From positions 21 through 64,020 of the forward strand of contig JAZNKG010000019.1 of assembly GCA_045578445.1 (NCBI GenBank): a DNA stretch of 64,000 nucleotides, given 5' to 3'. Both the position numbers and the translations under genes were made by a program. Within the stretch, counting starts at the first letter, position 1, and each line of letters opens with the position of its first letter. The notes below the pieces were generated by a model, which had not been told where the DNA came from, searched no databases, and saw only the letters and a list, made by a program, of their open reading frames with translations. Below, in pieces: positions 1 through 64,000 of the stretch. This DNA comes from Alphaproteobacteria bacterium (lineage in GTDB: Bacteria > Pseudomonadota > Alphaproteobacteria > RF32 > CAG-239).

Positions 1-755
1 AATCTTTTCTTTTTATTCCATATAAATAAGTTAGCTATCTTAACAAATAATTTCATCGTTATTCTATTAATAAGCTCAAAAGCAGTCATATTTATTTTAT
101 ATTTCTTAAGACATGGATTTATAAGGGCTCTATTACTTCTAACCAACAATTTACCATTATCATCATACAAAACAGTATTTAAATCATAAATAACAACATT
201 TTCATCTAAATATCTTTTTTCAATGGTTTTATAGTCAAGGTTAGGTTTATGATTAAAAATCAATAAACTAATATGGTCACCAAATTTTTCTACAAGTTTT
301 TTATAAGATGAATATATGAGTTTATCATCAATCACACTAAAAGATAAATAAGCTAATAAAACTCTTTTGTTAGTATCTTTCAAATACTCATAAAATCTTT
401 GAATTCTGCGATTGTATTTTTCTAAAACAATTGGGAAAGTTGTTTCAAAATCATCACCTTGCATAAAATCATGAGGATGAATAAATCCAGTTTTTTTATT
501 AGTGTATACATCATTATGCCTATTAGGGTCATCAGGGCGATAGTCTTCAGCAATTTCATTCTTTAAAACAAAGTCATCTTTGTTAAAGAATTCTCTAAAA
601 TCATTTAATATAAGGTCAATTCTATACCCAAAATCAGGTCCAACAATCCAGTCAAATGGTCCAGAAGTAGTTCTTAAATGAGAAACTTGTAATATTCTGG
701 CCAAGCCACAGCCAAAACCAATGGAATAGATAACATCAAATTTTTTATTTTTCAT
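1..755 (-). CDS. DUF1796-like putative papain-like cysteine peptidase family protein (C-terminus beyond window edge)
   Basis: Hand translation from the ATG at 755 finds no stop before the window edge. N-terminus is MKNKKFDVIYSIGFGCGLARILQVSHLRTTSGPFDWIV; the G-x-G-C ... PFDW pattern recalls Pfam DUF1796. This ORF is not in the supplied track, presumably because it is open-ended. Confidence 0.55.
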   Translation of the reverse strand, partial: MKNKKFDVIYSIGFGCGLARILQVSHLRTTSGPFDWIVGPDFGYRIDLILNDFREFFNKDDFVLKNEIAEDYRPDDPNRHNDVYTNKKTGFIHPHDFMQGDDFETTFPIVLEKYNRRIQRFYEYLKDTNKRVLLAYLSFSVIDDKLIYSSYKKLVEKFGDHISLLIFNHKPNLDYKTIEKRYLDENVVIYDLNTVLYDDNGKLLVRSNRALINPCLKKYKINMTAFELINRITMKLFVKIANLFIWNKKKR

Positions 756-842
756 GACTTAAGTCCTCAACAAATATATAATGTCTTTTATAATAAAACA
801 CCTAGTTAGTCAATAAAACAAAAAAAATTATCCCTTTTATAA

Positions 843-3023
843 TTAGTTAAAGGAGTAGGGGTTTATATCAATATCAACTCTAACGTTAGATTTAATATTA
901 ACCATTGCTATCCATTTTTTTATAATTTCTTGAATGTTTATATGCTTAGCCGTTTTTAATAGCAATCTATATCTATACTTTCCACGTAGAAGGTGCATAG
1001 GTGCAGGAGCTGGTCCAAGTGTTTCAATAAAATCAGTATTGGGAGCAACTTTACCAAGATAATAAGCCGCAGCTTCTGCTGCCTGTTGGTTTTGTGAAGA
1101 AATAATAATTGCGCACAATTTACCATACGGTGGCATACGTAATAGCTGTCTAGAATTTTTTTCTATCTCGATAAATTTTTCTCTGTTATGCTCTAATACA
1201 GCTTGCAAAACTAAATTATCAGGGTACAGAGTTTGTAAATAAACTATACCTTTTTTCTCACCACGGCCAGCTCGACCAGAAACTTGAGCTAATAATTGAA
1301 AAGTTTGTTCACTTGCGCGCAAATCACTTCCCATAAGTCCTAAATCTGCATCAATAACACCAACTAATGTTAAATCAGGAAAATTGTGCCCCTTTGCTAG
1401 AATTTGCGTTCCTATAATAATATCTATTTCTTTATTAGCAATTTTTTGAATAACTTCCGATATTGCTTTATAATTAGTTGTTATATCAGATGATAAAATG
1501 GCAGTTCTTGCTGTTGGAAAACGATTTTTTACTTCTTCAGCAATACGTTCGACACCTGGACCACAAGCAGTCAAGCCATCTTCAGAACTACAATCTGGAC
1601 ATCTTTTAGGTGTATATCTCTTATAACCACAATGATGACATATAAGCTCCCCCGTTATTCTATGCTCAGCTAGCCATGCAGTACAGTGAGGACATTGAAT
1701 CCTAAACCCACAGTCCCTACAAATCATCAAAGGTGCATAACCTCGACGATTTAAAAATAACATAGATTGCTCGCCTTTTTCTAAATTCTTTTTTAATTCC
1801 TCAATTAAAGTTGGAGCAATAAAAGAAACACCCCATGTCCCTTTTTGAGGCTTATCTTTTTTCAAATCTATAATTTTTACCTCAGGTAATACAGCCTTAG
1901 CGTACCGCTTGCGCAATTTTACACAGTCATATTTACCTTCTTCAACATTAACAACTGTCTCCAAATCTGGAGTAGCTGTAGAAAGTATAACTGGTATTTT
2001 TTCTAAATGAGCTTTTAATATAGCCATATCTCGGCCTTGATAAGTAACCAAGCTTTCTTGTTTGAATGAATGGTCATGACTTTCATCAACAACAATAATT
2101 CCTAAATTAGAAAAGGGAAGAAATAGCGCAGACCTTGCTCCCACAATAACTTTAGCTTTACCTAATGTAATAGCTTTCCAAGTTTTTGCTTTTTCTTTTA
2201 AGCTAATCTCTGAATGCCAAATAAAAGGAACAACACCAAATCTGTTTTCAAAACGCTTTAGCCATTGTGACGTTAAAGAAATTTCAGGAACTAAAACTAA
2301 AACTTGTTTTCCTTTAGCTAATGTTTCTGATACAGCTTCAAAATAAACTTCAGTCTTACCACTACCTGTAACACCATCTAACAACGTTGCGGAATAGCCG
2401 TTATCAACTTTTCTAACTAGTATATCAGCTGCATTTTGTTGTTCATCAGTCAAGCTAACTTGTTTACTTAAATTAACAATCTGCTCTTTTGCCTCTTCAT
2501 TAACAAGAATTTCTTTTTTGTATAAAAAGCCATTCTTTATCATCGCATTAATAATGCTTTCACTAACTCCAGTAGCTTCTATAATATCTTCTTTTTCCGC
2601 CTCAATTCCATTTTCAAGATACTTAAAAATAGCTTTTCGCGCTTCAGTTATTCTAATTCCCTGTAAATTTTCATTTTTTATCTGTAATCCATAAAGATTA
2701 ACTTTTTGCTTAGGCATCTGATTACTTTTTTGCCCCAAAACCATCTTAAGCACTAAGCCAAGCTTCGCCATATTGTATTCAGCAGTCTTTTTAATAAAAG
2801 AAATCATAGAAGAAGATAGTTTTGGTAAATCTACAAGGCTAACAATTTTTTTAATCTTTTTTATATCTATATCAGAGGACTTACCTATTTTCCATACAAC
2901 ACCGACTAATTCTTCTCTACCAAAATTAACAACAACCATTTGCCCAATGCTCAAATTTTCTTCCGAGCTATAGTCAAAAACATCATCAAAAGGTAAGGGG
3001 AGAAGAATGCCGTAAATTGCCAT
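843..3023 (-). CDS. priA: Primosomal protein N' (replication restart helicase PriA)
   Basis: 726 aa with Walker A GVTGSGKTEVY and Walker B VVDESHD. It also has the four-CxxC zinc cluster typical of PriA (CRDCG..CPHC..CHHCG..CPDC). Confidence 0.95.
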   Translation of the reverse strand: MAIYGILLPLPFDDVFDYSSEENLSIGQMVVVNFGREELVGVVWKIGKSSDIDIKKIKKIVSLVDLPKLSSSMISFIKKTAEYNMAKLGLVLKMVLGQKSNQMPKQKVNLYGLQIKNENLQGIRITEARKAIFKYLENGIEAEKEDIIEATGVSESIINAMIKNGFLYKKEILVNEEAKEQIVNLSKQVSLTDEQQNAADILVRKVDNGYSATLLDGVTGSGKTEVYFEAVSETLAKGKQVLVLVPEISLTSQWLKRFENRFGVVPFIWHSEISLKEKAKTWKAITLGKAKVIVGARSALFLPFSNLGIIVVDESHDHSFKQESLVTYQGRDMAILKAHLEKIPVILSTATPDLETVVNVEEGKYDCVKLRKRYAKAVLPEVKIIDLKKDKPQKGTWGVSFIAPTLIEELKKNLEKGEQSMLFLNRRGYAPLMICRDCGFRIQCPHCTAWLAEHRITGELICHHCGYKRYTPKRCPDCSSEDGLTACGPGVERIAEEVKNRFPTARTAILSSDITTNYKAISEVIQKIANKEIDIIIGTQILAKGHNFPDLTLVGVIDADLGLMGSDLRASEQTFQLLAQVSGRAGRGEKKGIVYLQTLYPDNLVLQAVLEHNREKFIEIEKNSRQLLRMPPYGKLCAIIISSQNQQAAEAAAYYLGKVAPNTDFIETLGPAPAPMHLLRGKYRYRLLLKTAKHINIQEIIKKWIAMVNIKSNVRVDIDINPYSFN

Positions 3024-3029
3024 AAAAAA

Positions 3030-3632
3030 CTAATCTCCAATAACAAGCTTATTGTCTTTTAACGCAACATTTACTTCACTTTTCTCAAGATAAGCTAATA
3101 AATAATACAATGGAGCATAAGAAGAAGGATTATTATCCGATATATCTTCACCTGCTAATATATTTTTTATATTACTAAGCTTTCTTTCATCTAAATTAAA
3201 AGAAGAGTTAGCTTCAATAATCAATGAATTTTCAGTTTGAATTACAGCAATTTCTCCCCCTTTAATTATAGAATCAGCCATCATCATAACAGCTGGCATA
3301 ATCAATTTATGGATATTATAATTCTCTATTTTTAAGCTCAGAGATATTGGAGTATTAGGGTTACCTAAGGTTGATAAATAATCTCTTGTAATATTTTCTA
3401 GCTCATCCATAGACTTTATTGTAGCATTTGATAAGCCAAAACAGAGTCTAAAAAACTTTAAGCGTCTAGTCAAAACTCTAGAACTGAAATTTAAGATATT
3501 ACTAATATCATCTTTGTCATCATCATCACCTTCATTCAATAGTTCTACAGCATTAGCAATAGCGCCAACATTACCAATTAGATCGTGTGATAAACGAGTT
3601 GCTAAGACTTCACTTACAAAAGTATTTTTCAT
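3030..3632 (-). CDS. chpT: Histidine phosphotransferase ChpT (CckA-ChpT-CtrA phosphorelay)
   Basis: 200 aa. LATRLSHDLIGNVGAIANAVELL matches the phospho-His helix of Caulobacter ChpT (LAARLCHDFISPASAIVSGLDLL), and FFRLCFG matches FTRVAFG. The gene ends 6 nt before the priA start. Confidence 0.8.
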   Translation of the reverse strand: MKNTFVSEVLATRLSHDLIGNVGAIANAVELLNEGDDDDKDDISNILNFSSRVLTRRLKFFRLCFGLSNATIKSMDELENITRDYLSTLGNPNTPISLSLKIENYNIHKLIMPAVMMMADSIIKGGEIAVIQTENSLIIEANSSFNLDERKLSNIKNILAGEDISDNNPSSYAPLYYLLAYLEKSEVNVALKDNKLVIGD

Positions 3633-3659
3633 TTTTTATATACTCCAGATAAATATAAT

Positions 3660-4625
3660 TTAAAAGTGGTAGTACTGAATATTAGATAACCTAGTATCTT
3701 CATTAAACATACGCTTAGAGTCCAAAGTTACCAACAAAGGATCAGCCAGTTCTAAAGCGCCAGTAGAAGCTTTAAGATAAGGTTTTTTGCCACCTAAGCC
3801 CCATTTAATCTCACTTTTATTATCAGGCTCTCCATACTTGAAACTAATTCTTTGCCAAAAATCATATATTTTAAGATTATTTATATAAACTCTATTAGAA
3901 GCTCGACTCTCAGACATAGGTAAATAGCTTTTATAAAAAATATGATGTGCAACATTATCTGTAAAAGTAGAAGTATAATGTATAGTCAAACTCTCTTTTG
4001 TAGAAAAACGATTGTAAACTTCTTTATCAATATACTGGTATCCATTTTCTTTAGAAACACCAGTAGCACAAGCATTAAGTCTTTCAAAACCAATAACCCC
4101 ATTTAATCTACATAATTCTTCACTTCTCCATCTTATAAAGTTAGGAATTGCAAAGGTTTGAACTATTCTTCTATATCCTTGTTTTTCTAAAATCTTATTG
4201 ACTTGTTCAGGCTTCATTCTAAGTCTTATCTTCGAAATATCAAAATTAGCCGCATTAGACCTTATATTTCTCTTAACTCTTTCTATGCGTTTTTTATCTT
4301 CTTCTGTATTTTTTTCTATTCCAACATCATCAGCTTTTTTCATGCCAGAAAGAAAACTACTTAACCAACTCTCCGATTCGTTTTTATTTTTTTTCTTTTT
4401 ATCAAATTTTTCACTAAAAGTAGTCTCTTCAACATCATTATTTTCAGTGGTTTTGGCTTCTTTTTTCTTTTCATCCATTAAAATATCCATCTCAGAAAGC
4501 AAATCAGCATCGTCACTGTTTTGTGCATAAACAGCGCCAATATTAATAAATAAGCCAATAATAAAAGCCAATAATGTAGTTAACATTCTGAAAATACTCA
4601 TATTACATATCAATCCAAAAAACAC
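3660..4625 (-). CDS. Secreted hypothetical protein
   Basis: Signal-peptide-like MSIFRMLTTLLAFIIGLFINIGAVYA-Q; the likely true start is the internal Met at 4601. A charged K/E/D-rich segment is followed by a globular C-terminal part. No family recognised. Confidence 0.6.
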   Translation of the reverse strand: MFFGLICNMSIFRMLTTLLAFIIGLFINIGAVYAQNSDDADLLSEMDILMDEKKKEAKTTENNDVEETTFSEKFDKKKKNKNESESWLSSFLSGMKKADDVGIEKNTEEDKKRIERVKRNIRSNAANFDISKIRLRMKPEQVNKILEKQGYRRIVQTFAIPNFIRWRSEELCRLNGVIGFERLNACATGVSKENGYQYIDKEVYNRFSTKESLTIHYTSTFTDNVAHHIFYKSYLPMSESRASNRVYINNLKIYDFWQRISFKYGEPDNKSEIKWGLGGKKPYLKASTGALELADPLLVTLDSKRMFNEDTRLSNIQYYHF

Positions 4626-4719
4626 TATAACATATCTTTTTTAAAAATCATCTAATTTTTAGTATTTACAAACCGAAGAAGTGGATATATAACAAAAATA
4701 ATTTTGGAAAGGAAAGAAA

Positions 4720-6069
4720 ATGGAATTAAAAGCAAAAGTTATTGGCGGTGGATTAGCTGGAGCAGAAGCCTCATGGCAGTTAGCAGAACAGGGGATAAAG
4801 GTTACTTTGTATGATATGAAGCCAGTAAAATATTCTCCTGCTCACAAAACAGAAGGATTTGCCGAGTTAGTATGTTCCAACTCTTTTCGTTCAGATGATT
4901 ACAATAATAATGCAGTAGGGCTTTTGCACCAAGAAATGCGTATGGCAAAGTCTTTAATTATGGAAGCCGCAGATAAAACAAAAGTTCCAGCAGGTGGAGC
5001 TTTAGCCGTTGATAGAGAAGGTTTTTCTGCTTATGTGACTGAAAAATTAAAATCACATCCATTAATTACCATCGTTTCAGAAGAGATAACTAAACTTCCA
5101 GATAAAAATGATGATTTAACAATAATTGCTACTGGTCCACTAACATCAGAAGCTCTAGCAAAAGATATTTCAAATGCAATTGGCGGGGAAAAGCTATCGT
5201 TTTATGACGCAATAGCTCCCGTAATTTATAAAGAAAGTATAGATTTTACAAAAGCTTGGTATCAATCAAGATACGATAAGGGGGACAAATATGATTATAT
5301 TAACTGCCCTCTAAATAAAGAACAATATGATGAATTTATAGAAGAATTGTTAAATTCTCCCAAAGCTGAATTTCATGATTTTGAAAAACCAGAATATTTT
5401 GACGGTTGCCTTCCAATAGAAGTAATGGCTGAACGTGGACATGATACACTTGTATATGGTCCAATGAAGCCAGTAGGGTTGACCAATCCACATAGTACAG
5501 AGCGTCCATATGCAGTAGTTCAGTTGCGTCAGGATAATAAAGAAGATACTTTAAGAAATATGGTAGGTTTTCAAACCAAACTAAAACATAATGAACAAAC
5601 TCGAATTTTTCGCAAGATTCCTGGGTTGGAGAATGCTATTTTCGCGCGTTTAGGTGGAATTCATAAAAATACTTTCATTAAATCTCCAATTTTATTAGAT
5701 AAGTACTTGCGTCTAAAATCTCAACCAAACATTATGTTTGCAGGTCAAATAACTGGGTGTGAGGGCTATATAGAAAGTGCTTCAATTGGTTGGTTGGTCG
5801 GATATTTTGCCTCAAATCTATTAAAAGGGAAAGAGCCAATATTGCCCCCAAGAGAAACAGCATTTGGTTGTCAATTAGCACATTTGACTGATGCCACAGA
5901 TATAGAACGCTATCAACCAATGAATATAAATTTTGGGTTGTTTCCAGAACTTCCTAAACAATTAACTTCAAATGGAAAATTGAGATATCTAAAAGGTTCT
6001 GAAAAGAAAACTGCACTAACAAAAAGAGCTTTAGAAGCTGTGGAAGGGTGGTTGAATGCAATATCATAA
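4720..6069 (+). CDS. trmFO: Methylenetetrahydrofolate--tRNA-(uracil54-C5)-methyltransferase TrmFO
   Basis: 449 aa. FAD dinucleotide fold [17 protein letters not shown] and overall Gid/TrmFO-like sequence ([23 protein letters not shown]). Confidence 0.9.
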
Positions 6070-6805
6070 TATAAATATTCCGTCTTTTTTGCCTCCGCTA
6101 TCTCATTATATTAATTTAGTGTCAAAGCAAGATAGAGAGTTCTTTTTAGCTTATGTAAAATGGTTTTACTTACTTGCTAAACGAGGATTAAGGCTAAAAA
6201 ATACAAACTTTAAATATCTTTATAAGGCAATATCTAAAGAATGGTCAAACAAAAGATTACTTGGATATTTGCAACAAGAGTTCATTAAGCGCAATATGTC
6301 TTTGTCATTACTATTAGAACCAATAGAAGGATTTGATTGGTTGTCAAAAAATCGCTATAAACTTTCTTTTTCTACAATGGGTGCAATGATGTTACAAGTC
6401 GTTGCTCCGTTTAGTCGTTTTATAGCAGTTACAAATAATCAAAAACCACCATTTTATCAGCCTTTTTCTAATTTATTATTTATTTATATTGCAATATATA
6501 GCGCTAATATCCCAGAAATAGCTTTATTGTTTAAAAACAATTCAATAGAAATAGATACTAAATCTTTAGATGAACAATTATTGCGTTTACATAATGAAGC
6601 AAAACAAGTGCTATCCGTAACATATATCTTAAAAAATAGGCTAAAAATAGCATATCTTCTTGGCTTAAGTCTTATATTAATAAAAAAACATCAGCAAAAA
6701 CAAAAAAATAAAATAGAAAAATTAGATTATGTTAACGCATTTTTATATGGTTTGTGGTATATGCTAAAATCAAAAGATAAAACCAAAGGATTAAATCAAA
6801 TATAA
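6056..6805 (+). CDS. Hypothetical protein, possibly a divergent squalene/phytoene-synthase-fold protein
   Basis: 249-aa ORF overlapping the trmFO stop by 14 nt. It is helical and sits directly upstream of a recognisable SQS_PSY-family gene. Its own motifs are too weak to assign. Confidence 0.45.
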
Positions 6806-6821
6806 AAGTTAAGGAATATCA

Positions 6822-7664
6822 ATGAGTTCAATAGGTCGCGTTGTAAAAGAAAACTATTCTGGATTATACTGGTGCACAAGACATTATACTAAGGGTAAAA
6901 GACAAGCAATTCACACCTTATATGCTTTAGTTAAGCATTTTGATGATTTGTGCTCTAGTTCCATTTCAGCTAATGAAAAAAAAGAAATAATTAAAGCCTG
7001 GGAGCGAGAAATTGATAATATTTATGATAAAAAAGTTCCAGTAACAGAAATAGGGCGTAGAGTGTACAAAGATTGTATGCGCTTTAAGTTGCTAAAAGAA
7101 CGTTTTGAAAATATTATAGCATCATTACAAAGTGATTGTCCTAATCCGATAAATCGTCCAACGCAAAAAGAGTTAAATCAATATTGTCAAGGTATAGCTA
7201 TAACTCCAACATATTTAATACTTAAAGTAATAGCTGAATTTGATGATGAAACAAATGATAAACTTGCAACTCAAATTGGTCAAGCAATAGAAATTACAAA
7301 TATTCTAAAAAATACTAAAGAGGATATGAGTTTAGGACATGTTTATATTCCAGAAGAATTTTTGGCAGAAGCAGAAATAGAAAAAACATTAACTCCCAAA
7401 GAGGTGTTAACTCATACAAATTTGTATGTAGCTCGTCAAAAACTAGCAGATATTGCCCGTAAAGCATTTGCAGAATCATATCGTTTACTTGAAGAAAATA
7501 ACAATACCAATTCTAAGCCAGTTATCTATGTACTAAATTTATACCAAAAATATTTTGAGATTATGGATAATAGGGGGTGGGAGGTAATTTCTCCAAAACC
7601 AAAATTAAAGTTAAAAGATAATTTGCTCCTAGTAGCAAAGACGATGCTTGGCAAAGGTTACTAA
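6822..7664 (+). CDS. Squalene/phytoene synthase family (SQS_PSY) protein with degenerate Asp-rich motifs
   Basis: 280 aa. LYALVKHFDDL corresponds to the first YAxCRxxDDxxD-like box (only DD kept). NILKNTKEDMSLGHVYIPEEF corresponds to the NILRDxxEDxxxGRxYLP box. Confidence 0.7.
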   Translation: MSSIGRVVKENYSGLYWCTRHYTKGKRQAIHTLYALVKHFDDLCSSSISANEKKEIIKAWEREIDNIYDKKVPVTEIGRRVYKDCMRFKLLKERFENIIASLQSDCPNPINRPTQKELNQYCQGIAITPTYLILKVIAEFDDETNDKLATQIGQAIEITNILKNTKEDMSLGHVYIPEEFLAEAEIEKTLTPKEVLTHTNLYVARQKLADIARKAFAESYRLLEENNNTNSKPVIYVLNLYQKYFEIMDNRGWEVISPKPKLKLKDNLLLVAKTMLGKGY

Positions 7665-7666
7665 AA

Positions 7667-7703
7667 AACAAAAAAGCCCTCAAACTGAGGGCTAATTTTT
7701 TTT
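7667..7703. terminator. Bidirectional rho-independent terminator
   Basis: Stem AGCCCTCA/TGAGGGCT (7675-7693) flanked by an A-run and a T-run, between convergent genes. Confidence 0.8.
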
Positions 7704-7716
7704 AATTTGTATAAAA

Positions 7717-8130
7717 CTATTCTACAGCATTTGCTTTTGTTCTGCTAAAGAATCCTTTTTTCCTTTTAGTTTGTTTGATATTTCGAGCATCTTTTTTAAT
7801 TTCAAATGCTTTATATACTTTTTCTTTTTCATCAGCGCTTACTAAAGCATTTTCATAACCACCAGCAATAGCTAATTCAGTCATAAGGAATCTAGACGTT
7901 TTAGAAGTACTTCTACCTTCAATAGATGCAATAACAACATCTTTAAATTCCTTCTGATTTTCAATTGGAAGTTTTTTGATTTCGTTTAGCATTTTTTTGA
8001 TAACCGCATAATTATTAGTACGGTTCAATACCTCAAAACCATCAGCAGGCTTAAACCCATCTTTAACAGCAGTGCCAATATATTTATACACTTCTGTTGG
8101 TCCTTGAGGATTTGTTATATTAAAAAACAT
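7717..8130 (-). CDS. Hypothetical protein (137 aa, basic C-terminus)
   Basis: The ORF sits between two terminators. No recognisable motif. Confidence 0.55.
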   Translation of the reverse strand: MFFNITNPQGPTEVYKYIGTAVKDGFKPADGFEVLNRTNNYAVIKKMLNEIKKLPIENQKEFKDVVIASIEGRSTSKTSRFLMTELAIAGGYENALVSADEKEKVYKAFEIKKDARNIKQTKRKKGFFSRTKANAVE

Positions 8131-8203
8131 TTCTTATCTCCAATATTCATAAGTGGACAACTATATAAACATAAAATATCATAAAATCAAGTGTTTTTCA
8201 ACA

Positions 8204-8236
8204 AAAAAATAAAAAAAGCACCTAAACTTAGGTGCT
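8204..8236 (-). terminator. Rho-independent terminator of the flavin reductase gene
   Basis: Stem AGCACCTA/TAGGTGCT, followed on the minus strand by a long T-run. Confidence 0.75.
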
Positions 8237-8257
8237 ATAAGTATGGCAAATAATACT

Positions 8258-9130
8258 TTAAGCCTTATTTTTAGGCTTTTTTCTAAAGCTTCCATCAGAT
8301 TTCTTTTTGAAGCTATAAGGTTCATAATTTGTTGATTTTTTTGTTTTTTCAGCAAATTTTGTTGTTTTTTTCTTCTTAAAAGTAGAGTTATCCTTTTTTT
8401 CTTCTTTTTCAGGCTTCTTAAATTTAGGTGTTTTAATTGTAACTTTAACCCCACTATCTAAAACCTTTTCTTCAACAATTTGACGAACTTTTTGCTCGGT
8501 TTTAATATTTTTACGTCTACCAAATTTTTCATCAGCTTTTGTTATAGTAGATTTACTTGGTGTTTTTTTCTTTTTCTCAACAGAAAAACCAAATTTTCCA
8601 AGTTGTTTGCCAAGAGCGTAATAAAAACCATGAGCATAAGCTAAAAGTCCAGCTTTATCAAGTTCCAACGCACCATTTTCATTTATATATTTGTCATCTA
8701 CATTTACCGCTAACACTTCAGCTAAAAACATATCATGAGTACCAAAAGAACGCACTTCTAATACTTTACATTCAATAGAAATTGGACATTCTTTAACTTG
8801 CGGTGCGCTAACCTTGTTGCAAGCTTCTGCTGTTAAACCTGTAAGTTTAAATTTATCTAAATCTCTGCCACTTTTAACCCCCACAGTATCAACTGCTTCA
8901 GCAATTTTTACTGTAGGTATATTGATAACAAATTCTTTGTTTTTGCTAATAAGTTCATGTGAATATCTGCTAGGACGGATAGAAACATAAGTAATAACAG
9001 GTTCAGAACAAATAATACCAGTCCAAGCAGCGGTCATAACATTTGGTTTTTCCATATCACCAGAAGAAATAAGAGCAGGTGGTAAAGGGGCAAGCATTGT
9101 GCCAGGGTTCCACATAATTTTAGTCATCAC
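8258..9130 (-). CDS. Flavin reductase-like (FMN-binding split-barrel) protein with about 105-aa lysine-rich C-terminal tail
   Basis: The N-terminal 185 aa (NVMTAAWTGIICSEPVITYVSIRPSRYSHELI..EFVINIP) resemble the Flavin_Reduct domain. Residues 186-290 are K-rich low complexity. Confidence 0.7.
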   Translation of the reverse strand: MMTKIMWNPGTMLAPLPPALISSGDMEKPNVMTAAWTGIICSEPVITYVSIRPSRYSHELISKNKEFVINIPTVKIAEAVDTVGVKSGRDLDKFKLTGLTAEACNKVSAPQVKECPISIECKVLEVRSFGTHDMFLAEVLAVNVDDKYINENGALELDKAGLLAYAHGFYYALGKQLGKFGFSVEKKKKTPSKSTITKADEKFGRRKNIKTEQKVRQIVEEKVLDSGVKVTIKTPKFKKPEKEEKKDNSTFKKKKTTKFAEKTKKSTNYEPYSFKKKSDGSFRKKPKNKA

Positions 9131-9314
9131 AAAATCCTTTCATAATCTAATATAAAAGCTCTAACACAAAGGATATAATAAAAGGTTAATAAATAAAAAA
9201 GAATATATAATAAAAAAGTCTGTGAGATTTTACTAAAAAGCTTGAAAAATTAGAATAATAGGGGCAGATTATAAACAACTTTATAAGAATTTTAATTTGA
9301 AAGGTATATAAGTA

Positions 9315-10322
9315 ATGTCAAAAATTGCAGTAGCCGGTGTGAAAAGTGGTCTAGGTCGTGAATTCTTAAATCTATTAAGTGAAAACAACTACTCTCCTGA
9401 TGATGTGGTAGCTCTAGAAGCTAAATCTCCTTTAGGAACACTTGTTTCTTACGGAGAAGATGATGAATTAGATGTATATTCACTTGATGAATATGATTTT
9501 AATAATGTTGATATTGTAGTTTTTGCCACAACAAAAGAAATAGGAAAGCGCTATATTAAAAAAGCAGTATCTGCAAAATGTAAGGTAATAGACCTATCTG
9601 GTGCAACTTTTACGGATAGTAATATTCCTATGGTTATTCCAGAAATTAATGGCGATATATTAAAAAATGGTATCCAAGCAGTGAGTGTTCCTTCATCATC
9701 TGTATACCAAACTTTATTACCATTAGCAGAAACCTTAAAAACAAATACATTAAAGCGTTTAGTTATAACAACATTCAACTCAACATCATATTATGGTCAT
9801 GTGGCTATGGATGAATTATTTAGCCAATCTCGCAAAATTTTCTTGAATGAAACATTGGCAGATAATCAACAAGTTTTCAAAAAACAAATAGCATTCAATG
9901 TATTACCACAAGTTGGAGAGTTTATTGGGGAAGAAACATCTTTAGAGTGGAGTATAAATGCAGAGGTTAAAAAACTACTCAATTCAGATATAAAAGTTCA
10001 CGCAAACTGCGCCTTTGTTCCAACATTTATAGGCGATGGAGCTTTCATAAATGCTGAATTTGAAAATGAAGTAGATGCTACCGAAGTAAGAAATCAAATG
10101 AAACAAGTAAAAAATGTTGTCGTATTTGATAAAAATGTTGATGGCGGATATGTGAGTGTTGATGATATACAAGGTGAAGATAACATCTATATTTCTCGTA
10201 TTCGACAAGATGTGTCAACAGAAAACGGTGTAAGCTACTGGAGTGTTGCCGATAATCTAAGAGCAGGTGGGGCAAAACTTGCATTTGAAGTTATGGTGTT
10301 AATGACAAGAAATATCCATTAA
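9315..10322 (+). CDS. USG-1-like member of the aspartate-semialdehyde dehydrogenase family (catalytic residues substituted)
   Basis: 335 aa, colinear with Asd/Usg (PMVIPEIN, AFNVLPQ, SVADNLRAGGA). The Asd NCS cysteine box reads SSS (aa 127-129) and the GHS histidine box reads GDG (aa 240-242). Confidence 0.7.
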   Translation: MSKIAVAGVKSGLGREFLNLLSENNYSPDDVVALEAKSPLGTLVSYGEDDELDVYSLDEYDFNNVDIVVFATTKEIGKRYIKKAVSAKCKVIDLSGATFTDSNIPMVIPEINGDILKNGIQAVSVPSSSVYQTLLPLAETLKTNTLKRLVITTFNSTSYYGHVAMDELFSQSRKIFLNETLADNQQVFKKQIAFNVLPQVGEFIGEETSLEWSINAEVKKLLNSDIKVHANCAFVPTFIGDGAFINAEFENEVDATEVRNQMKQVKNVVVFDKNVDGGYVSVDDIQGEDNIYISRIRQDVSTENGVSYWSVADNLRAGGAKLAFEVMVLMTRNIH

Positions 10323-10358
10323 TCTTCTATATCTATCAATTTTTTTAAGGATACAGCC

Positions 10359-12785
10359 ATGAGCAAAATATTTAAAATTCTAGTTTTAGGCATAATGTTA
10401 ATTTCATCACATATAACATATGCAGAAGAAACAGTACAACTAGATGCTTCATCTGAAGTTCAATATGATGTTGCAAATTTTGAATATCAAAAAATAAGAG
10501 ATGAGCTAGACCTTATCGAAAATGATTTAAAAAACAATAACTTTACCCGTCAAAGTTTAGAAGATACATTAAATAATTTAAGCGAAAGAGATATAGAACT
10601 AAGCTTAATAATTCAAGCTGTAGAAAAAATGTCAAAATATGCCCAAGCTTCACTAGATGCATTAGGACAAGCCCCAGATGAAGGCGAAACAGAAGATGAA
10701 TCAATAACTAAACTTCGTGAAGAATATACAGCCACAGTTAATGGATATAAAGAAAAAATTATAAAAGCAAATCTATTAAAATCAGATATTACCCGTTTAA
10801 ATGCGGTTGTTGGTGAAATTAGAGGAAGGATGCTTATAGGAAACCTTGTATCTGAGCAAAAATTAATAACCGAACCAAAAACATTTTTCAAAGCAATAGC
10901 TGATGGTGCAGTTTTTATATGGCAAATAGCATTTTCTCCAATAGAATGGTATAAAGGCTTAGACGCTGAAGATAAATCTAAGTTTTATAAAAATGTTTGG
11001 TATGTGTTGTTAATTTTAACATTTGCTCTATCTCTTGGTTTATTTTTAAGAGGTTTTATTATAAAGCATTGGGGATATTTACGACACACTGATGACATTC
11101 CAAGATATGGTCAAAAAATTGTTGTTGCAATAGCTACCGCTATAGCATACGGAGTTATACCTTCATTAATAGTAGGTGGATGTTTACTGTGGCAAGTAAC
11201 AGATGGAACATTAAATGATGTAAATTTTGGAAAAGTCCTAGCCTGCATTCTATATTATGGATTAATTATGATATTAGCTCGAGCAATAGCTAGAGTAATT
11301 TTAGCCCCATGGAATGGTAAATGGCGCTTATTTAATGTCTCAGATGAAAAAGCTGAAAAGATTTTTTCTGCAGTAACTTTTTCAATTATAATACTAGGTA
11401 CAATGTATTGCTTAGATAAAATATCAACATATTATGAAATATCAAGTGATCTCGCACTACTCATAGATGTATCAATGGATATCGCAAAAGCTCTATCAAT
11501 CATCTTAATAACTGCTCGTATATTTAGTCAAGATACCTCAAAAGAAGAAGAAACAGAAGACAATACAGAAGAAACAAGCGAAGAAATAGAAAGTATGAGC
11601 ACTTCAGCAAAAGTTATATTTTTCATATCATTATTTGCTATAATCACATTAGGAGTATCATTTTTAGGATATCCAGGACTAGCAACGTATATTTTTGATA
11701 GATTCTTCTTATCAATAATAATGTTGGCAGGTTTTATAATTTTGCGAGCATTAATATCAGACTTATTACGCCGTAGCATAGTATTTTGGATATCAACATT
11801 CAAATTGCGTAAACGCTTGTTATCAAAAGCAGACTTCTTTATGTCTTTATTAGTAACCCCAGTTTTAGCAATGCTATTTATATACTCTTTATTAAGTGTT
11901 TGGGGTGTTCCTGGTAAATTTATGCTAAATGGCTTAAAAAAGCTTGTATTTGGTTTTAAAGTAGGTGGAATACAAATATCATTAGTAGCAATAGCAACGG
12001 GACTATTAGTATTTTTAGTATCAATAACCATTGTAAGAATGTTAAGAGTAAGAATAAGCCAAAATTTATTGAACCGAATAAATATGGATGAAGGTATAAA
12101 ACACTCTCTTATATCTGGTTTTAGCTTCACTGGTTTCATAATAGCATGCATATTAGCTATTATAGCGATGGGTGTAGATTTATCAAATCTCGCAGTGATT
12201 GCCGGTGCTTTATCCGTTGGTATCGGTTTTGGATTACAAGATGTTATTAAAAATCTAGTATCAGGTATAATAATTTTATTTGAGCGTCCATTTAAGGTTG
12301 GTGATTGGGTAATCATTAATGGAGATGAAGGTAAAATTAAGCAAATTAATATCCGTTCAACCGAGTTAGAAACATGGACCAGACAGAGTGTAATTATACC
12401 AAATGCTACATTAATCTCATCATCACTTGTAAATCTAACTCATAACAATAATTGGCAGCGCCAAACAATAGCCGTAGGTGTGTCTTATGATGCAGATGCA
12501 GATGTTGTAACAAAATTACTATTAGAATGTGTAAAATCATGCAAAAAAGTAGCAAAAGTACCAGCTCCATACGTTATATTTAAAGATTTTGGCTCATCAT
12601 CACTAGATTTTGAAGTAAGATTCTATGTTTCTGATATTTGGAATAGTTGGACAGCCGAAAGTGACATCAGGTATGAAATTTTAAGACGTTTCCGCGAAGA
12701 AAATATCAATATCGCATACCCACAACTAGTTATCCATAAAGGTAGCCAAGATACATCTATTAAAGGATGGCAAACAAACGTATAA
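10359..12785 (+). CDS. Mechanosensitive channel, MscK/KefA-like (MscS family)
   Basis: 808 aa with a signal peptide, a periplasmic coiled-coil region and multiple TM helices. The MscS core is GFGLQDVIKNLVSGIIILFERPFKVGDWV. Confidence 0.85.
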   Translation: MSKIFKILVLGIMLISSHITYAEETVQLDASSEVQYDVANFEYQKIRDELDLIENDLKNNNFTRQSLEDTLNNLSERDIELSLIIQAVEKMSKYAQASLDALGQAPDEGETEDESITKLREEYTATVNGYKEKIIKANLLKSDITRLNAVVGEIRGRMLIGNLVSEQKLITEPKTFFKAIADGAVFIWQIAFSPIEWYKGLDAEDKSKFYKNVWYVLLILTFALSLGLFLRGFIIKHWGYLRHTDDIPRYGQKIVVAIATAIAYGVIPSLIVGGCLLWQVTDGTLNDVNFGKVLACILYYGLIMILARAIARVILAPWNGKWRLFNVSDEKAEKIFSAVTFSIIILGTMYCLDKISTYYEISSDLALLIDVSMDIAKALSIILITARIFSQDTSKEEETEDNTEETSEEIESMSTSAKVIFFISLFAIITLGVSFLGYPGLATYIFDRFFLSIIMLAGFIILRALISDLLRRSIVFWISTFKLRKRLLSKADFFMSLLVTPVLAMLFIYSLLSVWGVPGKFMLNGLKKLVFGFKVGGIQISLVAIATGLLVFLVSITIVRMLRVRISQNLLNRINMDEGIKHSLISGFSFTGFIIACILAIIAMGVDLSNLAVIAGALSVGIGFGLQDVIKNLVSGIIILFERPFKVGDWVIINGDEGKIKQINIRSTELETWTRQSVIIPNATLISSSLVNLTHNNNWQRQTIAVGVSYDADADVVTKLLLECVKSCKKVAKVPAPYVIFKDFGSSSLDFEVRFYVSDIWNSWTAESDIRYEILRRFREENINIAYPQLVIHKGSQDTSIKGWQTNV

Positions 12786-12802
12786 TAAAGGAATAAAAAA
12801 TA

Positions 12803-14914
12803 ATGCAACACGAACTATTATCTCCTGCAGGAAGTATAGAGGCAGGATATGCTGCCCTCCATTATGGAGCGGATGCCGTATATTTAGGTCTAACCAAATT
12901 TTCTGCACGAGCAGGGGCTGAAAATTTTACTGCTGATGAATTAAATGAATTTACTGCTTATGCTCATTCAAAAGGTAAAAAAGTATTTGTTGCATTAAAT
13001 ACGATATTAACAGAGGACGAGGTAAAAGAATTACCTGAAACCTTTGCCATAATTCGAAGGTGTAAAGTAGATGCCTTAATTATCCAAGATTTAGGCGTAT
13101 TATATTTAGCAAAGAAACTAATTCCAGAGGTGGAATTACACGCAAGTACACAAATGGCAGTACATAATGTTGAAGGTGCAAAATACTTGCAATCATTAGG
13201 TTTTAAAAGAGTTGTGCTAGCAAGAGAGTTAACACTAAAAGAAATAGAAAATATTGCTAAAACACTACCAGATTTAGATTTAGAAGTGTTTGTACATGGC
13301 GCTCTATGTTATTCCTATAGCGGACAATGTTTATTTTCTGCACTAGAATATGGCAAAAGTGCCAACAGAGGAAGATGTATATATCCATGTCGTTCAATTT
13401 TTCAAAATGATGTATCTACATCATTAAAGTCATCACATCTATTTTCTATGAAAGACTTGGCACTAGAAGAAAAAGTCCTTAAAATTCCTGCTTTATCACT
13501 AAAAATAGAAGGAAGAAAAAAATCTCCATTGTATGTGAGTGCTGTAACTAATTACTATCGTCATATTCTAGATGGAAAAAAGAAAGACATTTCTGAAGCA
13601 GAAGATATAAAACAAATTTTTTCACGCCCATGGTGTCAATTTCATTTTAATGGCAAAGATAAAGAAATTGTTGATGCTAATTTTGTTGGGCATAGAGGCT
13701 TAATTATAGGTAAAGTTGAAAAGGTAAACAAAAAACGCCTAACTTTTAAGACATCACACAAAATAGCTCGTTATGATGGCATACAAATAGATGTTAGAGG
13801 GGATGAAAAACCTTTTGGTTTCAGCATCAAGTCATTGTATGTTAAAAATAAACCAGTTTTTGAAGTAGAAAACTCAAGTGTTGTAGAAGTTGAGTTGCCA
13901 GAAGAAAGACCACATTTAGAAATAGGTTCGCCAATCTATTTAGCTTCATCAACAGAAGTAAAAGGAAAATATAGCTACATAAAGCCAAAACCCAAAGAAT
14001 ATCAAAATTTAATACCATTAGATGTAAATATAGAAATTAGTAAAAATAAAATTTGGGCAATGTCTGATGAAACAGTTGTATATATTGAAGGAGATTTTGA
14101 AAAGGCAAAAGACGCAACAAAAGTTATAGAAACAATACAAAAGTCATTTAACAAAACAGGTGGTACAAATTTTTATATAAATTCGCTAAAAATAATTAAT
14201 AATAATGAGTTATTTGTTCCCGTTTCTGTATTAAATGAACTGCGTAGAAAATTATTAGATACAGTAACTATAAAGGAAAATCCAATAGTATTGCCAGCAA
14301 TAAAGCCATATAAAAACACAAGCAAAGAAGAGGAATTTTCTGTATATAGAATAGAAATAAATACAAATGTAGAAAATCTTAATAAAGAACAAATTTCTAA
14401 TACATATTTTATATTACCACAAATCTGTAGAAATACCCAAAAACTAAAGCAAGTAATAGAAAAACTATATAACTTAGGGGCAAGGTTATTTGTAGCCGAA
14501 AATTACTATGCATTTGAAATAATGAAAGTATATAAAGATATTACTCTTGCATCAGGTGGATTTTTATATGTAATGAATAGTTATGCAACAGCACAATTAA
14601 AAGAAATGAACATAAAATGGTGTATTCCAGCCCTAGAGAGTTCACCCGAAAATATGGAAGAAATCGCTAATAATTCGTCATTACCAATTGTACAAGTAAC
14701 AAAAGGCAATCCACCGCTATTTACTTCAGCAGTATGTATTCGCGAAAATGCTTGTAAAGATTGCAATCAAAAAGAAAAAATATATCATCTTAAAAAAGAT
14801 GGCAAAGAGTATACGGCAATATCTAAAAACTGCCAAATACAATTATTTAATAAAAAGCCATATTCAAGAGATAAAATTAAAGCAAATATATATGGTATTA
14901 TAAAAAATTACTAA
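12803..14914 (+). CDS. Peptidase U32 family protein (long form, YdcP/RlhA-like)
   Basis: 703 aa. N-terminus ELLSPAGSIEAGYAALHYGADAVYLGL..FSARAGAENFT and the Cys-rich GALCYSYSGQCLFS..RGRCIYPCR segment are typical of U32 proteins. Confidence 0.8.
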   Translation: MQHELLSPAGSIEAGYAALHYGADAVYLGLTKFSARAGAENFTADELNEFTAYAHSKGKKVFVALNTILTEDEVKELPETFAIIRRCKVDALIIQDLGVLYLAKKLIPEVELHASTQMAVHNVEGAKYLQSLGFKRVVLARELTLKEIENIAKTLPDLDLEVFVHGALCYSYSGQCLFSALEYGKSANRGRCIYPCRSIFQNDVSTSLKSSHLFSMKDLALEEKVLKIPALSLKIEGRKKSPLYVSAVTNYYRHILDGKKKDISEAEDIKQIFSRPWCQFHFNGKDKEIVDANFVGHRGLIIGKVEKVNKKRLTFKTSHKIARYDGIQIDVRGDEKPFGFSIKSLYVKNKPVFEVENSSVVEVELPEERPHLEIGSPIYLASSTEVKGKYSYIKPKPKEYQNLIPLDVNIEISKNKIWAMSDETVVYIEGDFEKAKDATKVIETIQKSFNKTGGTNFYINSLKIINNNELFVPVSVLNELRRKLLDTVTIKENPIVLPAIKPYKNTSKEEEFSVYRIEINTNVENLNKEQISNTYFILPQICRNTQKLKQVIEKLYNLGARLFVAENYYAFEIMKVYKDITLASGGFLYVMNSYATAQLKEMNIKWCIPALESSPENMEEIANNSSLPIVQVTKGNPPLFTSAVCIRENACKDCNQKEKIYHLKKDGKEYTAISKNCQIQLFNKKPYSRDKIKANIYGIIKNY

Positions 14915-15012
14915 TTAGTCGTTGATAAGTATATAAATGTTTTTGCTAATCTGAATATATTGATTAAACTTCAGATACTTGAACTTATTGGACTAACAAA
15001 CAGGACTATATT

Positions 15013-15876
15013 ATGAAAAAAACAATTGTGACTTTAGCTGTATTATCAGCATTTTTAACCCCAAGTATAACAATGGCAGAAGAAACAGTGGCAGATAAAG
15101 CATCGTTAAAAGCAAATATTAAACGTATTGCCTTAGAATATATGGAGCATAGTGTATCAAACAAAAGTGATCCTAATTATCCTGATTCTTATAATTCTGA
15201 TGAGCAAAGCACAATAGGTGGATTGTTTGACGGAAATATTACTTATGAAACAGCAAGCAAAGTTTGGGTAAACGGCTTATTTGCAAATTATAGCAAATCT
15301 GAAACAACAGAAGATAACATAAAAACTGAAAACGAAAATACAGACGAAATCATATTGTTTACAGACTATACACAAAAGATATGGCAATTAGAAGAAGGTG
15401 TGGTTGGTCCGTTCGGATATTTAGGTTATGAAACAGAGTTTACTACATTTGACTTAAACGGAGATAGTTATCGTACAAAAATATTACGTGCTAAAGCCGG
15501 TCTAAAGTTATATGATGGTAAATACTTTAAGCAATTATATGCAGCTCTTATCGAAGAAGATGATATGACATATAATAACGATAATATGAAGAGCGGTGCG
15601 GAAATCGGTTATGAATTTAGCTATCCAATTAATGAAAACACTTCATTTGTATCTGATGGATATTATCGTCACTTCTTTAGCTATAGCGAAAAAGAACCAA
15701 CAGATTTTGAATATAAGTTGGCCTTTAACAATCGCATAGAAACAAAATTAACTGGAGATTTATATTTAGCACCATTCTACAATTATGAATTAGCTGAAAC
15801 AAGAGGTGCTTCAAAATCAAGAGCACAAAGCACGTTTGGTCTTTCTTTAAGTTATAACAAAAGTTTTGATTTATAA
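15013..15876 (+). CDS. Putative outer-membrane beta-barrel protein
   Basis: Signal peptide MKKTIVTLAVLSAFLTPSITMA-E. Alternating aromatic/hydrophilic strands run to the C-terminus (FGLSLSYNKSFDL). Confidence 0.55.
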   Translation: MKKTIVTLAVLSAFLTPSITMAEETVADKASLKANIKRIALEYMEHSVSNKSDPNYPDSYNSDEQSTIGGLFDGNITYETASKVWVNGLFANYSKSETTEDNIKTENENTDEIILFTDYTQKIWQLEEGVVGPFGYLGYETEFTTFDLNGDSYRTKILRAKAGLKLYDGKYFKQLYAALIEEDDMTYNNDNMKSGAEIGYEFSYPINENTSFVSDGYYRHFFSYSEKEPTDFEYKLAFNNRIETKLTGDLYLAPFYNYELAETRGASKSRAQSTFGLSLSYNKSFDL

Positions 15877-15893
15877 TTATAGGGAATACAAAA

Positions 15894-17480
15894 ATGAAAA
15901 TAGTAGAAATAGAAAACAAGATAAAAACAAGTCTAAGCTTATTTTATGAAAGATATAAACTAGAGTTATGGGTATCTTTTGCCTTAATAAATCTTGCTTT
16001 TCTATTTCATACTATAAATTTCATATCAGGAGACCATGACTGGAATTATATAAAAGCTCCAAACTATTGGAGCGAAGGTGCTTTTGAAGGTAGACCATTA
16101 CACTTTGTTTTACAGTCAATATTATTTGATGGGCACGTGCTACCAATACTAAACAATGCTGTATCATTTTTTGCCTTAGCATTAAGCGGTATATTATTAG
16201 CAAAATATTGGCAAATTCCATATTCAAAAACAAATTATATCCTATTTAGTGTATTCACCGCAACTCTGCCATATACAATGGTTTGGTTGTTTTATGCCAA
16301 AGATATGCTAATAAACTTAAGCCTGCCATTAATAGGAGTGTCATCATTACTCTTAGCAGAAAAAGCAATCAAGCGCAAAAACATATATTATCATATAATA
16401 GCCACTTTATTGATGTTTTTTGCATTTGCTTCTTATGTGGCTATGGTAAACTTTTATGGTGTATGTTTCCTATCTTATATACTTATTTCTTATATTAACA
16501 AAAAAGAAAATATCTTTAGCATTATAAAGCAAAATTTGCCAGTTATTGCCGACATGGTAGTAGGCTTAATATTGTTTAAAATTTCTCTATATATGACTAA
16601 TGTAGAAAATTCATACAATACTCAAATAATAAGTTTAGATTACTTGCCCAAAAAAATTATAGATACAATATCTGTGATGTTTGAGCAATTTGTTACCGTA
16701 TTACCTTTTATGGAATATAAATACAAACTACTATTACTTGTAATGAGTGTATTAGCATTAGTGTTAATATTAGCTAAGGCAAAAGTGAAAAAAAGTTTTA
16801 TAAGCATATTATTGATTTTAGGTATATTATTTTCATCAAAGCTAGCATATTTTATTGCAGATGAACGTGGTCAAATATTAGCTGAGATGGAAAATTTTGC
16901 TTTTGTTCCAAGATTAGATTTTTATGGTCTAGTATATGTATATGCATTCGCGCTAGCATGTATTTTGCAATATACTAAAAAATACCTATATAAAACAGCA
17001 ATTGCTCTTGTATGTGTCATAACCTTTATGTCATTTGTGCGCGATATGTATGCACAAAAGGTATGGAAATTAGGTTTTGATGCCGAGATGAAAGCACATG
17101 AAAGAATAGTAACAAGAATAGAAGAACATCCATTTTTCTATCCTAATCGTCAATACCGCTTATTGCAAATAGGAAGTTTGTCGCTAAGAGAGAATTACTA
17201 CAGAAAGGATATTAGAGAAATAGTAAGTCTTGACTTATTATCAACATCATTTACTCCTGAGTTTATGTCACGCATTGTATATAATTTTTATTATCCTAAA
17301 AATATATTCTACAATAATGCAACAGTAGATGATTTATCTCCTTATGGACATCAATTTTTATTTACAGAAGCTAAACCTTTTCCGCAAGAAGGCTCAATAT
17401 TCATAGACAGAGATATTATAATCGTAGTCCTTACAGAAGAGGGATTATATAAAGCAAAAAGTAAACTTGCTCGTAAGTAA
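15894..17480 (+). CDS. Polytopic inner-membrane protein (possible GT-C-type glycosyltransferase)
   Basis: 528 aa with at least 10 hydrophobic helices and a soluble C-terminal domain. The functional call is speculative. Confidence 0.5.
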   Translation: MKIVEIENKIKTSLSLFYERYKLELWVSFALINLAFLFHTINFISGDHDWNYIKAPNYWSEGAFEGRPLHFVLQSILFDGHVLPILNNAVSFFALALSGILLAKYWQIPYSKTNYILFSVFTATLPYTMVWLFYAKDMLINLSLPLIGVSSLLLAEKAIKRKNIYYHIIATLLMFFAFASYVAMVNFYGVCFLSYILISYINKKENIFSIIKQNLPVIADMVVGLILFKISLYMTNVENSYNTQIISLDYLPKKIIDTISVMFEQFVTVLPFMEYKYKLLLLVMSVLALVLILAKAKVKKSFISILLILGILFSSKLAYFIADERGQILAEMENFAFVPRLDFYGLVYVYAFALACILQYTKKYLYKTAIALVCVITFMSFVRDMYAQKVWKLGFDAEMKAHERIVTRIEEHPFFYPNRQYRLLQIGSLSLRENYYRKDIREIVSLDLLSTSFTPEFMSRIVYNFYYPKNIFYNNATVDDLSPYGHQFLFTEAKPFPQEGSIFIDRDIIIVVLTEEGLYKAKSKLARK

Positions 17481-17511
17481 AAAAATAAAGCCTCTGTTAC
17501 AGAGGCTTTTT
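17481..17511. terminator. Bidirectional rho-independent terminator
   Basis: Stem AGCCTCTG/CAGAGGCT (17489-17507) with flanking A- and T-runs, between convergent genes. Confidence 0.8.
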
Positions 17512-17514
17512 ATC

Positions 17515-18780
17515 TTATTTATTAAGAAGATTAATCACTTCATCAAAACTCAAGAATTTATCTTTACCACATCCTAAAATCGTATAAGTAGGCATTGTTG
17601 TAAAGATATTTTGCGCAGTTTGTTGTAAATCTTCTCTAGTAATACTTTCAATTTTTTCTACAATCTCATCAGACGGTATAATTCGATTAAATAAAACCAT
17701 CTGCCTAGCCATAATTTCTGCAGTTGTAGAAGAACTTTCTAAAGACATCAAAAGACTTGCCTTTATTTGAGTTTTTGCTCTATTAAGCTCTGTTTCCGTA
17801 ACAAGCTCGTTCATTAATTTCTTACTTTCGTCAATAACAACTGGCAAAAGTTCTCCAAGTTCGTTAGGAGTTGTTCCTGCATAAATACCAAAAATACCAG
17901 AGTTTTTTAGAGCTTGATTGAAACTATTGATTGTATATACTAAACCACGTTTTTCACGAATTTCTTGAAAAAGACGAGAAGACATACTACCACCAAAAAT
18001 AGTAGAAAGAACAGAGTATTTATAGTAGTTATCATCTTTATAAGAAGCACCTTTAAAACCTAAAACTACGTGAGTTTGCTCAATATCTTTACAAACAAGC
18101 TTTTCCCCACCTACATAAATTTGTTTATCTTCAACAAAATTAGCTTTAGGATTAAGCTCATTCATGCGTTCTTCAATAATTTTTATAAAATTATCATGCT
18201 TAACATTACCAACAGCAACCACAACCATATTATCTGCAGTATAATGTGTTTTCATATAATCAAACATGCGCTCTTTATTAAATCCACGTACAATTTCAGG
18301 TGTACCAAGAATAGTGCGTCCAGTTGCCTGATTCGGAAAGGCTGTTTCTTGAAAATAATCAAAAACCAAATCATCAGGCGCATCAATAGATTGCTTGATT
18401 TCTTGAACAACAACTTCTTTTTCTTTAGTCATTTCTCCTTCATCAAAGGTAGGAGAAGTTACAAAGTCACAAATAACATCAGCCGCTAGCTCAACATCAT
18501 TTTTTAGCATTTTAGCATAAAAACAAGTAAAGTGCCTAGAAGTATAAGCATTAGTAGAACCACCAACATTTTCAATATCTTCAGATATTTGTAATGAATT
18601 TCTTTTTTTAGTTCCCTTAAAAACCATATGTTCTATAAAGTGAGAAATACCATTATCATCTTTAGTCTCAGAAGCCGAACCAGTATGAACCCAAATTCCC
18701 AAAGATACACTTTCAATTTGAGGTCTTTCCGCAGTAATAATTCTAAGCCCATTTTTTAATACTGATTGTCTAATATCCAT
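17515..18780 (-). CDS. M16 family (pitrilysin/MPP-like) zinc peptidase
   Basis: 421 aa with the inverted zinc motif HFIEHMVFKGT (HxxEH). Confidence 0.9.
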   Translation of the reverse strand: MDIRQSVLKNGLRIITAERPQIESVSLGIWVHTGSASETKDDNGISHFIEHMVFKGTKKRNSLQISEDIENVGGSTNAYTSRHFTCFYAKMLKNDVELAADVICDFVTSPTFDEGEMTKEKEVVVQEIKQSIDAPDDLVFDYFQETAFPNQATGRTILGTPEIVRGFNKERMFDYMKTHYTADNMVVVAVGNVKHDNFIKIIEERMNELNPKANFVEDKQIYVGGEKLVCKDIEQTHVVLGFKGASYKDDNYYKYSVLSTIFGGSMSSRLFQEIREKRGLVYTINSFNQALKNSGIFGIYAGTTPNELGELLPVVIDESKKLMNELVTETELNRAKTQIKASLLMSLESSSTTAEIMARQMVLFNRIIPSDEIVEKIESITREDLQQTAQNIFTTMPTYTILGCGKDKFLSFDEVINLLNK

Positions 18781-18948
18781 TTTAACCCATCACCATAAAG
18801 TTGCACATAATTTATATAAATCAATAAAACATATAAAATTTAAGTCAATAAATTTCATTATAAAAAAGTATATAAAAGCCTAGTACTTAAAAAAATTTTA
18901 ATCTTCTATATTTATATAGAAAAATATATTAAATTTTAAAGATAGGAG

Positions 18949-19620
18949 ATGAAAATGAAAAAAATGCCAAGATTTGCGGTGGTTTTATCTGGATGTGGTC
19001 GAGCAGATGGTTCTGAAATACACGAAAGTGTAACAGCATTATTAGCCATAGATTGTGCTGGATGTACTTATCAATGCTATGCTCCAAATATCAATCAAAG
19101 CGCAGTTATAAATAACCTAACATCTCAACAAATGAATGAAACAAGAAATGTACTTATCGAGTCGGCTCGTATCGCTAGGGGAGAAATTAAGGATTTAAAA
19201 GACTTAAAACCAACAGATTATGACTGTATATTATTTCCAGGAGGTTTCGGTGCTATAACCAATTGGTGCGATTTTGCTCAAAATGGTATAAATTGCAATG
19301 TTGAAGTATCAGTAAGTAAAGCCTTAGAAGATGCATATAAAAATAAAAAAATAATCGGAGCAATGTGTATCGCTCCAGTAACAATAGCTAAAGTACTAGG
19401 GAAATATGGTATAACCGTAACAATTGGTAACGATAAAAAAACAGCACAAGTTATAGAACAAACAGGCGCAAAGCATCAAAATACAATAGTAACAGAAGCA
19501 TGTGTCGATTCTAATAATAAAGTAGTTACCACATCAGCCTATATGCTAGCAAAATCTATCAAAGAAGTTGCAACTGGTGCTAAAGCAATGGTTGAAGCTA
19601 TGATAAATTTAGCAGAATAA
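18949..19620 (+). CDS. elbB: DJ-1/PfpI-superfamily protein ElbB (isoprenoid biosynthesis glyoxalase-like)
   Basis: FAVVLSGCGRADGSEIHESVTALLAI and the nucleophile-elbow MCIAP are typical of ElbB. Confidence 0.8.
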   Translation: MKMKKMPRFAVVLSGCGRADGSEIHESVTALLAIDCAGCTYQCYAPNINQSAVINNLTSQQMNETRNVLIESARIARGEIKDLKDLKPTDYDCILFPGGFGAITNWCDFAQNGINCNVEVSVSKALEDAYKNKKIIGAMCIAPVTIAKVLGKYGITVTIGNDKKTAQVIEQTGAKHQNTIVTEACVDSNNKVVTTSAYMLAKSIKEVATGAKAMVEAMINLAE

Positions 19621-19690
19621 ACTCTTGACAAGATATCAAAATAAGTCGTATACAAGGCATAAGAAAATAATAATTTAAATATATATATGT

Positions 19691-21106
19691 ATGGAAAAGT
19701 ACGACTTACTTTCTGATAAAGCCCAAGGTTTTATCAATCCTAAAAAAATTGAAGAAGTACTAAGCAAAGCAAGCACAAATAGCACAAATAATGTCTTAGC
19801 AGAAGAAATTCTTGCCAAGGCTAGTGCTATGAAGGGTTTAAGTCCAGAAGAGGCTACCATTCTGCTCCTAAATCAAGACCAAGACATAACTTTAAAGATT
19901 TTTGCTCTTGCAGAAAAAGTCAAAAACACTTATTACGGCAATCGCATTGTATTGTTTGCACCATTGTATTTGAGCAATTATTGTGTAAATTCATGCACAT
20001 ATTGCCCATATCACATCTCAAACAAGCATATGCCTCGTAAAAAGATGACGCAAGAAGAAATCAGACAAGAAGTTATTGCTCTTCAAGATATGGGGCATAA
20101 ACGCTTAGCCTTAGAAACAGGTGAAGACCCAATTCATAATCCGCTAGAGTACATTCTTGAGAGTATAGATACAATATATAGCATTCGCCACAAAAGTGGA
20201 GTAATCCGCCGAGTGAATGTTAATATTGCCGCCACAAGTGTTGAAAATTATCGACGCTTAAATGCAGCAAATATTGGAACCTATATTCTTTTTCAAGAAA
20301 CCTACAATCAAGCCGAATATGAAAAACTTCACCCACGTGGTCCAAAATCAGATTACTCGTACCACACTCTAGCAATGGATAGGGCGATGGAAGCAGGTAT
20401 AGAAGATGTCGGACTCGGTGTTTTATTTGGACTACATAGCTATGCGTATGAGTTTTCAGCTCTTCTTATGCATGCCGAGCACCTCGAGGCTAAGTATGGA
20501 GCAGGGCCTCATACCATAAGTGTACCACGCTTACGACCGGCAGATGGAATCAGTGTTGAGAGTTTTCAAAATGCTCTTCCAGATGAAATCTTCCTAAAAA
20601 TTGTTGCACTTTTGCGAATTGCTGTACCATATACTGGTTTGATTATCTCTACAAGAGAAAGTGAAGATATCAGAGCAAAAGTATTAAAATTAGGCATTTC
20701 GCAAATAAGTGGTGGTTCAAAAACCTCAGTCGGTGGCTATGCAGTAGAAAAACAAACTGACAGTTCACAGTTTGAAATTGCAGATAACCGCACACTTGAT
20801 GAGGTTGTTCGCTGGCTAATGCAACTAGGCTATGTACCAAGCTTTTGTACTTCTTGCTATGCAAATGGAAGACAAGGACAAGATTTTATGGAAATCTGTA
20901 AAAAACAGCAAATCCACAAATTCTGCACTCCAAATGCACTCTTAACATTAAGAGAATATCTAAATAATTACGCAAGTGATGAAACTTACGAAATAGGGCG
21001 ATTGCTCTTAATCGATGAGTTAAACAAGCTAAATCCATTTGGTTTTGCTTGTATGCGTGAAAGAATAGATATTCTTGATAAAACAGGAGTCGTAAAGTTC
21101 TTCTAA
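19691..21106 (+). CDS. hydG: Radical SAM tyrosine lyase HydG ([FeFe]-hydrogenase H-cluster maturase family)
   Basis: 471 aa with radical SAM motif CVNSCTYC (C98, C102, C105; nt 19982-20005). The C-terminal CTSC-X22-C (C386, C389, C412; nt 20846-20926) is the CX2CX22C motif that separates HydG from the shorter ThiH. Confidence 0.8.
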   Translation: MEKYDLLSDKAQGFINPKKIEEVLSKASTNSTNNVLAEEILAKASAMKGLSPEEATILLLNQDQDITLKIFALAEKVKNTYYGNRIVLFAPLYLSNYCVNSCTYCPYHISNKHMPRKKMTQEEIRQEVIALQDMGHKRLALETGEDPIHNPLEYILESIDTIYSIRHKSGVIRRVNVNIAATSVENYRRLNAANIGTYILFQETYNQAEYEKLHPRGPKSDYSYHTLAMDRAMEAGIEDVGLGVLFGLHSYAYEFSALLMHAEHLEAKYGAGPHTISVPRLRPADGISVESFQNALPDEIFLKIVALLRIAVPYTGLIISTRESEDIRAKVLKLGISQISGGSKTSVGGYAVEKQTDSSQFEIADNRTLDEVVRWLMQLGYVPSFCTSCYANGRQGQDFMEICKKQQIHKFCTPNALLTLREYLNNYASDETYEIGRLLLIDELNKLNPFGFACMRERIDILDKTGVVKFF

Positions 21107-21116
21107 CACTAAGATT

Positions 21117-21155
21117 AATCCCCTTAATACATAATGTATGAGGGGATTTTTTTTA
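21117..21155 (+). terminator. Rho-independent terminator after hydG
   Basis: Stem AATCCCCT/AGGGGATT followed by a T-run. Confidence 0.75.
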
Positions 21156-21168
21156 TTTAATTTTTTTA

Positions 21169-21197
21169 TTGACAAATAAACAAAAAAGCGGTATAAC
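21169..21197 (+). promoter_or_regulatory. Sigma-70-type promoter candidate for the 245-aa ORF
   Basis: TTGACA (21169-21174), 17-nt spacer, TATAAC (21192-21197). Confidence 0.45.
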
Positions 21198-21245
21198 TAC
21201 ACTGCTACTCTATAATTGTGTAAAAAAAAATAAAAAAATAAAGTT

Positions 21246-21983
21246 ATGTTAATTAATTCTCTAATCATGATCTTCATCAAGTTCAATAACTTGAAGAAGT
21301 TTAAGGAGCATATACAGAACAATGCTCTTGATGACGAAATCGTCAACTACCTGATAAAAGAACAGAAAATTGAATTCCTCAAAGAGTACGTGGTCTATCA
21401 TCCACTCTCCGAGGAACAAATCAAAAAGATTTTCGCATCACCTGATGTTACACCTTTAATGCTTGCAATGGCACGAGTTTTGGATTTGACGCCAGAACAG
21501 CAGAAAGTTATCATCAGTAAGAAGAATGCAATGCTTTTTGAAGCGTATCTATTCCCTCAGGGTATTTTTGATTTAAATCGTCGCTTTAAAAACGATGCGG
21601 AAACGCTCTTTGTTGCAACAATGACCGAGATAAACTCTCAGGTAGGAATTGAGGCTTATAGAACCTACGTAGATAATCATTATCGCCGTATGTTAACAAT
21701 GGATGTTCTTGAAATCATTATTGAGTATCCAGAAAGTTATGCCGCAAAATACTTACTGCAAAGAGCAAAGCTCAAAAAAGAGTATGAAGGTTTCTTTGTT
21801 GAAAATGCTCCAAGAGAGCTTTTAGCTCACTATCTTGAATACAATGATCTCAATCAGGAATATGCACAAGAGATTTTATTGCAAAGAGATTTTGAACTAA
21901 CAAAGTTTCATCAGGAGAAATACGGTCTTCGCCAAGGAGTGCAAAAAGACTATTTTGAGCAAAGACGCTATCGTATGAAGTAA
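21246..21983 (+). CDS. Hypothetical protein (245 aa)
   Basis: Stand-alone ORF with its own promoter candidate and terminator. No motif recognised. Confidence 0.6.
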   Translation: MLINSLIMIFIKFNNLKKFKEHIQNNALDDEIVNYLIKEQKIEFLKEYVVYHPLSEEQIKKIFASPDVTPLMLAMARVLDLTPEQQKVIISKKNAMLFEAYLFPQGIFDLNRRFKNDAETLFVATMTEINSQVGIEAYRTYVDNHYRRMLTMDVLEIIIEYPESYAAKYLLQRAKLKKEYEGFFVENAPRELLAHYLEYNDLNQEYAQEILLQRDFELTKFHQEKYGLRQGVQKDYFEQRRYRMK

Positions 21984-21987
21984 ATTT

Positions 21988-22023
21988 AATCCTCTGTATC
22001 GTTGCACGAACAGAGGATTTTTA
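21988..22023 (+). terminator. Rho-independent terminator
   Basis: Stem AATCCTCTG/CAGAGGATT followed by a T-run. Confidence 0.75.
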
Positions 22024-22071
22024 TTGCCAACAACAAAATTACTATGTAAATTATTAAAAAAGGAGATACTT

Positions 22072-22638
22072 ATGGAAAAGTTTAAACCAAGAGAAAGTAT
22101 CCGCACAGAACGTCTGGTACTTTTAAAACGAGAGCACGAACACGACCAAGAAATGTGGCAAGCTATCGAAGAAAGTAGACCCGAAATTAGGGAATATTTA
22201 TTCTGGGTAGATGGTCAAAAATCACAAGAAGATGTTTTTAAATCAACAGATTTATTCCACAAATTATGGGATGAAGACGGTGAATGGGCATATGATATCT
22301 TTACTGTTGAGGATTATCATTTTATTGGCTGTGTTGGACCTCATGCAATAAGTTTCACAAATCAGTCAGCAGAACTTGGCTATTGGTTGCGTACTTCAGA
22401 AACAGGTAAAGGATACATGAAAGAAGCCGTGTTAGCTGTCGAAGAAGAACTTTTCAAAAATGGTATCCACCGTTTAGTAATACGTTGCGATGTTAACAAT
22501 GTAAAATCAGCAAATGTTGCTAAACGTGCAGGATATACCTTTGAAAGTAGAGCAAAAGAGGCAACTTATCACTACACAGGTCTGCATGATCTGGATACTT
22601 ATGTAAAAATAAGTCCATATCCAATCGTTGGATTTTAA
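22072..22638 (+). CDS. GNAT family N-acetyltransferase (RimJ/RimL-like)
   Basis: TERLVLLKRE..., ELGYWLRTSETGKGYMKEAV and NVKSANVAKRAGYTFE fit RimJ/RimL-type GNATs. I chose the ATG at 22072, 6 nt after AGGAG at 22061-22065, over the track's TTG at 22024. Confidence 0.8.
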   Translation: MEKFKPRESIRTERLVLLKREHEHDQEMWQAIEESRPEIREYLFWVDGQKSQEDVFKSTDLFHKLWDEDGEWAYDIFTVEDYHFIGCVGPHAISFTNQSAELGYWLRTSETGKGYMKEAVLAVEEELFKNGIHRLVIRCDVNNVKSANVAKRAGYTFESRAKEATYHYTGLHDLDTYVKISPYPIVGF

Positions 22639-22648
22639 TAAAGTATCT

Positions 22649-22679
22649 AATCCACCCTTAATCGGGTGGATTTTTTTTT
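22649..22679 (+). terminator. Rho-independent terminator
   Basis: Stem AATCCACCC/GGGTGGATT followed by a 9-nt T-run. Confidence 0.8.
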
Positions 22680-22763
22680 ATGCAAAAAAAATAGCTCTTA
22701 AACTTTTATTTACAATATCTATATAATATGCAATAAAATTAGTTTTAAAATTAGGGAGTTAAG

Positions 22764-23117
22764 ATGAAACATTTATTTACCGCTTTAATGTTTATTGCAA
22801 CAATAATGCTATCAGCATGTAATGAAAGTAGTGCTAAAAATGAAATTTATGTATTTTCACAACCAGGATGTGGGCATTGTATTAATGCACATGAATATAT
22901 GGAACGCTACTATAAAGACTATAATATAAAAGAAATAAACATAAGAGAAGGCGCAAACATAAACCAATTAATGAAATACGCAAAAAAATTCAAAGTTCCA
23001 CAAAATTCATTAGGAACACCATTTATTGTGATTGGTAATAATTACATAATGGGGTGGGGTAATGAGCAAGTAAAAGAATTTAATCGTTATGCTAAAGAAT
23101 TTAAAAATACAAAATAA
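22764..23117 (+). CDS. Lipoprotein-anchored glutaredoxin/thioredoxin-fold protein (CGHC)
   Basis: Lipobox MLSA-C near the N-terminus. The VFSQPGCGHCINAHEYM active-site motif and a later GTPFIVIG (cis-Pro region) indicate a thioredoxin fold. Confidence 0.7.
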   Translation: MKHLFTALMFIATIMLSACNESSAKNEIYVFSQPGCGHCINAHEYMERYYKDYNIKEINIREGANINQLMKYAKKFKVPQNSLGTPFIVIGNNYIMGWGNEQVKEFNRYAKEFKNTK

Positions 23118-23123
23118 AAGATT

Positions 23124-23152
23124 AAAGCCGTCAAACTTATGGCGGTTTTTAT
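23124..23152 (+). terminator. Rho-independent terminator
   Basis: Stem CCGTCA/TGGCGG (one G-U pair) followed by TTTTT. Confidence 0.6.
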
Positions 23153-23255
23153 TTTACTAAAACTTGTGCAAATAATTACTTTAGTCTTTTCAATAAAAAT
23201 ATCCTTACCTATACTAATCAAAGATAAAGTATTTTAATATATTTTGGAGATAATT

Positions 23256-24269
23256 ATGAGTGATAAAGCTATGAAAATAATACTTTCAGTATTAACTGCA
23301 GTATTGTTAGTTCTAATTGTATGTTTGTTTGCCTTCAAAGGTAATAACGCAAAAGTTGATTTAAATAAAATTGCATTGAGATCCGGTGATTTTCGTCAAT
23401 ACACATCTATGACACGTTCAAATGTTTTATCTGCAATGGAAAAAGCTTTTTCTCGCGTTGGATATAATGTTGTATCAACAACACAAGATAATCTATACCC
23501 TGTAAATGCAGAAGATGCTGGTGTAAATTTTTATGTTAGAGGATATACTCCATATAACGAGCTTAAAACAAAAGATAACGCTGTTAATATTTTGTATATA
23601 CGTGATTATGAAGTTCTATCTCAAGAAGAACTTGCTAGTTTTGACGGTATAGCAACATCATCTCCAGATTTTTATTCTTACGTAATGGGTGCAGGATACG
23701 CTGCTGTGTTCTTACCTGAATTTACAGATCCAAGTGTATATTATCCAGCTCCAAATCCAGCATTATCGCACAATTTATTATATGTTGGAGATAATGAACG
23801 CCATAGTCGTGCTATAGCAACAGCTTTAGAAGCTGAATTGCCTGTAGAAATTTATGGACGTTATTGGACAGGTAATATAGATGCAGAATATCTAAAAGGC
23901 GAATATATTCACGAAAATGAAATAGCTTCATATTTCTCATCAGCTAAAATTAACCTAGTGAATGTAACAGAGAATGAAGCAAAAATTGGTATAATTCCAT
24001 CTCGCATTTTTGATGTAGCATCTTCAAAAGGTTTTATAATAGCACCATACAATCCTCAAATAGAAAGAGTGTTTGGAGATTCTATTCCAATGTTTAAAGA
24101 CGCAAAAGAGTTAAAAGAACTTTACAATAAATACATTAATGATGATAAAGCACGTGCAGAAAAAGCTGAAAAAGCATATAAAATTGCAGTTTCAGAGTAC
24201 AATGTTGATGCATTTGTTCAACGTCTAAATGGTCTTGTAGAATTTTTAATTAATGAGAAAAAACTCTAA
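23256..24269 (+). CDS. CgeB-like glycosyltransferase-family protein (Glyco_trans_1_2-like C-terminus), membrane-anchored
   Basis: The ATG at 23256 lies 5 nt after GGAGA. It has an N-terminal TM helix. The C-terminal YGRYWTG...INLVN...IPSRIFDVASSKGFII...DAKELKELYNKYINDD resembles CgeB/DUF3880-type proteins. Confidence 0.5.
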   Translation: MSDKAMKIILSVLTAVLLVLIVCLFAFKGNNAKVDLNKIALRSGDFRQYTSMTRSNVLSAMEKAFSRVGYNVVSTTQDNLYPVNAEDAGVNFYVRGYTPYNELKTKDNAVNILYIRDYEVLSQEELASFDGIATSSPDFYSYVMGAGYAAVFLPEFTDPSVYYPAPNPALSHNLLYVGDNERHSRAIATALEAELPVEIYGRYWTGNIDAEYLKGEYIHENEIASYFSSAKINLVNVTENEAKIGIIPSRIFDVASSKGFIIAPYNPQIERVFGDSIPMFKDAKELKELYNKYINDDKARAEKAEKAYKIAVSEYNVDAFVQRLNGLVEFLINEKKL

Positions 24270-24743
24270 ATGATAAATAAAGCAAAGAAACTATATTTAT
24301 CTTTGTTAATATCCATAACGGCAGTGGTATTTTTTACCCTGCCGTTTTGGTCAACTGCTGAAGAAGTATATGTATATTCTTCAAAAGCGCTAAATTCACA
24401 TCAAGAACAATATTTAAAAGAATTAGAAAATCTTGGATACAAAATAAAAAAACAAGCCTCAAATAGTACTGTAGATAAAAATATAACTCTATACTTTTTA
24501 TCAATAGATGAAGCTAATCAAATACAATATTCAAAATCAAAATATAACTTTATATACATAGAAGAATATAATTCTATCACACTTGATAGATTGCACGGTT
24601 ATTCCATTATACTAACTCCACACAAAAATATATACGAACACTATGTTCGTTCAAATATTAAAACAGCACTACTAGATATAAAAAATCCGATAAAATCAGC
24701 TTTAAAATTCAAACAAATTTTAGATTGGTTAAAAAATAACTAA
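24270..24743 (+). CDS. Hypothetical exported/membrane-anchored protein (157 aa)
   Basis: The ATG directly abuts the upstream stop, suggesting translational coupling. N-terminal hydrophobic helix. Confidence 0.55.
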   Translation: MINKAKKLYLSLLISITAVVFFTLPFWSTAEEVYVYSSKALNSHQEQYLKELENLGYKIKKQASNSTVDKNITLYFLSIDEANQIQYSKSKYNFIYIEEYNSITLDRLHGYSIILTPHKNIYEHYVRSNIKTALLDIKNPIKSALKFKQILDWLKNN

Positions 24744-25435
24744 GCGGTTCTACTAATAATCTCAATAGAATCAAAAATTTCTTCTTCAATAACTTTATGC
24801 TCAATTCCGTCATACTCAATAGCTTCCCAGCAAATATCATGTTTATCTAACCACGATTTTGTAAAATCCAAAGTTTTATATTGAACACATTTATCACTAG
24901 AGCCATGGAATAAGTAAACATTAGGTCTAGAAAGAAGTTCTTTCTCAAGCATATCTTTTCCGCAAATAATTCCAGCTAAAGAAAATACTCCACCGAGCTT
25001 ATAACGTCTTGTGAGTCCAGTATAAATAGCAAGCATAGCTCCTTGAGAAAACCCCATAAGGTATGTATTTCTATTAGCTATAATATATTTTTTTTGAATG
25101 CTAGATATAAAAGAATTAACTTTTTTGGCCACATCACTAATTCTAGAACCTGTTTTGTTATAAATATCAACAATTTGCTCAACAGAAGATTCAGGATTTC
25201 TTCGAACAAGATTTGGATCCAAATCCACTAAAGCGTACCACTGTTTTTTTAGTGGATTTTTTTCACTTTGTAAATGAGCATCAGGTACAACAATCAAAGT
25301 ATCATTAAGAGACTGCTCAAAGATATTTGCAAAAGGTATAATATCATTAATATAACTATTATAACCATGTAGAAATACAATTAATTTGGTCGGATTTTTT
25401 GTATTTCCAAAAGTAGTATAGTTAAATTCAGTCAT
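24740..25435 (-). CDS. Alpha/beta hydrolase, phospholipase/carboxylesterase family
   Basis: Nucleophile elbow GFSQGAML, plus LHG..D near the N-terminus and FHGSSD near the C-terminus. Start moved to the ATG at 25435, preceded by GGAGA. Confidence 0.8.
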   Translation of the reverse strand: MTEFNYTTFGNTKNPTKLIVFLHGYNSYINDIIPFANIFEQSLNDTLIVVPDAHLQSEKNPLKKQWYALVDLDPNLVRRNPESSVEQIVDIYNKTGSRISDVAKKVNSFISSIQKKYIIANRNTYLMGFSQGAMLAIYTGLTRRYKLGGVFSLAGIICGKDMLEKELLSRPNVYLFHGSSDKCVQYKTLDFTKSWLDKHDICWEAIEYDGIEHKVIEEEIFDSIEIISRTA

Positions 25436-25575
25436 CCCAATCTCCAAAAAATTCTAATAGCTACCTTAATATAGATATATCGTTAATAAATACCTAATAA
25501 ATCAAATATTTATGGAATAAGGTATAAAAAGGCATAAATTTTTTAAAAAAAGACTATTGACTTTTATAAAAAACA

Positions 25576-25590
25576 GAACTAAAGTAGAAC
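25576..25590 (+). promoter_or_regulatory. Alphaproteobacterial SOS box (LexA operator) upstream of lexA
   Basis: GAAC-taaagta-GAAC direct repeat with a 7-nt spacer, 25 nt upstream of the lexA ATG. Confidence 0.75.
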
Positions 25591-25615
25591 AAAATTAAAT
25601 AACATAGGAGGGAAT

Positions 25616-26275
25616 ATGTTAACACCAAAACAACATAATTTATTGATATATATAGATGAATTTATTAAAGAACATGGTCATTCGCCATCTTTTGAAGAGA
25701 TGAAAGAGGCAATAGGGCTACGTTCAAAATCAGGAATTCACGCATTAATAAACTCATTAGAAGAAAGAGGTTTTATTAGAAAGTTAGCTCATAAAGCTAG
25801 GGCATTAGAGGTTCTAAAATTACCTAAAGCAGAAGCAAATATTTCACAGCCATCTAATATCGCTAATGATAATGCTGATGATGATTTTTCATTAATGATA
25901 CCTTTATATGGTAAAATAGCCGCTGGAACACCAATTGAGGCAATAGCCAATCCTTCAGAATATATTTATATACCTAAAAGCTTTTCAACACAATCTGAGT
26001 TATATGCTCTAACAATTGAAGGTGAATCTATGATAGAAGCAGGTATTTTTGATGGAGATACAGCAATAATTCGTCGAGCTGATAGAGCTAACAATGGTCA
26101 AATAGTTGTTGCTCTCGTGGATAATGAAGAAGCAACATTAAAGGTTTTAGATAAAAAGGCTGGCAACGAAGTTTGGTTACTACCTTGTAATAAGGAATAT
26201 AATCCAATAAAACTCACTGCGGATAGGTTAAAAATCCAAGGTGTTTTATATGGTATTGTTAGAAAATATAATTAA
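25616..26275 (+). CDS. lexA: LexA repressor
   Basis: Winged-helix N-terminus (GHSPSFEEMKEAIGLRSKSGIHALINSLEERGFIRK), Ala-Gly cleavage site (KIAAGTP), Ser (GESM) and Lys (ATLKV) catalytic dyad. Confidence 0.95.
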   Translation: MLTPKQHNLLIYIDEFIKEHGHSPSFEEMKEAIGLRSKSGIHALINSLEERGFIRKLAHKARALEVLKLPKAEANISQPSNIANDNADDDFSLMIPLYGKIAAGTPIEAIANPSEYIYIPKSFSTQSELYALTIEGESMIEAGIFDGDTAIIRRADRANNGQIVVALVDNEEATLKVLDKKAGNEVWLLPCNKEYNPIKLTADRLKIQGVLYGIVRKYN

Positions 26276-26286
26276 AGGATGATAAT

Positions 26287-26976
26287 ATGACTAAAATTGC
26301 AATTATCACTGCGATGGAAAGTGAATATAATTCAATATTTTCATTATATGATTTTAAATATACCGATGGTATAGCTAATACTATAGTGTATGATAAAAAA
26401 ATTGAATTAATTAAATCAGGAATTGGTAAAGTAAACGCTACTCTAGCTTCCTTTCAGGCTATTAGTAGAGGCGCTGATATTGTTATCACTACTGGTCTTG
26501 CAGGGGGTATAGATAGCTCATTAAATCAAGGTGATGCAGTTTTGGCTAACAGTGTATGTTATCATGATGTATGGTGTGGTAATCCAAACAAAATAGGGCA
26601 GGTGCAAGATTTTCCTTTATATTTCAATTCTCCCCAAGATTTATTAGAAAAAATCTTATTATCTGCCCCAAAAAACTATTTCAAACAAGGTCTAACTGTT
26701 ACAGGAGACCAGTTTTTAACAGATGCAAAGCGATTAGAAGAAATTAAATCACAATTTCCTTTAGCTTTAGCGGTAGATATGGAAAGTGCAGCAATAGCTC
26801 AAACGTGCTATATAAATCATAAAGAATTTTTATCCTTAAGGATAATAAGTGATGTTGTGGGTAAAACAGGTCAAGAAGAAGATTATAATAACTTCTGGAA
26901 GAATATGCCTAAAAAAGCATCAGAAATGGTGGATATGGTAGTTAAAGCTATTCCTACTAACAAGATTCATTTTTAA
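26287..26976 (+). CDS. mtnN: 5'-methylthioadenosine/S-adenosylhomocysteine nucleosidase
   Basis: IAIITAMESE, GIGKVNA and VDMESAAIAQ motifs are typical of Pfs/MtnN. Confidence 0.85.
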   Translation: MTKIAIITAMESEYNSIFSLYDFKYTDGIANTIVYDKKIELIKSGIGKVNATLASFQAISRGADIVITTGLAGGIDSSLNQGDAVLANSVCYHDVWCGNPNKIGQVQDFPLYFNSPQDLLEKILLSAPKNYFKQGLTVTGDQFLTDAKRLEEIKSQFPLALAVDMESAAIAQTCYINHKEFLSLRIISDVVGKTGQEEDYNNFWKNMPKKASEMVDMVVKAIPTNKIHF

Positions 26977-27019
26977 TGAATACAAATTATTATGTAGTTT
27001 CACTTTCTTAAAAAGAAGG

Positions 27020-27055
27020 AAAACCCACGTCATAGCCTACGTGGGTTTTTCTTTT
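27020..27055. terminator. Bidirectional rho-independent terminator
   Basis: Stem AACCCACGT/ACGTGGGTT with flanking A/T runs, between convergent genes. Confidence 0.8.
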
Positions 27056-27082
27056 ATATATTTAGTCTGTCAATATATTATT

Positions 27083-28213
27083 CTACATATTGGCAATTGT
27101 CATAATATATGCATTTAACATAGAATAAGAAAAAGATGAATAAATAAAGTATAATACCATATATCTTATTCCCATATTTTTATAGCAATCACTACAATAC
27201 ATAGCAACACCATATGTTGTATCATTTTTATTTTCTTCATAAAAGAAAGATACTAAAAATGTTTTTAATGCATAATACATCCAAGTCAAAACAGCAACAA
27301 ATGTTGATACTGCAAGTACTAAATTTGTTACATGTGTTGATAGATAGTTCTCTGCAGTTAAATTACCGCCAACATTCACATATTTAGCAAACAATAAAGA
27401 AAGTACAATCGTTGCAACAGTAGAATATGTCAAAGGTCTAAAGAAACCTTTCCATGCGCTAAAACCAGTGTCATACAAACGACGAACCATAAGAGATAAG
27501 TATACAAATACTTGCGCAAGTAAAAACAATAAAACAAACCAAGCATAAAAAGCATTAAAAGCACTAACATTATCTTCAATTAACGCCGGAGTTAATGTAG
27601 CAATAGCAGCAAAGAATAAAATAGAAGAAACGATGCTATTAAGTAGCATAAATGCCCAAGCTTCATATCTAGAAGTTCTACTCTTATATTTGAATATATT
27701 TTTGTAAGCTCTTGCCCAAGAAGCAAAAAAGTCCTTACCTTTACAGCAACAACAAGATTTAGTTTCTTGTTTTTGCTCAACAAATTTTTTAGTTTGAGCT
27801 TTTTTTACATTTTCTTTAACTGCTTCACGTTTTGTGCGAGCAGGAGTTGCTTTTTTACCAAGCTCTTCAACTTTTTCAGAAGTTACAGCAACTTTTTTAG
27901 TTGATGCTTTTGCTTCTTTTTTAGCTACTTTTACAGCTTTTTTATTTTCATTTTCGGCTTTAACAGCAAGAACGCTTGCCATATTATCAACATTCTCTTT
28001 TTGTAAAACTGGATTTTCTACAACTTCAGTAGGTTTAATACTTTTTGTAGCAGTTTTCTTTGTTTCTGCTTTTTTTACAGTAGTTTTTTTAGCTACAGTT
28101 TTTGTTGTAGCTTTCTTTTTAACATCAACAACTTTAGCTTCTGCATCTTTTTTAACATCAGCTTTTTCTAGTTTGGTAGATTGAGTTTTCTTACTAACCA
28201 TTTTATCCCTCAT
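27083..28213 (-). CDS. DUF805 (YhaH-like) membrane protein with histone-H1-like Lys/Ala/Thr-rich N-terminal domain
   Basis: aa 1-150 is K/A/T/V-rich (KKTTVKKAETKKTATK...). A CCCC run follows at aa 154-157 (nt 27743-27754). Then comes YKNIFKYKSRTSRYEAWAFMLLN with 5-6 TM helices, as in DUF805. Confidence 0.7.
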   Translation of the reverse strand: MRDKMVSKKTQSTKLEKADVKKDAEAKVVDVKKKATTKTVAKKTTVKKAETKKTATKSIKPTEVVENPVLQKENVDNMASVLAVKAENENKKAVKVAKKEAKASTKKVAVTSEKVEELGKKATPARTKREAVKENVKKAQTKKFVEQKQETKSCCCCKGKDFFASWARAYKNIFKYKSRTSRYEAWAFMLLNSIVSSILFFAAIATLTPALIEDNVSAFNAFYAWFVLLFLLAQVFVYLSLMVRRLYDTGFSAWKGFFRPLTYSTVATIVLSLLFAKYVNVGGNLTAENYLSTHVTNLVLAVSTFVAVLTWMYYALKTFLVSFFYEENKNDTTYGVAMYCSDCYKNMGIRYMVLYFIYSSFSYSMLNAYIMTIANM

Positions 28214-28320
28214 ATAAAATTAATATTAACTACATAATAATAAAAAACTTTAAATTTACAAGAGTTTAACGTCTTTAAATCACAACTTTTATATATAAAA
28301 TAAATAGTTATGATTTTAAA

Positions 28321-28905
28321 TTAAAACAACACTTTAGCAGATTTGAATTTTTTTGTTTTTTCATCAAATGTTACACGCAAAACAGAACAATTATCTAATT
28401 TTATAGTCTTTTTTAAGCATGTTTCTGCAAATATTCTAACAAGCATTCCATGTGTAACCAAAAGCACTTTTTCTCTTCCGTCATCAATTAGTTTGTTAAG
28501 CAATTTCATCAAACGTTGTTGAACTTCTCCAATGCTTTCACCATTAGGATACTTAACATCATATCGTTCAGGATTTTTTGTATCGTTAAAAGCAGGGAAA
28601 ATATGCGGAAACTTTGCTTGTAAATCGCTTCCTTTAACACCTTCAGCTTTACCAAAATTCATCTCTCTTAATCTTTTTGTATAGTGAATTGGTAAGTCCA
28701 ATTTAGCGCTAACAATATCACCAGTTTTTCTAGCTCTTTTCAAATCACTAGAATAAATTGTTTCAATATTTTCAACTGCTAATTTTTCTGCTACATCGTG
28801 AGCTTGTTGAAGGCCTTTTTTATTTAAGACAGTGTCAGTAATACCTTGCACGCGTTCTTTAGCGTTCCAATCAGTTTCACCATGTCTTAAAAAATATAAA
28901 ATCAT
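28321..28905 (-). CDS. Histidine phosphatase family protein (phosphoglycerate mutase-like)
   Basis: ILYFLRHGETDWN catalytic RHG motif and a C-terminal THG. Confidence 0.85.
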   Translation of the reverse strand: MILYFLRHGETDWNAKERVQGITDTVLNKKGLQQAHDVAEKLAVENIETIYSSDLKRARKTGDIVSAKLDLPIHYTKRLREMNFGKAEGVKGSDLQAKFPHIFPAFNDTKNPERYDVKYPNGESIGEVQQRLMKLLNKLIDDGREKVLLVTHGMLVRIFAETCLKKTIKLDNCSVLRVTFDEKTKKFKSAKVLF

Positions 28906-29002
28906 TGTTATAAAGCAAGCCTTAGATTATTTAAAATTTATACTACCTTCTAGATAAAGTATATATTAAGCAAAATCAACTACAAAACATTAAATAATCA
29001 CA

Positions 29003-30226
29003 TCAAAGTTCAACTTTTTTCATAACACACATAAAAAAGCCATCAGTCTTTGTTGTTAAAGGTGAAAATTTAAGCCATTTATCACTATCAAAAGGATAGA
29101 TTGGTAAATCCAAAACTTCATTCCAAAGCTCTTTATGATTTATTGGAATAAAATCTTTATGATTATCTAAAAATCTCTCTATTTGCTTTTCATTTTCTTC
29201 TTCAAAAACAGAGCAAGTTATATAAATAAGTCTGCCACCAATACGTGTTTTTTTTGCCCCAATTTCTAAAATATCTGCTTGTGCTTGTTTTATTTCCTCT
29301 AGTTTTTGCGGAGTTAATCTAAACTTTGCATCAGGGCATCTTCTCCAAGTTCCACTTCCAGAACAAGGTGCATCAATTATAAAACGATGAAAGTCATTAT
29401 CAGTCACATCTTTTACTGTTTTGATGTTGATAATATCGAGTCGTTCAGCTCTTTTTTTAATTCTAGACAATCGTTCTTGACTAATATCATGCGCTAAAAT
29501 TAATCCATCATTGTTAAGAATTGCCCCAATACAAAGAGATTTTCCTCCAGCTCCAGCACAATAATCAATAATTTTATGATGAGGTTTTGCTTGGCACAAC
29601 AAGGATATAACTTGAGAGCCTTCATCCATAACTTCAATTTCGCCATCTTGATAAGTCATACAATTATTTAAATTAACTCTGTCTTCAGAACGTAACCCTA
29701 GTGGAGAAAACGGAGTAGGGGAGAAAAATAAACCTTCTTTTTTGAGTCTATTACGAGCAACATCCCTTTCAACAAGGTTGGCTCTAACATCAACAGAAGC
29801 AACAGTATTAAGCGCATCTAATAATTTTTTGTTACTGAATTTATTAAATAACCATTGCGGACATTCGTATAGTGCAAAATCAGTAAAATCTTCAAAATCA
29901 GAGGCTTTATCTAAAATGTTTTTTTCCTCTTTAGACAGTAGTTCTGGAGCATATTCTTCACCATTAAAAAGCAATTCTAAATCATTTTCAATAAAAGCAC
30001 AAGCAACCAATAACCTAGCAGACACATTATTTTGAAGCATTTCTGTATATCTCAAACGGTTACGAATTATATTCCATGTATTATCACTAATAAATCGTCT
30101 GTCTTTAGAACCGATATATCTGCGTTCTTTAAAATATTTATCCAAAATAACATCGGCAGGCAATTTATCTTTAATAATTTCATTAATAACTTCAATAATT
30201 GCCTGAATTCTACTAGCTTCTCTCAT
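29003..30226 (-). CDS. RsmB/Sun (NOL1/NOP2) family RNA cytosine-C5 methyltransferase
   Basis: SAM motif DYCAGAGGKS and catalytic DAPCSGSGTWRR and TCS motifs. The exact rRNA target is not assignable from sequence. Confidence 0.85.
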   Translation of the reverse strand: MREASRIQAIIEVINEIIKDKLPADVILDKYFKERRYIGSKDRRFISDNTWNIIRNRLRYTEMLQNNVSARLLVACAFIENDLELLFNGEEYAPELLSKEEKNILDKASDFEDFTDFALYECPQWLFNKFSNKKLLDALNTVASVDVRANLVERDVARNRLKKEGLFFSPTPFSPLGLRSEDRVNLNNCMTYQDGEIEVMDEGSQVISLLCQAKPHHKIIDYCAGAGGKSLCIGAILNNDGLILAHDISQERLSRIKKRAERLDIINIKTVKDVTDNDFHRFIIDAPCSGSGTWRRCPDAKFRLTPQKLEEIKQAQADILEIGAKKTRIGGRLIYITCSVFEEENEKQIERFLDNHKDFIPINHKELWNEVLDLPIYPFDSDKWLKFSPLTTKTDGFFMCVMKKVEL

Positions 30227-30391
30227 CTGTCCTCTTATTCAAATAGGTTATTTTTAATCTTCTATACTTCATTTTATACTATTTTCAAGCAAAGATTCAA
30301 AGCTTACCCCAAGAGATATAATTTTTTTATTGCCAAAATATAAAAAATATGATACAAGCCTCACGAATATTAACAATTAGAAAGATTAGAA

Positions 30392-31606
30392 ATGGAAAAA
30401 ATACTGGTTTTAAATTCCGGTTCAACAACCGTAAAATTCCAGCTTTTTCAAATGAATAGAGAAAGTTGTTTGGTAATAGCTCAAGGTGTGGCAGAACGCA
30501 TTGGTTTAGAAGGTTCAAAAGTTACAATAAAGGCTGAAAAAAAAGACGATTATATTTTAGAAAATCACTTATCTGACCACAAAGATGCAATAAAAGCAAT
30601 TTTAGATTATTTGCTAAAAGAAGTATTAAAAGATGCCTCAGAGTTATCTGCCGTTGGTCACAGAATGGGACACGGTGGTGAGTATTTTGATAAATCTGTA
30701 GTAATTGATGATGATGTTATGCAAAAGATTTATGATACAGTACCATTGTTGCCATTACATGGACCAGCATTTGTACACGGTCTAGAAGCTATTTTAGACT
30801 TGTTACCAAATGTGTTACAAGTAGCAACTTTTGATACCGCATACCACCAAAGTATGGAAAAACCAGCCTATACCTATGCAATACCTCAAGAATATTATAA
30901 AAATGATGGTATTCGTCGTTATGGTTTTCATGGAACATCACATAATTACATAGCACAAACAACAGAAGCTCTATTAGGTAAAAAGGGCAAATTTATTTGT
31001 TGCCATTTAGGTGGTGGCTCTTCAATAACAGCTATCGATAATGGTAAAAGTGTTGATACAACAATGGGGTACACTCCATTTGCAGGAATTATGATGTCAA
31101 CTCGCTCAGGCGATATGGATCCTTACATTCCACTTCATATTATGAAAACACAAAATCTAACCCCAGACGAAGTAAATCTTATGTTTAATAAACAAAGTGG
31201 CTTGTATGCACTATCTAAAGGCCATTACGATATGCGTGATTTAACTCAACGTGCAGCAGATGGTGATGAAGATTGTAAATTTGCAATAAACGCATTTGTT
31301 TATAATATAATGAAATATATTGGCGCATATGTTGCAGTATTAGGTGGATTAGATACATTAATTTTTACCGCAGGAATTGGTGAAAATAACTCTCAGATTC
31401 GTAAAATGTTGTGTGAAAAATTGAGTTACCTTGGTATTGAATTGGATGAAAATGCTAACTCGATTCGTCCAGCGCCGCAAATTATTAGCACTCCAAATAG
31501 TAAAGTAAAAGTAATGGTTATTCCAGCAGCTGAAGAGCTTATGATAGCTAAAGAAACCTTTGAGTTGCTAGAAGAAGCAAGAAAACAAGAACAAATAGCT
31601 GTATAG
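30392..31606 (+). CDS. ackA: Acetate kinase
   Basis: ILVLNSGSTTVKFQLF, GFHGTSH and FTAGIGEN motifs. Confidence 0.95.
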   Translation: MEKILVLNSGSTTVKFQLFQMNRESCLVIAQGVAERIGLEGSKVTIKAEKKDDYILENHLSDHKDAIKAILDYLLKEVLKDASELSAVGHRMGHGGEYFDKSVVIDDDVMQKIYDTVPLLPLHGPAFVHGLEAILDLLPNVLQVATFDTAYHQSMEKPAYTYAIPQEYYKNDGIRRYGFHGTSHNYIAQTTEALLGKKGKFICCHLGGGSSITAIDNGKSVDTTMGYTPFAGIMMSTRSGDMDPYIPLHIMKTQNLTPDEVNLMFNKQSGLYALSKGHYDMRDLTQRAADGDEDCKFAINAFVYNIMKYIGAYVAVLGGLDTLIFTAGIGENNSQIRKMLCEKLSYLGIELDENANSIRPAPQIISTPNSKVKVMVIPAAEELMIAKETFELLEEARKQEQIAV

Positions 31607-31625
31607 CATTATAAATTTGTTTGAT

Positions 31626-31655
31626 GAGAGCCACATATTGTGGCTCATTTTTTTG
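31626..31655 (+). terminator. Rho-independent terminator after ackA
   Basis: Stem GAGCCAC/GTGGCTC followed by a T-run. Confidence 0.75.
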
Positions 31656-31723
31656 CATTAAACAAAATTTAATAAAATGTATGTTAAACAATCATAAGAA
31701 TAAATTTTATGAGGTGTTATATC

Positions 31724-32752
31724 ATGAAAAAGAGTGCGTTACTACTATCTTGTTCGTTTTTATTTATGGCTCAAGCTTATGCAATAGATGCTACAACAGA
31801 TGAAGCATCTGATCATCTAAAGTTGATAAAAGATGCCTATACCAAAAAATTTGAGCAAATGGATGCTGATAAAAATGGTGTCGTTGATGAAAATGAGTAT
31901 TTAAAACATCAATTTGAAGTAATGCGAGAAGTAGTATTAACAACATCTGGTTTTGAAGATATAAAAGAAACTCCAGCACCTCAAAAAATAGAAGTTGAAG
32001 AAGAAAATATTGCTATCGAAGAAGTAGATGATAATTCAACTCCAACAGTAACTTCAGAAAAGCCTAAAACATTGGATGATTTTTCAGCAACTTTAGAAGA
32101 AATGGCAACATTTGACTTAGATTTTGAAGAAGAATTATCTGTAGAACAAGATAAAAAACGCTTAACTAAAGAAGATGTTATGCCTGATTTATCAGAGCCA
32201 GCCAAAGAGGATGAAATAGAAGAATATGAAGAAGAAACTTTGGAAGATGCTTCTGATAGTATAGATGAATTATTAGAAGAAGATAAAGAAATAGAAGATC
32301 TGATTGCTAAAACGGCAAAGCAAATAGAAGAAGCTAAAAGTTTATCTAATTCCACACCAGATTCATCAATAAACATAAATAAAGAAGAGGTAAAGGTTGT
32401 AGCTAAAGAGCCAACAAAAGAAGATAAAATAAATAAGTTGCTCGAAGATAGCAGAAAGAATTTGCCACAAAAAATTGATGAAATAACAACCTGTACAGAT
32501 ATTTTTTATAAAAACGATATGATCGTATACAATTATAGTGTTAACATGGATGTTAGTGCATTCTCAAAGGATGAACTAGCATTATTGCAAAGTCATATAA
32601 AAACAGAAGCATGTCTTCCAATTTATAAAGAAAAATGTCCAGAGATTGCACCAGTATTTATAAATGATGGTACAAATGTAAAAATTCAATACATAGATAA
32701 AAATGGTAAGGAGATAAGCTATTGTGAGCTGAATAAAACAACTTGCCAATAA
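31724..32752 (+). CDS. Secreted acidic protein with one canonical EF-hand and a Cys-containing C-terminal domain
   Basis: The ATG at 31724 lies 7 nt after GAGGTG. Signal peptide MKKSALLLSCSFLFMAQAYA. EF-hand loop DADKNGVVDENE (nt 31862-31897). About 150 aa is D/E-rich. Confidence 0.65.
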   Translation: MKKSALLLSCSFLFMAQAYAIDATTDEASDHLKLIKDAYTKKFEQMDADKNGVVDENEYLKHQFEVMREVVLTTSGFEDIKETPAPQKIEVEEENIAIEEVDDNSTPTVTSEKPKTLDDFSATLEEMATFDLDFEEELSVEQDKKRLTKEDVMPDLSEPAKEDEIEEYEEETLEDASDSIDELLEEDKEIEDLIAKTAKQIEEAKSLSNSTPDSSININKEEVKVVAKEPTKEDKINKLLEDSRKNLPQKIDEITTCTDIFYKNDMIVYNYSVNMDVSAFSKDELALLQSHIKTEACLPIYKEKCPEIAPVFINDGTNVKIQYIDKNGKEISYCELNKTTCQ

Positions 32753-32756
32753 AAGA

Positions 32757-32788
32757 TTAAAGGCTGTGCTAATAACACAGCCTTAATT
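32757..32788. terminator. Bidirectional rho-independent terminator
   Basis: Stem AGGCTGTG/CACAGCCT between convergent genes. Confidence 0.75.
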
Positions 32789-33937
32789 TTATCCTAAGTG
32801 AATAATGTTTTTACCAAATTTTTCTTCTAACTTATCAAGAACTTTACCAATTCTCTCATCTGTTTTTTTACCTTTATTAAACAAATCCATTTGTTCGTCG
32901 TCAGAGTATGTAAGGTTTGCTAATGTAATTCCCACACTCCGCCATATAATAAAAGGAGAAAACATCTTATTTAAAAGCATTAATGCAGGAGGGGTAATTT
33001 CTTTTTCTTGATTAGTAGGGAAATCCAATTTAATACGCTCTGTCATAACTTCAAAATTTTTTGTTCTAAGCATAACTTCAATAGTAGTAGCTCTTGCTCC
33101 TTCACTACGAGCTTTTTTGCAAGCATTATGAATATGTTTATACAAATCAGTTTTTAACACATCAATGTTTGTGCTAAATTCTTTTAATGCAGATGTTTGT
33201 TGAATAGAGGAGGGAGCTTTAGCATCTTTTTCCACTTTAAATAAAGCGTTACCTGTTAATTCAGCTTTTAAATCACTTCCATGCTTACCAAAGTTTACTT
33301 TAATCCAATAGTCAGGACGTGAAACAAAATCAAGTGCTGTAAAAATACATTCTTCCCGCATCTTAACTAATAATTTTTTACCAATTCCTGAAACATCTTC
33401 AATTTTAGTCTGAGCTAAAATCTTATTTCTTTCAGCGCTACCAATAGCAAATATCCCCCCATTACTTTTTGCCTTATCACTAGCAAGCTTAGCTAATATT
33501 TTAGTTGATGAAATTCCAATAGAAAGAGGTATATGTAGTTTATTCCACATATGTTCTCTAATTTGCTTTGCAGTTTTTATATAATTTCTTCCATACATCA
33601 AACGCGTACTAGTTAAGTCGATAAAAGCTTCATCAACCGAACATACTTCAACTTCAGGAGTAAAAGATTTTAGCTCATTCATTACTTTATGAGATGTACT
33701 TTTATATAAATCATGATTAGCCCTAACATATAATATTTCAGGCAATCTCTTTTTTGCCATAAAGTAAGGCTCACCCATCTTAAGTCCAAGTAATTTAGCC
33801 TCTTTAGAGCGAGAAACAACACAGCCATCATTATTAGATAAAACAGCCACAGGTATACCTTCAAGCTTTCGATTAAAAGCTCTTTCTGCCGAAACAAAAA
33901 AACAATCACAATCAGCTAAAGCAATATATCTTTTCAT
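32789..33937 (-). CDS. Y-family translesion DNA polymerase (UmuC/DinB-like)
   Basis: The N-terminal ALADCDCFFVSAE and SVDEAFIDLT catalytic acidic motifs are intact, and an SOS box lies upstream. The N-terminus looks more UmuC-like than DinB-like. Confidence 0.85.
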   Translation of the reverse strand: MKRYIALADCDCFFVSAERAFNRKLEGIPVAVLSNNDGCVVSRSKEAKLLGLKMGEPYFMAKKRLPEILYVRANHDLYKSTSHKVMNELKSFTPEVEVCSVDEAFIDLTSTRLMYGRNYIKTAKQIREHMWNKLHIPLSIGISSTKILAKLASDKAKSNGGIFAIGSAERNKILAQTKIEDVSGIGKKLLVKMREECIFTALDFVSRPDYWIKVNFGKHGSDLKAELTGNALFKVEKDAKAPSSIQQTSALKEFSTNIDVLKTDLYKHIHNACKKARSEGARATTIEVMLRTKNFEVMTERIKLDFPTNQEKEITPPALMLLNKMFSPFIIWRSVGITLANLTYSDDEQMDLFNKGKKTDERIGKVLDKLEEKFGKNIIHLG

Positions 33938-33990
33938 TTTATCCTCTCATCAACATAAAATACTATATAACAAAATGAGTCAATATATCT

Positions 33991-34005
33991 GTTCTGTTTA
34001 TGTTC
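33991..34005 (-). promoter_or_regulatory. Alphaproteobacterial SOS box upstream of the Y-family polymerase
   Basis: The plus strand reads GTTC-tgtttat-GTTC, which is GAAC-N7-GAAC on the gene's strand. It lies 53 nt upstream of the start codon. Confidence 0.7.
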
Positions 34006-34051
34006 TATTAATCCACAAAAAAAAGACACCCTAAAAAGAGTGTCTAAAAAT

Positions 34052-34909
34052 CTAACGATGGAAAATCTTGTACCCACGCTCTTCGTCATAAACAAACTCT
34101 CTATACTGTTTGTCATAGCGAACAGAAAACTTCGGAGTCTTAACAGTGTAAAGTTTGTAATAACTAGTAAAAGGAATAAGTGCCAAAAGCTGATATTTGT
34201 TCTCATTTTTTACCAACAGATATGTTGTAAAATCATTTGTATCAGGAGAAAAAGTAAGCTTTGGATTACTATATTCATAAAATCCTGAAGAACGAGGATT
34301 AATCCAAAAATTTGGACTATCTATAATCTTATCTCCAGATATTGAAATAATATCATTTTCCGAAAAAAGATTAACAATAGTTTTATCCTTATTTTCAATC
34401 ACAAACTTTTTAGGGCGCGAATTACCAAGTTTAGGAAATGGAAATCCTACCTCCATACCTTCTGGGTAGTTTACACCATAAGCCGTCCAAAAATTTCCCT
34501 CATCAGAGGTTAAGAAAAAGCCTTTTTCTGTGAGATGACAGTGAGCCTCATTTACCTCCTTTGATTTTATCACAACAACAGGTTTTTTCTTTTCTTCAAC
34601 CGTAATAATTCGGATAAAGGCTCTCTCTTTCATCTTAAAAAACAGCCCCTTAAATCCAACATTAAATACAAGTACATACATCTTTTTGATTTTGTACTTA
34701 GAGTAAAACTCAAAACATTTTGTTGGTTCAACTGTAAGTAAGATAAGTAGAACTACAAAGCAAATAGCCGTAGCACTTAAGAGATACCAAAAACCTAGTA
34801 TCGCAAATACAATCATCATAAGTAATAGCGGGATAAGAGCCACCAATCTACTTAGTAAAATTTTAGGGCAAAATAATGCGCCTAACCAAAATAATTTAGA
34901 TTTGAACAT
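34052..34909 (-). CDS. Membrane-anchored hypothetical protein (285 aa)
   Basis: Three N-terminal hydrophobic helices followed by a soluble domain. No family recognised. Confidence 0.6.
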   Translation of the reverse strand: MFKSKLFWLGALFCPKILLSRLVALIPLLLMMIVFAILGFWYLLSATAICFVVLLILLTVEPTKCFEFYSKYKIKKMYVLVFNVGFKGLFFKMKERAFIRIITVEEKKKPVVVIKSKEVNEAHCHLTEKGFFLTSDEGNFWTAYGVNYPEGMEVGFPFPKLGNSRPKKFVIENKDKTIVNLFSENDIISISGDKIIDSPNFWINPRSSGFYEYSNPKLTFSPDTNDFTTYLLVKNENKYQLLALIPFTSYYKLYTVKTPKFSVRYDKQYREFVYDEERGYKIFHR

Positions 34910-34999
34910 AAAAGTATAGTTTAGTTAATAATTTATTCAGCAAATATATCTTAATATACCCAATATAAAATGCAAGCTATTTATTAAAGGAGAAAAGAT

Positions 35000-35509
35000 A
35001 TGGAACGTGTTGCCGAGTTTGAAAAGGTAAGTTTTGAACAGTTTAAGAGTGCGTGGTTAGATATATTTTTAGACAGCGATGAAGAAATAAGATATGTATA
35101 TGATAACATAAAGCTTCCAGCACGCGCAACATCAGGCTCAGCTGGATACGACTTCTTTATGCCAATAAATATGAACTTAGCTCCAGGCGAAACATTTTTA
35201 ATTCCAACAGGTATTAGAGTAAAGATAGATGAGGGATGGTTTTTGTCAGTATACCCTAAATCAGGACTAGGATTTAAATATCGTCTCCAATTAGATAATA
35301 CAATAGGGGTTATCGATAGTGATTATTATTACTCAGATAATGAAGGTCATATGTATGTAAAAATGACCAACAGTTGCACCAATAATAAAACAATAGAATT
35401 ACAATCAGGTGCAAGCTTTTGCCAAGGAATCTTTTTGCCATACGGTATAACACACTCGGATAATGCAACGGGTGTCCGTAATGGTGGTTTCGGTTCAACC
35501 TCCAAATAA
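35000..35509 (+). CDS. dUTP diphosphatase (trimeric dUTPase family, YncF/phage-like long form)
   Basis: Motifs SAGYDFFMP, GVIDSDYY and C-terminal RNGGFGSTS. Confidence 0.85.
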   Translation: MERVAEFEKVSFEQFKSAWLDIFLDSDEEIRYVYDNIKLPARATSGSAGYDFFMPINMNLAPGETFLIPTGIRVKIDEGWFLSVYPKSGLGFKYRLQLDNTIGVIDSDYYYSDNEGHMYVKMTNSCTNNKTIELQSGASFCQGIFLPYGITHSDNATGVRNGGFGSTSK

Positions 35510-35542
35510 AAAAAGGAGAGGGTAAAACCTCTCCTTAATTTT
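35510..35542. terminator. Bidirectional rho-independent terminator
   Basis: Stem AAGGAGAGG/CCTCTCCTT between convergent genes. Confidence 0.8.
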
Positions 35543-36365
35543 AGCTTAAGTACTTACTCTTCTTTGGAATGAAGTGGATGATGTTAGGTTTGTTTTTGTC
35601 TGGTACAAAGGTTGCATCAAATTCGGATAATTGGAAGAATTTTCCTCTTTCTTTTTCATACTTGAGTACAAACTTTGAATCGCCAATAGAAACTTTACTG
35701 TCAAGATTAACAGGAAATTCATGCAAATCGCTAGGTTCGTAACCTTCCAATTTGTTCACGTCTTCATAAGATACAGGTATCCATTGAACGCTTTCAGGTG
35801 TATCCTTAAAGACAATTGACCAGCATGTGCAGATAGGACCTTTGGTAAACGGGCTGTAAAGTTCAACAGGATAGATATCCTTAACTTCCATTCCCTGCGC
35901 CTCCATAATCGCAACTGCTTTTTCCTCAGATAGAACACTCCGAATACGCCTTATTGCAATTTCAGAGGTAGACGTAATAATTGGCTCATACAAGCCATCC
36001 TCACGAACCATAATAAAATCACCAGCGAAATCAAATTCAGGGGAAGAAATCAGAGGAATAAGCTCTGCATCTTTCTTAAAGACAGGCGATAGAGCCATCT
36101 TAAAATTGATTCCGGTAACTTCATCGGGGTTTTCTTTCAACTCGTTGAGTTTGCTTTCTTCATCCGTAAAGATAAAAATCCAAACTAAAACATCGTCATA
36201 TTGAGGATGATTGACATTAAAGAAACCCAAAATGACAACGCCATCACATCCAACACTTTCAGAAAAGACATTATATGCTTCTGCTGAATCTTTGAATGAA
36301 AGTAGCTCAACATCATCAAAATATTCCCAAGTATTAGGAATATTTCCTGAAGCTTTTTGTTTCAT
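35541..36365 (-). CDS. Hypothetical protein (274 aa), G+C-richer than surroundings
   Basis: Uninterrupted ORF with no signal peptide and no motif recognised. One hand-counted 60-nt line is about 45% G+C. Confidence 0.6.
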   Translation of the reverse strand: MKQKASGNIPNTWEYFDDVELLSFKDSAEAYNVFSESVGCDGVVILGFFNVNHPQYDDVLVWIFIFTDEESKLNELKENPDEVTGINFKMALSPVFKKDAELIPLISSPEFDFAGDFIMVREDGLYEPIITSTSEIAIRRIRSVLSEEKAVAIMEAQGMEVKDIYPVELYSPFTKGPICTCWSIVFKDTPESVQWIPVSYEDVNKLEGYEPSDLHEFPVNLDSKVSIGDSKFVLKYEKERGKFFQLSEFDATFVPDKNKPNIIHFIPKKSKYLS

Positions 36366-36514
36366 AGAATAAAAATATTAATTAAAACATAAAAATATTC
36401 GATTGTCATATAAAATGACTAATTTGACAAAAAAAGTCAAGCTATTTTTAATTATGAACAAAATTTTTGATTATCCAATTTTTAACTACTGTCATTTTAC
36501 AATATAAAAAAATG

Positions 36515-36543
36515 TTGCAAGGGGTAAAAAATTATGATACAAT
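36515..36543 (+). promoter_or_regulatory. Sigma-70-type promoter candidate for the vWA gene
   Basis: TTGCAA (36515-36520), 17-nt spacer, TACAAT (36538-36543) preceded by TG-A (extended -10-like). Confidence 0.5.
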
Positions 36544-36575
36544 ACCCGTATATGTAGGAAAAAAGGAGAATAATT

Positions 36576-39500
36576 ATGGTTGTAGATATAAAGAAATATG
36601 AAGAAGAATCAAAAATTCGCCATATTGATGATATTGTAAAAAATCCTCTTAACGTTTTACGTATAAGATTTTCAGAAAAGTTTTTATCAGCTGAAGCTCC
36701 CGAAAATATAACAGAAGAATATGTTCGAGAAGTTCATAAAGAATTGGAGAAATTTTTCAAAGATATGCCTGATGGAAAAGAAACTTTTGCTCGACATCAA
36801 GAAAATTTTGAACACTTTTTAAAAACCGGTGAACCCAAAACCCCATTAACATTAGATAGTGAGGAATCTTTATTTTATTGGGGAACTGTATTAGGCTTAC
36901 TAGCTGTTCACCCTGAAATGCAAGAAAATTGGGATGATAAACATCGTTTTGCAGATATTACTAAAAGTACGCTTTGGAAAAGAATAGAAAAAAGTAGCTA
37001 TATGCAAATAAATCTTCAAAAGCATGCGTATCTTGTAAAAAGAAGTGTTAATAATCCTAAAACTAAAATGGTTTACGGTGCTCCTGGAGGGTATCCTAAC
37101 ATCGGATATTGCTGTTCAACAAACATTAAAACAGGGGAAAAGATAATTTTTGATGATATGCTCTGGACATTATTAACCGGAGTAGATGCATCCGGTACTG
37201 CTATCGGTCATGAAATTGCGCACTCAGAGGGTTCACAGCACCATGAAACTCCTCGTATGATAGAAATAAATAAAGAACACGAAGAAGCAAAAAAACAATT
37301 AGAAGACGCTAAACAAAGAAATAATAAAGATGAAGTAATTGAGCTTACACGTAAAATACTAAGGTTAAATTTAGAATATAAGATGCGTTATAGATTTCAT
37401 GATGAATTAGAGAATATGTTCGCCAATCGCTTTGCTGTAACTCGCGGTGGTGACTTTGATAGAGCGCATCTAAACGAGCTAGAAGCAAGCATTAATGTTG
37501 GTGAAAAATATTTTGCTGGTAAAAAAATAGGAGAAGTTAGAAAGATACTCCAAAAAGACCCTATGGCACGAATCCAGCATGTAAAAGATATCGCACGTAA
37601 TAGTTTTTTCTGTAATAATGGTTTAGTAGAGGGAGAGCCCGTTGATTGGAATAAAATTGGATTATTTCCACAACTTCTAGATGGAATACATCCAGATGGC
37701 GAAGAAATGAGTCCATTAGAATGTTTTATGGAAATTCGTCGAATTTGTAATGAATTTGAAGAAAAACAACCATCTCAATCATTAGAAAATACTTCTCCTC
37801 AAATTTACAGAGAAAGAATGACAGAATTAAGCTTATATCGTATGGGTTTAGTTGATGAATTTTTTGATAAATTTGTTGCTCATCATATGGAAGAATTGTA
37901 TCAAAAGCAAAATGAGGAATTAGAGCAAATTTTGCAGTCATTACAACAGCAACAACAACAGCAACAACAACAGCAACAACAAGGCGGTCAAGGTCAAGGA
38001 CAACCTCAGCCTAACCAACAAGGACAAGGGCAAGGCGAGGGACAGCCTCAGCCTAACCAACAAGGACAAGGGCAAGGTGAGGGACAGCCTCAGCCTAACC
38101 AACAAGGACAAGGGCAAGGCGAGGGACAACCTCAGCCTAACCAACAAGGTCAGCAAGACGGACAACAACAAGGTGGTCAAGGTCAGCAAGACGGACAACA
38201 ACAAGGTGGTCAAGGTCAGCAAAACGGACAACAACAAGGTGGTCAAGGACAACAAGGCGGTCAAGGTCAGCAAGACGGACAGCAACAAGGTGGTCAAGGA
38301 CAGCAAGGCGGACAACAACAAGGCGGTCAAGGTCAGCAAAGCGGACAGCAACAAGGTGGTCAAAGTCAACAAGGCGGACAACAACAAGGCGGTCAAGGTC
38401 AGCAAGACGGACAACAACAAGGTGGTCAAGGTCAGCAAGACGGACAACAACAAGGCGGTCAAGGTCAGCAAGGCGGACAACAACAAGGAGGTCAAGGTCA
38501 GCCTCAGCCAGGACAACCTCATCCAGGGGATGATCCAAATGGAGATAGAAGCTGGCAGGATATGTTACCAACTATTGATGATATGCAGTTGCCAAATGTT
38601 AAGCCTAAAAATCCTTTAGAGGGAATGACAGATGAAGAGGTAGAAGAACTTCTATCTAAATCTAGTAACGTTGATGATTTAGCTCAAGAATATGAAAATG
38701 AACACCAAGAAGAAATAGAAGAACAAAAGCAAAAAGAAAGGGAGTTAAGAGAGGCACGTGGTGAATACGATGGTCCAAGACAAAGAAAACGCACTTCCGG
38801 TGATGCTTTCTCTCGCATAAAACATACAGAGGCAATATTAATAAGCAAAGAGGAAATGATGCCATCTGGTAATGAAATTGCTCGAGAATATCGTGAGGGT
38901 AGTTTTAGTTCTTATCAAAAATATGTCGCACAATTTACTGCGGAAATTGCTGTTGCAAGAACAATGATAAAAGAGATTATTACTCAGAAAAAATTAGAAG
39001 GTATAGAAAAAGGTGTTGAAACTAGACGACCTGTTCGTGCAATAAATCCAGGAAGATTACAAAAGCAAAGAGTCTTAGAATTAAAGAAAAAAATGTCTCG
39101 CGGAGAACAAGTTACAATACGAGATTTTGATCGTTTTGATAAAAAACGTAAATGTAGCGATACAGAATTATCAAAAGAAGTAGAAATTTCTCCAACAAAT
39201 ATTGCAATTGTAATAGATAGCTCAGGGTCAATGTGTGGTACTCCTTTTGATAATGCTATAAAAATTGCTTGCATTTTGTACGAAGCTGCTCGCGAATTTG
39301 ATGAGGTTAATTTATATGTATATGCAATGGGTGACCCTGAACCAGTAACTATAGCACACCCAGATATGTCAACAAAGAAAATATCTGAAATGCTTGATGC
39401 TGCAAGAAAACTTAATGGTATGGGATGTTCAGACCGTTTAATTCCAGCAGTTATTAAAGCTCTTTCTGATATTACTGATAGTATAAAATTAAAATCAAGA

Positions 39501-39896
39501 GAAAAAGGTAGCTTTACTCATATCTTCTCCATTACCGATGGTGGAAATAATGACTATGGTGGATGCGATGGCTATCAAGTTAATGATGTTTTAGAAAAGA
39601 TGATTAGAGAGAATCCTCAAATTACTATGGATAGCATTTTTATTGGCGAAGTAGGGGGGCAAAACTATACCAAACCACTAATTCATAGACTTCAAGACGA
39701 AGGTATTACTCAAATGGATTATGTTGATGTTCCTGATGGAGATGCAATACCAACAGCTGTTAGACAAATTTTAAAAGAACGTATGCGCCATAGTGATAAA
39801 GATAAAAAAGGACGTAAAATTAAACGTATTAATAGTCAAGATAAAGAAAGTATGGAGGCAATAATAAAAGAAGTACAAACATCAAGAAGACGTTAA
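36576..39896 (+). CDS. Large HExxH (zincin-like) / Gln-Gly-Pro repeat / von Willebrand factor A (MIDAS) protein
   Basis: 1106 aa. HEIAH at aa 212-216 (nt 37209-37223), low-complexity Q/G/P block at aa 457-640, acidic linker. MIDAS start IAIVIDSSGSM (D881; nt 39216-39230) with downstream FSITDGGNND. Confidence 0.8.
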   Translation: MVVDIKKYEEESKIRHIDDIVKNPLNVLRIRFSEKFLSAEAPENITEEYVREVHKELEKFFKDMPDGKETFARHQENFEHFLKTGEPKTPLTLDSEESLFYWGTVLGLLAVHPEMQENWDDKHRFADITKSTLWKRIEKSSYMQINLQKHAYLVKRSVNNPKTKMVYGAPGGYPNIGYCCSTNIKTGEKIIFDDMLWTLLTGVDASGTAIGHEIAHSEGSQHHETPRMIEINKEHEEAKKQLEDAKQRNNKDEVIELTRKILRLNLEYKMRYRFHDELENMFANRFAVTRGGDFDRAHLNELEASINVGEKYFAGKKIGEVRKILQKDPMARIQHVKDIARNSFFCNNGLVEGEPVDWNKIGLFPQLLDGIHPDGEEMSPLECFMEIRRICNEFEEKQPSQSLENTSPQIYRERMTELSLYRMGLVDEFFDKFVAHHMEELYQKQNEELEQILQSLQQQQQQQQQQQQQGGQGQGQPQPNQQGQGQGEGQPQPNQQGQGQGEGQPQPNQQGQGQGEGQPQPNQQGQQDGQQQGGQGQQDGQQQGGQGQQNGQQQGGQGQQGGQGQQDGQQQGGQGQQGGQQQGGQGQQSGQQQGGQSQQGGQQQGGQGQQDGQQQGGQGQQDGQQQGGQGQQGGQQQGGQGQPQPGQPHPGDDPNGDRSWQDMLPTIDDMQLPNVKPKNPLEGMTDEEVEELLSKSSNVDDLAQEYENEHQEEIEEQKQKERELREARGEYDGPRQRKRTSGDAFSRIKHTEAILISKEEMMPSGNEIAREYREGSFSSYQKYVAQFTAEIAVARTMIKEIITQKKLEGIEKGVETRRPVRAINPGRLQKQRVLELKKKMSRGEQVTIRDFDRFDKKRKCSDTELSKEVEISPTNIAIVIDSSGSMCGTPFDNAIKIACILYEAAREFDEVNLYVYAMGDPEPVTIAHPDMSTKKISEMLDAARKLNGMGCSDRLIPAVIKALSDITDSIKLKSREKGSFTHIFSITDGGNNDYGGCDGYQVNDVLEKMIRENPQITMDSIFIGEVGGQNYTKPLIHRLQDEGITQMDYVDVPDGDAIPTAVRQILKERMRHSDKDKKGRKIKRINSQDKESMEAIIKEVQTSRRR
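37944..37982 (+). repeat. In-frame (CAA/CAG)13 polyglutamine tract
   Basis: 13 consecutive Gln codons read directly from the sequence. Confidence 0.95.
37983..38147 (+). repeat. Tandem 42-nt coding repeat (one 39-nt plus three 42-nt units; GQGQGEGQPQPNQQ)
   Basis: The units are near-identical and differ by single bases (for example ggc/ggt, cag/caa). Confidence 0.9.
38148..38495 (+). repeat. Tandem 33-nt coding repeat, about 10.5 units (GQQ[D/N/G/S]GQQQGGQ)
   Basis: The unit ggtcagcaagacggacaacaacaaggtggtcaa recurs head to tail, with one truncated 18-nt unit. Confidence 0.9.
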
Positions 39897-39903
39897 ATTT
39901 TAT

Positions 39904-39932
39904 TTGCGTTAACTAAAAATTTATGATATAAT
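39904..39932 (+). promoter_or_regulatory. Internal promoter candidate for the AAA+ ATPase gene
   Basis: TTGCGT (39904-39909), 17-nt spacer, extended -10 TGaTATAAT (39924-39932). Confidence 0.45.
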
Positions 39933-39973
39933 ATGTAATATACCAACAATTAGGTAAAAAAGGGAGAACTACA

Positions 39974-42766
39974 ATGACAGAAGAAATAAATAACGAAATA
40001 ACATGGATTGAATTAGGTTCAGCAGAATACCCTATTCCTATTGGTGCTGAATATGATAAAGATGGAAAAGTAGTAAGGATTAAATGGCTTCAATCCGATG
40101 AAGATGCTATTTACATTCCCACAATGCGCACTGGTGAAACACAAGAACAGCTTTATGGCCGTTTTATTCGAGATGTTGTTTCAGACCCTGTATTACTTAG
40201 AAGTATGGAAGAGATTATACGTCGTACAGATATCACCTATGCCGATAAAGACGAAAAAAGTGCTTCTCTCACAATGATTGGTGACCCTGGTTGCGGTAAA
40301 ACATTTATGGCATCAAGAATTGCCGAATTATTACACCCTAAAGGTGCATTTAAAGTGGATTGTGGTATCTTAACAGAACCAGAAGCTTTATACCAAGTGA
40401 CAGTATTAAATGCCGGAGGTCACAATAAAGTTCAAGCAGTTAAAGCTTTTATAGATAGAGGTAATAACCCAGAAACTGAATTAGAAATTCCTAGAGAACT
40501 TGTTGTAAAACTTACTAAAGAGTTTGGAATTAAATATGTAAATACAGTAAATCGTGATGGCCGTAAATTTGTAGAAGTTGACTTTAACGGAATTGCAGAT
40601 ACATATTCAGGCAAACATGTAGAACAAGTAATGTCTGAAGTTATTGAAAAATTCAATATTCCTTATGAAAATGAGCAAGGTGGCGTAGGTATAAGTTATA
40701 GAAACGGTCCTTTATTACGTGCTTTATTAGACCCAAGTTCTCCTGACTATGGTCGTCCTGTAATTCTAGATGAATCTAACCGTTTGCCTGAAGTAGATGC
40801 TTGGTTAACTATTAATGCATTTTTCTCAGACCCTAATGTTGATAAACTGGTACTTCGTGGTGAAGATAATAGAGAATTTACAATATATCGTAAAGATTTA
40901 CCTGAAAACTTTTTATTAATAGGTACAGCAAACCCTGCTACTGATGAAATGGGATCCAGTGCTCAAACTATGAGCAGACCTATGGTATCACGTGCTGGTG
41001 CTAATATTGATATTATTACTAGTGGTCGAGCAAAACAACATGACTTTTTCTCTCGTTCACTAAAACACTTTACAGGTGTACCTGCATATATGGTTTATAT
41101 GATAGACCCAGAGTACTATGATAAGCATCCAGAAGAATTAGCAGAAAGATTAATGTATCTTCGTGTTGTAGGTTTGGAGGGAGTTGATAATCCACATATG
41201 TGGGCGGCAAAACTCTTAGCTAATCCATATTTAAGAGAAGAAAATATGCCTGAATCTATTAAATTAATTCCTAAAGATGAATTATTTAATATTAAGCATA
41301 TTGATAGAACTATTCATGTTGCCAGAAATTATGGTACACTTCTTTATGAAACTGCAGAAATGGTTGAAAACTTAATTAAAGACGAAGATGTTGCGCCTAC
41401 ATATAGAAATTACTTAAGTGAACTTGGTGTAGTAGATTTACGTTATGCCTTTAAGTTATTCCAGCATACACAAACTCATGGTGTTAGTCAAAAAACAGAA
41501 AATAAACCAATTACTGTAGGTGATAAAACTAAAACCCAAGAAGAAATTCAAATGCGTGCACAACAACGTGCTATGGAACGTAAAGTAGGAAAAAAATTCA
41601 CAAGAGGTACTATGTTAGACATAGGTACAGTCGAACGCTTGAAAAATATCTTGAAGCCAGATAATTATCATGATTTCTTCGATACATTAAGTGATGAAGA
41701 AATTAAAACTACATCAGAGAAAGTTTTTGCAGCTCTTGAAAAATTAATGGGAATTGCACAAAATAAATGTCACTTTAAACATGCTGGTTATGAAGGCAAT
41801 GACTCTGTTGCAAATCTTTATAATGCAAGACCAGAAGACTTTGAAGAAAGCGCTGAAGCTAAAGAAATTGCAAAAATTTTAATTGATAGTATCAATGATG
41901 CAATGGGCACAAACCTCAAGGTTGATGATATTAATGGTGAAGAAGCTCTTAAACTTTTAGAACAATTAATCAAAGAAGATGAAAATGATAATACTGTAAT
42001 CGTTCCATCTCATGAGGTTAAAGACTATGAGAAGAGAAGCTTCAAGCCTTTCCAAAGAACAAAAATTCACTCTTCAGATGATGTTACATCTATTGAGCCT
42101 AAAGACTTAGCAACAATTGATCAATTTATAGATAGTTTAATTGTTGATAAGGCAAGGGCACACAATATTAAAAAATTAATGACTCAATCTCAGCAAAATA
42201 TTGAACAAAGTTTTGCTTTACCAGAATTTTATGGTAGCGAACATGATGGTAGAAGTATTAAAGAAAAAATTGAGCCATTGAAACAGATTATTTCTGGTGA
42301 AAATCCAAATGTATTTGTATCATTTATAATTTTACAGGATAATTCAAATGAAACAAAAGAGCCAGAATCAAGATTTGCAGTATTAATTTATAATAAAGCA
42401 GATGATAAAGTAGGTGTTATTTCAACATTTGACGTTAGCGAAAGCGATCACAAAAAGCTTAAAGAAAAAGGAATTATTCTATTAAATGCAGAGCAACAAA
42501 AAATTGGTCCAGAATTTATGAACTATATAAAAGGTGAGAATACTGAAATTGTTGATAAAGACGTTTATGAATCAATATATTTGATAATGCGACCAGATTT
42601 GATGGAACAAGCAAGCCTATCAGGAATTAGTTCAATATTTGATTCTATTGGTAGCTCAACTATTTCTAGTGGAGACTTGGAGAACCCAGGACTTATTCAC
42701 TGTATAGAAAAAATACCAACAAAGACTAATTTAATAAATAAAATTCAAGATAGATTTGGAATGTAG
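39974..42766 (+). CDS. Large AAA+ ATPase, MoxR/AAA_5-like core with about 580-aa uncharacterised C-terminal extension
   Basis: 930 aa. Walker A GDPGCGKT (aa 103-110; nt 40280-40303), Walker B VILDE (aa 263-267; nt 40760-40774), sensor-1-like LLIGTANP, Arg-rich SRPMVSRAG. No second P-loop seen. Confidence 0.8.
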   Translation: MTEEINNEITWIELGSAEYPIPIGAEYDKDGKVVRIKWLQSDEDAIYIPTMRTGETQEQLYGRFIRDVVSDPVLLRSMEEIIRRTDITYADKDEKSASLTMIGDPGCGKTFMASRIAELLHPKGAFKVDCGILTEPEALYQVTVLNAGGHNKVQAVKAFIDRGNNPETELEIPRELVVKLTKEFGIKYVNTVNRDGRKFVEVDFNGIADTYSGKHVEQVMSEVIEKFNIPYENEQGGVGISYRNGPLLRALLDPSSPDYGRPVILDESNRLPEVDAWLTINAFFSDPNVDKLVLRGEDNREFTIYRKDLPENFLLIGTANPATDEMGSSAQTMSRPMVSRAGANIDIITSGRAKQHDFFSRSLKHFTGVPAYMVYMIDPEYYDKHPEELAERLMYLRVVGLEGVDNPHMWAAKLLANPYLREENMPESIKLIPKDELFNIKHIDRTIHVARNYGTLLYETAEMVENLIKDEDVAPTYRNYLSELGVVDLRYAFKLFQHTQTHGVSQKTENKPITVGDKTKTQEEIQMRAQQRAMERKVGKKFTRGTMLDIGTVERLKNILKPDNYHDFFDTLSDEEIKTTSEKVFAALEKLMGIAQNKCHFKHAGYEGNDSVANLYNARPEDFEESAEAKEIAKILIDSINDAMGTNLKVDDINGEEALKLLEQLIKEDENDNTVIVPSHEVKDYEKRSFKPFQRTKIHSSDDVTSIEPKDLATIDQFIDSLIVDKARAHNIKKLMTQSQQNIEQSFALPEFYGSEHDGRSIKEKIEPLKQIISGENPNVFVSFIILQDNSNETKEPESRFAVLIYNKADDKVGVISTFDVSESDHKKLKEKGIILLNAEQQKIGPEFMNYIKGENTEIVDKDVYESIYLIMRPDLMEQASLSGISSIFDSIGSSTISSGDLENPGLIHCIEKIPTKTNLINKIQDRFGM

Positions 42767-42776
42767 GAGATAAGAC

Positions 42777-43091
42777 ATGACAGATAAAAAGTTTAATAGA
42801 GATGAATTGGAAACCTTAGTATTAGAGCAGATTATGTCTCGACCATATCACGATTTTAGTGGCAATAAAATCCATTATGTTGCAGAGGAATATGAAGCTA
42901 TATTTGTAAAAAACTTAAAAGGTAATAAAGAAGTTCATAATCTTAGTGAACTTGAAGAAGCAGTAAATTCTCCAGAGGTAAAAACAATTTTTATTGGCAG
43001 AAGTGCTGCTATCACCTCTAGAGGATTAGAAAATGTTTTATCTAGGACAAGCTTAATAAAACAAATTTTCTGTGCTTTTGAAATAAAGTAA
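42777..43091 (+). CDS. Hypothetical 104-aa protein coupled to the AAA+ ATPase gene
   Basis: It starts 10 nt after the ATPase stop, behind AGGAG, and is followed by the unit's terminator. Confidence 0.55.
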   Translation: MTDKKFNRDELETLVLEQIMSRPYHDFSGNKIHYVAEEYEAIFVKNLKGNKEVHNLSELEEAVNSPEVKTIFIGRSAAITSRGLENVLSRTSLIKQIFCAFEIK

Positions 43092-43103
43092 AAAAACTGC
43101 ATT

Positions 43104-43136
43104 AAAAAAAGCGCCTCTATTTGAGGCGTTTTTTTT
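43104..43136. terminator. Bidirectional rho-independent terminator
   Basis: Stem CGCCTC/GAGGCG with a 7-nt A-run and an 8-nt T-run, between convergent genes. Confidence 0.8.
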
Positions 43137-43140
43137 ATTA

Positions 43141-44583
43141 TCAACGAAGCTTTAGTTTTGCTAACAAAGTAATAATCGTTACAACTTCTAATCGACCTAA
43201 TACCATAACAAAAGCTAATACATATTTTATAAAATCTGAAAATTCCGCATAATTACCCGTAGGTCCAGTTTTTTCTGTAAGACCTGGACCAAAGCTTGTA
43301 ATAGCTCCCACAACAGCACCAAGCGCTGTTACAATGTCTATACCAGATAAACAAAGCACTGTAACAAAAAAGAATATCGCTAAAATAAAACTCATTACCA
43401 ATACAAATACAGACGCCACAATATCATTACTTACAGCTTTATCTCCTGTTTTAATAACAGTTGCTTGGTTAGGGGATAGTGCATTAATAGTATGCTTTTT
43501 TAAAAAACCAAAAACAACTTGCCATCTAAATATTTTAATCGATCCAGAAGTAGAGCCAGTACATCCTCCATGAAGTGTTAGAGCGCAAATTACAATAGGC
43601 GCCCAAACACCCCAAGTAATATAGTTATAAGACGTAAATCCCGTTGTCGTAATTGCAGAAACAAAATTAAAACCAATAATTCTTAGGCTCTTAAAAAAGT
43701 CAATATCTTTTGATAAAGCAAAAAATAAGCTAAATGACAAAATATAAACAATTATAAGCTTAAACAACGTGTTAACCTGCGGATTAGATGTGATAAATGA
43801 AATTTTCTTTTCCTTAAACAACAAAACAAAATAAGTTAAAGGCAAAGCACCTAATATCATAAAAAATATGATAATAAGCTCAATTTCAATACTGTTAAAC
43901 CAAGCAATAGATGTATTTTTAGTAGAAAAACCACCGGTACAAACTGTTGATAAAGCGTGCGAAATTGCGTCAAACCAATTCATGCCAAACTCTTTTAGTA
44001 AAGTCGCGCATACAATATTTAATATTACATAAACCAAGATAATATCTTTAGCAATATCTCTGATTTTAGGTAAGAATTTATCTTCAGTATCAGAATTTTC
44101 CTTCTTAAAAATATTCATACCACCAATACCCAAAAAAGGCATCAAAGCAACAGCAAAAATCACAATTCCAATGCCACCGATAGAGTTTAACATAGCACGC
44201 CACAACAAAACAGATTTAGGCTGACTCTCAATATCTTTAATAATCGATGCCCCAGTTGTTGTAATCCCAGAAGTGGCTTCAAATATAGCGTCAGTAATTG
44301 TTTTAATGTCACCATTGTTATATAGAGGAATAGCACAAATTAAAGGTGCGATATACCAACAACTTATAGTAATTAAAAAACCTTGTAAAATCGAAATGTT
44401 TTTTATCTTTGAATAGTTTGCCACAAATAAACTACCTCCAATAAAAATAGAAACAATTCCACTTTGTATAAAAATAAAATCAAACTCACCAGTAATATAT
44501 TTCATAACAATAGCAGGGATAAACATCATTAACCCTAAAATAGAAATAACATACCCATTAATCATCAAAATTGGATGCCACAT
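43141..44583 (-). CDS. trkH: Potassium uptake protein TrkH
   Basis: 480 aa and polytopic. Repeated selectivity-filter-like segments (TSGITTTGAS, CTGGFS, TTTGFTS, CTGSTSGSIK) are typical of TrkH/KtrB. Confidence 0.9.
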   Translation of the reverse strand: MWHPILMINGYVISILGLMMFIPAIVMKYITGEFDFIFIQSGIVSIFIGGSLFVANYSKIKNISILQGFLITISCWYIAPLICAIPLYNNGDIKTITDAIFEATSGITTTGASIIKDIESQPKSVLLWRAMLNSIGGIGIVIFAVALMPFLGIGGMNIFKKENSDTEDKFLPKIRDIAKDIILVYVILNIVCATLLKEFGMNWFDAISHALSTVCTGGFSTKNTSIAWFNSIEIELIIIFFMILGALPLTYFVLLFKEKKISFITSNPQVNTLFKLIIVYILSFSLFFALSKDIDFFKSLRIIGFNFVSAITTTGFTSYNYITWGVWAPIVICALTLHGGCTGSTSGSIKIFRWQVVFGFLKKHTINALSPNQATVIKTGDKAVSNDIVASVFVLVMSFILAIFFFVTVLCLSGIDIVTALGAVVGAITSFGPGLTEKTGPTGNYAEFSDFIKYVLAFVMVLGRLEVVTIITLLAKLKLR

Positions 44584-44672
44584 TGTAATTCCTAAAGAAA
44601 TTAGACCTATTTATATATTATAGGGTTTTATAAACTTTTCAAATGGTTATAGAAATTATCCCCTTTAATACA

Positions 44673-47201
44673 TTAAGATAATGTATTATCCTTGAAAGAA
44701 AATCTAGGAATAGCTACTTGGTCGTTAAAACTTAACATTGCATTATTTAATGCTCTGTTTAAGCTTCTTTCTGCTAAGACATCTAAACTACTTCTAATAT
44801 CTGCAAAATAACCGCTTTTACCATATTGTGAACGAGATCTCATATATCTTGCAAAAGTATTCTCATTACCCCAATGTTGGTTATTAAATGCACAATATGT
44901 GTACGCATCTTTATAGTTTGTTTCAGCACTAGGGAATAATGTTTGGTGATGATATTTACTATATCCACGAGGCGCCCAAACAAATAATACTGCATCATCA
45001 TTAGATTTCATGTAGTTTTTAACATCGCTTTCAAGATTATAAGAGCGATGTACCGAAGAATTAATCATACTTAAATCATTCTTTAGCGACATACAAGAAT
45101 GAACATTCTGACAATAATTTATAAACTCTGTAAGCGCAGTATTAATGTGACTATTAGGATTCTCTTCCTTAAATATCGTAGCTGCTTGACAAAGACTAGC
45201 CATACTCATACCAGCACAATATAGAGTAGGGTGAAGAGGTGACTGAATGCCATAACTTCTTAATGCTCTATTAGCTTCACTAAAGAAATATTTTTTATTA
45301 TTACCATATTTGAGGTCAACATAGTTTTGGTGACTACATTGCATGTATATGCTAAAAAATACTTCCAAATCTCTGTCTTTTTGAAGTTCATAAATATTAG
45401 TAATTTTGCTATAGTTGAAATTAGAAATGTCTGGTATAAAAGAATCTCTTCTACCGCTTTGACCAATTGCAGGAGCATCAATAGTTGGTTCAAAAGTAAA
45501 TCTACTATTGTCAATAGCAATACTTTTTGCATCAGCAAATTTACTATTTTCAACTCTGTCTTTCATATAAGAAAACAGTTTGCTTTCATAAACAGGGTTA
45601 ACTGAAGTCTTATTAATAAGAGCAACCAATTGTCTCCAATCGCGCATACCAATATATGGATTATTAATTAATCTATCTAAACAAAGCTTTTCAGCAGATG
45701 TAATTACTTTACCTTCGTCAATATAGAAGTCGCGAATGCCCTTAGCAACTGCACCAACATAATTTTTACCTGAATATTGTTTTTGCAAAATATGATACAT
45801 GTATGCAGCAATACTGCGATTTTGCATAAAACCAATTCCATATTGGTCATAAATTGTTGTTTTAGCAATAATTCTATAATCATCATAAGAAAGATTATTG
45901 TAGTCATATATTCTATTCATACGAGCTACAGATACATTATGTGACATAAAATCATCATACATACGCTTAGTAATACCATATTTATTATTTTGACCATCTC
46001 TAGTGTTAGTCATATTAAAGCAGTAGTTAAACAAGTCGATATTAGGCAACTGCAATAACTGATCATTACTAAGAACAGGAATATTTGAGCTAATGCTTTT
46101 GTATTTATGAGTAGGCAATGTATCAACAATTTGAGCATCTGTTTTAATACTATCTTTATGTTTTTTTCTGCTAGGTAAACTTAAATTAAACATTCTCTCG
46201 TTATTTCTAGCTGTTGCTTTTTTAGGAGTAAATGTAACTTCTTTCACAGTTCTATTATCATCTAATTGACCAGGATTTTTAAATCCCAAATAAGTCATAT
46301 AGCTAAATCCTGCAACAGGAATACCTATCATAGCATATTTTAGTGATTTTAGCGCCCCATTTTTCAATCCATCAAAAGAAATATCATTTAATTTATTTGC
46401 CTGACGTCTAATAAATTCTTTTCTTTTTGCAATACGAGCCTGTTTTTCTTTTTGTAATTGTTTTTTATAGTTTTCTATATTGGATTTAATATTTTGGACA
46501 ATAGCCTTTCTTTTTTCTTCTCTTTCTAAACGTTTTGCCTTTCTGGCATTTTTATTTTCCTCACGTTTTAGAATCTTTTCCTTTTTAAGTTTAGCTTTTT
46601 CAGCATTTTTAAGTTTAATATCTTCTTCACGTTTTAAGCGCTCTTCTTCTTTTATTTTTTCTTGTTCAAGCTGTTTTGCTTCATTTTCTTCTTTGCGTTT
46701 TAAACGGTTAGCTTCGCGTTTTGCAATTTCTTGCGCTCTTTTTTCTTGTAATTCTTCAATTTTACTACTAGCTAATTGCCTTGCTTCATTAATCCCTTGT
46801 CTAGTATTTTCTACATATGTTACAACAGTATTTTTAAGGGTTTGTACAGCTTCTTGTCTTTTTTGAGTACGTTGAACCTTTTTAGAATTTGTTTCATCTA
46901 AAGTTGGAAGTTTAGCTAAAAGTTGTTGTTTAAATTCTTGTTCCAATTCAAGTCTTGCACGTCCTAAAGCCATAAATTTTGGCAAGCTATCATCTTGTGA
47001 ATATTTTTTTTGTAAATCAAAAAGTCGAGAATTATTTTTAACAACAAAACTCTTTACTTCATTATCATATTTTGATATAAAACTTGTATATTTTTCTGGA
47101 TTTTGGCTAAATTCATTTTTAGAAAATTTTACACCATAAAGTGCGCACTTTTCTGTTGCTTCTTCAAACAATTCAATATTAAAATCATTGTTTATTGGCA
47201 C
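44673..47201 (-). CDS. Membrane-anchored coiled-coil protein with large uncharacterised C-terminal domain
   Basis: 842 aa with a GTG start. aa 150-270 is K/E/R-rich coiled coil, there is one TM helix (YAMIGIPVAGFSYMTYLGF), and the roughly 530-aa C-terminal domain contains conserved-looking Cys/His. Confidence 0.65.
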   Translation of the reverse strand: MPINNDFNIELFEEATEKCALYGVKFSKNEFSQNPEKYTSFISKYDNEVKSFVVKNNSRLFDLQKKYSQDDSLPKFMALGRARLELEQEFKQQLLAKLPTLDETNSKKVQRTQKRQEAVQTLKNTVVTYVENTRQGINEARQLASSKIEELQEKRAQEIAKREANRLKRKEENEAKQLEQEKIKEEERLKREEDIKLKNAEKAKLKKEKILKREENKNARKAKRLEREEKRKAIVQNIKSNIENYKKQLQKEKQARIAKRKEFIRRQANKLNDISFDGLKNGALKSLKYAMIGIPVAGFSYMTYLGFKNPGQLDDNRTVKEVTFTPKKATARNNERMFNLSLPSRKKHKDSIKTDAQIVDTLPTHKYKSISSNIPVLSNDQLLQLPNIDLFNYCFNMTNTRDGQNNKYGITKRMYDDFMSHNVSVARMNRIYDYNNLSYDDYRIIAKTTIYDQYGIGFMQNRSIAAYMYHILQKQYSGKNYVGAVAKGIRDFYIDEGKVITSAEKLCLDRLINNPYIGMRDWRQLVALINKTSVNPVYESKLFSYMKDRVENSKFADAKSIAIDNSRFTFEPTIDAPAIGQSGRRDSFIPDISNFNYSKITNIYELQKDRDLEVFFSIYMQCSHQNYVDLKYGNNKKYFFSEANRALRSYGIQSPLHPTLYCAGMSMASLCQAATIFKEENPNSHINTALTEFINYCQNVHSCMSLKNDLSMINSSVHRSYNLESDVKNYMKSNDDAVLFVWAPRGYSKYHHQTLFPSAETNYKDAYTYCAFNNQHWGNENTFARYMRSRSQYGKSGYFADIRSSLDVLAERSLNRALNNAMLSFNDQVAIPRFSFKDNTLS

Positions 47202-47310
47202 CTTAAATTTCCTAAAAAAGTTAATCGTTAATGGTATATATCATTAAATAAACAAAAAATCAAGAGTTTTTTGTTTATTTTGGCAAATTTTTATTAAAAA
47301 AATAAAAATA

Positions 47311-47351
47311 AAAAAAATCCCTGCAAAAGTATAAACTTTGCAGGGGGATTT
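47311..47351 (-). terminator. Rho-independent terminator of the lipoprotein gene
   Basis: Stem CCCTGCAAA/TTTGCAGGG, followed on the minus strand by a T-run. Confidence 0.75.
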
Positions 47352-49037
47352 TTACTCAGAATAAAAAGTCTTAGAAGCGCCGTTAGGTGATGTTAGAGTA
47401 ATGGTATATCGGCTATTAGAATATTTTGCATCGTAAGAATTAATAAAGGCAGAATAATTGCCATTTGGTGCATTTTCCCATCCCAAAATCTTACAACTCA
47501 AAACATCTATACCAGCTATAATCTTATTGTTTTCAGAATACCAAGCAATACCCTCAGAAATATCAACCGCTCTAGCAAGCTCAAACGGTTCATAAACATC
47601 ATCTCTTGCGACAGAATTAAAACCTGTGTATCCAGCAGTAGTGTAGGTATATTCCTCAGGAAAATCCTGATGATAATCGCATACACCCCATAAATAACCA
47701 TGTTCAAACCTCAGCATAACACATTTTTTAGTGATTTTTCCATCACTAAAAGTTGCATCTGGGTCATAAACTGCAGTAACACTAAAATCTACAATTTTAC
47801 CATACTTATAGATTTCTGGCTCAGGCTCAGGCTCAGGCTCTTTTCCATCATTTGGCGGAACAACAGACTCATTGTTACTATTAATAAGAGTTGTAGACAC
47901 AACCTCCTCAAAGCGTTTATCTAGTACCAAAACATAAGCTTGTGATTTATTTAATACTTCAGTATTAGACAACGTATCAAGCTTAGTATCAATATTAAAT
48001 TCATACTTCAAGTCAAAGTAATGCGTTTTTCCATCATCTGTTAAAAAACTAACCTCATAAAGAGGGTAGGTGAATTCATCAACAAAGCTTTCATTACCAT
48101 TGTCATATTTTATTTTTTGACAGGCAATACTTCTCTTAATTGACCAGTTATCATTCACATTTTCAATAACATCAGATGTCTCAACGTCTAATCTCTTATC
48201 AAAAGCATAGCTACTAACTTCAATACTTTTATCTTCTTTAGGTGTAAAGAAAAATTCCATAACAGGAGATGTGTATGTAAATTTCTTATTACCAGAATTA
48301 CTCCATTTTTCGCTTCTTTCAAGAAAGAAAGAAAAATGAGTTTCATCAATCCAAGTATATCCGTCAGAATAAGATGCGTCTAAAAGCTCATCATTCACAG
48401 CAAGTGGTTTCTTGAAGTAGTGAGTAGAAATATCTTCGCTAGAAGAATTTTTTTCATTACTAACATTCCACATTACAGTAAAAAACAAATCAGCAAAGAA
48501 AAGGTTGTCTTCGTTGACAATTTCATCGCAACTCGCTTCGTTAAAGGTTACATCGCTTACATTCATATATGGCAAATCATATGATATATTGCCAATTGAT
48601 GCATTATAGCTTTCATAATAAACCTCAACATTCGCAACTTGCCCATCAGTAAAATAGAATTTTTTAGAAATACTATTTTTTGATGGAGCTATTCCTTCAG
48701 AGTTACTACTAGATGTTTCTTTCTCGTAAATAACATCAGGTTTGCTATTACTGTCAAAAAAGATAGTATCCTTATCTACATAGAGCTTAACAAAAGCGTA
48801 TGGATTAAGAGTAAACTCTTTTCCATCAATAGTGTAGCTAATTCGTTGATTGCATTCAAAGACAAGGGTGTCAGCATCTTTTTTGTCTTGCCAATTATAG
48901 CTATAAACGGGAACAAAGGAAACATCGTTTGCTGTTTCAATTGTTAGAGTTTCTCCAGCGCATCCGCTAAAGAAAAACATCGTTAATACCAAAACCAACA
49001 AAGGCGGTATCAAACGCAAAAACACGTTCTTTTTCAT
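47352..49037 (-). CDS. Large lipoprotein, unknown function
   Basis: 561 aa. Signal peptide plus lipobox FFSG-C, and a PEPEPEPE linker around aa 400. Confidence 0.65.
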   Translation of the reverse strand: MKKNVFLRLIPPLLVLVLTMFFFSGCAGETLTIETANDVSFVPVYSYNWQDKKDADTLVFECNQRISYTIDGKEFTLNPYAFVKLYVDKDTIFFDSNSKPDVIYEKETSSSNSEGIAPSKNSISKKFYFTDGQVANVEVYYESYNASIGNISYDLPYMNVSDVTFNEASCDEIVNEDNLFFADLFFTVMWNVSNEKNSSSEDISTHYFKKPLAVNDELLDASYSDGYTWIDETHFSFFLERSEKWSNSGNKKFTYTSPVMEFFFTPKEDKSIEVSSYAFDKRLDVETSDVIENVNDNWSIKRSIACQKIKYDNGNESFVDEFTYPLYEVSFLTDDGKTHYFDLKYEFNIDTKLDTLSNTEVLNKSQAYVLVLDKRFEEVVSTTLINSNNESVVPPNDGKEPEPEPEPEIYKYGKIVDFSVTAVYDPDATFSDGKITKKCVMLRFEHGYLWGVCDYHQDFPEEYTYTTAGYTGFNSVARDDVYEPFELARAVDISEGIAWYSENNKIIAGIDVLSCKILGWENAPNGNYSAFINSYDAKYSNSRYTITLTSPNGASKTFYSE

Positions 49038-49271
49038 AATAATTATTTTTAAAATTAAACATTTACATTAACAAGTTAAAGTTTTTGCCGATGTTTTTCT
49101 GATAAATAATAAAACCAAAACATAAGCCAAAATAATAAACTTAACGCTACATATAATAAGTGCTAAAATTAAAAAATCAAGCATTTTTGTCTAAAAAGAT
49201 TTTGTGATAATTAGTTGACATTTTATAGATGTGTGCTATCTAACAGTATAGTATTTATTAGGAGAGTATAT

Positions 49272-50144
49272 ATGTCTAAATTGTTAAATGATATCAAAGT
49301 AAAATCACAATATTTTTTGCCTAAAACCTTATTATCAAGAGGGATAGGAAAGCTAGCTTCAGCAAAACTAGGTAAAACCACTACTTTTTTAATCGAAAGT
49401 TTTATCAAACATTATAATATAGATATGAGTGAAGCGGAAATCTCTGATATCACAAAGTTTGAAACTTTTAATGATTTCTTCACTAGAGCTCTTAAAAAAG
49501 GTGCTCGCCCAATCATAGCAGATAAAGATGCTTTAGCTATGCCAGTAGATGGCACAATTAGCCAAACAGGAGATATCTATAAAGATGCAATACTTCAAGC
49601 TAAAGGGCATTACTATAGCCTAGAAGCTTTGCTTGGTGGTGATGAAAAAGATGCTAAATATTTTGAAAATGGTAAATTTGCTACCATATACTTAGCTCCT
49701 AGCAATTATCATAGAGTGCATATGCCATTAGACGGTAAACTAGAAAAAATGGTATTTGTTCCAGGTGATTTATTTTCAGTAAATCCTTTAACAGCAGAAA
49801 ATGTAGATAACTTATTTGCCAGAAACGAAAGAGCAATATGCTTTTTTAATAATGAAAGAATAGGGCGTTTTGCTGTAGTTCTTGTTGGCGCAACAATCGT
49901 TGCAAGTATAGAAACAGTATTTGCAGGAATCGTTGCTCCTTCAAAAGGAAAAGAAAAAACAATATATGATTATTCAAAAGAAAATATAACCTTTAAGAAA
50001 GGCGAAGAATTAGGTCGTTTTCTTTTGGGTAGCACAGTTGTTTGCGTATTCCCTAAAGCAAAAGTTGATTTTGAGAAAGAGCTAACTCCAACAACACCTG
50101 TAAAAATGGGCAAGAAATTAGGAATAATTCGCGCAAAAGCTTAA
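49272..50144 (+). CDS. psd: Phosphatidylserine decarboxylase proenzyme
   Basis: NYHRVHMP and the LGST self-cleavage site (FLLGSTVV). The ATG at 49272 follows GGAGAG. Confidence 0.9.
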   Translation: MSKLLNDIKVKSQYFLPKTLLSRGIGKLASAKLGKTTTFLIESFIKHYNIDMSEAEISDITKFETFNDFFTRALKKGARPIIADKDALAMPVDGTISQTGDIYKDAILQAKGHYYSLEALLGGDEKDAKYFENGKFATIYLAPSNYHRVHMPLDGKLEKMVFVPGDLFSVNPLTAENVDNLFARNERAICFFNNERIGRFAVVLVGATIVASIETVFAGIVAPSKGKEKTIYDYSKENITFKKGEELGRFLLGSTVVCVFPKAKVDFEKELTPTTPVKMGKKLGIIRAKA

Positions 50145-50152
50145 AAAAACTC

Positions 50153-50180
50153 TTGCATTTTAAAATTCTTAAGATATAGT
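50153..50180 (+). promoter_or_regulatory. Sigma-70-type promoter candidate of the rpsF-rpsR-rplI operon
   Basis: TTGCAT (50153-50158), 16-nt spacer, TATAGT (50175-50180). Confidence 0.55.
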
Positions 50181-50256
50181 TAGCCCGTCCTTGCCGGAAG
50201 AAGTAATTTTTTCGGCTATACATTAATTTTGTTGAGAATCCATAAGGAGATTATAT

Positions 50257-50586
50257 ATGACTAAATATGAGAGTATGTTAATTGCTCGTCAAGACCTTGG
50301 TCAAGCTCAAGTTAATGACATTGTGGCATCTTTGTCAGAAGTTATTAAAAATGAGGGTGGCGAGGTTGTAAATGTAGATAACTGGGGTTTGAAAAACCTA
50401 GCTTATCGCATTAAGAAAAACCGCAAGGGTTATTATGTTGTTTTGAACATATCAGCTCCAGCCAATGCAATTTTTGAATATGAACGTTTGGTTCGTTTAA
50501 ACGAAGATATTATTCGTTATATGACAATCAAAGTTGATGAATTCGCAAACAGCAATGAAGAAGTTGCTGAAGTAGAAGCAAACTAA
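50257..50586 (+). CDS. rpsF: 30S ribosomal protein S6
   Basis: [10 protein letters not shown]...[18 protein letters not shown] with an acidic C-terminal tail. Confidence 0.95.
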
Positions 50587-50597
50587 GGAGAAGCATT

Positions 50598-50813
50598 ATG
50601 GCAAAACAATTTTTTAAGAAAAAGAATTTAAGTGATAATGCAAGCTTTGTAATTGATTATAAAGATACAAAGTTTCTTTCTCGCTATATTTCAGAAAAAG
50701 GCAAGATTATGCCTAGCCGTATCACTAACGTATCAGCTAAGACACAAAGAGAAATAGCTCGCGCTATTAAACGTGCTCGCTATGTAGCTTTGTTGCCATA
50801 TGTTGCTAACTAA
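50598..50813 (+). CDS. rpsR: 30S ribosomal protein S18
   Basis: [50 protein letters not shown]. Confidence 0.95.
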
Positions 50814-50825
50814 GGAGAATAGGCT

Positions 50826-51344
50826 ATGGAAATCATTCTTTTAGAACATATCGAAAAATTAGGTAAAATGGGCGATAAAGTAAACGTAAGAAGTGGTTAT
50901 GCTCGTAACTACTTATTGCCACAAAACAAAGCATTACGTGCTACAGAAGCTAACATCGCTTATTTTGAAAAACAAAAAGCTGAATTAGAAGCTCGTAACA
51001 AAGCATTGTTTGATAAAGCAACAGAAAAAGCAGAACAATTAAAAGGCTTTAATGCTGTTCTTATTCGTCAAGCTGCTGAAACAGGTCAACTTTATGGTTC
51101 TGTTACAATCAGAGATATTGCAAATGCAATCAATGAAGCTGGCTTTGAATTAGAGCGTCGTTTAGTTACTTTAGATAAGCCAATTAAATACTTAGGTGTT
51201 TACCAAGTTAAATTGAGCTTACACCCAGAAGTTTCTCAAACTGTATTGGTTAACGTTGCAAGAACAGCTGATGAAGCTAAAAAGCAACAAAAAGCTTACA
51301 GTGCAGAAAACGCTGAAGTTGTAGTTGAAGCTGAAGCTAACTAA
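50826..51344 (+). CDS. rplI: 50S ribosomal protein L9
   Basis: MEIILLEHIEKLGKMGDKVNVRSGYARNYLLPQNKA. Confidence 0.95.
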   Translation: MEIILLEHIEKLGKMGDKVNVRSGYARNYLLPQNKALRATEANIAYFEKQKAELEARNKALFDKATEKAEQLKGFNAVLIRQAAETGQLYGSVTIRDIANAINEAGFELERRLVTLDKPIKYLGVYQVKLSLHPEVSQTVLVNVARTADEAKKQQKAYSAENAEVVVEAEAN

Positions 51345-51365
51345 TCTAAGCTTTACTTAGCAAAT

Positions 51366-51410
51366 AAAAAAAAACACAGACCTTATAGGCCTGTGTTTTT
51401 TTTGTTTTTT
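51366..51410. terminator. Bidirectional rho-independent terminator
   Basis: Stem AAACACAG/CTGTGTTT with long A- and T-runs, between convergent genes. Confidence 0.8.
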
Positions 51411-51413
51411 ACA

Positions 51414-51770
51414 TTACATCTCGTCAAAGATTTCGTCATACTGATCTGTTATAAAATCGATGTTACGAGTATGACTAATCTCAGCCTTAGCTTCACCAAT
51501 ATAGCCAATAGTTCCTATTGCCGGTACTTTCAGCTTGGTTTTCCACTCTGAACGAGGCATAATTTCAAATATGCCATTGCCTTCGTAGGTAATTACGATA
51601 TCTGCTGTATCGGGAAACCATACCCAGGCAAAATAACTCACAAAATGTTCTATTTTTGTTACAAAAATGAACGGTAATGTTGTGGACTTGTTAAGTTTGC
51701 TAAAAGCATCTTCGAACACTTTTAGCATTGCCTCCCTTACGGTTGGATCGCTTTGATATCTTCTTTTCAT
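51414..51770 (-). CDS. Small hypothetical protein, paralog B (118 aa)
   Basis: Start moved to the Met at 51770, because the longer track ORF would read through the upstream terminator. It shares the WVWFP...ITY.G.G.F...PRSEWK.KL core with the neighbouring ORF. Confidence 0.6.
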   Translation of the reverse strand: MKRRYQSDPTVREAMLKVFEDAFSKLNKSTTLPFIFVTKIEHFVSYFAWVWFPDTADIVITYEGNGIFEIMPRSEWKTKLKVPAIGTIGYIGEAKAEISHTRNIDFITDQYDEIFDEM

Positions 51771-51832
51771 AATAATTTGATTTAGTAAGCTATAAATAGC
51801 ACAAAAAATATTTTTTGTCAACAGTAAAATGC

Positions 51833-51877
51833 AAATAAAAAAAACACAGGCAAAATTAAAGCCTGTGTTTTTTTGTG
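51833..51877 (-). terminator. Rho-independent terminator between the two paralogs
   Basis: Stem AAACACAGGC/GCCTGTGTTT with A/T runs. The stem sequence is nearly the same as in the rplI terminator. Confidence 0.75.
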
Positions 51878-51885
51878 TTAGAGTG

Positions 51886-52248
51886 TTAATCCTCAATGGT
51901 GTAAACCTCATCCTTAGATGAAGAATCAAGCATTAATTGGTAGTTGTAACGTACCTCTGCTTTCACACTTCCTATGCGTCCAACAGCTTCTCTAGGAGGA
52001 ATAACGAGTTTACCTTTCCACTCAGAGCGAGGAGCTACACCAAACATGCCATCACCATCATATGTGATAATGATGTCCATATTTTCAGGAAACCACACCC
52101 ATCCAAAAATGTCTTCATAGCTGTTAGCTTCTCCGTATTTTACAAATACTAGCACTGGAAGAGATTGAGCCTCATCAAGCTGAGGAAAAACATCCGTAAA
52201 AACATAGAGCATCTGCTCTTTAACTGTAGTTGAATTTTGTAGATACAT
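51886..52248 (-). CDS. Small hypothetical protein, paralog A (120 aa)
   Basis: Roughly 45% identical to paralog B over about 90 residues by hand alignment. Confidence 0.6.
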   Translation of the reverse strand: MYLQNSTTVKEQMLYVFTDVFPQLDEAQSLPVLVFVKYGEANSYEDIFGWVWFPENMDIIITYDGDGMFGVAPRSEWKGKLVIPPREAVGRIGSVKAEVRYNYQLMLDSSSKDEVYTIED

Positions 52249-52328
52249 AAGAATAATTTTTAGAATTATACTTTAATAACAAAGTTAGATTAGTTAAAGA
52301 TATATGCTTTGTCAATAATATTTGTATA

Positions 52329-52362
52329 TAAAAAAATAACCGCCGATTTCTCAGCGGTTATA
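52329..52362 (-). terminator. Rho-independent terminator of rpoD
   Basis: Stem ATAACCGC/GCGGTTAT, followed on the minus strand by a T-run. Confidence 0.75.
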
Positions 52363-52364
52363 TA

Positions 52365-54452
52365 TTATTGGTCTAAGAATGAGCGTAAACGCTTAGATCT
52401 GCTTGGGTGCTTCAATTTTCTCAAAGCTTTAGCTTCAATCTGACGAATACGTTCACGTGTAACGTTAAATTGTTGACCAACTTCTTCTAATGTATGATCA
52501 GTATTCATACCAATACCAAAACGCATACGTAATACTCTTTCTTCTCTAGGTGTTAAAGAAGATAAAATACGAGTACATGTTTCTTTTAAGTTTGTATGAA
52601 TAGCTGAATCCATTGGTTGAAGTGCGTTCTCATCAGCAATAAAATCACCTAAAGATGAATCTTCTTCATCACCAACAGGAGACTCTAAACTTACAGGTTC
52701 CTTAGCAATCTTCATAACTTTACGTATTTTATCAACTGGCATAGATAAACGTTTTGCTAATTCCTCAGGTATAGGCTCACGTCCCATCTCTAAAGCCATT
52801 TGACGAGAAGTACGAACTAATTTATTAATAGTCTCAATCATATGAACAGGAATACGAATTGTACGAGCTTGGTCTGCAATTGAACGAGTAATTGCTTGAC
52901 GTATCCACCAAGTAGCATATGTAGAGAATTTATAACCACGACGATATTCAAACTTATCAACTGCTTTCATTAAACCAATATTACCTTCTTGAATAAGGTC
53001 TAAGAATTGCATACCACGGTTAGTGTATTTTTTAGAAATAGAAATAACCAAGCGAAGGTTTGCTTCAATCATTTCTTTCTTTGCGCGCTCAGCTTCTCTT
53101 TCGCCACGTTTAATGGTATCAACCATTTTACGATATTCAGCAATTGGAAGACCGCATTCTTTACTCATCTCAACCAAAGAAGCGCGCAAATCATTAATTT
53201 CATCTATGTTATTATTTACAAAAGCTGTCCAGTGTTTATCCTTCTTATCAAGAAGTTTATCTGTCCAGTTAGGGTCAAGCTCAGAGTGTTGATAAGCTTG
53301 TAAGAAATCTTCACGCTTAACTTTAGTGCTCAAAGCCAAACGCATCAACTTACCTTCAACACCCATTAAACGACGATTAAGTTCATTTAATTGTTCAACA
53401 AGCTCTTCAACACGTTGAGAGTTAAGATGAATAGAGCTCATCAACTCAATCAATTCTTTTTTGATATTGATGTATTTTTTCTCTAAAGCTGTTTGTGCTT
53501 TGCGTCCAGCAATAATTGCTTTCATGCGTTGTGCTTGAATTCTGCTTAATTCGTCATAATAACTAGCAATTTTATTCAAGATATCTAAAACTGGTTCAAA
53601 CAAAGCATTTTCCATGGCAGTGATAGATGTAACAGAGTGACCGCCGTCCTCATCTTCATCTAAATCATCTCCATTTTCGCCATCGATACCGTCTTCACCA
53701 GATAAGTCATCGTCATCATCATGATGATCATCAACTGTACCATCAAATTCAATATCAGTATCTAAATCATCATCGATTTCATCAAGATTTTTATTTTCTA
53801 AATCTTTAGTAACTTCTGCTAAGTCATCATCAGGAGTATTTTCGTCATCATAGACAATAGCCGCAGCATCAACACCATACATCATTTCCAAGTCAATAAT
53901 GTTTCTAAGTTGCATTGTGCCTTCAACTAATTCGTCACGCCATTTAGAAATAGCTTTTAATGTCATTGGGTTTTCGCAAAGTCCACCAATCATAACTGTT
54001 TTACCAGCTTCAATTCTCTTTGCAATTGCGATTTCACCATCACGAGATAATAACTCAACAGTCCCCATTTCTTTAAGATACATTCTAACAGGGTCGTCAG
54101 AACGCATTAATTCTTTTCCGTCAAAGTTGCCACCACTATCTTCATCATCAATGATGTCAACCTCACGATTCTCTGTCTCTTCAGAATGTTCTTCGTCATA
54201 ATCATCTGTTTCATCAGCTGAGATAATGCTGATTTCCATATCGGAAATAGCAGCCATAATATCTTCAATTTGGTCGGAAGTTTCTTTTTCTGAAGGTAGA
54301 GCTTGATTAAGTTCTTCAATAGTAATATAGCCTAGTTCTTTACCCTTGGCAATCAACTTCTTAAGCGGTCCGCCGAATGAATCCAACAGCGGAGCATCAG
54401 ATCCTTGATATTCTTCTTTATCTGTTTCTGACATGTCGTTCCTTAAAATCAA
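52365..54452 (-). CDS. rpoD: RNA polymerase sigma factor RpoD (sigma-70)
   Basis: 695 aa with an acidic region 1 / non-conserved region. Region 2 reads [37 protein letters not shown] and region 4 reads [27 protein letters not shown]. Confidence 0.97.
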
Positions 54453-54639
54453 TTTCTACCACGCTTTATACGTAGTATAAAAATATAGTTTGCAAACGCT
54501 AATACAGATAATATTTCTATACCAGTTTGTCAAGTATTATTTTAAAATTATCACTATATCTTAATATCATAATATAGAGCTTGACAAGGAAACACACACC
54601 ATGTAATCTCTAACCAATTGTTTTAATGAGGGGGTATTT

Positions 54640-56754
54640 ATGCAGTGGAATAAAAAAGATTTATCAAATATAATAAACAAAGGTAAAAAAGCCATACATG
54701 CATATATAACTCCATATCTAGATAATCCTGAAAATGATGATTTGTTTACCATAGAAAATTTTGCCTATCTTTGGGCAATTTTAGGTGCTATAAATCTAGA
54801 GAATATGACAAATAAAACTCATCACAAAATTTGGGCAGTGCTCAAACAAACAACAGCATTAGATGCGCATGATAAAGGAATGCTTTTAAGTTTTACTCAA
54901 AATATTGCTAAAAACACCCCAAATGTAACACAAAAGTATTGGTTGGATTTAGATACATATGATATACGAGTTAAATTTTGCCAAGAAATACTATGGGAGA
55001 TTCTTAAAAATAATGAGGATTTAACTAAAGAAGTTGCACCATATTGCCTAGATGGTGTTCGTCTTGTAGAAAGCCTGGTAGATAGAGAGTTAATTCCTCA
55101 AGTAGAGAGTTATCTAGATCAATTACGCGGGCAGGGTGCATCTTGTGGTGTTTCTGGTGGTGCTATTAGAGATATATACGAAAAAGAGGCAGTATTTCGT
55201 AAAGTATGCTTAATTGTTGCTAATCTAAAGCGAAAATTAGCCTTTGATGAAAAAGAGTATTTATTTCGCTACTTTCATGAAGTATACTTAGACGGTTATG
55301 ATCCAACACATATTGGATTAGATGACGGTATGTTATCACGCCTTATGGCTGATGAAGAGTTAGATGGTGTATCAGAACTTGAAGCACATAAATTTCTTGA
55401 CCATAACTGTGAAATAGCAGAGTTTTCAAAAGAACTAGATAAAATATATGGCTTTTGTGAAAATACTGCCGCCAAACTTATTCGTCATGATACATCTCAT
55501 ATTACCAATATGGTAGAGCGTTGCTTAGCTCGAATAGAAATAGATGAAAAGCCTAAAGGAGTGTTATTTGCACTAGAATTAGTTAACTTAAATCAAATGA
55601 AAACAGCTGTTACAATTTTAATTGAACTAGCCAAAAAAGGTAGAGCAACAGAAATGCCTTGTTTCCTACACAGAATTTTACCAAAGATTTCTGGTTCAGA
55701 AACAATGATTATGAAAATACTAAGATTAAATCTTCAACAACTACATTTAGATGATGTTATTGGAGGAAATGCAGGGTTAAAAGAATATGTATTGCGCACG
55801 TATTTAAATGCTGTAGAAGCCTTTGTTGAAACGAATTATACCAAGGAAGCTGCAGAGTTATTACAAGAACTGGTAAATGGTGGCTGGTTCTTAGGTTCTA
55901 GAAATTTAGTATATACAAAGTTTATTGATATTTCAAATAAAATAATAGCCTTAGATACTAATCAAACTACTTTACTCTGCGCTATAGCTAAAAAATTAAA
56001 TCTAAAAATTTATACTAATAATGATATAGTATCAATTGGCAAAGAAATAGCAGTATTGCCTAGTCTTATGAACGATATTCCAGTAGAGGAAGAAATTATT
56101 TTAGACAATACCGAGATTTTAGCAGATGACACTGAAATAATTGAAGATACCCCGGAGATAATAGAAACAGATACTCTGTTAGATAATATTGAAGAGGTTG
56201 AAGTACTTGACCAAGATACTCAAAACAATATAGAAGAAAACTTAGATGATGCAACTTCTGATGAAAAAGAAATTATCAGCGATAGTCAAAGTGATACTAC
56301 AGATGAAAGCAAACAGTCGGAAGATGCATTTCAGGCGATGTTAAATCAGTTTACTCAAAGTTTGCCTGAAGATAATACCGAAACAACATCTACACAAGAG
56401 ACTGCAACAGAAGCTACAAATCCAACAGAAACAGAAAATGAAATCACAAAAATAGATGAGGATGTTGAAGATAAAAAAAGCTTAGAGCTTCCTAAAGAAG
56501 ATAATAATGAAGAAGAAAAGAAAGAAACAACTTCAGATGACGATACAAAAATTGATACTAAAAGCATATTCAATATTACACAAATAGATGTAGATAAACA
56601 CTTTGAAAAAATTAAAGATATAACTTCAAAGGCTTCAAAACAGGCAGAAAAAATCAAAGAGAAAGTAGAAAATATAGATATTGCTAATTCTAAATCCGTA
56701 GAAAAAATAAAAGAAGTAGCTAAAAAAATATCTTTATTTAAGTGGAAAAAATAA
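54640..56754 (+). CDS. Hypothetical protein (704 aa) with D/E/T-rich C-terminal third
   Basis: Long uninterrupted ORF. The helical N-terminal roughly 480 aa has no recognised motif. The C-terminal roughly 200 aa is acidic low complexity ending in a K-rich tail. Confidence 0.6.
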   Translation: MQWNKKDLSNIINKGKKAIHAYITPYLDNPENDDLFTIENFAYLWAILGAINLENMTNKTHHKIWAVLKQTTALDAHDKGMLLSFTQNIAKNTPNVTQKYWLDLDTYDIRVKFCQEILWEILKNNEDLTKEVAPYCLDGVRLVESLVDRELIPQVESYLDQLRGQGASCGVSGGAIRDIYEKEAVFRKVCLIVANLKRKLAFDEKEYLFRYFHEVYLDGYDPTHIGLDDGMLSRLMADEELDGVSELEAHKFLDHNCEIAEFSKELDKIYGFCENTAAKLIRHDTSHITNMVERCLARIEIDEKPKGVLFALELVNLNQMKTAVTILIELAKKGRATEMPCFLHRILPKISGSETMIMKILRLNLQQLHLDDVIGGNAGLKEYVLRTYLNAVEAFVETNYTKEAAELLQELVNGGWFLGSRNLVYTKFIDISNKIIALDTNQTTLLCAIAKKLNLKIYTNNDIVSIGKEIAVLPSLMNDIPVEEEIILDNTEILADDTEIIEDTPEIIETDTLLDNIEEVEVLDQDTQNNIEENLDDATSDEKEIISDSQSDTTDESKQSEDAFQAMLNQFTQSLPEDNTETTSTQETATEATNPTETENEITKIDEDVEDKKSLELPKEDNNEEEKKETTSDDDTKIDTKSIFNITQIDVDKHFEKIKDITSKASKQAEKIKEKVENIDIANSKSVEKIKEVAKKISLFKWKK

Positions 56755-56764
56755 CAATCACAAA

Positions 56765-58702
56765 CTAGTCTATTTCAGTTGCTTTAGCTATAATTTCATC
56801 TCTTTCGGCTTTTAGGTTGTTGCACCTAGCGTAAGCCTCTTCATTAAAGTTGATAATAAGCTCGTTAGTTAAAGATTTAATTTCTTCTTCTAATTGTTTT
56901 AACTTCATTTCTAACAATAGTTTGTTGATATTTTCCCTTAAATCATTAATAAATGGAGCTCTTTTTCTTAGCATATCAAGTTCCCATAAAGAGTTTATAA
57001 TATCAGGGAATTTTTCTTTTAACAAACAAACAAGTTCCTCTCCATTAAGAGGTGTTTCTGATTCTCTGTATATATCAGCCATAGCAAAGATGAAGTCTTT
57101 GAGTTTTAAGTCTTTAATATCATTGGAGAAAACTTGTTCTTCATATTCATCAATAAGCTCAGGATAAATTAATTCCCCAGCAATAATAAAGCGTAAATTT
57201 TTATCTGCATCATTATTAGCATTCTTTCTTAAAATCTCAGGATTTGTGGTAAAAGAATGTTGCACTATACCTCTAGAGTTAGCTTTCTTTGTATATTTTG
57301 TATTAGGTGTATAGTTACTTCTTGCATTGTTACGCACAATATGATTGGTATTAGAAATATTAACAGAAATTGGTTGCTGATTTTCTTGTGCACTTTTATT
57401 TTCTTGTCGAGATTTCTGCCATGCAGATTGCTTGTAATTAAGATAAATACGGTTCTTTATTTCTTGCGCATAATAACTTCTAACAGTAGCATCAGCTATT
57501 TTATTCACTTCATTTAATAAAGTGGTTTCAATCAGTGCCTTTTTCTCAGGAGTAGAACTATCTTGGTCTTCAGTATATTTTCGCCATAAAATATCAATTA
57601 AAGGGCTAGTTTTAGCCATCAAAGATGCAAAACTATCTTTTCCATGTGCTTTAAGATATTCATCAGGGTCCATATTATCTGGCAAAAACATAAACTTAAG
57701 CGAATATCCCGCTTTAAGAATAGGGAGAACTCTATCAACAGATCTCATTGCTGCTTTTGTACCAGGAGCATCGCCATCAAGACAAAGTATAGGTTCTGGG
57801 CAAACTTTCCAAGCCTCCATAATTTGTTCTTCTGTAAGAGCGGTGCCAAGCGGCGCTACAGCGTAGTTAAACCCATAACTGTCAAGCGCTATAACATCCA
57901 TATACCCTTCACAAATAATAAGTTTTTTCTCTTTATAACCACTTTCTCTAGCTTTATCTAAGTTATAAAGATTGCGTCTTTTGTTAAAAATAGGTGTTTC
58001 AGGAGAGTTGAGATATTTAGGCTCAATTTTTTCCATAACTCTACCACCAAACGCAATAATTTTGCCTTGTTTATTGGTAATAGGTATCATTATCCTATTT
58101 CTAAAGAAATCATGAGCTCGCCTTGATGTATCTTCTGGAATTGCAATTAATCCCAAGTCTTTCAAGTCTGTTTCACTAACACCCATAGATTTTAAATGTG
58201 CCATTAAGGCATTATTATTAGGAGCAAAACCTAAACGAAATTTTTCTATAGTTTCTTTTGAAAAGCCTCGCTTATCCATAAAATATTTAAGACCCTCAGC
58301 TCCGTCAGGCATTTTTAATTGCTTCTCAAAAAATAAACAAGCTTGTTCCATAATCTCATACAAAGATTTGCGTTCTTCAGCTTGCTCTTTATCTTTTGTA
58401 GAAAATTTAGGCATTTGAAGACCAGCTTGATGTGCTAATTTTTGCAAAGCATCCATAAAGGGTAGGCCATTAGCCTCCATTTCAAACTTTATAATATCAC
58501 CATGCGCAGCACAACCAAAACAATGGTAAAAACCTTTACTCTCGTTTACGGTAAATGACGGCGTTTTTTCATTATGAAAAGGGCACAAACCTTGATATTC
58601 TCGTCCTTTTTTGGTAAGCTTTACCTTAGCTCCCACCACATCAACAATAGAGACGCGAGCCCTTAGTTCATCCATAAAACGTTGTAAATCGTCATTTGCC
58701 AT
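56765..58702 (-). CDS. dnaG: DNA primase
   Basis: Zinc finger CPFHNEKTPSFTV..YHCFGC and TOPRIM segment ICEGYMDVIAL...DGDAPG. Confidence 0.95.
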   Translation of the reverse strand: MANDDLQRFMDELRARVSIVDVVGAKVKLTKKGREYQGLCPFHNEKTPSFTVNESKGFYHCFGCAAHGDIIKFEMEANGLPFMDALQKLAHQAGLQMPKFSTKDKEQAEERKSLYEIMEQACLFFEKQLKMPDGAEGLKYFMDKRGFSKETIEKFRLGFAPNNNALMAHLKSMGVSETDLKDLGLIAIPEDTSRRAHDFFRNRIMIPITNKQGKIIAFGGRVMEKIEPKYLNSPETPIFNKRRNLYNLDKARESGYKEKKLIICEGYMDVIALDSYGFNYAVAPLGTALTEEQIMEAWKVCPEPILCLDGDAPGTKAAMRSVDRVLPILKAGYSLKFMFLPDNMDPDEYLKAHGKDSFASLMAKTSPLIDILWRKYTEDQDSSTPEKKALIETTLLNEVNKIADATVRSYYAQEIKNRIYLNYKQSAWQKSRQENKSAQENQQPISVNISNTNHIVRNNARSNYTPNTKYTKKANSRGIVQHSFTTNPEILRKNANNDADKNLRFIIAGELIYPELIDEYEEQVFSNDIKDLKLKDFIFAMADIYRESETPLNGEELVCLLKEKFPDIINSLWELDMLRKRAPFINDLRENINKLLLEMKLKQLEEEIKSLTNELIINFNEEAYARCNNLKAERDEIIAKATEID

Positions 58703-58709
58703 AGAAAAT

Positions 58710-59174
58710 TTAGCCTAATAATGTTTTAATTAAAGCAGAGGCTTTTCCCATATCAACTTGACCAGCATATAAAGATTTTAATTCGGCCATAACTTTTCCC
58801 ATATCTTTTATACTGCTAGCCCCAGTCTTTGCAATAATTTCAGAAAGAGCCTTTTTAGTTTCATCTTCACTAAGTTGTTTAGGCAAAAAGCGCTCAATAA
58901 CAAAAATTTCAGCTTGTTCCTTTTCCGCTAATTCAGGACGACCACCTTCTGTATAAATTTTAACAGATTCTGTACGTTGTTTAATCATAGTTTGCATCAT
59001 AGAAAGCAATTCTGCATCGCTTGCACATTCTTTACCGCTGCCACGAGCACTAACATCTTTTTCCTTCATGCCAGCAATAATCATTCTAACTGCAGAAACA
59101 GTAGTCATTTCTTTTGCTTTCATAGCGTCTTTAAGTGCATTTTGTAAATCATCTCTTAACATTTTCATCTCCAT
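58710..59174 (-). CDS. GatB/YqeY domain-containing protein
   Basis: LQNALKDAMKAKE...RFLPKQLSEDE...MGKVMAELK is typical of YqeY. It lies 7 nt upstream of dnaG. Confidence 0.85.
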   Translation of the reverse strand: MEMKMLRDDLQNALKDAMKAKEMTTVSAVRMIIAGMKEKDVSARGSGKECASDAELLSMMQTMIKQRTESVKIYTEGGRPELAEKEQAEIFVIERFLPKQLSEDETKKALSEIIAKTGASSIKDMGKVMAELKSLYAGQVDMGKASALIKTLLG

Positions 59175-59178
59175 AAAA

Positions 59179-60081
59179 TTAATTTTTTCTAAATTCTAAA
59201 GTTAAATTGATATTCTCATTTTCTTTTGGTGCATCAATAACAACTTCAACAGATGTAGTATCGTGACCAGCCAATGTTGTACTAACTGGTTTGAACAATT
59301 CATTATGTCCTTTTACTGCCACATCTGGAGTGTTAGTAAAATAAATTGAATCATTAAATATTTTAGCCTCAATAACAATTACATTTTTATTGTTAATATT
59401 TTTTTCTTCAATTGTTACATTTTGAAATTTAAGATACTGCGCATTATCCATGCCAGTTAACATAATCTTATTATAATATACTTCAGCCTCAGGATAAAAG
59501 GCAACAATCTCACGGCGTAAAAATATCAGAGCACAGCTCAAAAACAATATAAACAACATAAAATACGCTAATTTATATCCTTTTTTCTTATTTTTATAAG
59601 ATATTCTATCTTGGTTAGTTGCTTTCAAATCAGAGCTATCTTCAAAGAAATGTTGTTTACTATCATCTTCATTATATTTTTCATTCATACTAATAGTAAA
59701 AGATGTTCCTTTATCAGATGTTAATGTAAGTTCATCATTTTTCTTTGGTTTAATCATAGCACTAACATCAACAACACCACCTTCTTTATTTACAATATCA
59801 AAAGAAGACGGAGTGTTTGGCTTTACATTACTATCAGGATTATCTAAAGGTACACTAAAATTTTCTTTGTTTGAAGGATAATTTCTATAAGGAGGTTCAG
59901 CAACCTCAATCCCTTCAATAAAAGGTTTCTCACTTTTATTTTTTTGATAACCAAGTGTATCTTCTACCATTGCATGCCAAACATTATTGCAAGCTTGACA
60001 ACGTAAATTTTTTCCAGTTTTTCCGATAAGGTCATCTGGAATTTCATATATACTGCGACATTTTGGGCAACTGATTAACAT
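59179..60081 (-). CDS. MJ0042-type zinc-ribbon membrane protein
   Basis: N-terminus MLISCPKCRSIYEIPDDLIGKTGKNLRCQACNNVWH, one TM helix, and a C-terminal periplasmic domain. Confidence 0.75.
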   Translation of the reverse strand: MLISCPKCRSIYEIPDDLIGKTGKNLRCQACNNVWHAMVEDTLGYQKNKSEKPFIEGIEVAEPPYRNYPSNKENFSVPLDNPDSNVKPNTPSSFDIVNKEGGVVDVSAMIKPKKNDELTLTSDKGTSFTISMNEKYNEDDSKQHFFEDSSDLKATNQDRISYKNKKKGYKLAYFMLFILFLSCALIFLRREIVAFYPEAEVYYNKIMLTGMDNAQYLKFQNVTIEEKNINNKNVIVIEAKIFNDSIYFTNTPDVAVKGHNELFKPVSTTLAGHDTTSVEVVIDAPKENENINLTLEFRKN

Positions 60082-60274
60082 CTTTATATCCTTAAATCTG
60101 ATTTTCTGTTAGTATATATATGAAAAATATTTATTCAATCTTTTTTTAATAATATAACACTTAAAGAATGATATTTGGTATAAAATCTTGGGGATATTGT
60201 AACTACTAGCATTTATTGTTTGCGCAATAATGGTTATATCTAAGTAAAATATATTAAGTTAAGAGGGGTAAAAA

Positions 60275-60964
60275 GTGGCAGAAACAAGGCAATTTGAACC
60301 TATAGTAGAAATGAATAATGTAGGTCTTGCATACGGAGATAATCCTGAAGTCCTAAAAGACATAAACTTCGCATTTCGTCGAGGTTCTATGCATTTTTTA
60401 ACTGGTAAAAGTGGCGCAGGCAAAACATCACTTTTATCCATGCTATACCTTGCTCAAAAGCCTACAACTGGTACATTAAAAGTATTTGGGAACAATATTT
60501 CCCTCACAGATAGAGATACTCTTGCTTTTTTAAGACGTAGAATTGGTGTGGTATTTCAAGACTTTCGCCTTTTAGATCATTTAAGTGTATTTGATAATGT
60601 TGCTCTTCCTTTAAGAATAAGAGGCATGAAAGAAAAAGAAATAAGAAAAAGAGTTATAGAATTATTAGCTTGGGTTGAACTGACAGATAATATGTATGCC
60701 AAAAGTTCAGAAATCTCTGGTGGGGAAAAACAACGCGCCGCAATTGCACGAGCAGTTATCAATCGTCCTGAATTATTGCTAGCGGACGAACCAACAGGTA
60801 ACGTAGATAACGAAATAGCTAATAAACTGATGAAATTATTTGCAGAACTTAACCGTTTAGGAACAACAGTTGTAATAGCAACACACTCCAATGAATTAAT
60901 GGAGCGCTACAACTATCCGCGTATTCAGTTAAAAGACGGTAATTTATCATACATAAAAGGGTAA
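60275..60964 (+). CDS. ftsE: Cell division ATP-binding protein FtsE
   Basis: GTG start after AGAGGGG. Walker A GKSGAGKTS, ABC signature SGGEKQR, Walker B LLLADEPTG. Confidence 0.9.
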   Translation: MAETRQFEPIVEMNNVGLAYGDNPEVLKDINFAFRRGSMHFLTGKSGAGKTSLLSMLYLAQKPTTGTLKVFGNNISLTDRDTLAFLRRRIGVVFQDFRLLDHLSVFDNVALPLRIRGMKEKEIRKRVIELLAWVELTDNMYAKSSEISGGEKQRAAIARAVINRPELLLADEPTGNVDNEIANKLMKLFAELNRLGTTVVIATHSNELMERYNYPRIQLKDGNLSYIKG

Positions 60965-60965
60965 T

Positions 60966-61955
60966 ATGGAGAAAAATATGTCGTTGAATGCAAATGAAAC
61001 TATGAAAATAAAACCAACTGCCTCCCCAAAAGCAGATAAACAAAAAATACAAGCTCTAAAAAAACAAGTTAAACCAGCAGATAGCAAAGAAGAATTACCA
61101 ATAGATGAAGGTAATTCAAAAACTTTTTTACGAGTTATAGTTGCTGTATCTGTATTTTTGTTTGCTATAACATTAGCTGGTGTATTGGGTATAAACTCTA
61201 TGTTTGAAAATTCCAAAAAACAAGTTGTTTCAAACTTTACTGTCCAAGTTTTACCTTTACCTAACCACGAAGAAAGTCAAAAAGATCTTCAAAATGTAGT
61301 TAGTTTTTTTGAAAATTATCCAGATGTAAAAGAAGTAATAGTTTTAAGTGATAAAGAATTACATGTATTGCTAGAACCATGGCTCGGCAATAATGTAGAC
61401 ATAGAACTGCTCCCAATACCTAAACTATTAGATGTAAAAATTAATAATGCAGCACATTTTGACTATAAAGAGCTAATGGTAAGACTATCAGAAGTTTCTC
61501 CGCAAGCCTCAATTAATGACCATAACTTATGGCTTTCAAGATTACTTAAATTCATAAATTCCTTGAAAATGCTTGCTGTAACAGTATTAATTCTAGTTGC
61601 AGGCGGTTGCGTATCAGCAATAGTATATTCTGCAAAAACAGGATTAAACATTCATCGTGATATTATCCAAATATTACATACAATGGGTGCAACAGATGAA
61701 TATATTGCCGTAAATTATGTTAAACAAATAACTTTAATGTCAGTTGTAGCCGGCTTTATAGGAACATTACTTGCTATACCTGCAATCATGCTAATTGGCG
61801 ATATGGCAACTGGTATAGAAACAGGTATTTTTAATTCTGTGACATTCGGAGTAGAAGAGTGGTTTAAGATTTTACTTTTGCCAATCATATCTTCAGTTTT
61901 AGTAGCTATAACCGCTTATGTTACTGTTGTGAAAACCTTAAGGAGTATGGTGTAA
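60966..61955 (+). CDS. ftsX: Cell division permease-like protein FtsX
   Basis: It starts 2 nt after ftsE. Four TM helices with a periplasmic domain between TM1 and TM2. Confidence 0.8.
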   Translation: MEKNMSLNANETMKIKPTASPKADKQKIQALKKQVKPADSKEELPIDEGNSKTFLRVIVAVSVFLFAITLAGVLGINSMFENSKKQVVSNFTVQVLPLPNHEESQKDLQNVVSFFENYPDVKEVIVLSDKELHVLLEPWLGNNVDIELLPIPKLLDVKINNAAHFDYKELMVRLSEVSPQASINDHNLWLSRLLKFINSLKMLAVTVLILVAGGCVSAIVYSAKTGLNIHRDIIQILHTMGATDEYIAVNYVKQITLMSVVAGFIGTLLAIPAIMLIGDMATGIETGIFNSVTFGVEEWFKILLLPIISSVLVAITAYVTVVKTLRSMV

Positions 61956-61956
61956 T

Positions 61957-62625
61957 ATGCCAAGAAAAATGGTCATATTTTCATTTTTATTTTTGATACT
62001 ATGTTTTATAGTATTCTCAGGTTTTTTAATGTTTAGCAAAGCAGTTTTCAATTATGCAGAAAAAAATAAAGATAGCGATAGTGTTATATGCCAATTATTA
62101 AACAACAAAACCCAATCAACTAAAACAAATCAAACATTATACCATTTATTTCTTCAAAATAATGAACAAATTGGTCTAGTTGCTCTAACAGGCGGAAGAA
62201 ACCGCATAGAAACAGCCGTTAAACTATTAAATAGTGGCTTAGGCGAAAGAATGTTAATCTCAGGAGTAAAACCTGGAACAAAAGTACAAACAATAACTTC
62301 TCGCGAAAATGTAGAATTAAATACAAACAAGCCTGTAGACTTAGGATATCAAGCCACAGATACAGTTGGCAATGCTAAAGAAGTAAAAACTTGGGCTAAT
62401 TTACATGGATTACAAAAAATATACGTGGTAACATCTTTTTACCATATTCCTCGTAGTCGACTAGAATTAGAAAAAGAAATTTCAAATAAAGAAATATCTT
62501 TTATTGCCGCTAACACCCCATTCGTATCACAAAAATGGAAGAATTGGCGCTCGACATATTTTATGGCAAAAGAATATATCAAATTTTTAATCGTTTATTT
62601 TCAATATAAAATGTTAGGACTATAA
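61957..62625 (+). CDS. DUF218 (YdcF/ElyC-like) protein
   Basis: An N-terminal TM helix, then LISGV...TDTVGNAKEVKTWANLHGLQKIYVVTSFYHIPRS. Confidence 0.75.
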   Translation: MPRKMVIFSFLFLILCFIVFSGFLMFSKAVFNYAEKNKDSDSVICQLLNNKTQSTKTNQTLYHLFLQNNEQIGLVALTGGRNRIETAVKLLNSGLGERMLISGVKPGTKVQTITSRENVELNTNKPVDLGYQATDTVGNAKEVKTWANLHGLQKIYVVTSFYHIPRSRLELEKEISNKEISFIAANTPFVSQKWKNWRSTYFMAKEYIKFLIVYFQYKMLGL

Positions 62626-62626
62626 T

Positions 62627-63349
62627 ATGAAAACAGCTAAATTATATCTTCGCTCACTAATAGCAAATATCTACTTTTATCCCACACTAATGATTGGCTT
62701 TGCTCTAAGCGTTATAGTAGGTGTGATAAACCGCAAAAAAATGCCATATATATGGGATAATTACATTATTCCTCCAATATTAAATGGTATGCTAAAATTA
62801 ACAGGCATAGAAATAGAAGTTAGAGGCAAAGAAAATATTACTCCAGATGTAATTTTTGCCTCAAAACATGAATCGGCATTTGAAACATATGCTCTTCCAA
62901 CTATAATTCCAAACTCTGTATTTGTGCTAAAAAAAGAATTAACCTATGTTCCGATATTCGGATGGGCACAAGCATTATATGGAATGATACCGGTAGATAG
63001 AGGAGCAGGCGCAAAGGCTATGAAAGGAATGCTTGTACAAACCAAAAAGCGTATAGAAGAGGGACGTTCACTTGTAATTTTTCCTGAAGGAACAAGATGT
63101 AAGCACTTGCAAGTAAAAGGCTATAAATCCGGCGTGGTATTTTTAGCTGAAAGCTTGAATAAACCTGTTGTTCCCGTTGCATTAAATACTGATTTATGTT
63201 GGGCAAAAGCCTCATTTTTGCGCCGTCCAGGAAAGATAATATTTGAATTCTTGCCACCAATAAAAGTATCTGACTACAAGAGTAAGAAAGAGTTTATGGA
63301 TGAACTAGAAAATCGCATAGAAACAGCTTGCAAAAAGATGGTACAATGA
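62627..63349 (+). CDS. plsC: 1-acyl-sn-glycerol-3-phosphate acyltransferase
   Basis: Acyltransferase boxes SKHESAFET and IFPEGTR. Confidence 0.85.
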   Translation: MKTAKLYLRSLIANIYFYPTLMIGFALSVIVGVINRKKMPYIWDNYIIPPILNGMLKLTGIEIEVRGKENITPDVIFASKHESAFETYALPTIIPNSVFVLKKELTYVPIFGWAQALYGMIPVDRGAGAKAMKGMLVQTKKRIEEGRSLVIFPEGTRCKHLQVKGYKSGVVFLAESLNKPVVPVALNTDLCWAKASFLRRPGKIIFEFLPPIKVSDYKSKKEFMDELENRIETACKKMVQ

Positions 63350-64000
63350 TAAATCAACCACCAATAGCCATATATATACATTTTCCATACTGCAAAAGCA
63401 GGTGTCCTTATTGTGACTTCTTTCGTTCAATATTGCCTCAAAACTTTAATGAGAAAGAAATTATAGAAAGATACCGCCAAGATATAAAATACTTTGCAGA
63501 TTTATTAGGAGACAGACTGGTAAAATCAGTATTTTTCGGTGGTGGTACTCCATCAATACTAAGCGCAGATGCCATTCATATAATAATGAATGAATTGTCA
63601 CGTAATTTTTGCATAAAAGAAGACGCAGAAATCAGCTTAGAAGCTAATCCAAACACATTTGAACGCGAAAAATTTATTGATTATGCCAAAAGTGGAATAA
63701 ATAGATTGTCGCTAGGTGTACAAGCCTTAAACGAGCAAGACCTGAAATTTCTTGGTCGCACACATTCATTAGATGACGCCTTGCGTTCAATAGATTTAGC
63801 TACACAAACATTTGACAAAACATCAATAGATTTAATATATTCTCGCCCCAATCAGCAATGGGATACATGGCAACAAGAAATTGATTTAGCACTAAAATAT
63901 GGTTTACAACACATATCACTTTATCAATTAAGCATAGAAGAAGGCACGGTTTTTCATAAGAAAAATGTTAAAGTATTAGATGAAGAAACATCTGCAAGAT
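63346..64000 (+). CDS. hemW: Radical SAM heme chaperone HemW (HemN-like), 3' end beyond window
   Basis: The ATG overlaps the plsC stop (ATGA). CKSRCPYCDF is a CxxxCxxC motif, and GGGTPS follows downstream. Confidence 0.85.
   Translation, partial: MINQPPIAIYIHFPYCKSRCPYCDFFRSILPQNFNEKEIIERYRQDIKYFADLLGDRLVKSVFFGGGTPSILSADAIHIIMNELSRNFCIKEDAEISLEANPNTFEREKFIDYAKSGINRLSLGVQALNEQDLKFLGRTHSLDDALRSIDLATQTFDKTSIDLIYSRPNQQWDTWQQEIDLALKYGLQHISLYQLSIEEGTVFHKKNVKVLDEETSAR

Follow-up and report, generated by a model that had tools for sequence, protein, structure and literature searches.

Three consecutive genes in the window analysed here, a 64,000-nucleotide stretch of alphaproteobacterial contig JAZNKG010000019.1, form a real operon that is conserved only in some uncultured Alphaproteobacteria. 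This triad is, on balance, probably an ATP-driven remodelling complex of the cytoplasm, vertically inherited, that combines a MoxR-type AAA+ ATPase with a partner carrying a von Willebrand A (vWA) domain and its MIDAS, and such a MIDAS/zincin remodeller was the best model, in preference to a defence system or a host-directed effector. The open reading frame coordinates of the original prediction proved to be exact for all three genes, and all of the sequence features that it listed were found at the positions given:

36576..39896, + strand: gene 1, 1106 aa; from N- to C-terminus, a zincin-like domain, a low-complexity linker, a charged helical region and vWA/MIDAS
39974..42766, + strand: gene 2, 930 aa; a 4-strand beta domain at the N-terminus, then one AAA+ module and ~530 aa without known relatives
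42777..43091, + strand: gene 3, 104 aa; starts 10 nt past gene 2, with AGGAG ahead

The gaps between the genes are 77 nt (genes 1 and 2) and 10 nt (genes 2 and 3), and a Shine-Dalgarno sequence could be read ahead of each gene (AAGGAG, AAGGGAG and AGGAG, respectively). The expression signals were as follows:

36515..36543, + strand: promoter-like TTGCAA-17 nt-TACAAT, its -10 preceded by TG, from a consensus scan; a consensus match only
36563..36568, + strand: Shine-Dalgarno sequence of gene 1, AAGGAG, 7 nt ahead of the ATG; read directly
39924..39932, + strand: extended -10-like TGaTATAAT in the 77-nt spacer between genes 1 and 2; read directly
43104..43136, either strand: bidirectional intrinsic terminator, A-run-GCGCCTC-TATTT-GAGGCG-T-run, common to the triad and the convergent trkH gene

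Note that promoter-consensus matches in the region around 36515–36543 were no commoner than in shuffled sequence. The TGaTATAAT element in the spacer is a possible internal promoter.

Genes 1 and 2 were adjacent in 32 of the 32 related loci having room for both, down to approximately 22–25% identity, and in several of these loci the start codon of one gene overlaps the stop codon of the other. Of the first 31 loci, 26 have a gene 3 homologue directly behind gene 2, loci arranged as gene 2-gene 3-gene 1 among them, and the two loci added later have an ORF of gene 3-like size at that place. This strong linkage agrees with the earlier expectation that the three ORFs co-occur in related genomes. 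The triad is restricted to a set of Alphaproteobacteria, most of them uncultured, that comprises animal-gut lineages, Micavibrio-like (predatory) organisms, and some environmental MAGs, groundwater and lake MAGs among them.

The C-terminus of gene 1 is, in the structural model, a genuine vWA fold:

39186..39788, + strand: vWA domain with MIDAS, aa ~871-1071; D881-x-S883-x-S885, D953, T987-D988

The vWA fold with MIDAS had been proposed from the segments IAIVIDSSGSM (aa 876-886) and ITDGG (aa 986-990), and it was confirmed by Foldseek, with the MIDAS domains of Rea1/MDN1 as the best matches (E 3e-6 to 4e-5) by a small margin over other vWA domains (1e-6 vs 1e-4). D881 and S885 do not vary across 50 sequences with a mean column identity of 17%, and the conservation of S883 and D988 is at least 90%. 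VWA_2 was matched by 31 of the 50 gene 1 relatives; weak matches to CobT_C (7/50, confined to the generic vWA part) and to VWA_CoxE were also obtained, and phage CobT-like proteins were present among the BFVD structural matches of gene 1. No obvious long “finger” insertion was seen in the vWA model.

The N-terminal part of gene 1 appears, from its sequence, to be a new zinc-protease-like family, with approximately 170 representatives in 1.84 billion proteins:

36618..37985, + strand: gene 1 N-domain, aa ~15-470; largely helical; a sheet of three strands (aa 164-193) precedes the HEIAH helix (aa 203-219); AF2 pLDDT 75-93
37209..37223, + strand: HEIAH, aa 212-216; motif positions checked
37410..37412, + strand: codon of E279, candidate third metal ligand, in a conserved D-E-x-E-N-x-x-A-N-R motif of helix 251-290

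The N-domain had no Pfam match, including the 50 diverse members tested, and no PDB sequence match at E ≤ 10; gene 1 matched no peptidase family by sequence, and its two Foldseek lists were filled by vWA matches. By estimate, a few percent of proteins as large as this one would contain a lone HExxH motif by chance; its conservation in 85 of the 103 full-length, diverged relatives puts the motif beyond chance. The individual residues were retained in 85 (H212), 97 (E213), 87 (H216), and 95 (E279) of these 103 sequences, with the complete HExxH...E motif intact in 83% of the family members and E279 present in 92%. E279 is a candidate third metal ligand of a putative gluzincin-like HExxH...E domain with putative peptidase activity. 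At the same time, approximately 15% of the family representatives, including those of loci L018, L019, and L021, have one or both histidines replaced (RExxK/R/Y), both being lost in several lineages, so catalysis cannot be universally required. The predicted HExxH motif was upheld as to its presence and conservation, but no structural match confirmed a zincin fold. The analogy with the DUF2201_N/DUF2201 proteins was reduced to a common layout, with an HExxH module ahead of a vWA-like domain and an AAA_5 ATPase encoded alongside: identity was rejected because none of 50 diverse members matched either Pfam model at E ≤ 1, and the triad proteins, in contrast, are 2–3 times longer, with a long disordered linker and with gene 3.

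Between these two domains lie a low-complexity linker and a charged region:

37968..38540, + strand: Q/G/P low-complexity linker, aa ~465-655; predicted disordered
37998..38502, + strand: tandem DNA repeats encoding the linker (TRF: 42-nt unit x3.6, 96% matches; 33-nt unit x7.7, 90% matches)
38541..39185, + strand: charged, partly helical region from the linker to the vWA domain, aa ~656-870

The Q/G block, a linker built of tandem repeats, varies from strain to strain and differs by whole repeats even between 99%-identical ones; its AF2 pLDDT is below 50 over aa 471-658, and family-wide it measures 60–547 aa, with 47% Q/N/G/S/P and 21% D/E.

Such variation is among the arguments for an NTP-dependent conflict system that would act against phages or invaders and belong to the vWA-MoxR ternary type, in which the peptidase would be an effector or signal processor and the repeat linker would stem from an arms race. 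A role in conflict has been proposed for vWA-MoxR cores with a third component, sometimes with a fused peptidase domain or a metallopeptidase effector (Kaur et al. 2020, PMC7159879), and the identity of the triad proteins to related genomes (35–50%, against 60–73% for neighbours such as trkH and psd) points to faster evolution. However, the repeats vary in a disordered tether, outside any recognition domain, and the architecture is single and fixed, with a C-terminal vWA and no variable effector domains, in contrast to the variable C-terminal effectors of the known systems (PMC7159879). As its third component, the triad has a small protein of 104 aa that is unrelated to theirs, not VMAP, iSTAND, FtsH, or a beta-propeller. 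The triad gave no real PADLOC match and no matches in PHROG, phage contigs, plasmids, or phage genomes, and its inheritance is vertical and syntenic, whereas that of the ternary systems is sporadic and paralogous. A conflict role is consequently considered improbable.

Conserved synteny without mobile or defence signatures was observed directly and points to vertical inheritance: the locus belongs to the core chromosome, lies among housekeeping genes in an order kept in relatives, and contains no mobile-element genes. The neighbourhood had been described as a mix of accessory-type ORFs, among them a “phage-type” dUTPase, and housekeeping trkH; the accessory-type framing fits poorly. The dUTPase bears no phage-type mark and is a common dut (PF00692) whose counterpart in a related genome is 92% identical. 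The anti-invader and host-effector roles suggested at that time fit equally poorly with the features listed above and with the prediction of neither a signal peptide nor a transmembrane segment. This last result bears on the possibility that gene 1 is a secreted effector acting on a host or prey cell, with genes 2 and 3 as a chaperone or unfoldase for its export, which we regard as very improbable. The gut and Micavibrio-like carriers, the ankyrin-repeat proteins flanking the triad in three lineages, an autotransporter gene near it in L003, and the resemblance of the vWA to eukaryotic midasin MIDAS domains are all consistent with such a role, but no secretion-system genes were found in the window or related loci, the groundwater and lake carriers speak against it, and intracellular MoxR systems typically show just such a tight 1:1:1 linkage with a cytoplasmic AAA+ ring.

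Sequence and structural model together identify gene 2 as a very divergent AAA_5/MoxR-type ATPase:

40256..41173, + strand: AAA+ module, aa ~95-400; Walker A 103-110, Walker B + N-R (“ILDESNR”) 263-270, sensor 1 N320, R340, R397
41174..42763, + strand: gene 2 C-terminal region, aa 401-930; helical and alpha/beta domains, pLDDT mostly 70-95

Walker A (GDPGCGKT, aa 103-110), Walker B (VILDE, aa 263-267; DE-x-NR), and sensor 1 (GTANP, aa 317-321) are invariant in 26 sequences. R340 and R397 are likewise invariant, and an insertion of approximately 100 aa separates Walker A from Walker B. AAA_5 was the top Pfam family, matched by 10 of the 26 members; for gene 2 itself, the match (29.1 bits vs a cut-off of 22) covers 52 of 139 profile positions, the P-loop third only. 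Foldseek ranked the NorQ hexamer first, followed by CbbQ, McrB, and dynein, and a structural match to MoxR proteins was weak (E 5e-4, TM ~0.49 on target). At the sequence level, the core profile found its best real AAA+ match in McrB, the AAA_5 GTPase of McrBC, which shares the P-loop and “DE-x-NR” signature, but with E of only 0.05, and the triad has no McrC-like nuclease partner or DNA-binding domain. No Foldseek, PDB, or Pfam match was obtained for the ~530 C-terminal residues of gene 2, and no Pfam or PDB match for gene 3, in whose alignment (A8) R90 is invariant. These data support the original reading of a MoxR/AAA_5 ATPase with a vWA/MIDAS partner bearing an HExxH domain, with NorQ/CbbQ nearest to the AAA+ core.

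Pairs of this kind mature specific enzymes: NorQD serves cNOR, CbbQO Rubisco, CoxDE CO dehydrogenase, and CobST cobaltochelatase. The triad might likewise act as a chaperone for the maturation of, or metal-cofactor insertion into, a specific metalloenzyme, with the HExxH...E site holding or delivering the metal rather than acting as a peptidase. This option, which we consider rather unlikely, is favoured by the structural kinship with NorQ and CbbQ, the weak CobT_C and VWA_CoxE matches, the housekeeping-like inheritance, and the N-domain/linker/vWA layout, the same as that of NorD (PMC13036017). Against it, no NCBIfam equivalog for CobST, NorQD, CbbQO, or RavA-ViaA was matched, no conserved client or target-enzyme gene accompanies the triad in close or distant related loci, no nor or cbb target genes are located near it, and the several lineages that have lost both histidines would also lack a metal-carrier site. 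The triad is thus not orthologous to these characterised pairs, in agreement with the “uncharacterised” status assigned to it originally. Its likeness to CobS/CobT (BchI/BchD) lies in a C-terminal vWA preceded by an acidic linker, but no CobS, CobT, or CobN models were matched and no such genes are found nearby.

For the ATP-driven remodeller, NorQ/NorD and CbbQ/CbbO remain the closest systems, with an AAA_5-type ATPase beside an N-domain/linker/C-terminal vWA partner that has a complete MIDAS. NorQ remodels the flexible linker of NorD, for which finger-in-pore and linker-stretching mechanisms were proposed (PMC13036017), and this mechanism serves here as the working model. Unlike NorQ (~270 aa), to which it shows no sequence-level orthology, gene 2 has 930 aa, with the N-terminal beta domain, the AAA+ insertion, and the C-terminal extension; unlike NorD, gene 1 has the HExxH domain and a low-complexity tether of 60–547 aa, and an obligatory third gene of 104 aa is present. 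Rea1/midasin resembles the triad in the long acidic or low-complexity tether ahead of its MIDAS and in the dynein/midasin AAA_5 grouping of gene 2, but the ring and MIDAS of the triad are separate polypeptides, with one AAA module per chain instead of six. A role of gene 3 as a UBL-type ligand of the MIDAS would be pure speculation.

In the proposed mechanism, gene 2 would form a hexameric AAA+ ring on which the vWA of gene 1 would dock, as NorD does on NorQ and the Rea1 MIDAS domain on the Rea1 ring, and gene 3, encoded after the ATPase gene, might be a stoichiometric adaptor or regulator of this ring. The MIDAS metal would capture an acidic residue of a client protein, and ATP hydrolysis would then pull or twist gene 1 via its long flexible linker, positioning or gating the N-terminal HExxH...E domain on the client. 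This domain would cleave the client or, in the lineages without the histidine ligands, may only grip it.

The three adjacent genes are best interpreted as encoding a MoxR-type AAA+/vWA-MIDAS remodelling complex, in which the MIDAS partner carries a tethered zincin-like domain and a small protein serves as third subunit. The complex is of a kind already known, MoxR-vWA; what is new here is two novel domain families and the firm linkage of the three genes, referred to below as the triad. The ORF scan and the flanking signals gave the following layout:

36515-36543: promoter-like element before gene 1
36576-39896, forward strand: gene 1 (ORF scan; 1106 aa)
39924-39932: extended -10-like element (TGaTATAAT) between genes 1 and 2, whose spacer is 77 nt
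39974-42766, forward strand: gene 2 (ORF scan; 930 aa)
42777-43091, forward strand: gene 3 (ORF scan; 104 aa)
43104-43136: hairpin terminator (A-run, GC-stem, T-run), common to the convergent trkH and closing the unit

The ORF coordinates of all three genes are exactly those of the original prediction, and the motifs that it had listed were recovered on the translations, namely HEIAH (aa 212-216), a Q/G/P block (~465-655), IAIVIDSSGSM (876-886) and ITDGG (986-990) in gene 1 and GDPGCGKT (103-110), VILDE (263-267) and GTANP (317-321) in gene 2. Its observations therefore stand, and its interpretation, an ATP-driven MIDAS/peptidase machine, was supported in part. The intergenic spacers are 77 and 10 nt long, each with a Shine-Dalgarno sequence at its end. 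Given the -10-like element in the first of these spacers, a separate promoter may also drive genes 2 and 3 without gene 1.

The C-terminal part of gene 1 was modelled as a canonical vWA domain (~aa 871-1071). Foldseek comparison of gene 1 gave 20 PDB matches at E ≤ 1e-3, all of them vWA or MIDAS domains, headed by four Rea1/MDN1 MIDAS structures (E 3e-6 to 4e-5) and followed by Rpn10, TRAP, integrin I domains and TFIIH p44; the BFVD matches listed were likewise vWA. The residues D881, S883, S885, T987 and D988 (DxSxS...T...D) are all present in the window protein. Across 50 sequences whose mean column identity is 17%, D881 and S885 never vary, S883 and D988 are conserved in at least 90%, and D953 and H982 are also invariant or nearly so. 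The Pfam VWA score of the window protein is just under the cut-off (22.7 against 23.8), and the relatives match VWA_2 (31 of 50, best 5.7e-8), VWA and VWA_CoxE, with weak CobT_C matches in 7 of 50. Both the fold and the metal-site motif thus bear out the vWA/MIDAS C-terminus that had been proposed for this protein. The domain is C-terminal in all members, and nothing follows it.

The linker of gene 1 (aa 471-658) is predicted to be disordered and is encoded by tandem repeats with 42-nt and 33-nt units of 90-96% identity. It is found at the same position family-wide, with a length of 60 to 547 aa and a composition rich in Q/N/G/S/P or acidic. Three gene 1 orthologues from another species (P0135, P0067 and P0049) are 99% identical, with lengths of 1053, 1063 and 1073 aa, and differ by exactly one 10-aa linker repeat. 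Because of this difference and of the wide range of lengths in the family, we read the linker as a flexible tether that is rapidly expanding and contracting, with repeat change ongoing between strains. In position it is comparable to the acidic tether preceding the midasin MIDAS and to the linker of NorD, which is stretched by NorQ (PMC13036017). Additionally, the ORFs at 37941-38522 (reverse strand), 38077-38619 (forward) and 38137-38571 (reverse) were rejected as genes, being most likely by-products of the stop-poor Q/G low-complexity repeat.

The N-terminal domain of gene 1 was modelled at pLDDT 75-93 and is mostly helical. A three-stranded sheet (aa 164-193) directly precedes the HEIAH helix (203-219), and a long helix (251-290) bears a conserved D-E-x-E-N motif with E279. 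Judging from known zincin families, this modelled arrangement of sheet and helices and the 63-residue spacing between H216 and E279 would be compatible with a gluzincin. An exhaustive HMM search found 170 members of the domain in 1.84 billion representatives; nearly all are 850-1300 aa long, and even the most distant ones have a C-terminal vWA domain. HExxH is intact in 85 of the 103 full-length members, in which E213 is retained in 97, E279 in 95, D194 in 100 and N348 in 96. About 15% of members have RExxK, RExxR or RExxY at this place. The Micavibrio-type gene 1 of three related loci (L018:5287-7974, L019:5263-7974 and L021:1716-4373) has REAAY or REAAN instead of HExxH, still keeping E213, E279, the MIDAS and the whole triad; from their sequences, these proteins would be natural "catalytically dead" variants.

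Database comparison of the N-terminal domain gave no Pfam family besides Peptidase_M10 in 2 of 50 members (E 0.0065), no PDB sequence against the domain profile at E ≤ 10, and no identity from NCBIfam, PHROGs or PADLOC either; among the 50 Foldseek matches listed for full-length gene 1 in each of PDB and BFVD, all were vWA and none fell on the N-terminal domain. The proposal of an HExxH metallopeptidase is thus upheld as regards a conserved HExxH on a helix with a downstream Glu, and not as regards membership in a described peptidase family, none of which was recognized by sequence. The suggested kinship with DUF2201_N/DUF2201 (PF13203/PF09967) was rejected, with 0 of 20 and 0 of 50 members matching these HMMs at E ≤ 0.1 to 1; a literature search on DUF2201 returned nothing functional. 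We conclude that the N-terminal domain is a new family with an ancestral metalloprotease-like site and that most lineages probably use this putative site for catalysis, whereas some can do without it. The natural His-less lineages therefore offer a built-in comparison for whether catalysis matters.

The AF2 model of gene 2 (mean pLDDT 81) comprises the following parts:

aa 10-50: N-terminal beta domain of four strands
~aa 95-400: single AAA+ module, with a ~100-aa insertion between Walker A and Walker B
C-terminal ~530 residues: helical and alpha/beta domains

Hairpins at 189-202 and 291-305 are placed where the helix-2 insert and the pre-sensor-1 beta-hairpin are expected, as judged by model position rather than residue-level superposition. 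Over 26 sequences, down to 19% identity, no substitution occurs at G103-T110, D266, E267, N269, N320, R340 or R397, and R270 is kept in at least 90%; the core alignment gave the same residue conservation. With Walker A, Walker B, sensor 1 and two arginines invariant, the ATPase is very likely active. Pfam AAA_5 scored 29.1 bits against a cut-off of 22, yet matched only profile positions 2-53 of 139, the P-loop third; it was the top family in 10 of the 26 relatives, level with the generic AAA_22. Foldseek placed the NorQ hexamer 9qh4 first in the PDB (E 5e-4, TM 0.49 on target), followed by CbbQ (6l1q), McrB, ClpB-NBD2 and dynein, all covering the AAA+ part only; the structural similarity to MoxR members is modest because of the insertions. 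The best real PDB match of a core-only profile was McrB, via the P-loop and the "DE-x-NR" Walker B signature. For the C-terminal region, no relative was found in Pfam, NCBIfam, PHROGs, PADLOC or PDB phmmer/profile searches. The MoxR/AAA_5 pattern first noticed in the motifs was confirmed by the conserved signature residues and by NorQ as top structural match; gene 2 belongs to the AAA_5/MoxR group as a strongly diverged and oversized member.

A search of 5.8 billion proteins found 36 relatives of gene 2, the named ones from uncultured Alphaproteobacteria MAGs. The same database searched with a profile of distant gene 1 orthologues gave 3 matches only, the word prefilter probably being swamped, and deepened the gene 1 alignment little. 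A scan of one genome per species provided 27 loci, labelled Alphaproteobacteria except for one "Bdellovibrionales" MAG; their sources are the guts of human, mouse, rabbit and roe deer, an uncultured Micavibrio, and MAGs from groundwater and lakes. All carriers of the triad are uncultured. Wherever a locus has room for both, gene 2 adjoins a gene 1 homologue, and the stop codon of one often overlaps the start codon of the next; in one subclade gene 2 comes first, then the small ORF, then gene 1. According to an iterated profile, the small ORF directly 3' of gene 2 is a gene 3 homologue in 26 loci, the reordered subclade included. The pairing of the ATPase gene with a vWA partner gene, seen in the window, thus holds across the related loci, and the three ORFs co-occur strongly. 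The two most distant gene 2 relatives of the first search have the same layout, judged from ORF sizes and order. In distant loci the neighbours are unrelated (transglycosylase, histidine kinase, glycosyltransferases, ankyrin proteins), and the triad alone is conserved. Database entries for its proteins all read "hypothetical protein" or "VWA domain-containing protein", and no literature on such a system was found. In one related locus, gene 2 is split into ORFs of 138 aa (L004:9539-9955) and 719 aa (L004:10001-12160), which is either a frameshift/pseudogene or an assembly error.

The gene 3 proteins are 95-111 aa long with few conserved positions; R90 is invariant in the alignment, and an acidic patch precedes A62. 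No relatives were found in Pfam, NCBIfam, PHROGs, PADLOC or the PDB. The fixed position directly after gene 2, even where gene 1 moves, argues that gene 3 works with the ATPase.

MoxR-AAA+/vWA pairs are widespread, but how they work is clear for only a handful, namely NorQD, CbbQO, RavA-ViaA, the chelatases and Rea1. To our knowledge, all characterised pairs lack a conserved MIDAS-tethered metalloprotease-like domain, an ATPase three times the usual size with unrecognized domains, and an obligatory small third subunit. No NCBIfam match at E ≤ 1 was obtained to the CobS/CobT, NorQ/NorD, CbbQ/CbbO or RavA/ViaA equivalogs, and none by PDB phmmer/hmmsearch. The client genes cobN, norCB, cbbLS and ldcI/frd are absent beside the triad, the window neighbours being ackA, dinB, dut, trkH, psd, rpoD, dnaG and others; in the related loci the neighbours are of the same kind, again without such client genes. 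Orthology to CobST, NorQD and CbbQO was rejected on the NCBIfam search and the neighbourhood. Rival readings of the triad were ranked, most supported first, as metal-insertion chaperone, conflict system, and host- or prey-directed effector. By analogy with the known pairs, a role as metal-insertion chaperone is plausible, but no client gene was found beside the triad and some lineages have lost the His ligands.

The genomic setting bears on the other two readings. The window is low-GC (~31%) core chromosome, with priA, trmFO, asd, rpoD, dnaG, psd, ftsX, ackA, dinB, dut, trkH and rsmB, and the flanks are syntenic in the gut clade (trkH, psd and two conserved orphan ORFs). In the window, trkH (43141-44583, reverse strand) is downstream of the triad and convergent with it; in related gut genomes (L001, L003, L004) it is upstream, with a 515-522 aa ORF between. 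Synteny is otherwise kept, and the shift is a local rearrangement. Three large window ORFs, 44673-47201 (reverse, 842 aa), 47352-49037 (reverse, 561 aa) and 54640-56754 (forward, 704 aa), matched nothing in Pfam; throughout the gut clade, the first and second persist close to the triad with 33-57% identity. The dUTPase gene at 35000-35509 (forward), earlier called phage-type, turned out to be an ordinary PF00692 dut, 92% identical and in the same position in the related genome L005. The gene 2 profile had no match in 2.9 million viral contigs, gene 2 none among plasmids, the gene 1 N-terminal domain none among phage genomes, and the triad no real match in PADLOC or PHROG. A prophage, plasmid or defence-island origin was rejected on these negative searches and the conserved synteny. 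In all three proteins, no hydrophobic stretch was seen that could serve as a signal peptide or TM helix. This setting matches a cytoplasmic system passed on by vertical descent, not a defence island or a secreted effector.

That the triad is a conflict system is contradicted by its synteny, its fixed architecture and its lack of a defence or mobile signature. Nor does it resemble in detail the vWA-MoxR ternary conflict systems already described (PMC7159879). Of such a system, a sporadic, island-like distribution and a match in defence databases would be expected, whereas the triad shows conserved synteny and no real PADLOC match. VMAP, iSTAND, FtsH or a beta-propeller forms their third component, whereas gene 3 has no known domain, and their vWA proteins carry variable C-terminal effectors, whereas the vWA domain of the triad is itself C-terminal.

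Three separate lineages encode ankyrin-repeat proteins immediately next to the triad. In the rabbit-gut clade their genes lie upstream of gene 2 (L026:3422-4909, L027:6284-7756, L028:6274-7761, L030:6286-7758), and in L032 the gene lies downstream of gene 3 (L032:7724-8731); in the Micavibrio-type loci, gene 3 is followed by a weakly Ank-like ORF (L018:10873-12006, L019:10605-11750). None is found beside the window's own triad. They could be a lineage-specific adaptor or client, or a coincidence. Together with the carriers' lifestyle, these neighbours are the whole of the support for a host- or prey-directed effector. Separately, one gut MAG encodes an autotransporter with faint Chlam_PMP repeat matches a few kb from the triad (L003:1-1493, reverse strand).

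For the preferred remodelling complex, a working model can be borrowed from NorQD and Rea1. The vWA domain of gene 1 would dock on the gene 2 ring, the MIDAS would capture an acidic ligand, and ATP hydrolysis would act through the linker; the MIDAS partner would drag the tethered zincin-like domain along, and the small third subunit would complete the complex. A far bolder and rather improbable version makes the triad a bacterial split-chain counterpart of midasin. Here a housekeeping AAA_5 ring would work with the long-tethered MIDAS, which would grip one member of some large cellular assembly, such as a complex of ribosome biogenesis or of the envelope, by an acidic residue; the ring would pull this member out by ATP hydrolysis, the tethered zincin would cleave it, and gene 3 would be the MIDAS ligand or adaptor in a UBL-like role. 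We know of no MoxR or midasin system in which cleavage is performed by its own tethered zincin. If this version were true, the triad would stand for a class of protease not described before, gated by ATP, targeted by a MIDAS and restricted to Alphaproteobacteria.

More generally, if the tethered domain is an active peptidase, MIDAS capture and AAA+ force would be coupled directly to proteolysis, a new design of regulated protease. The triad is a conserved, unannotated core feature of abundant uncultured gut Alphaproteobacteria and Micavibrio-like bacteria, and it may mark a clade-specific side of the cell biology of its carriers.
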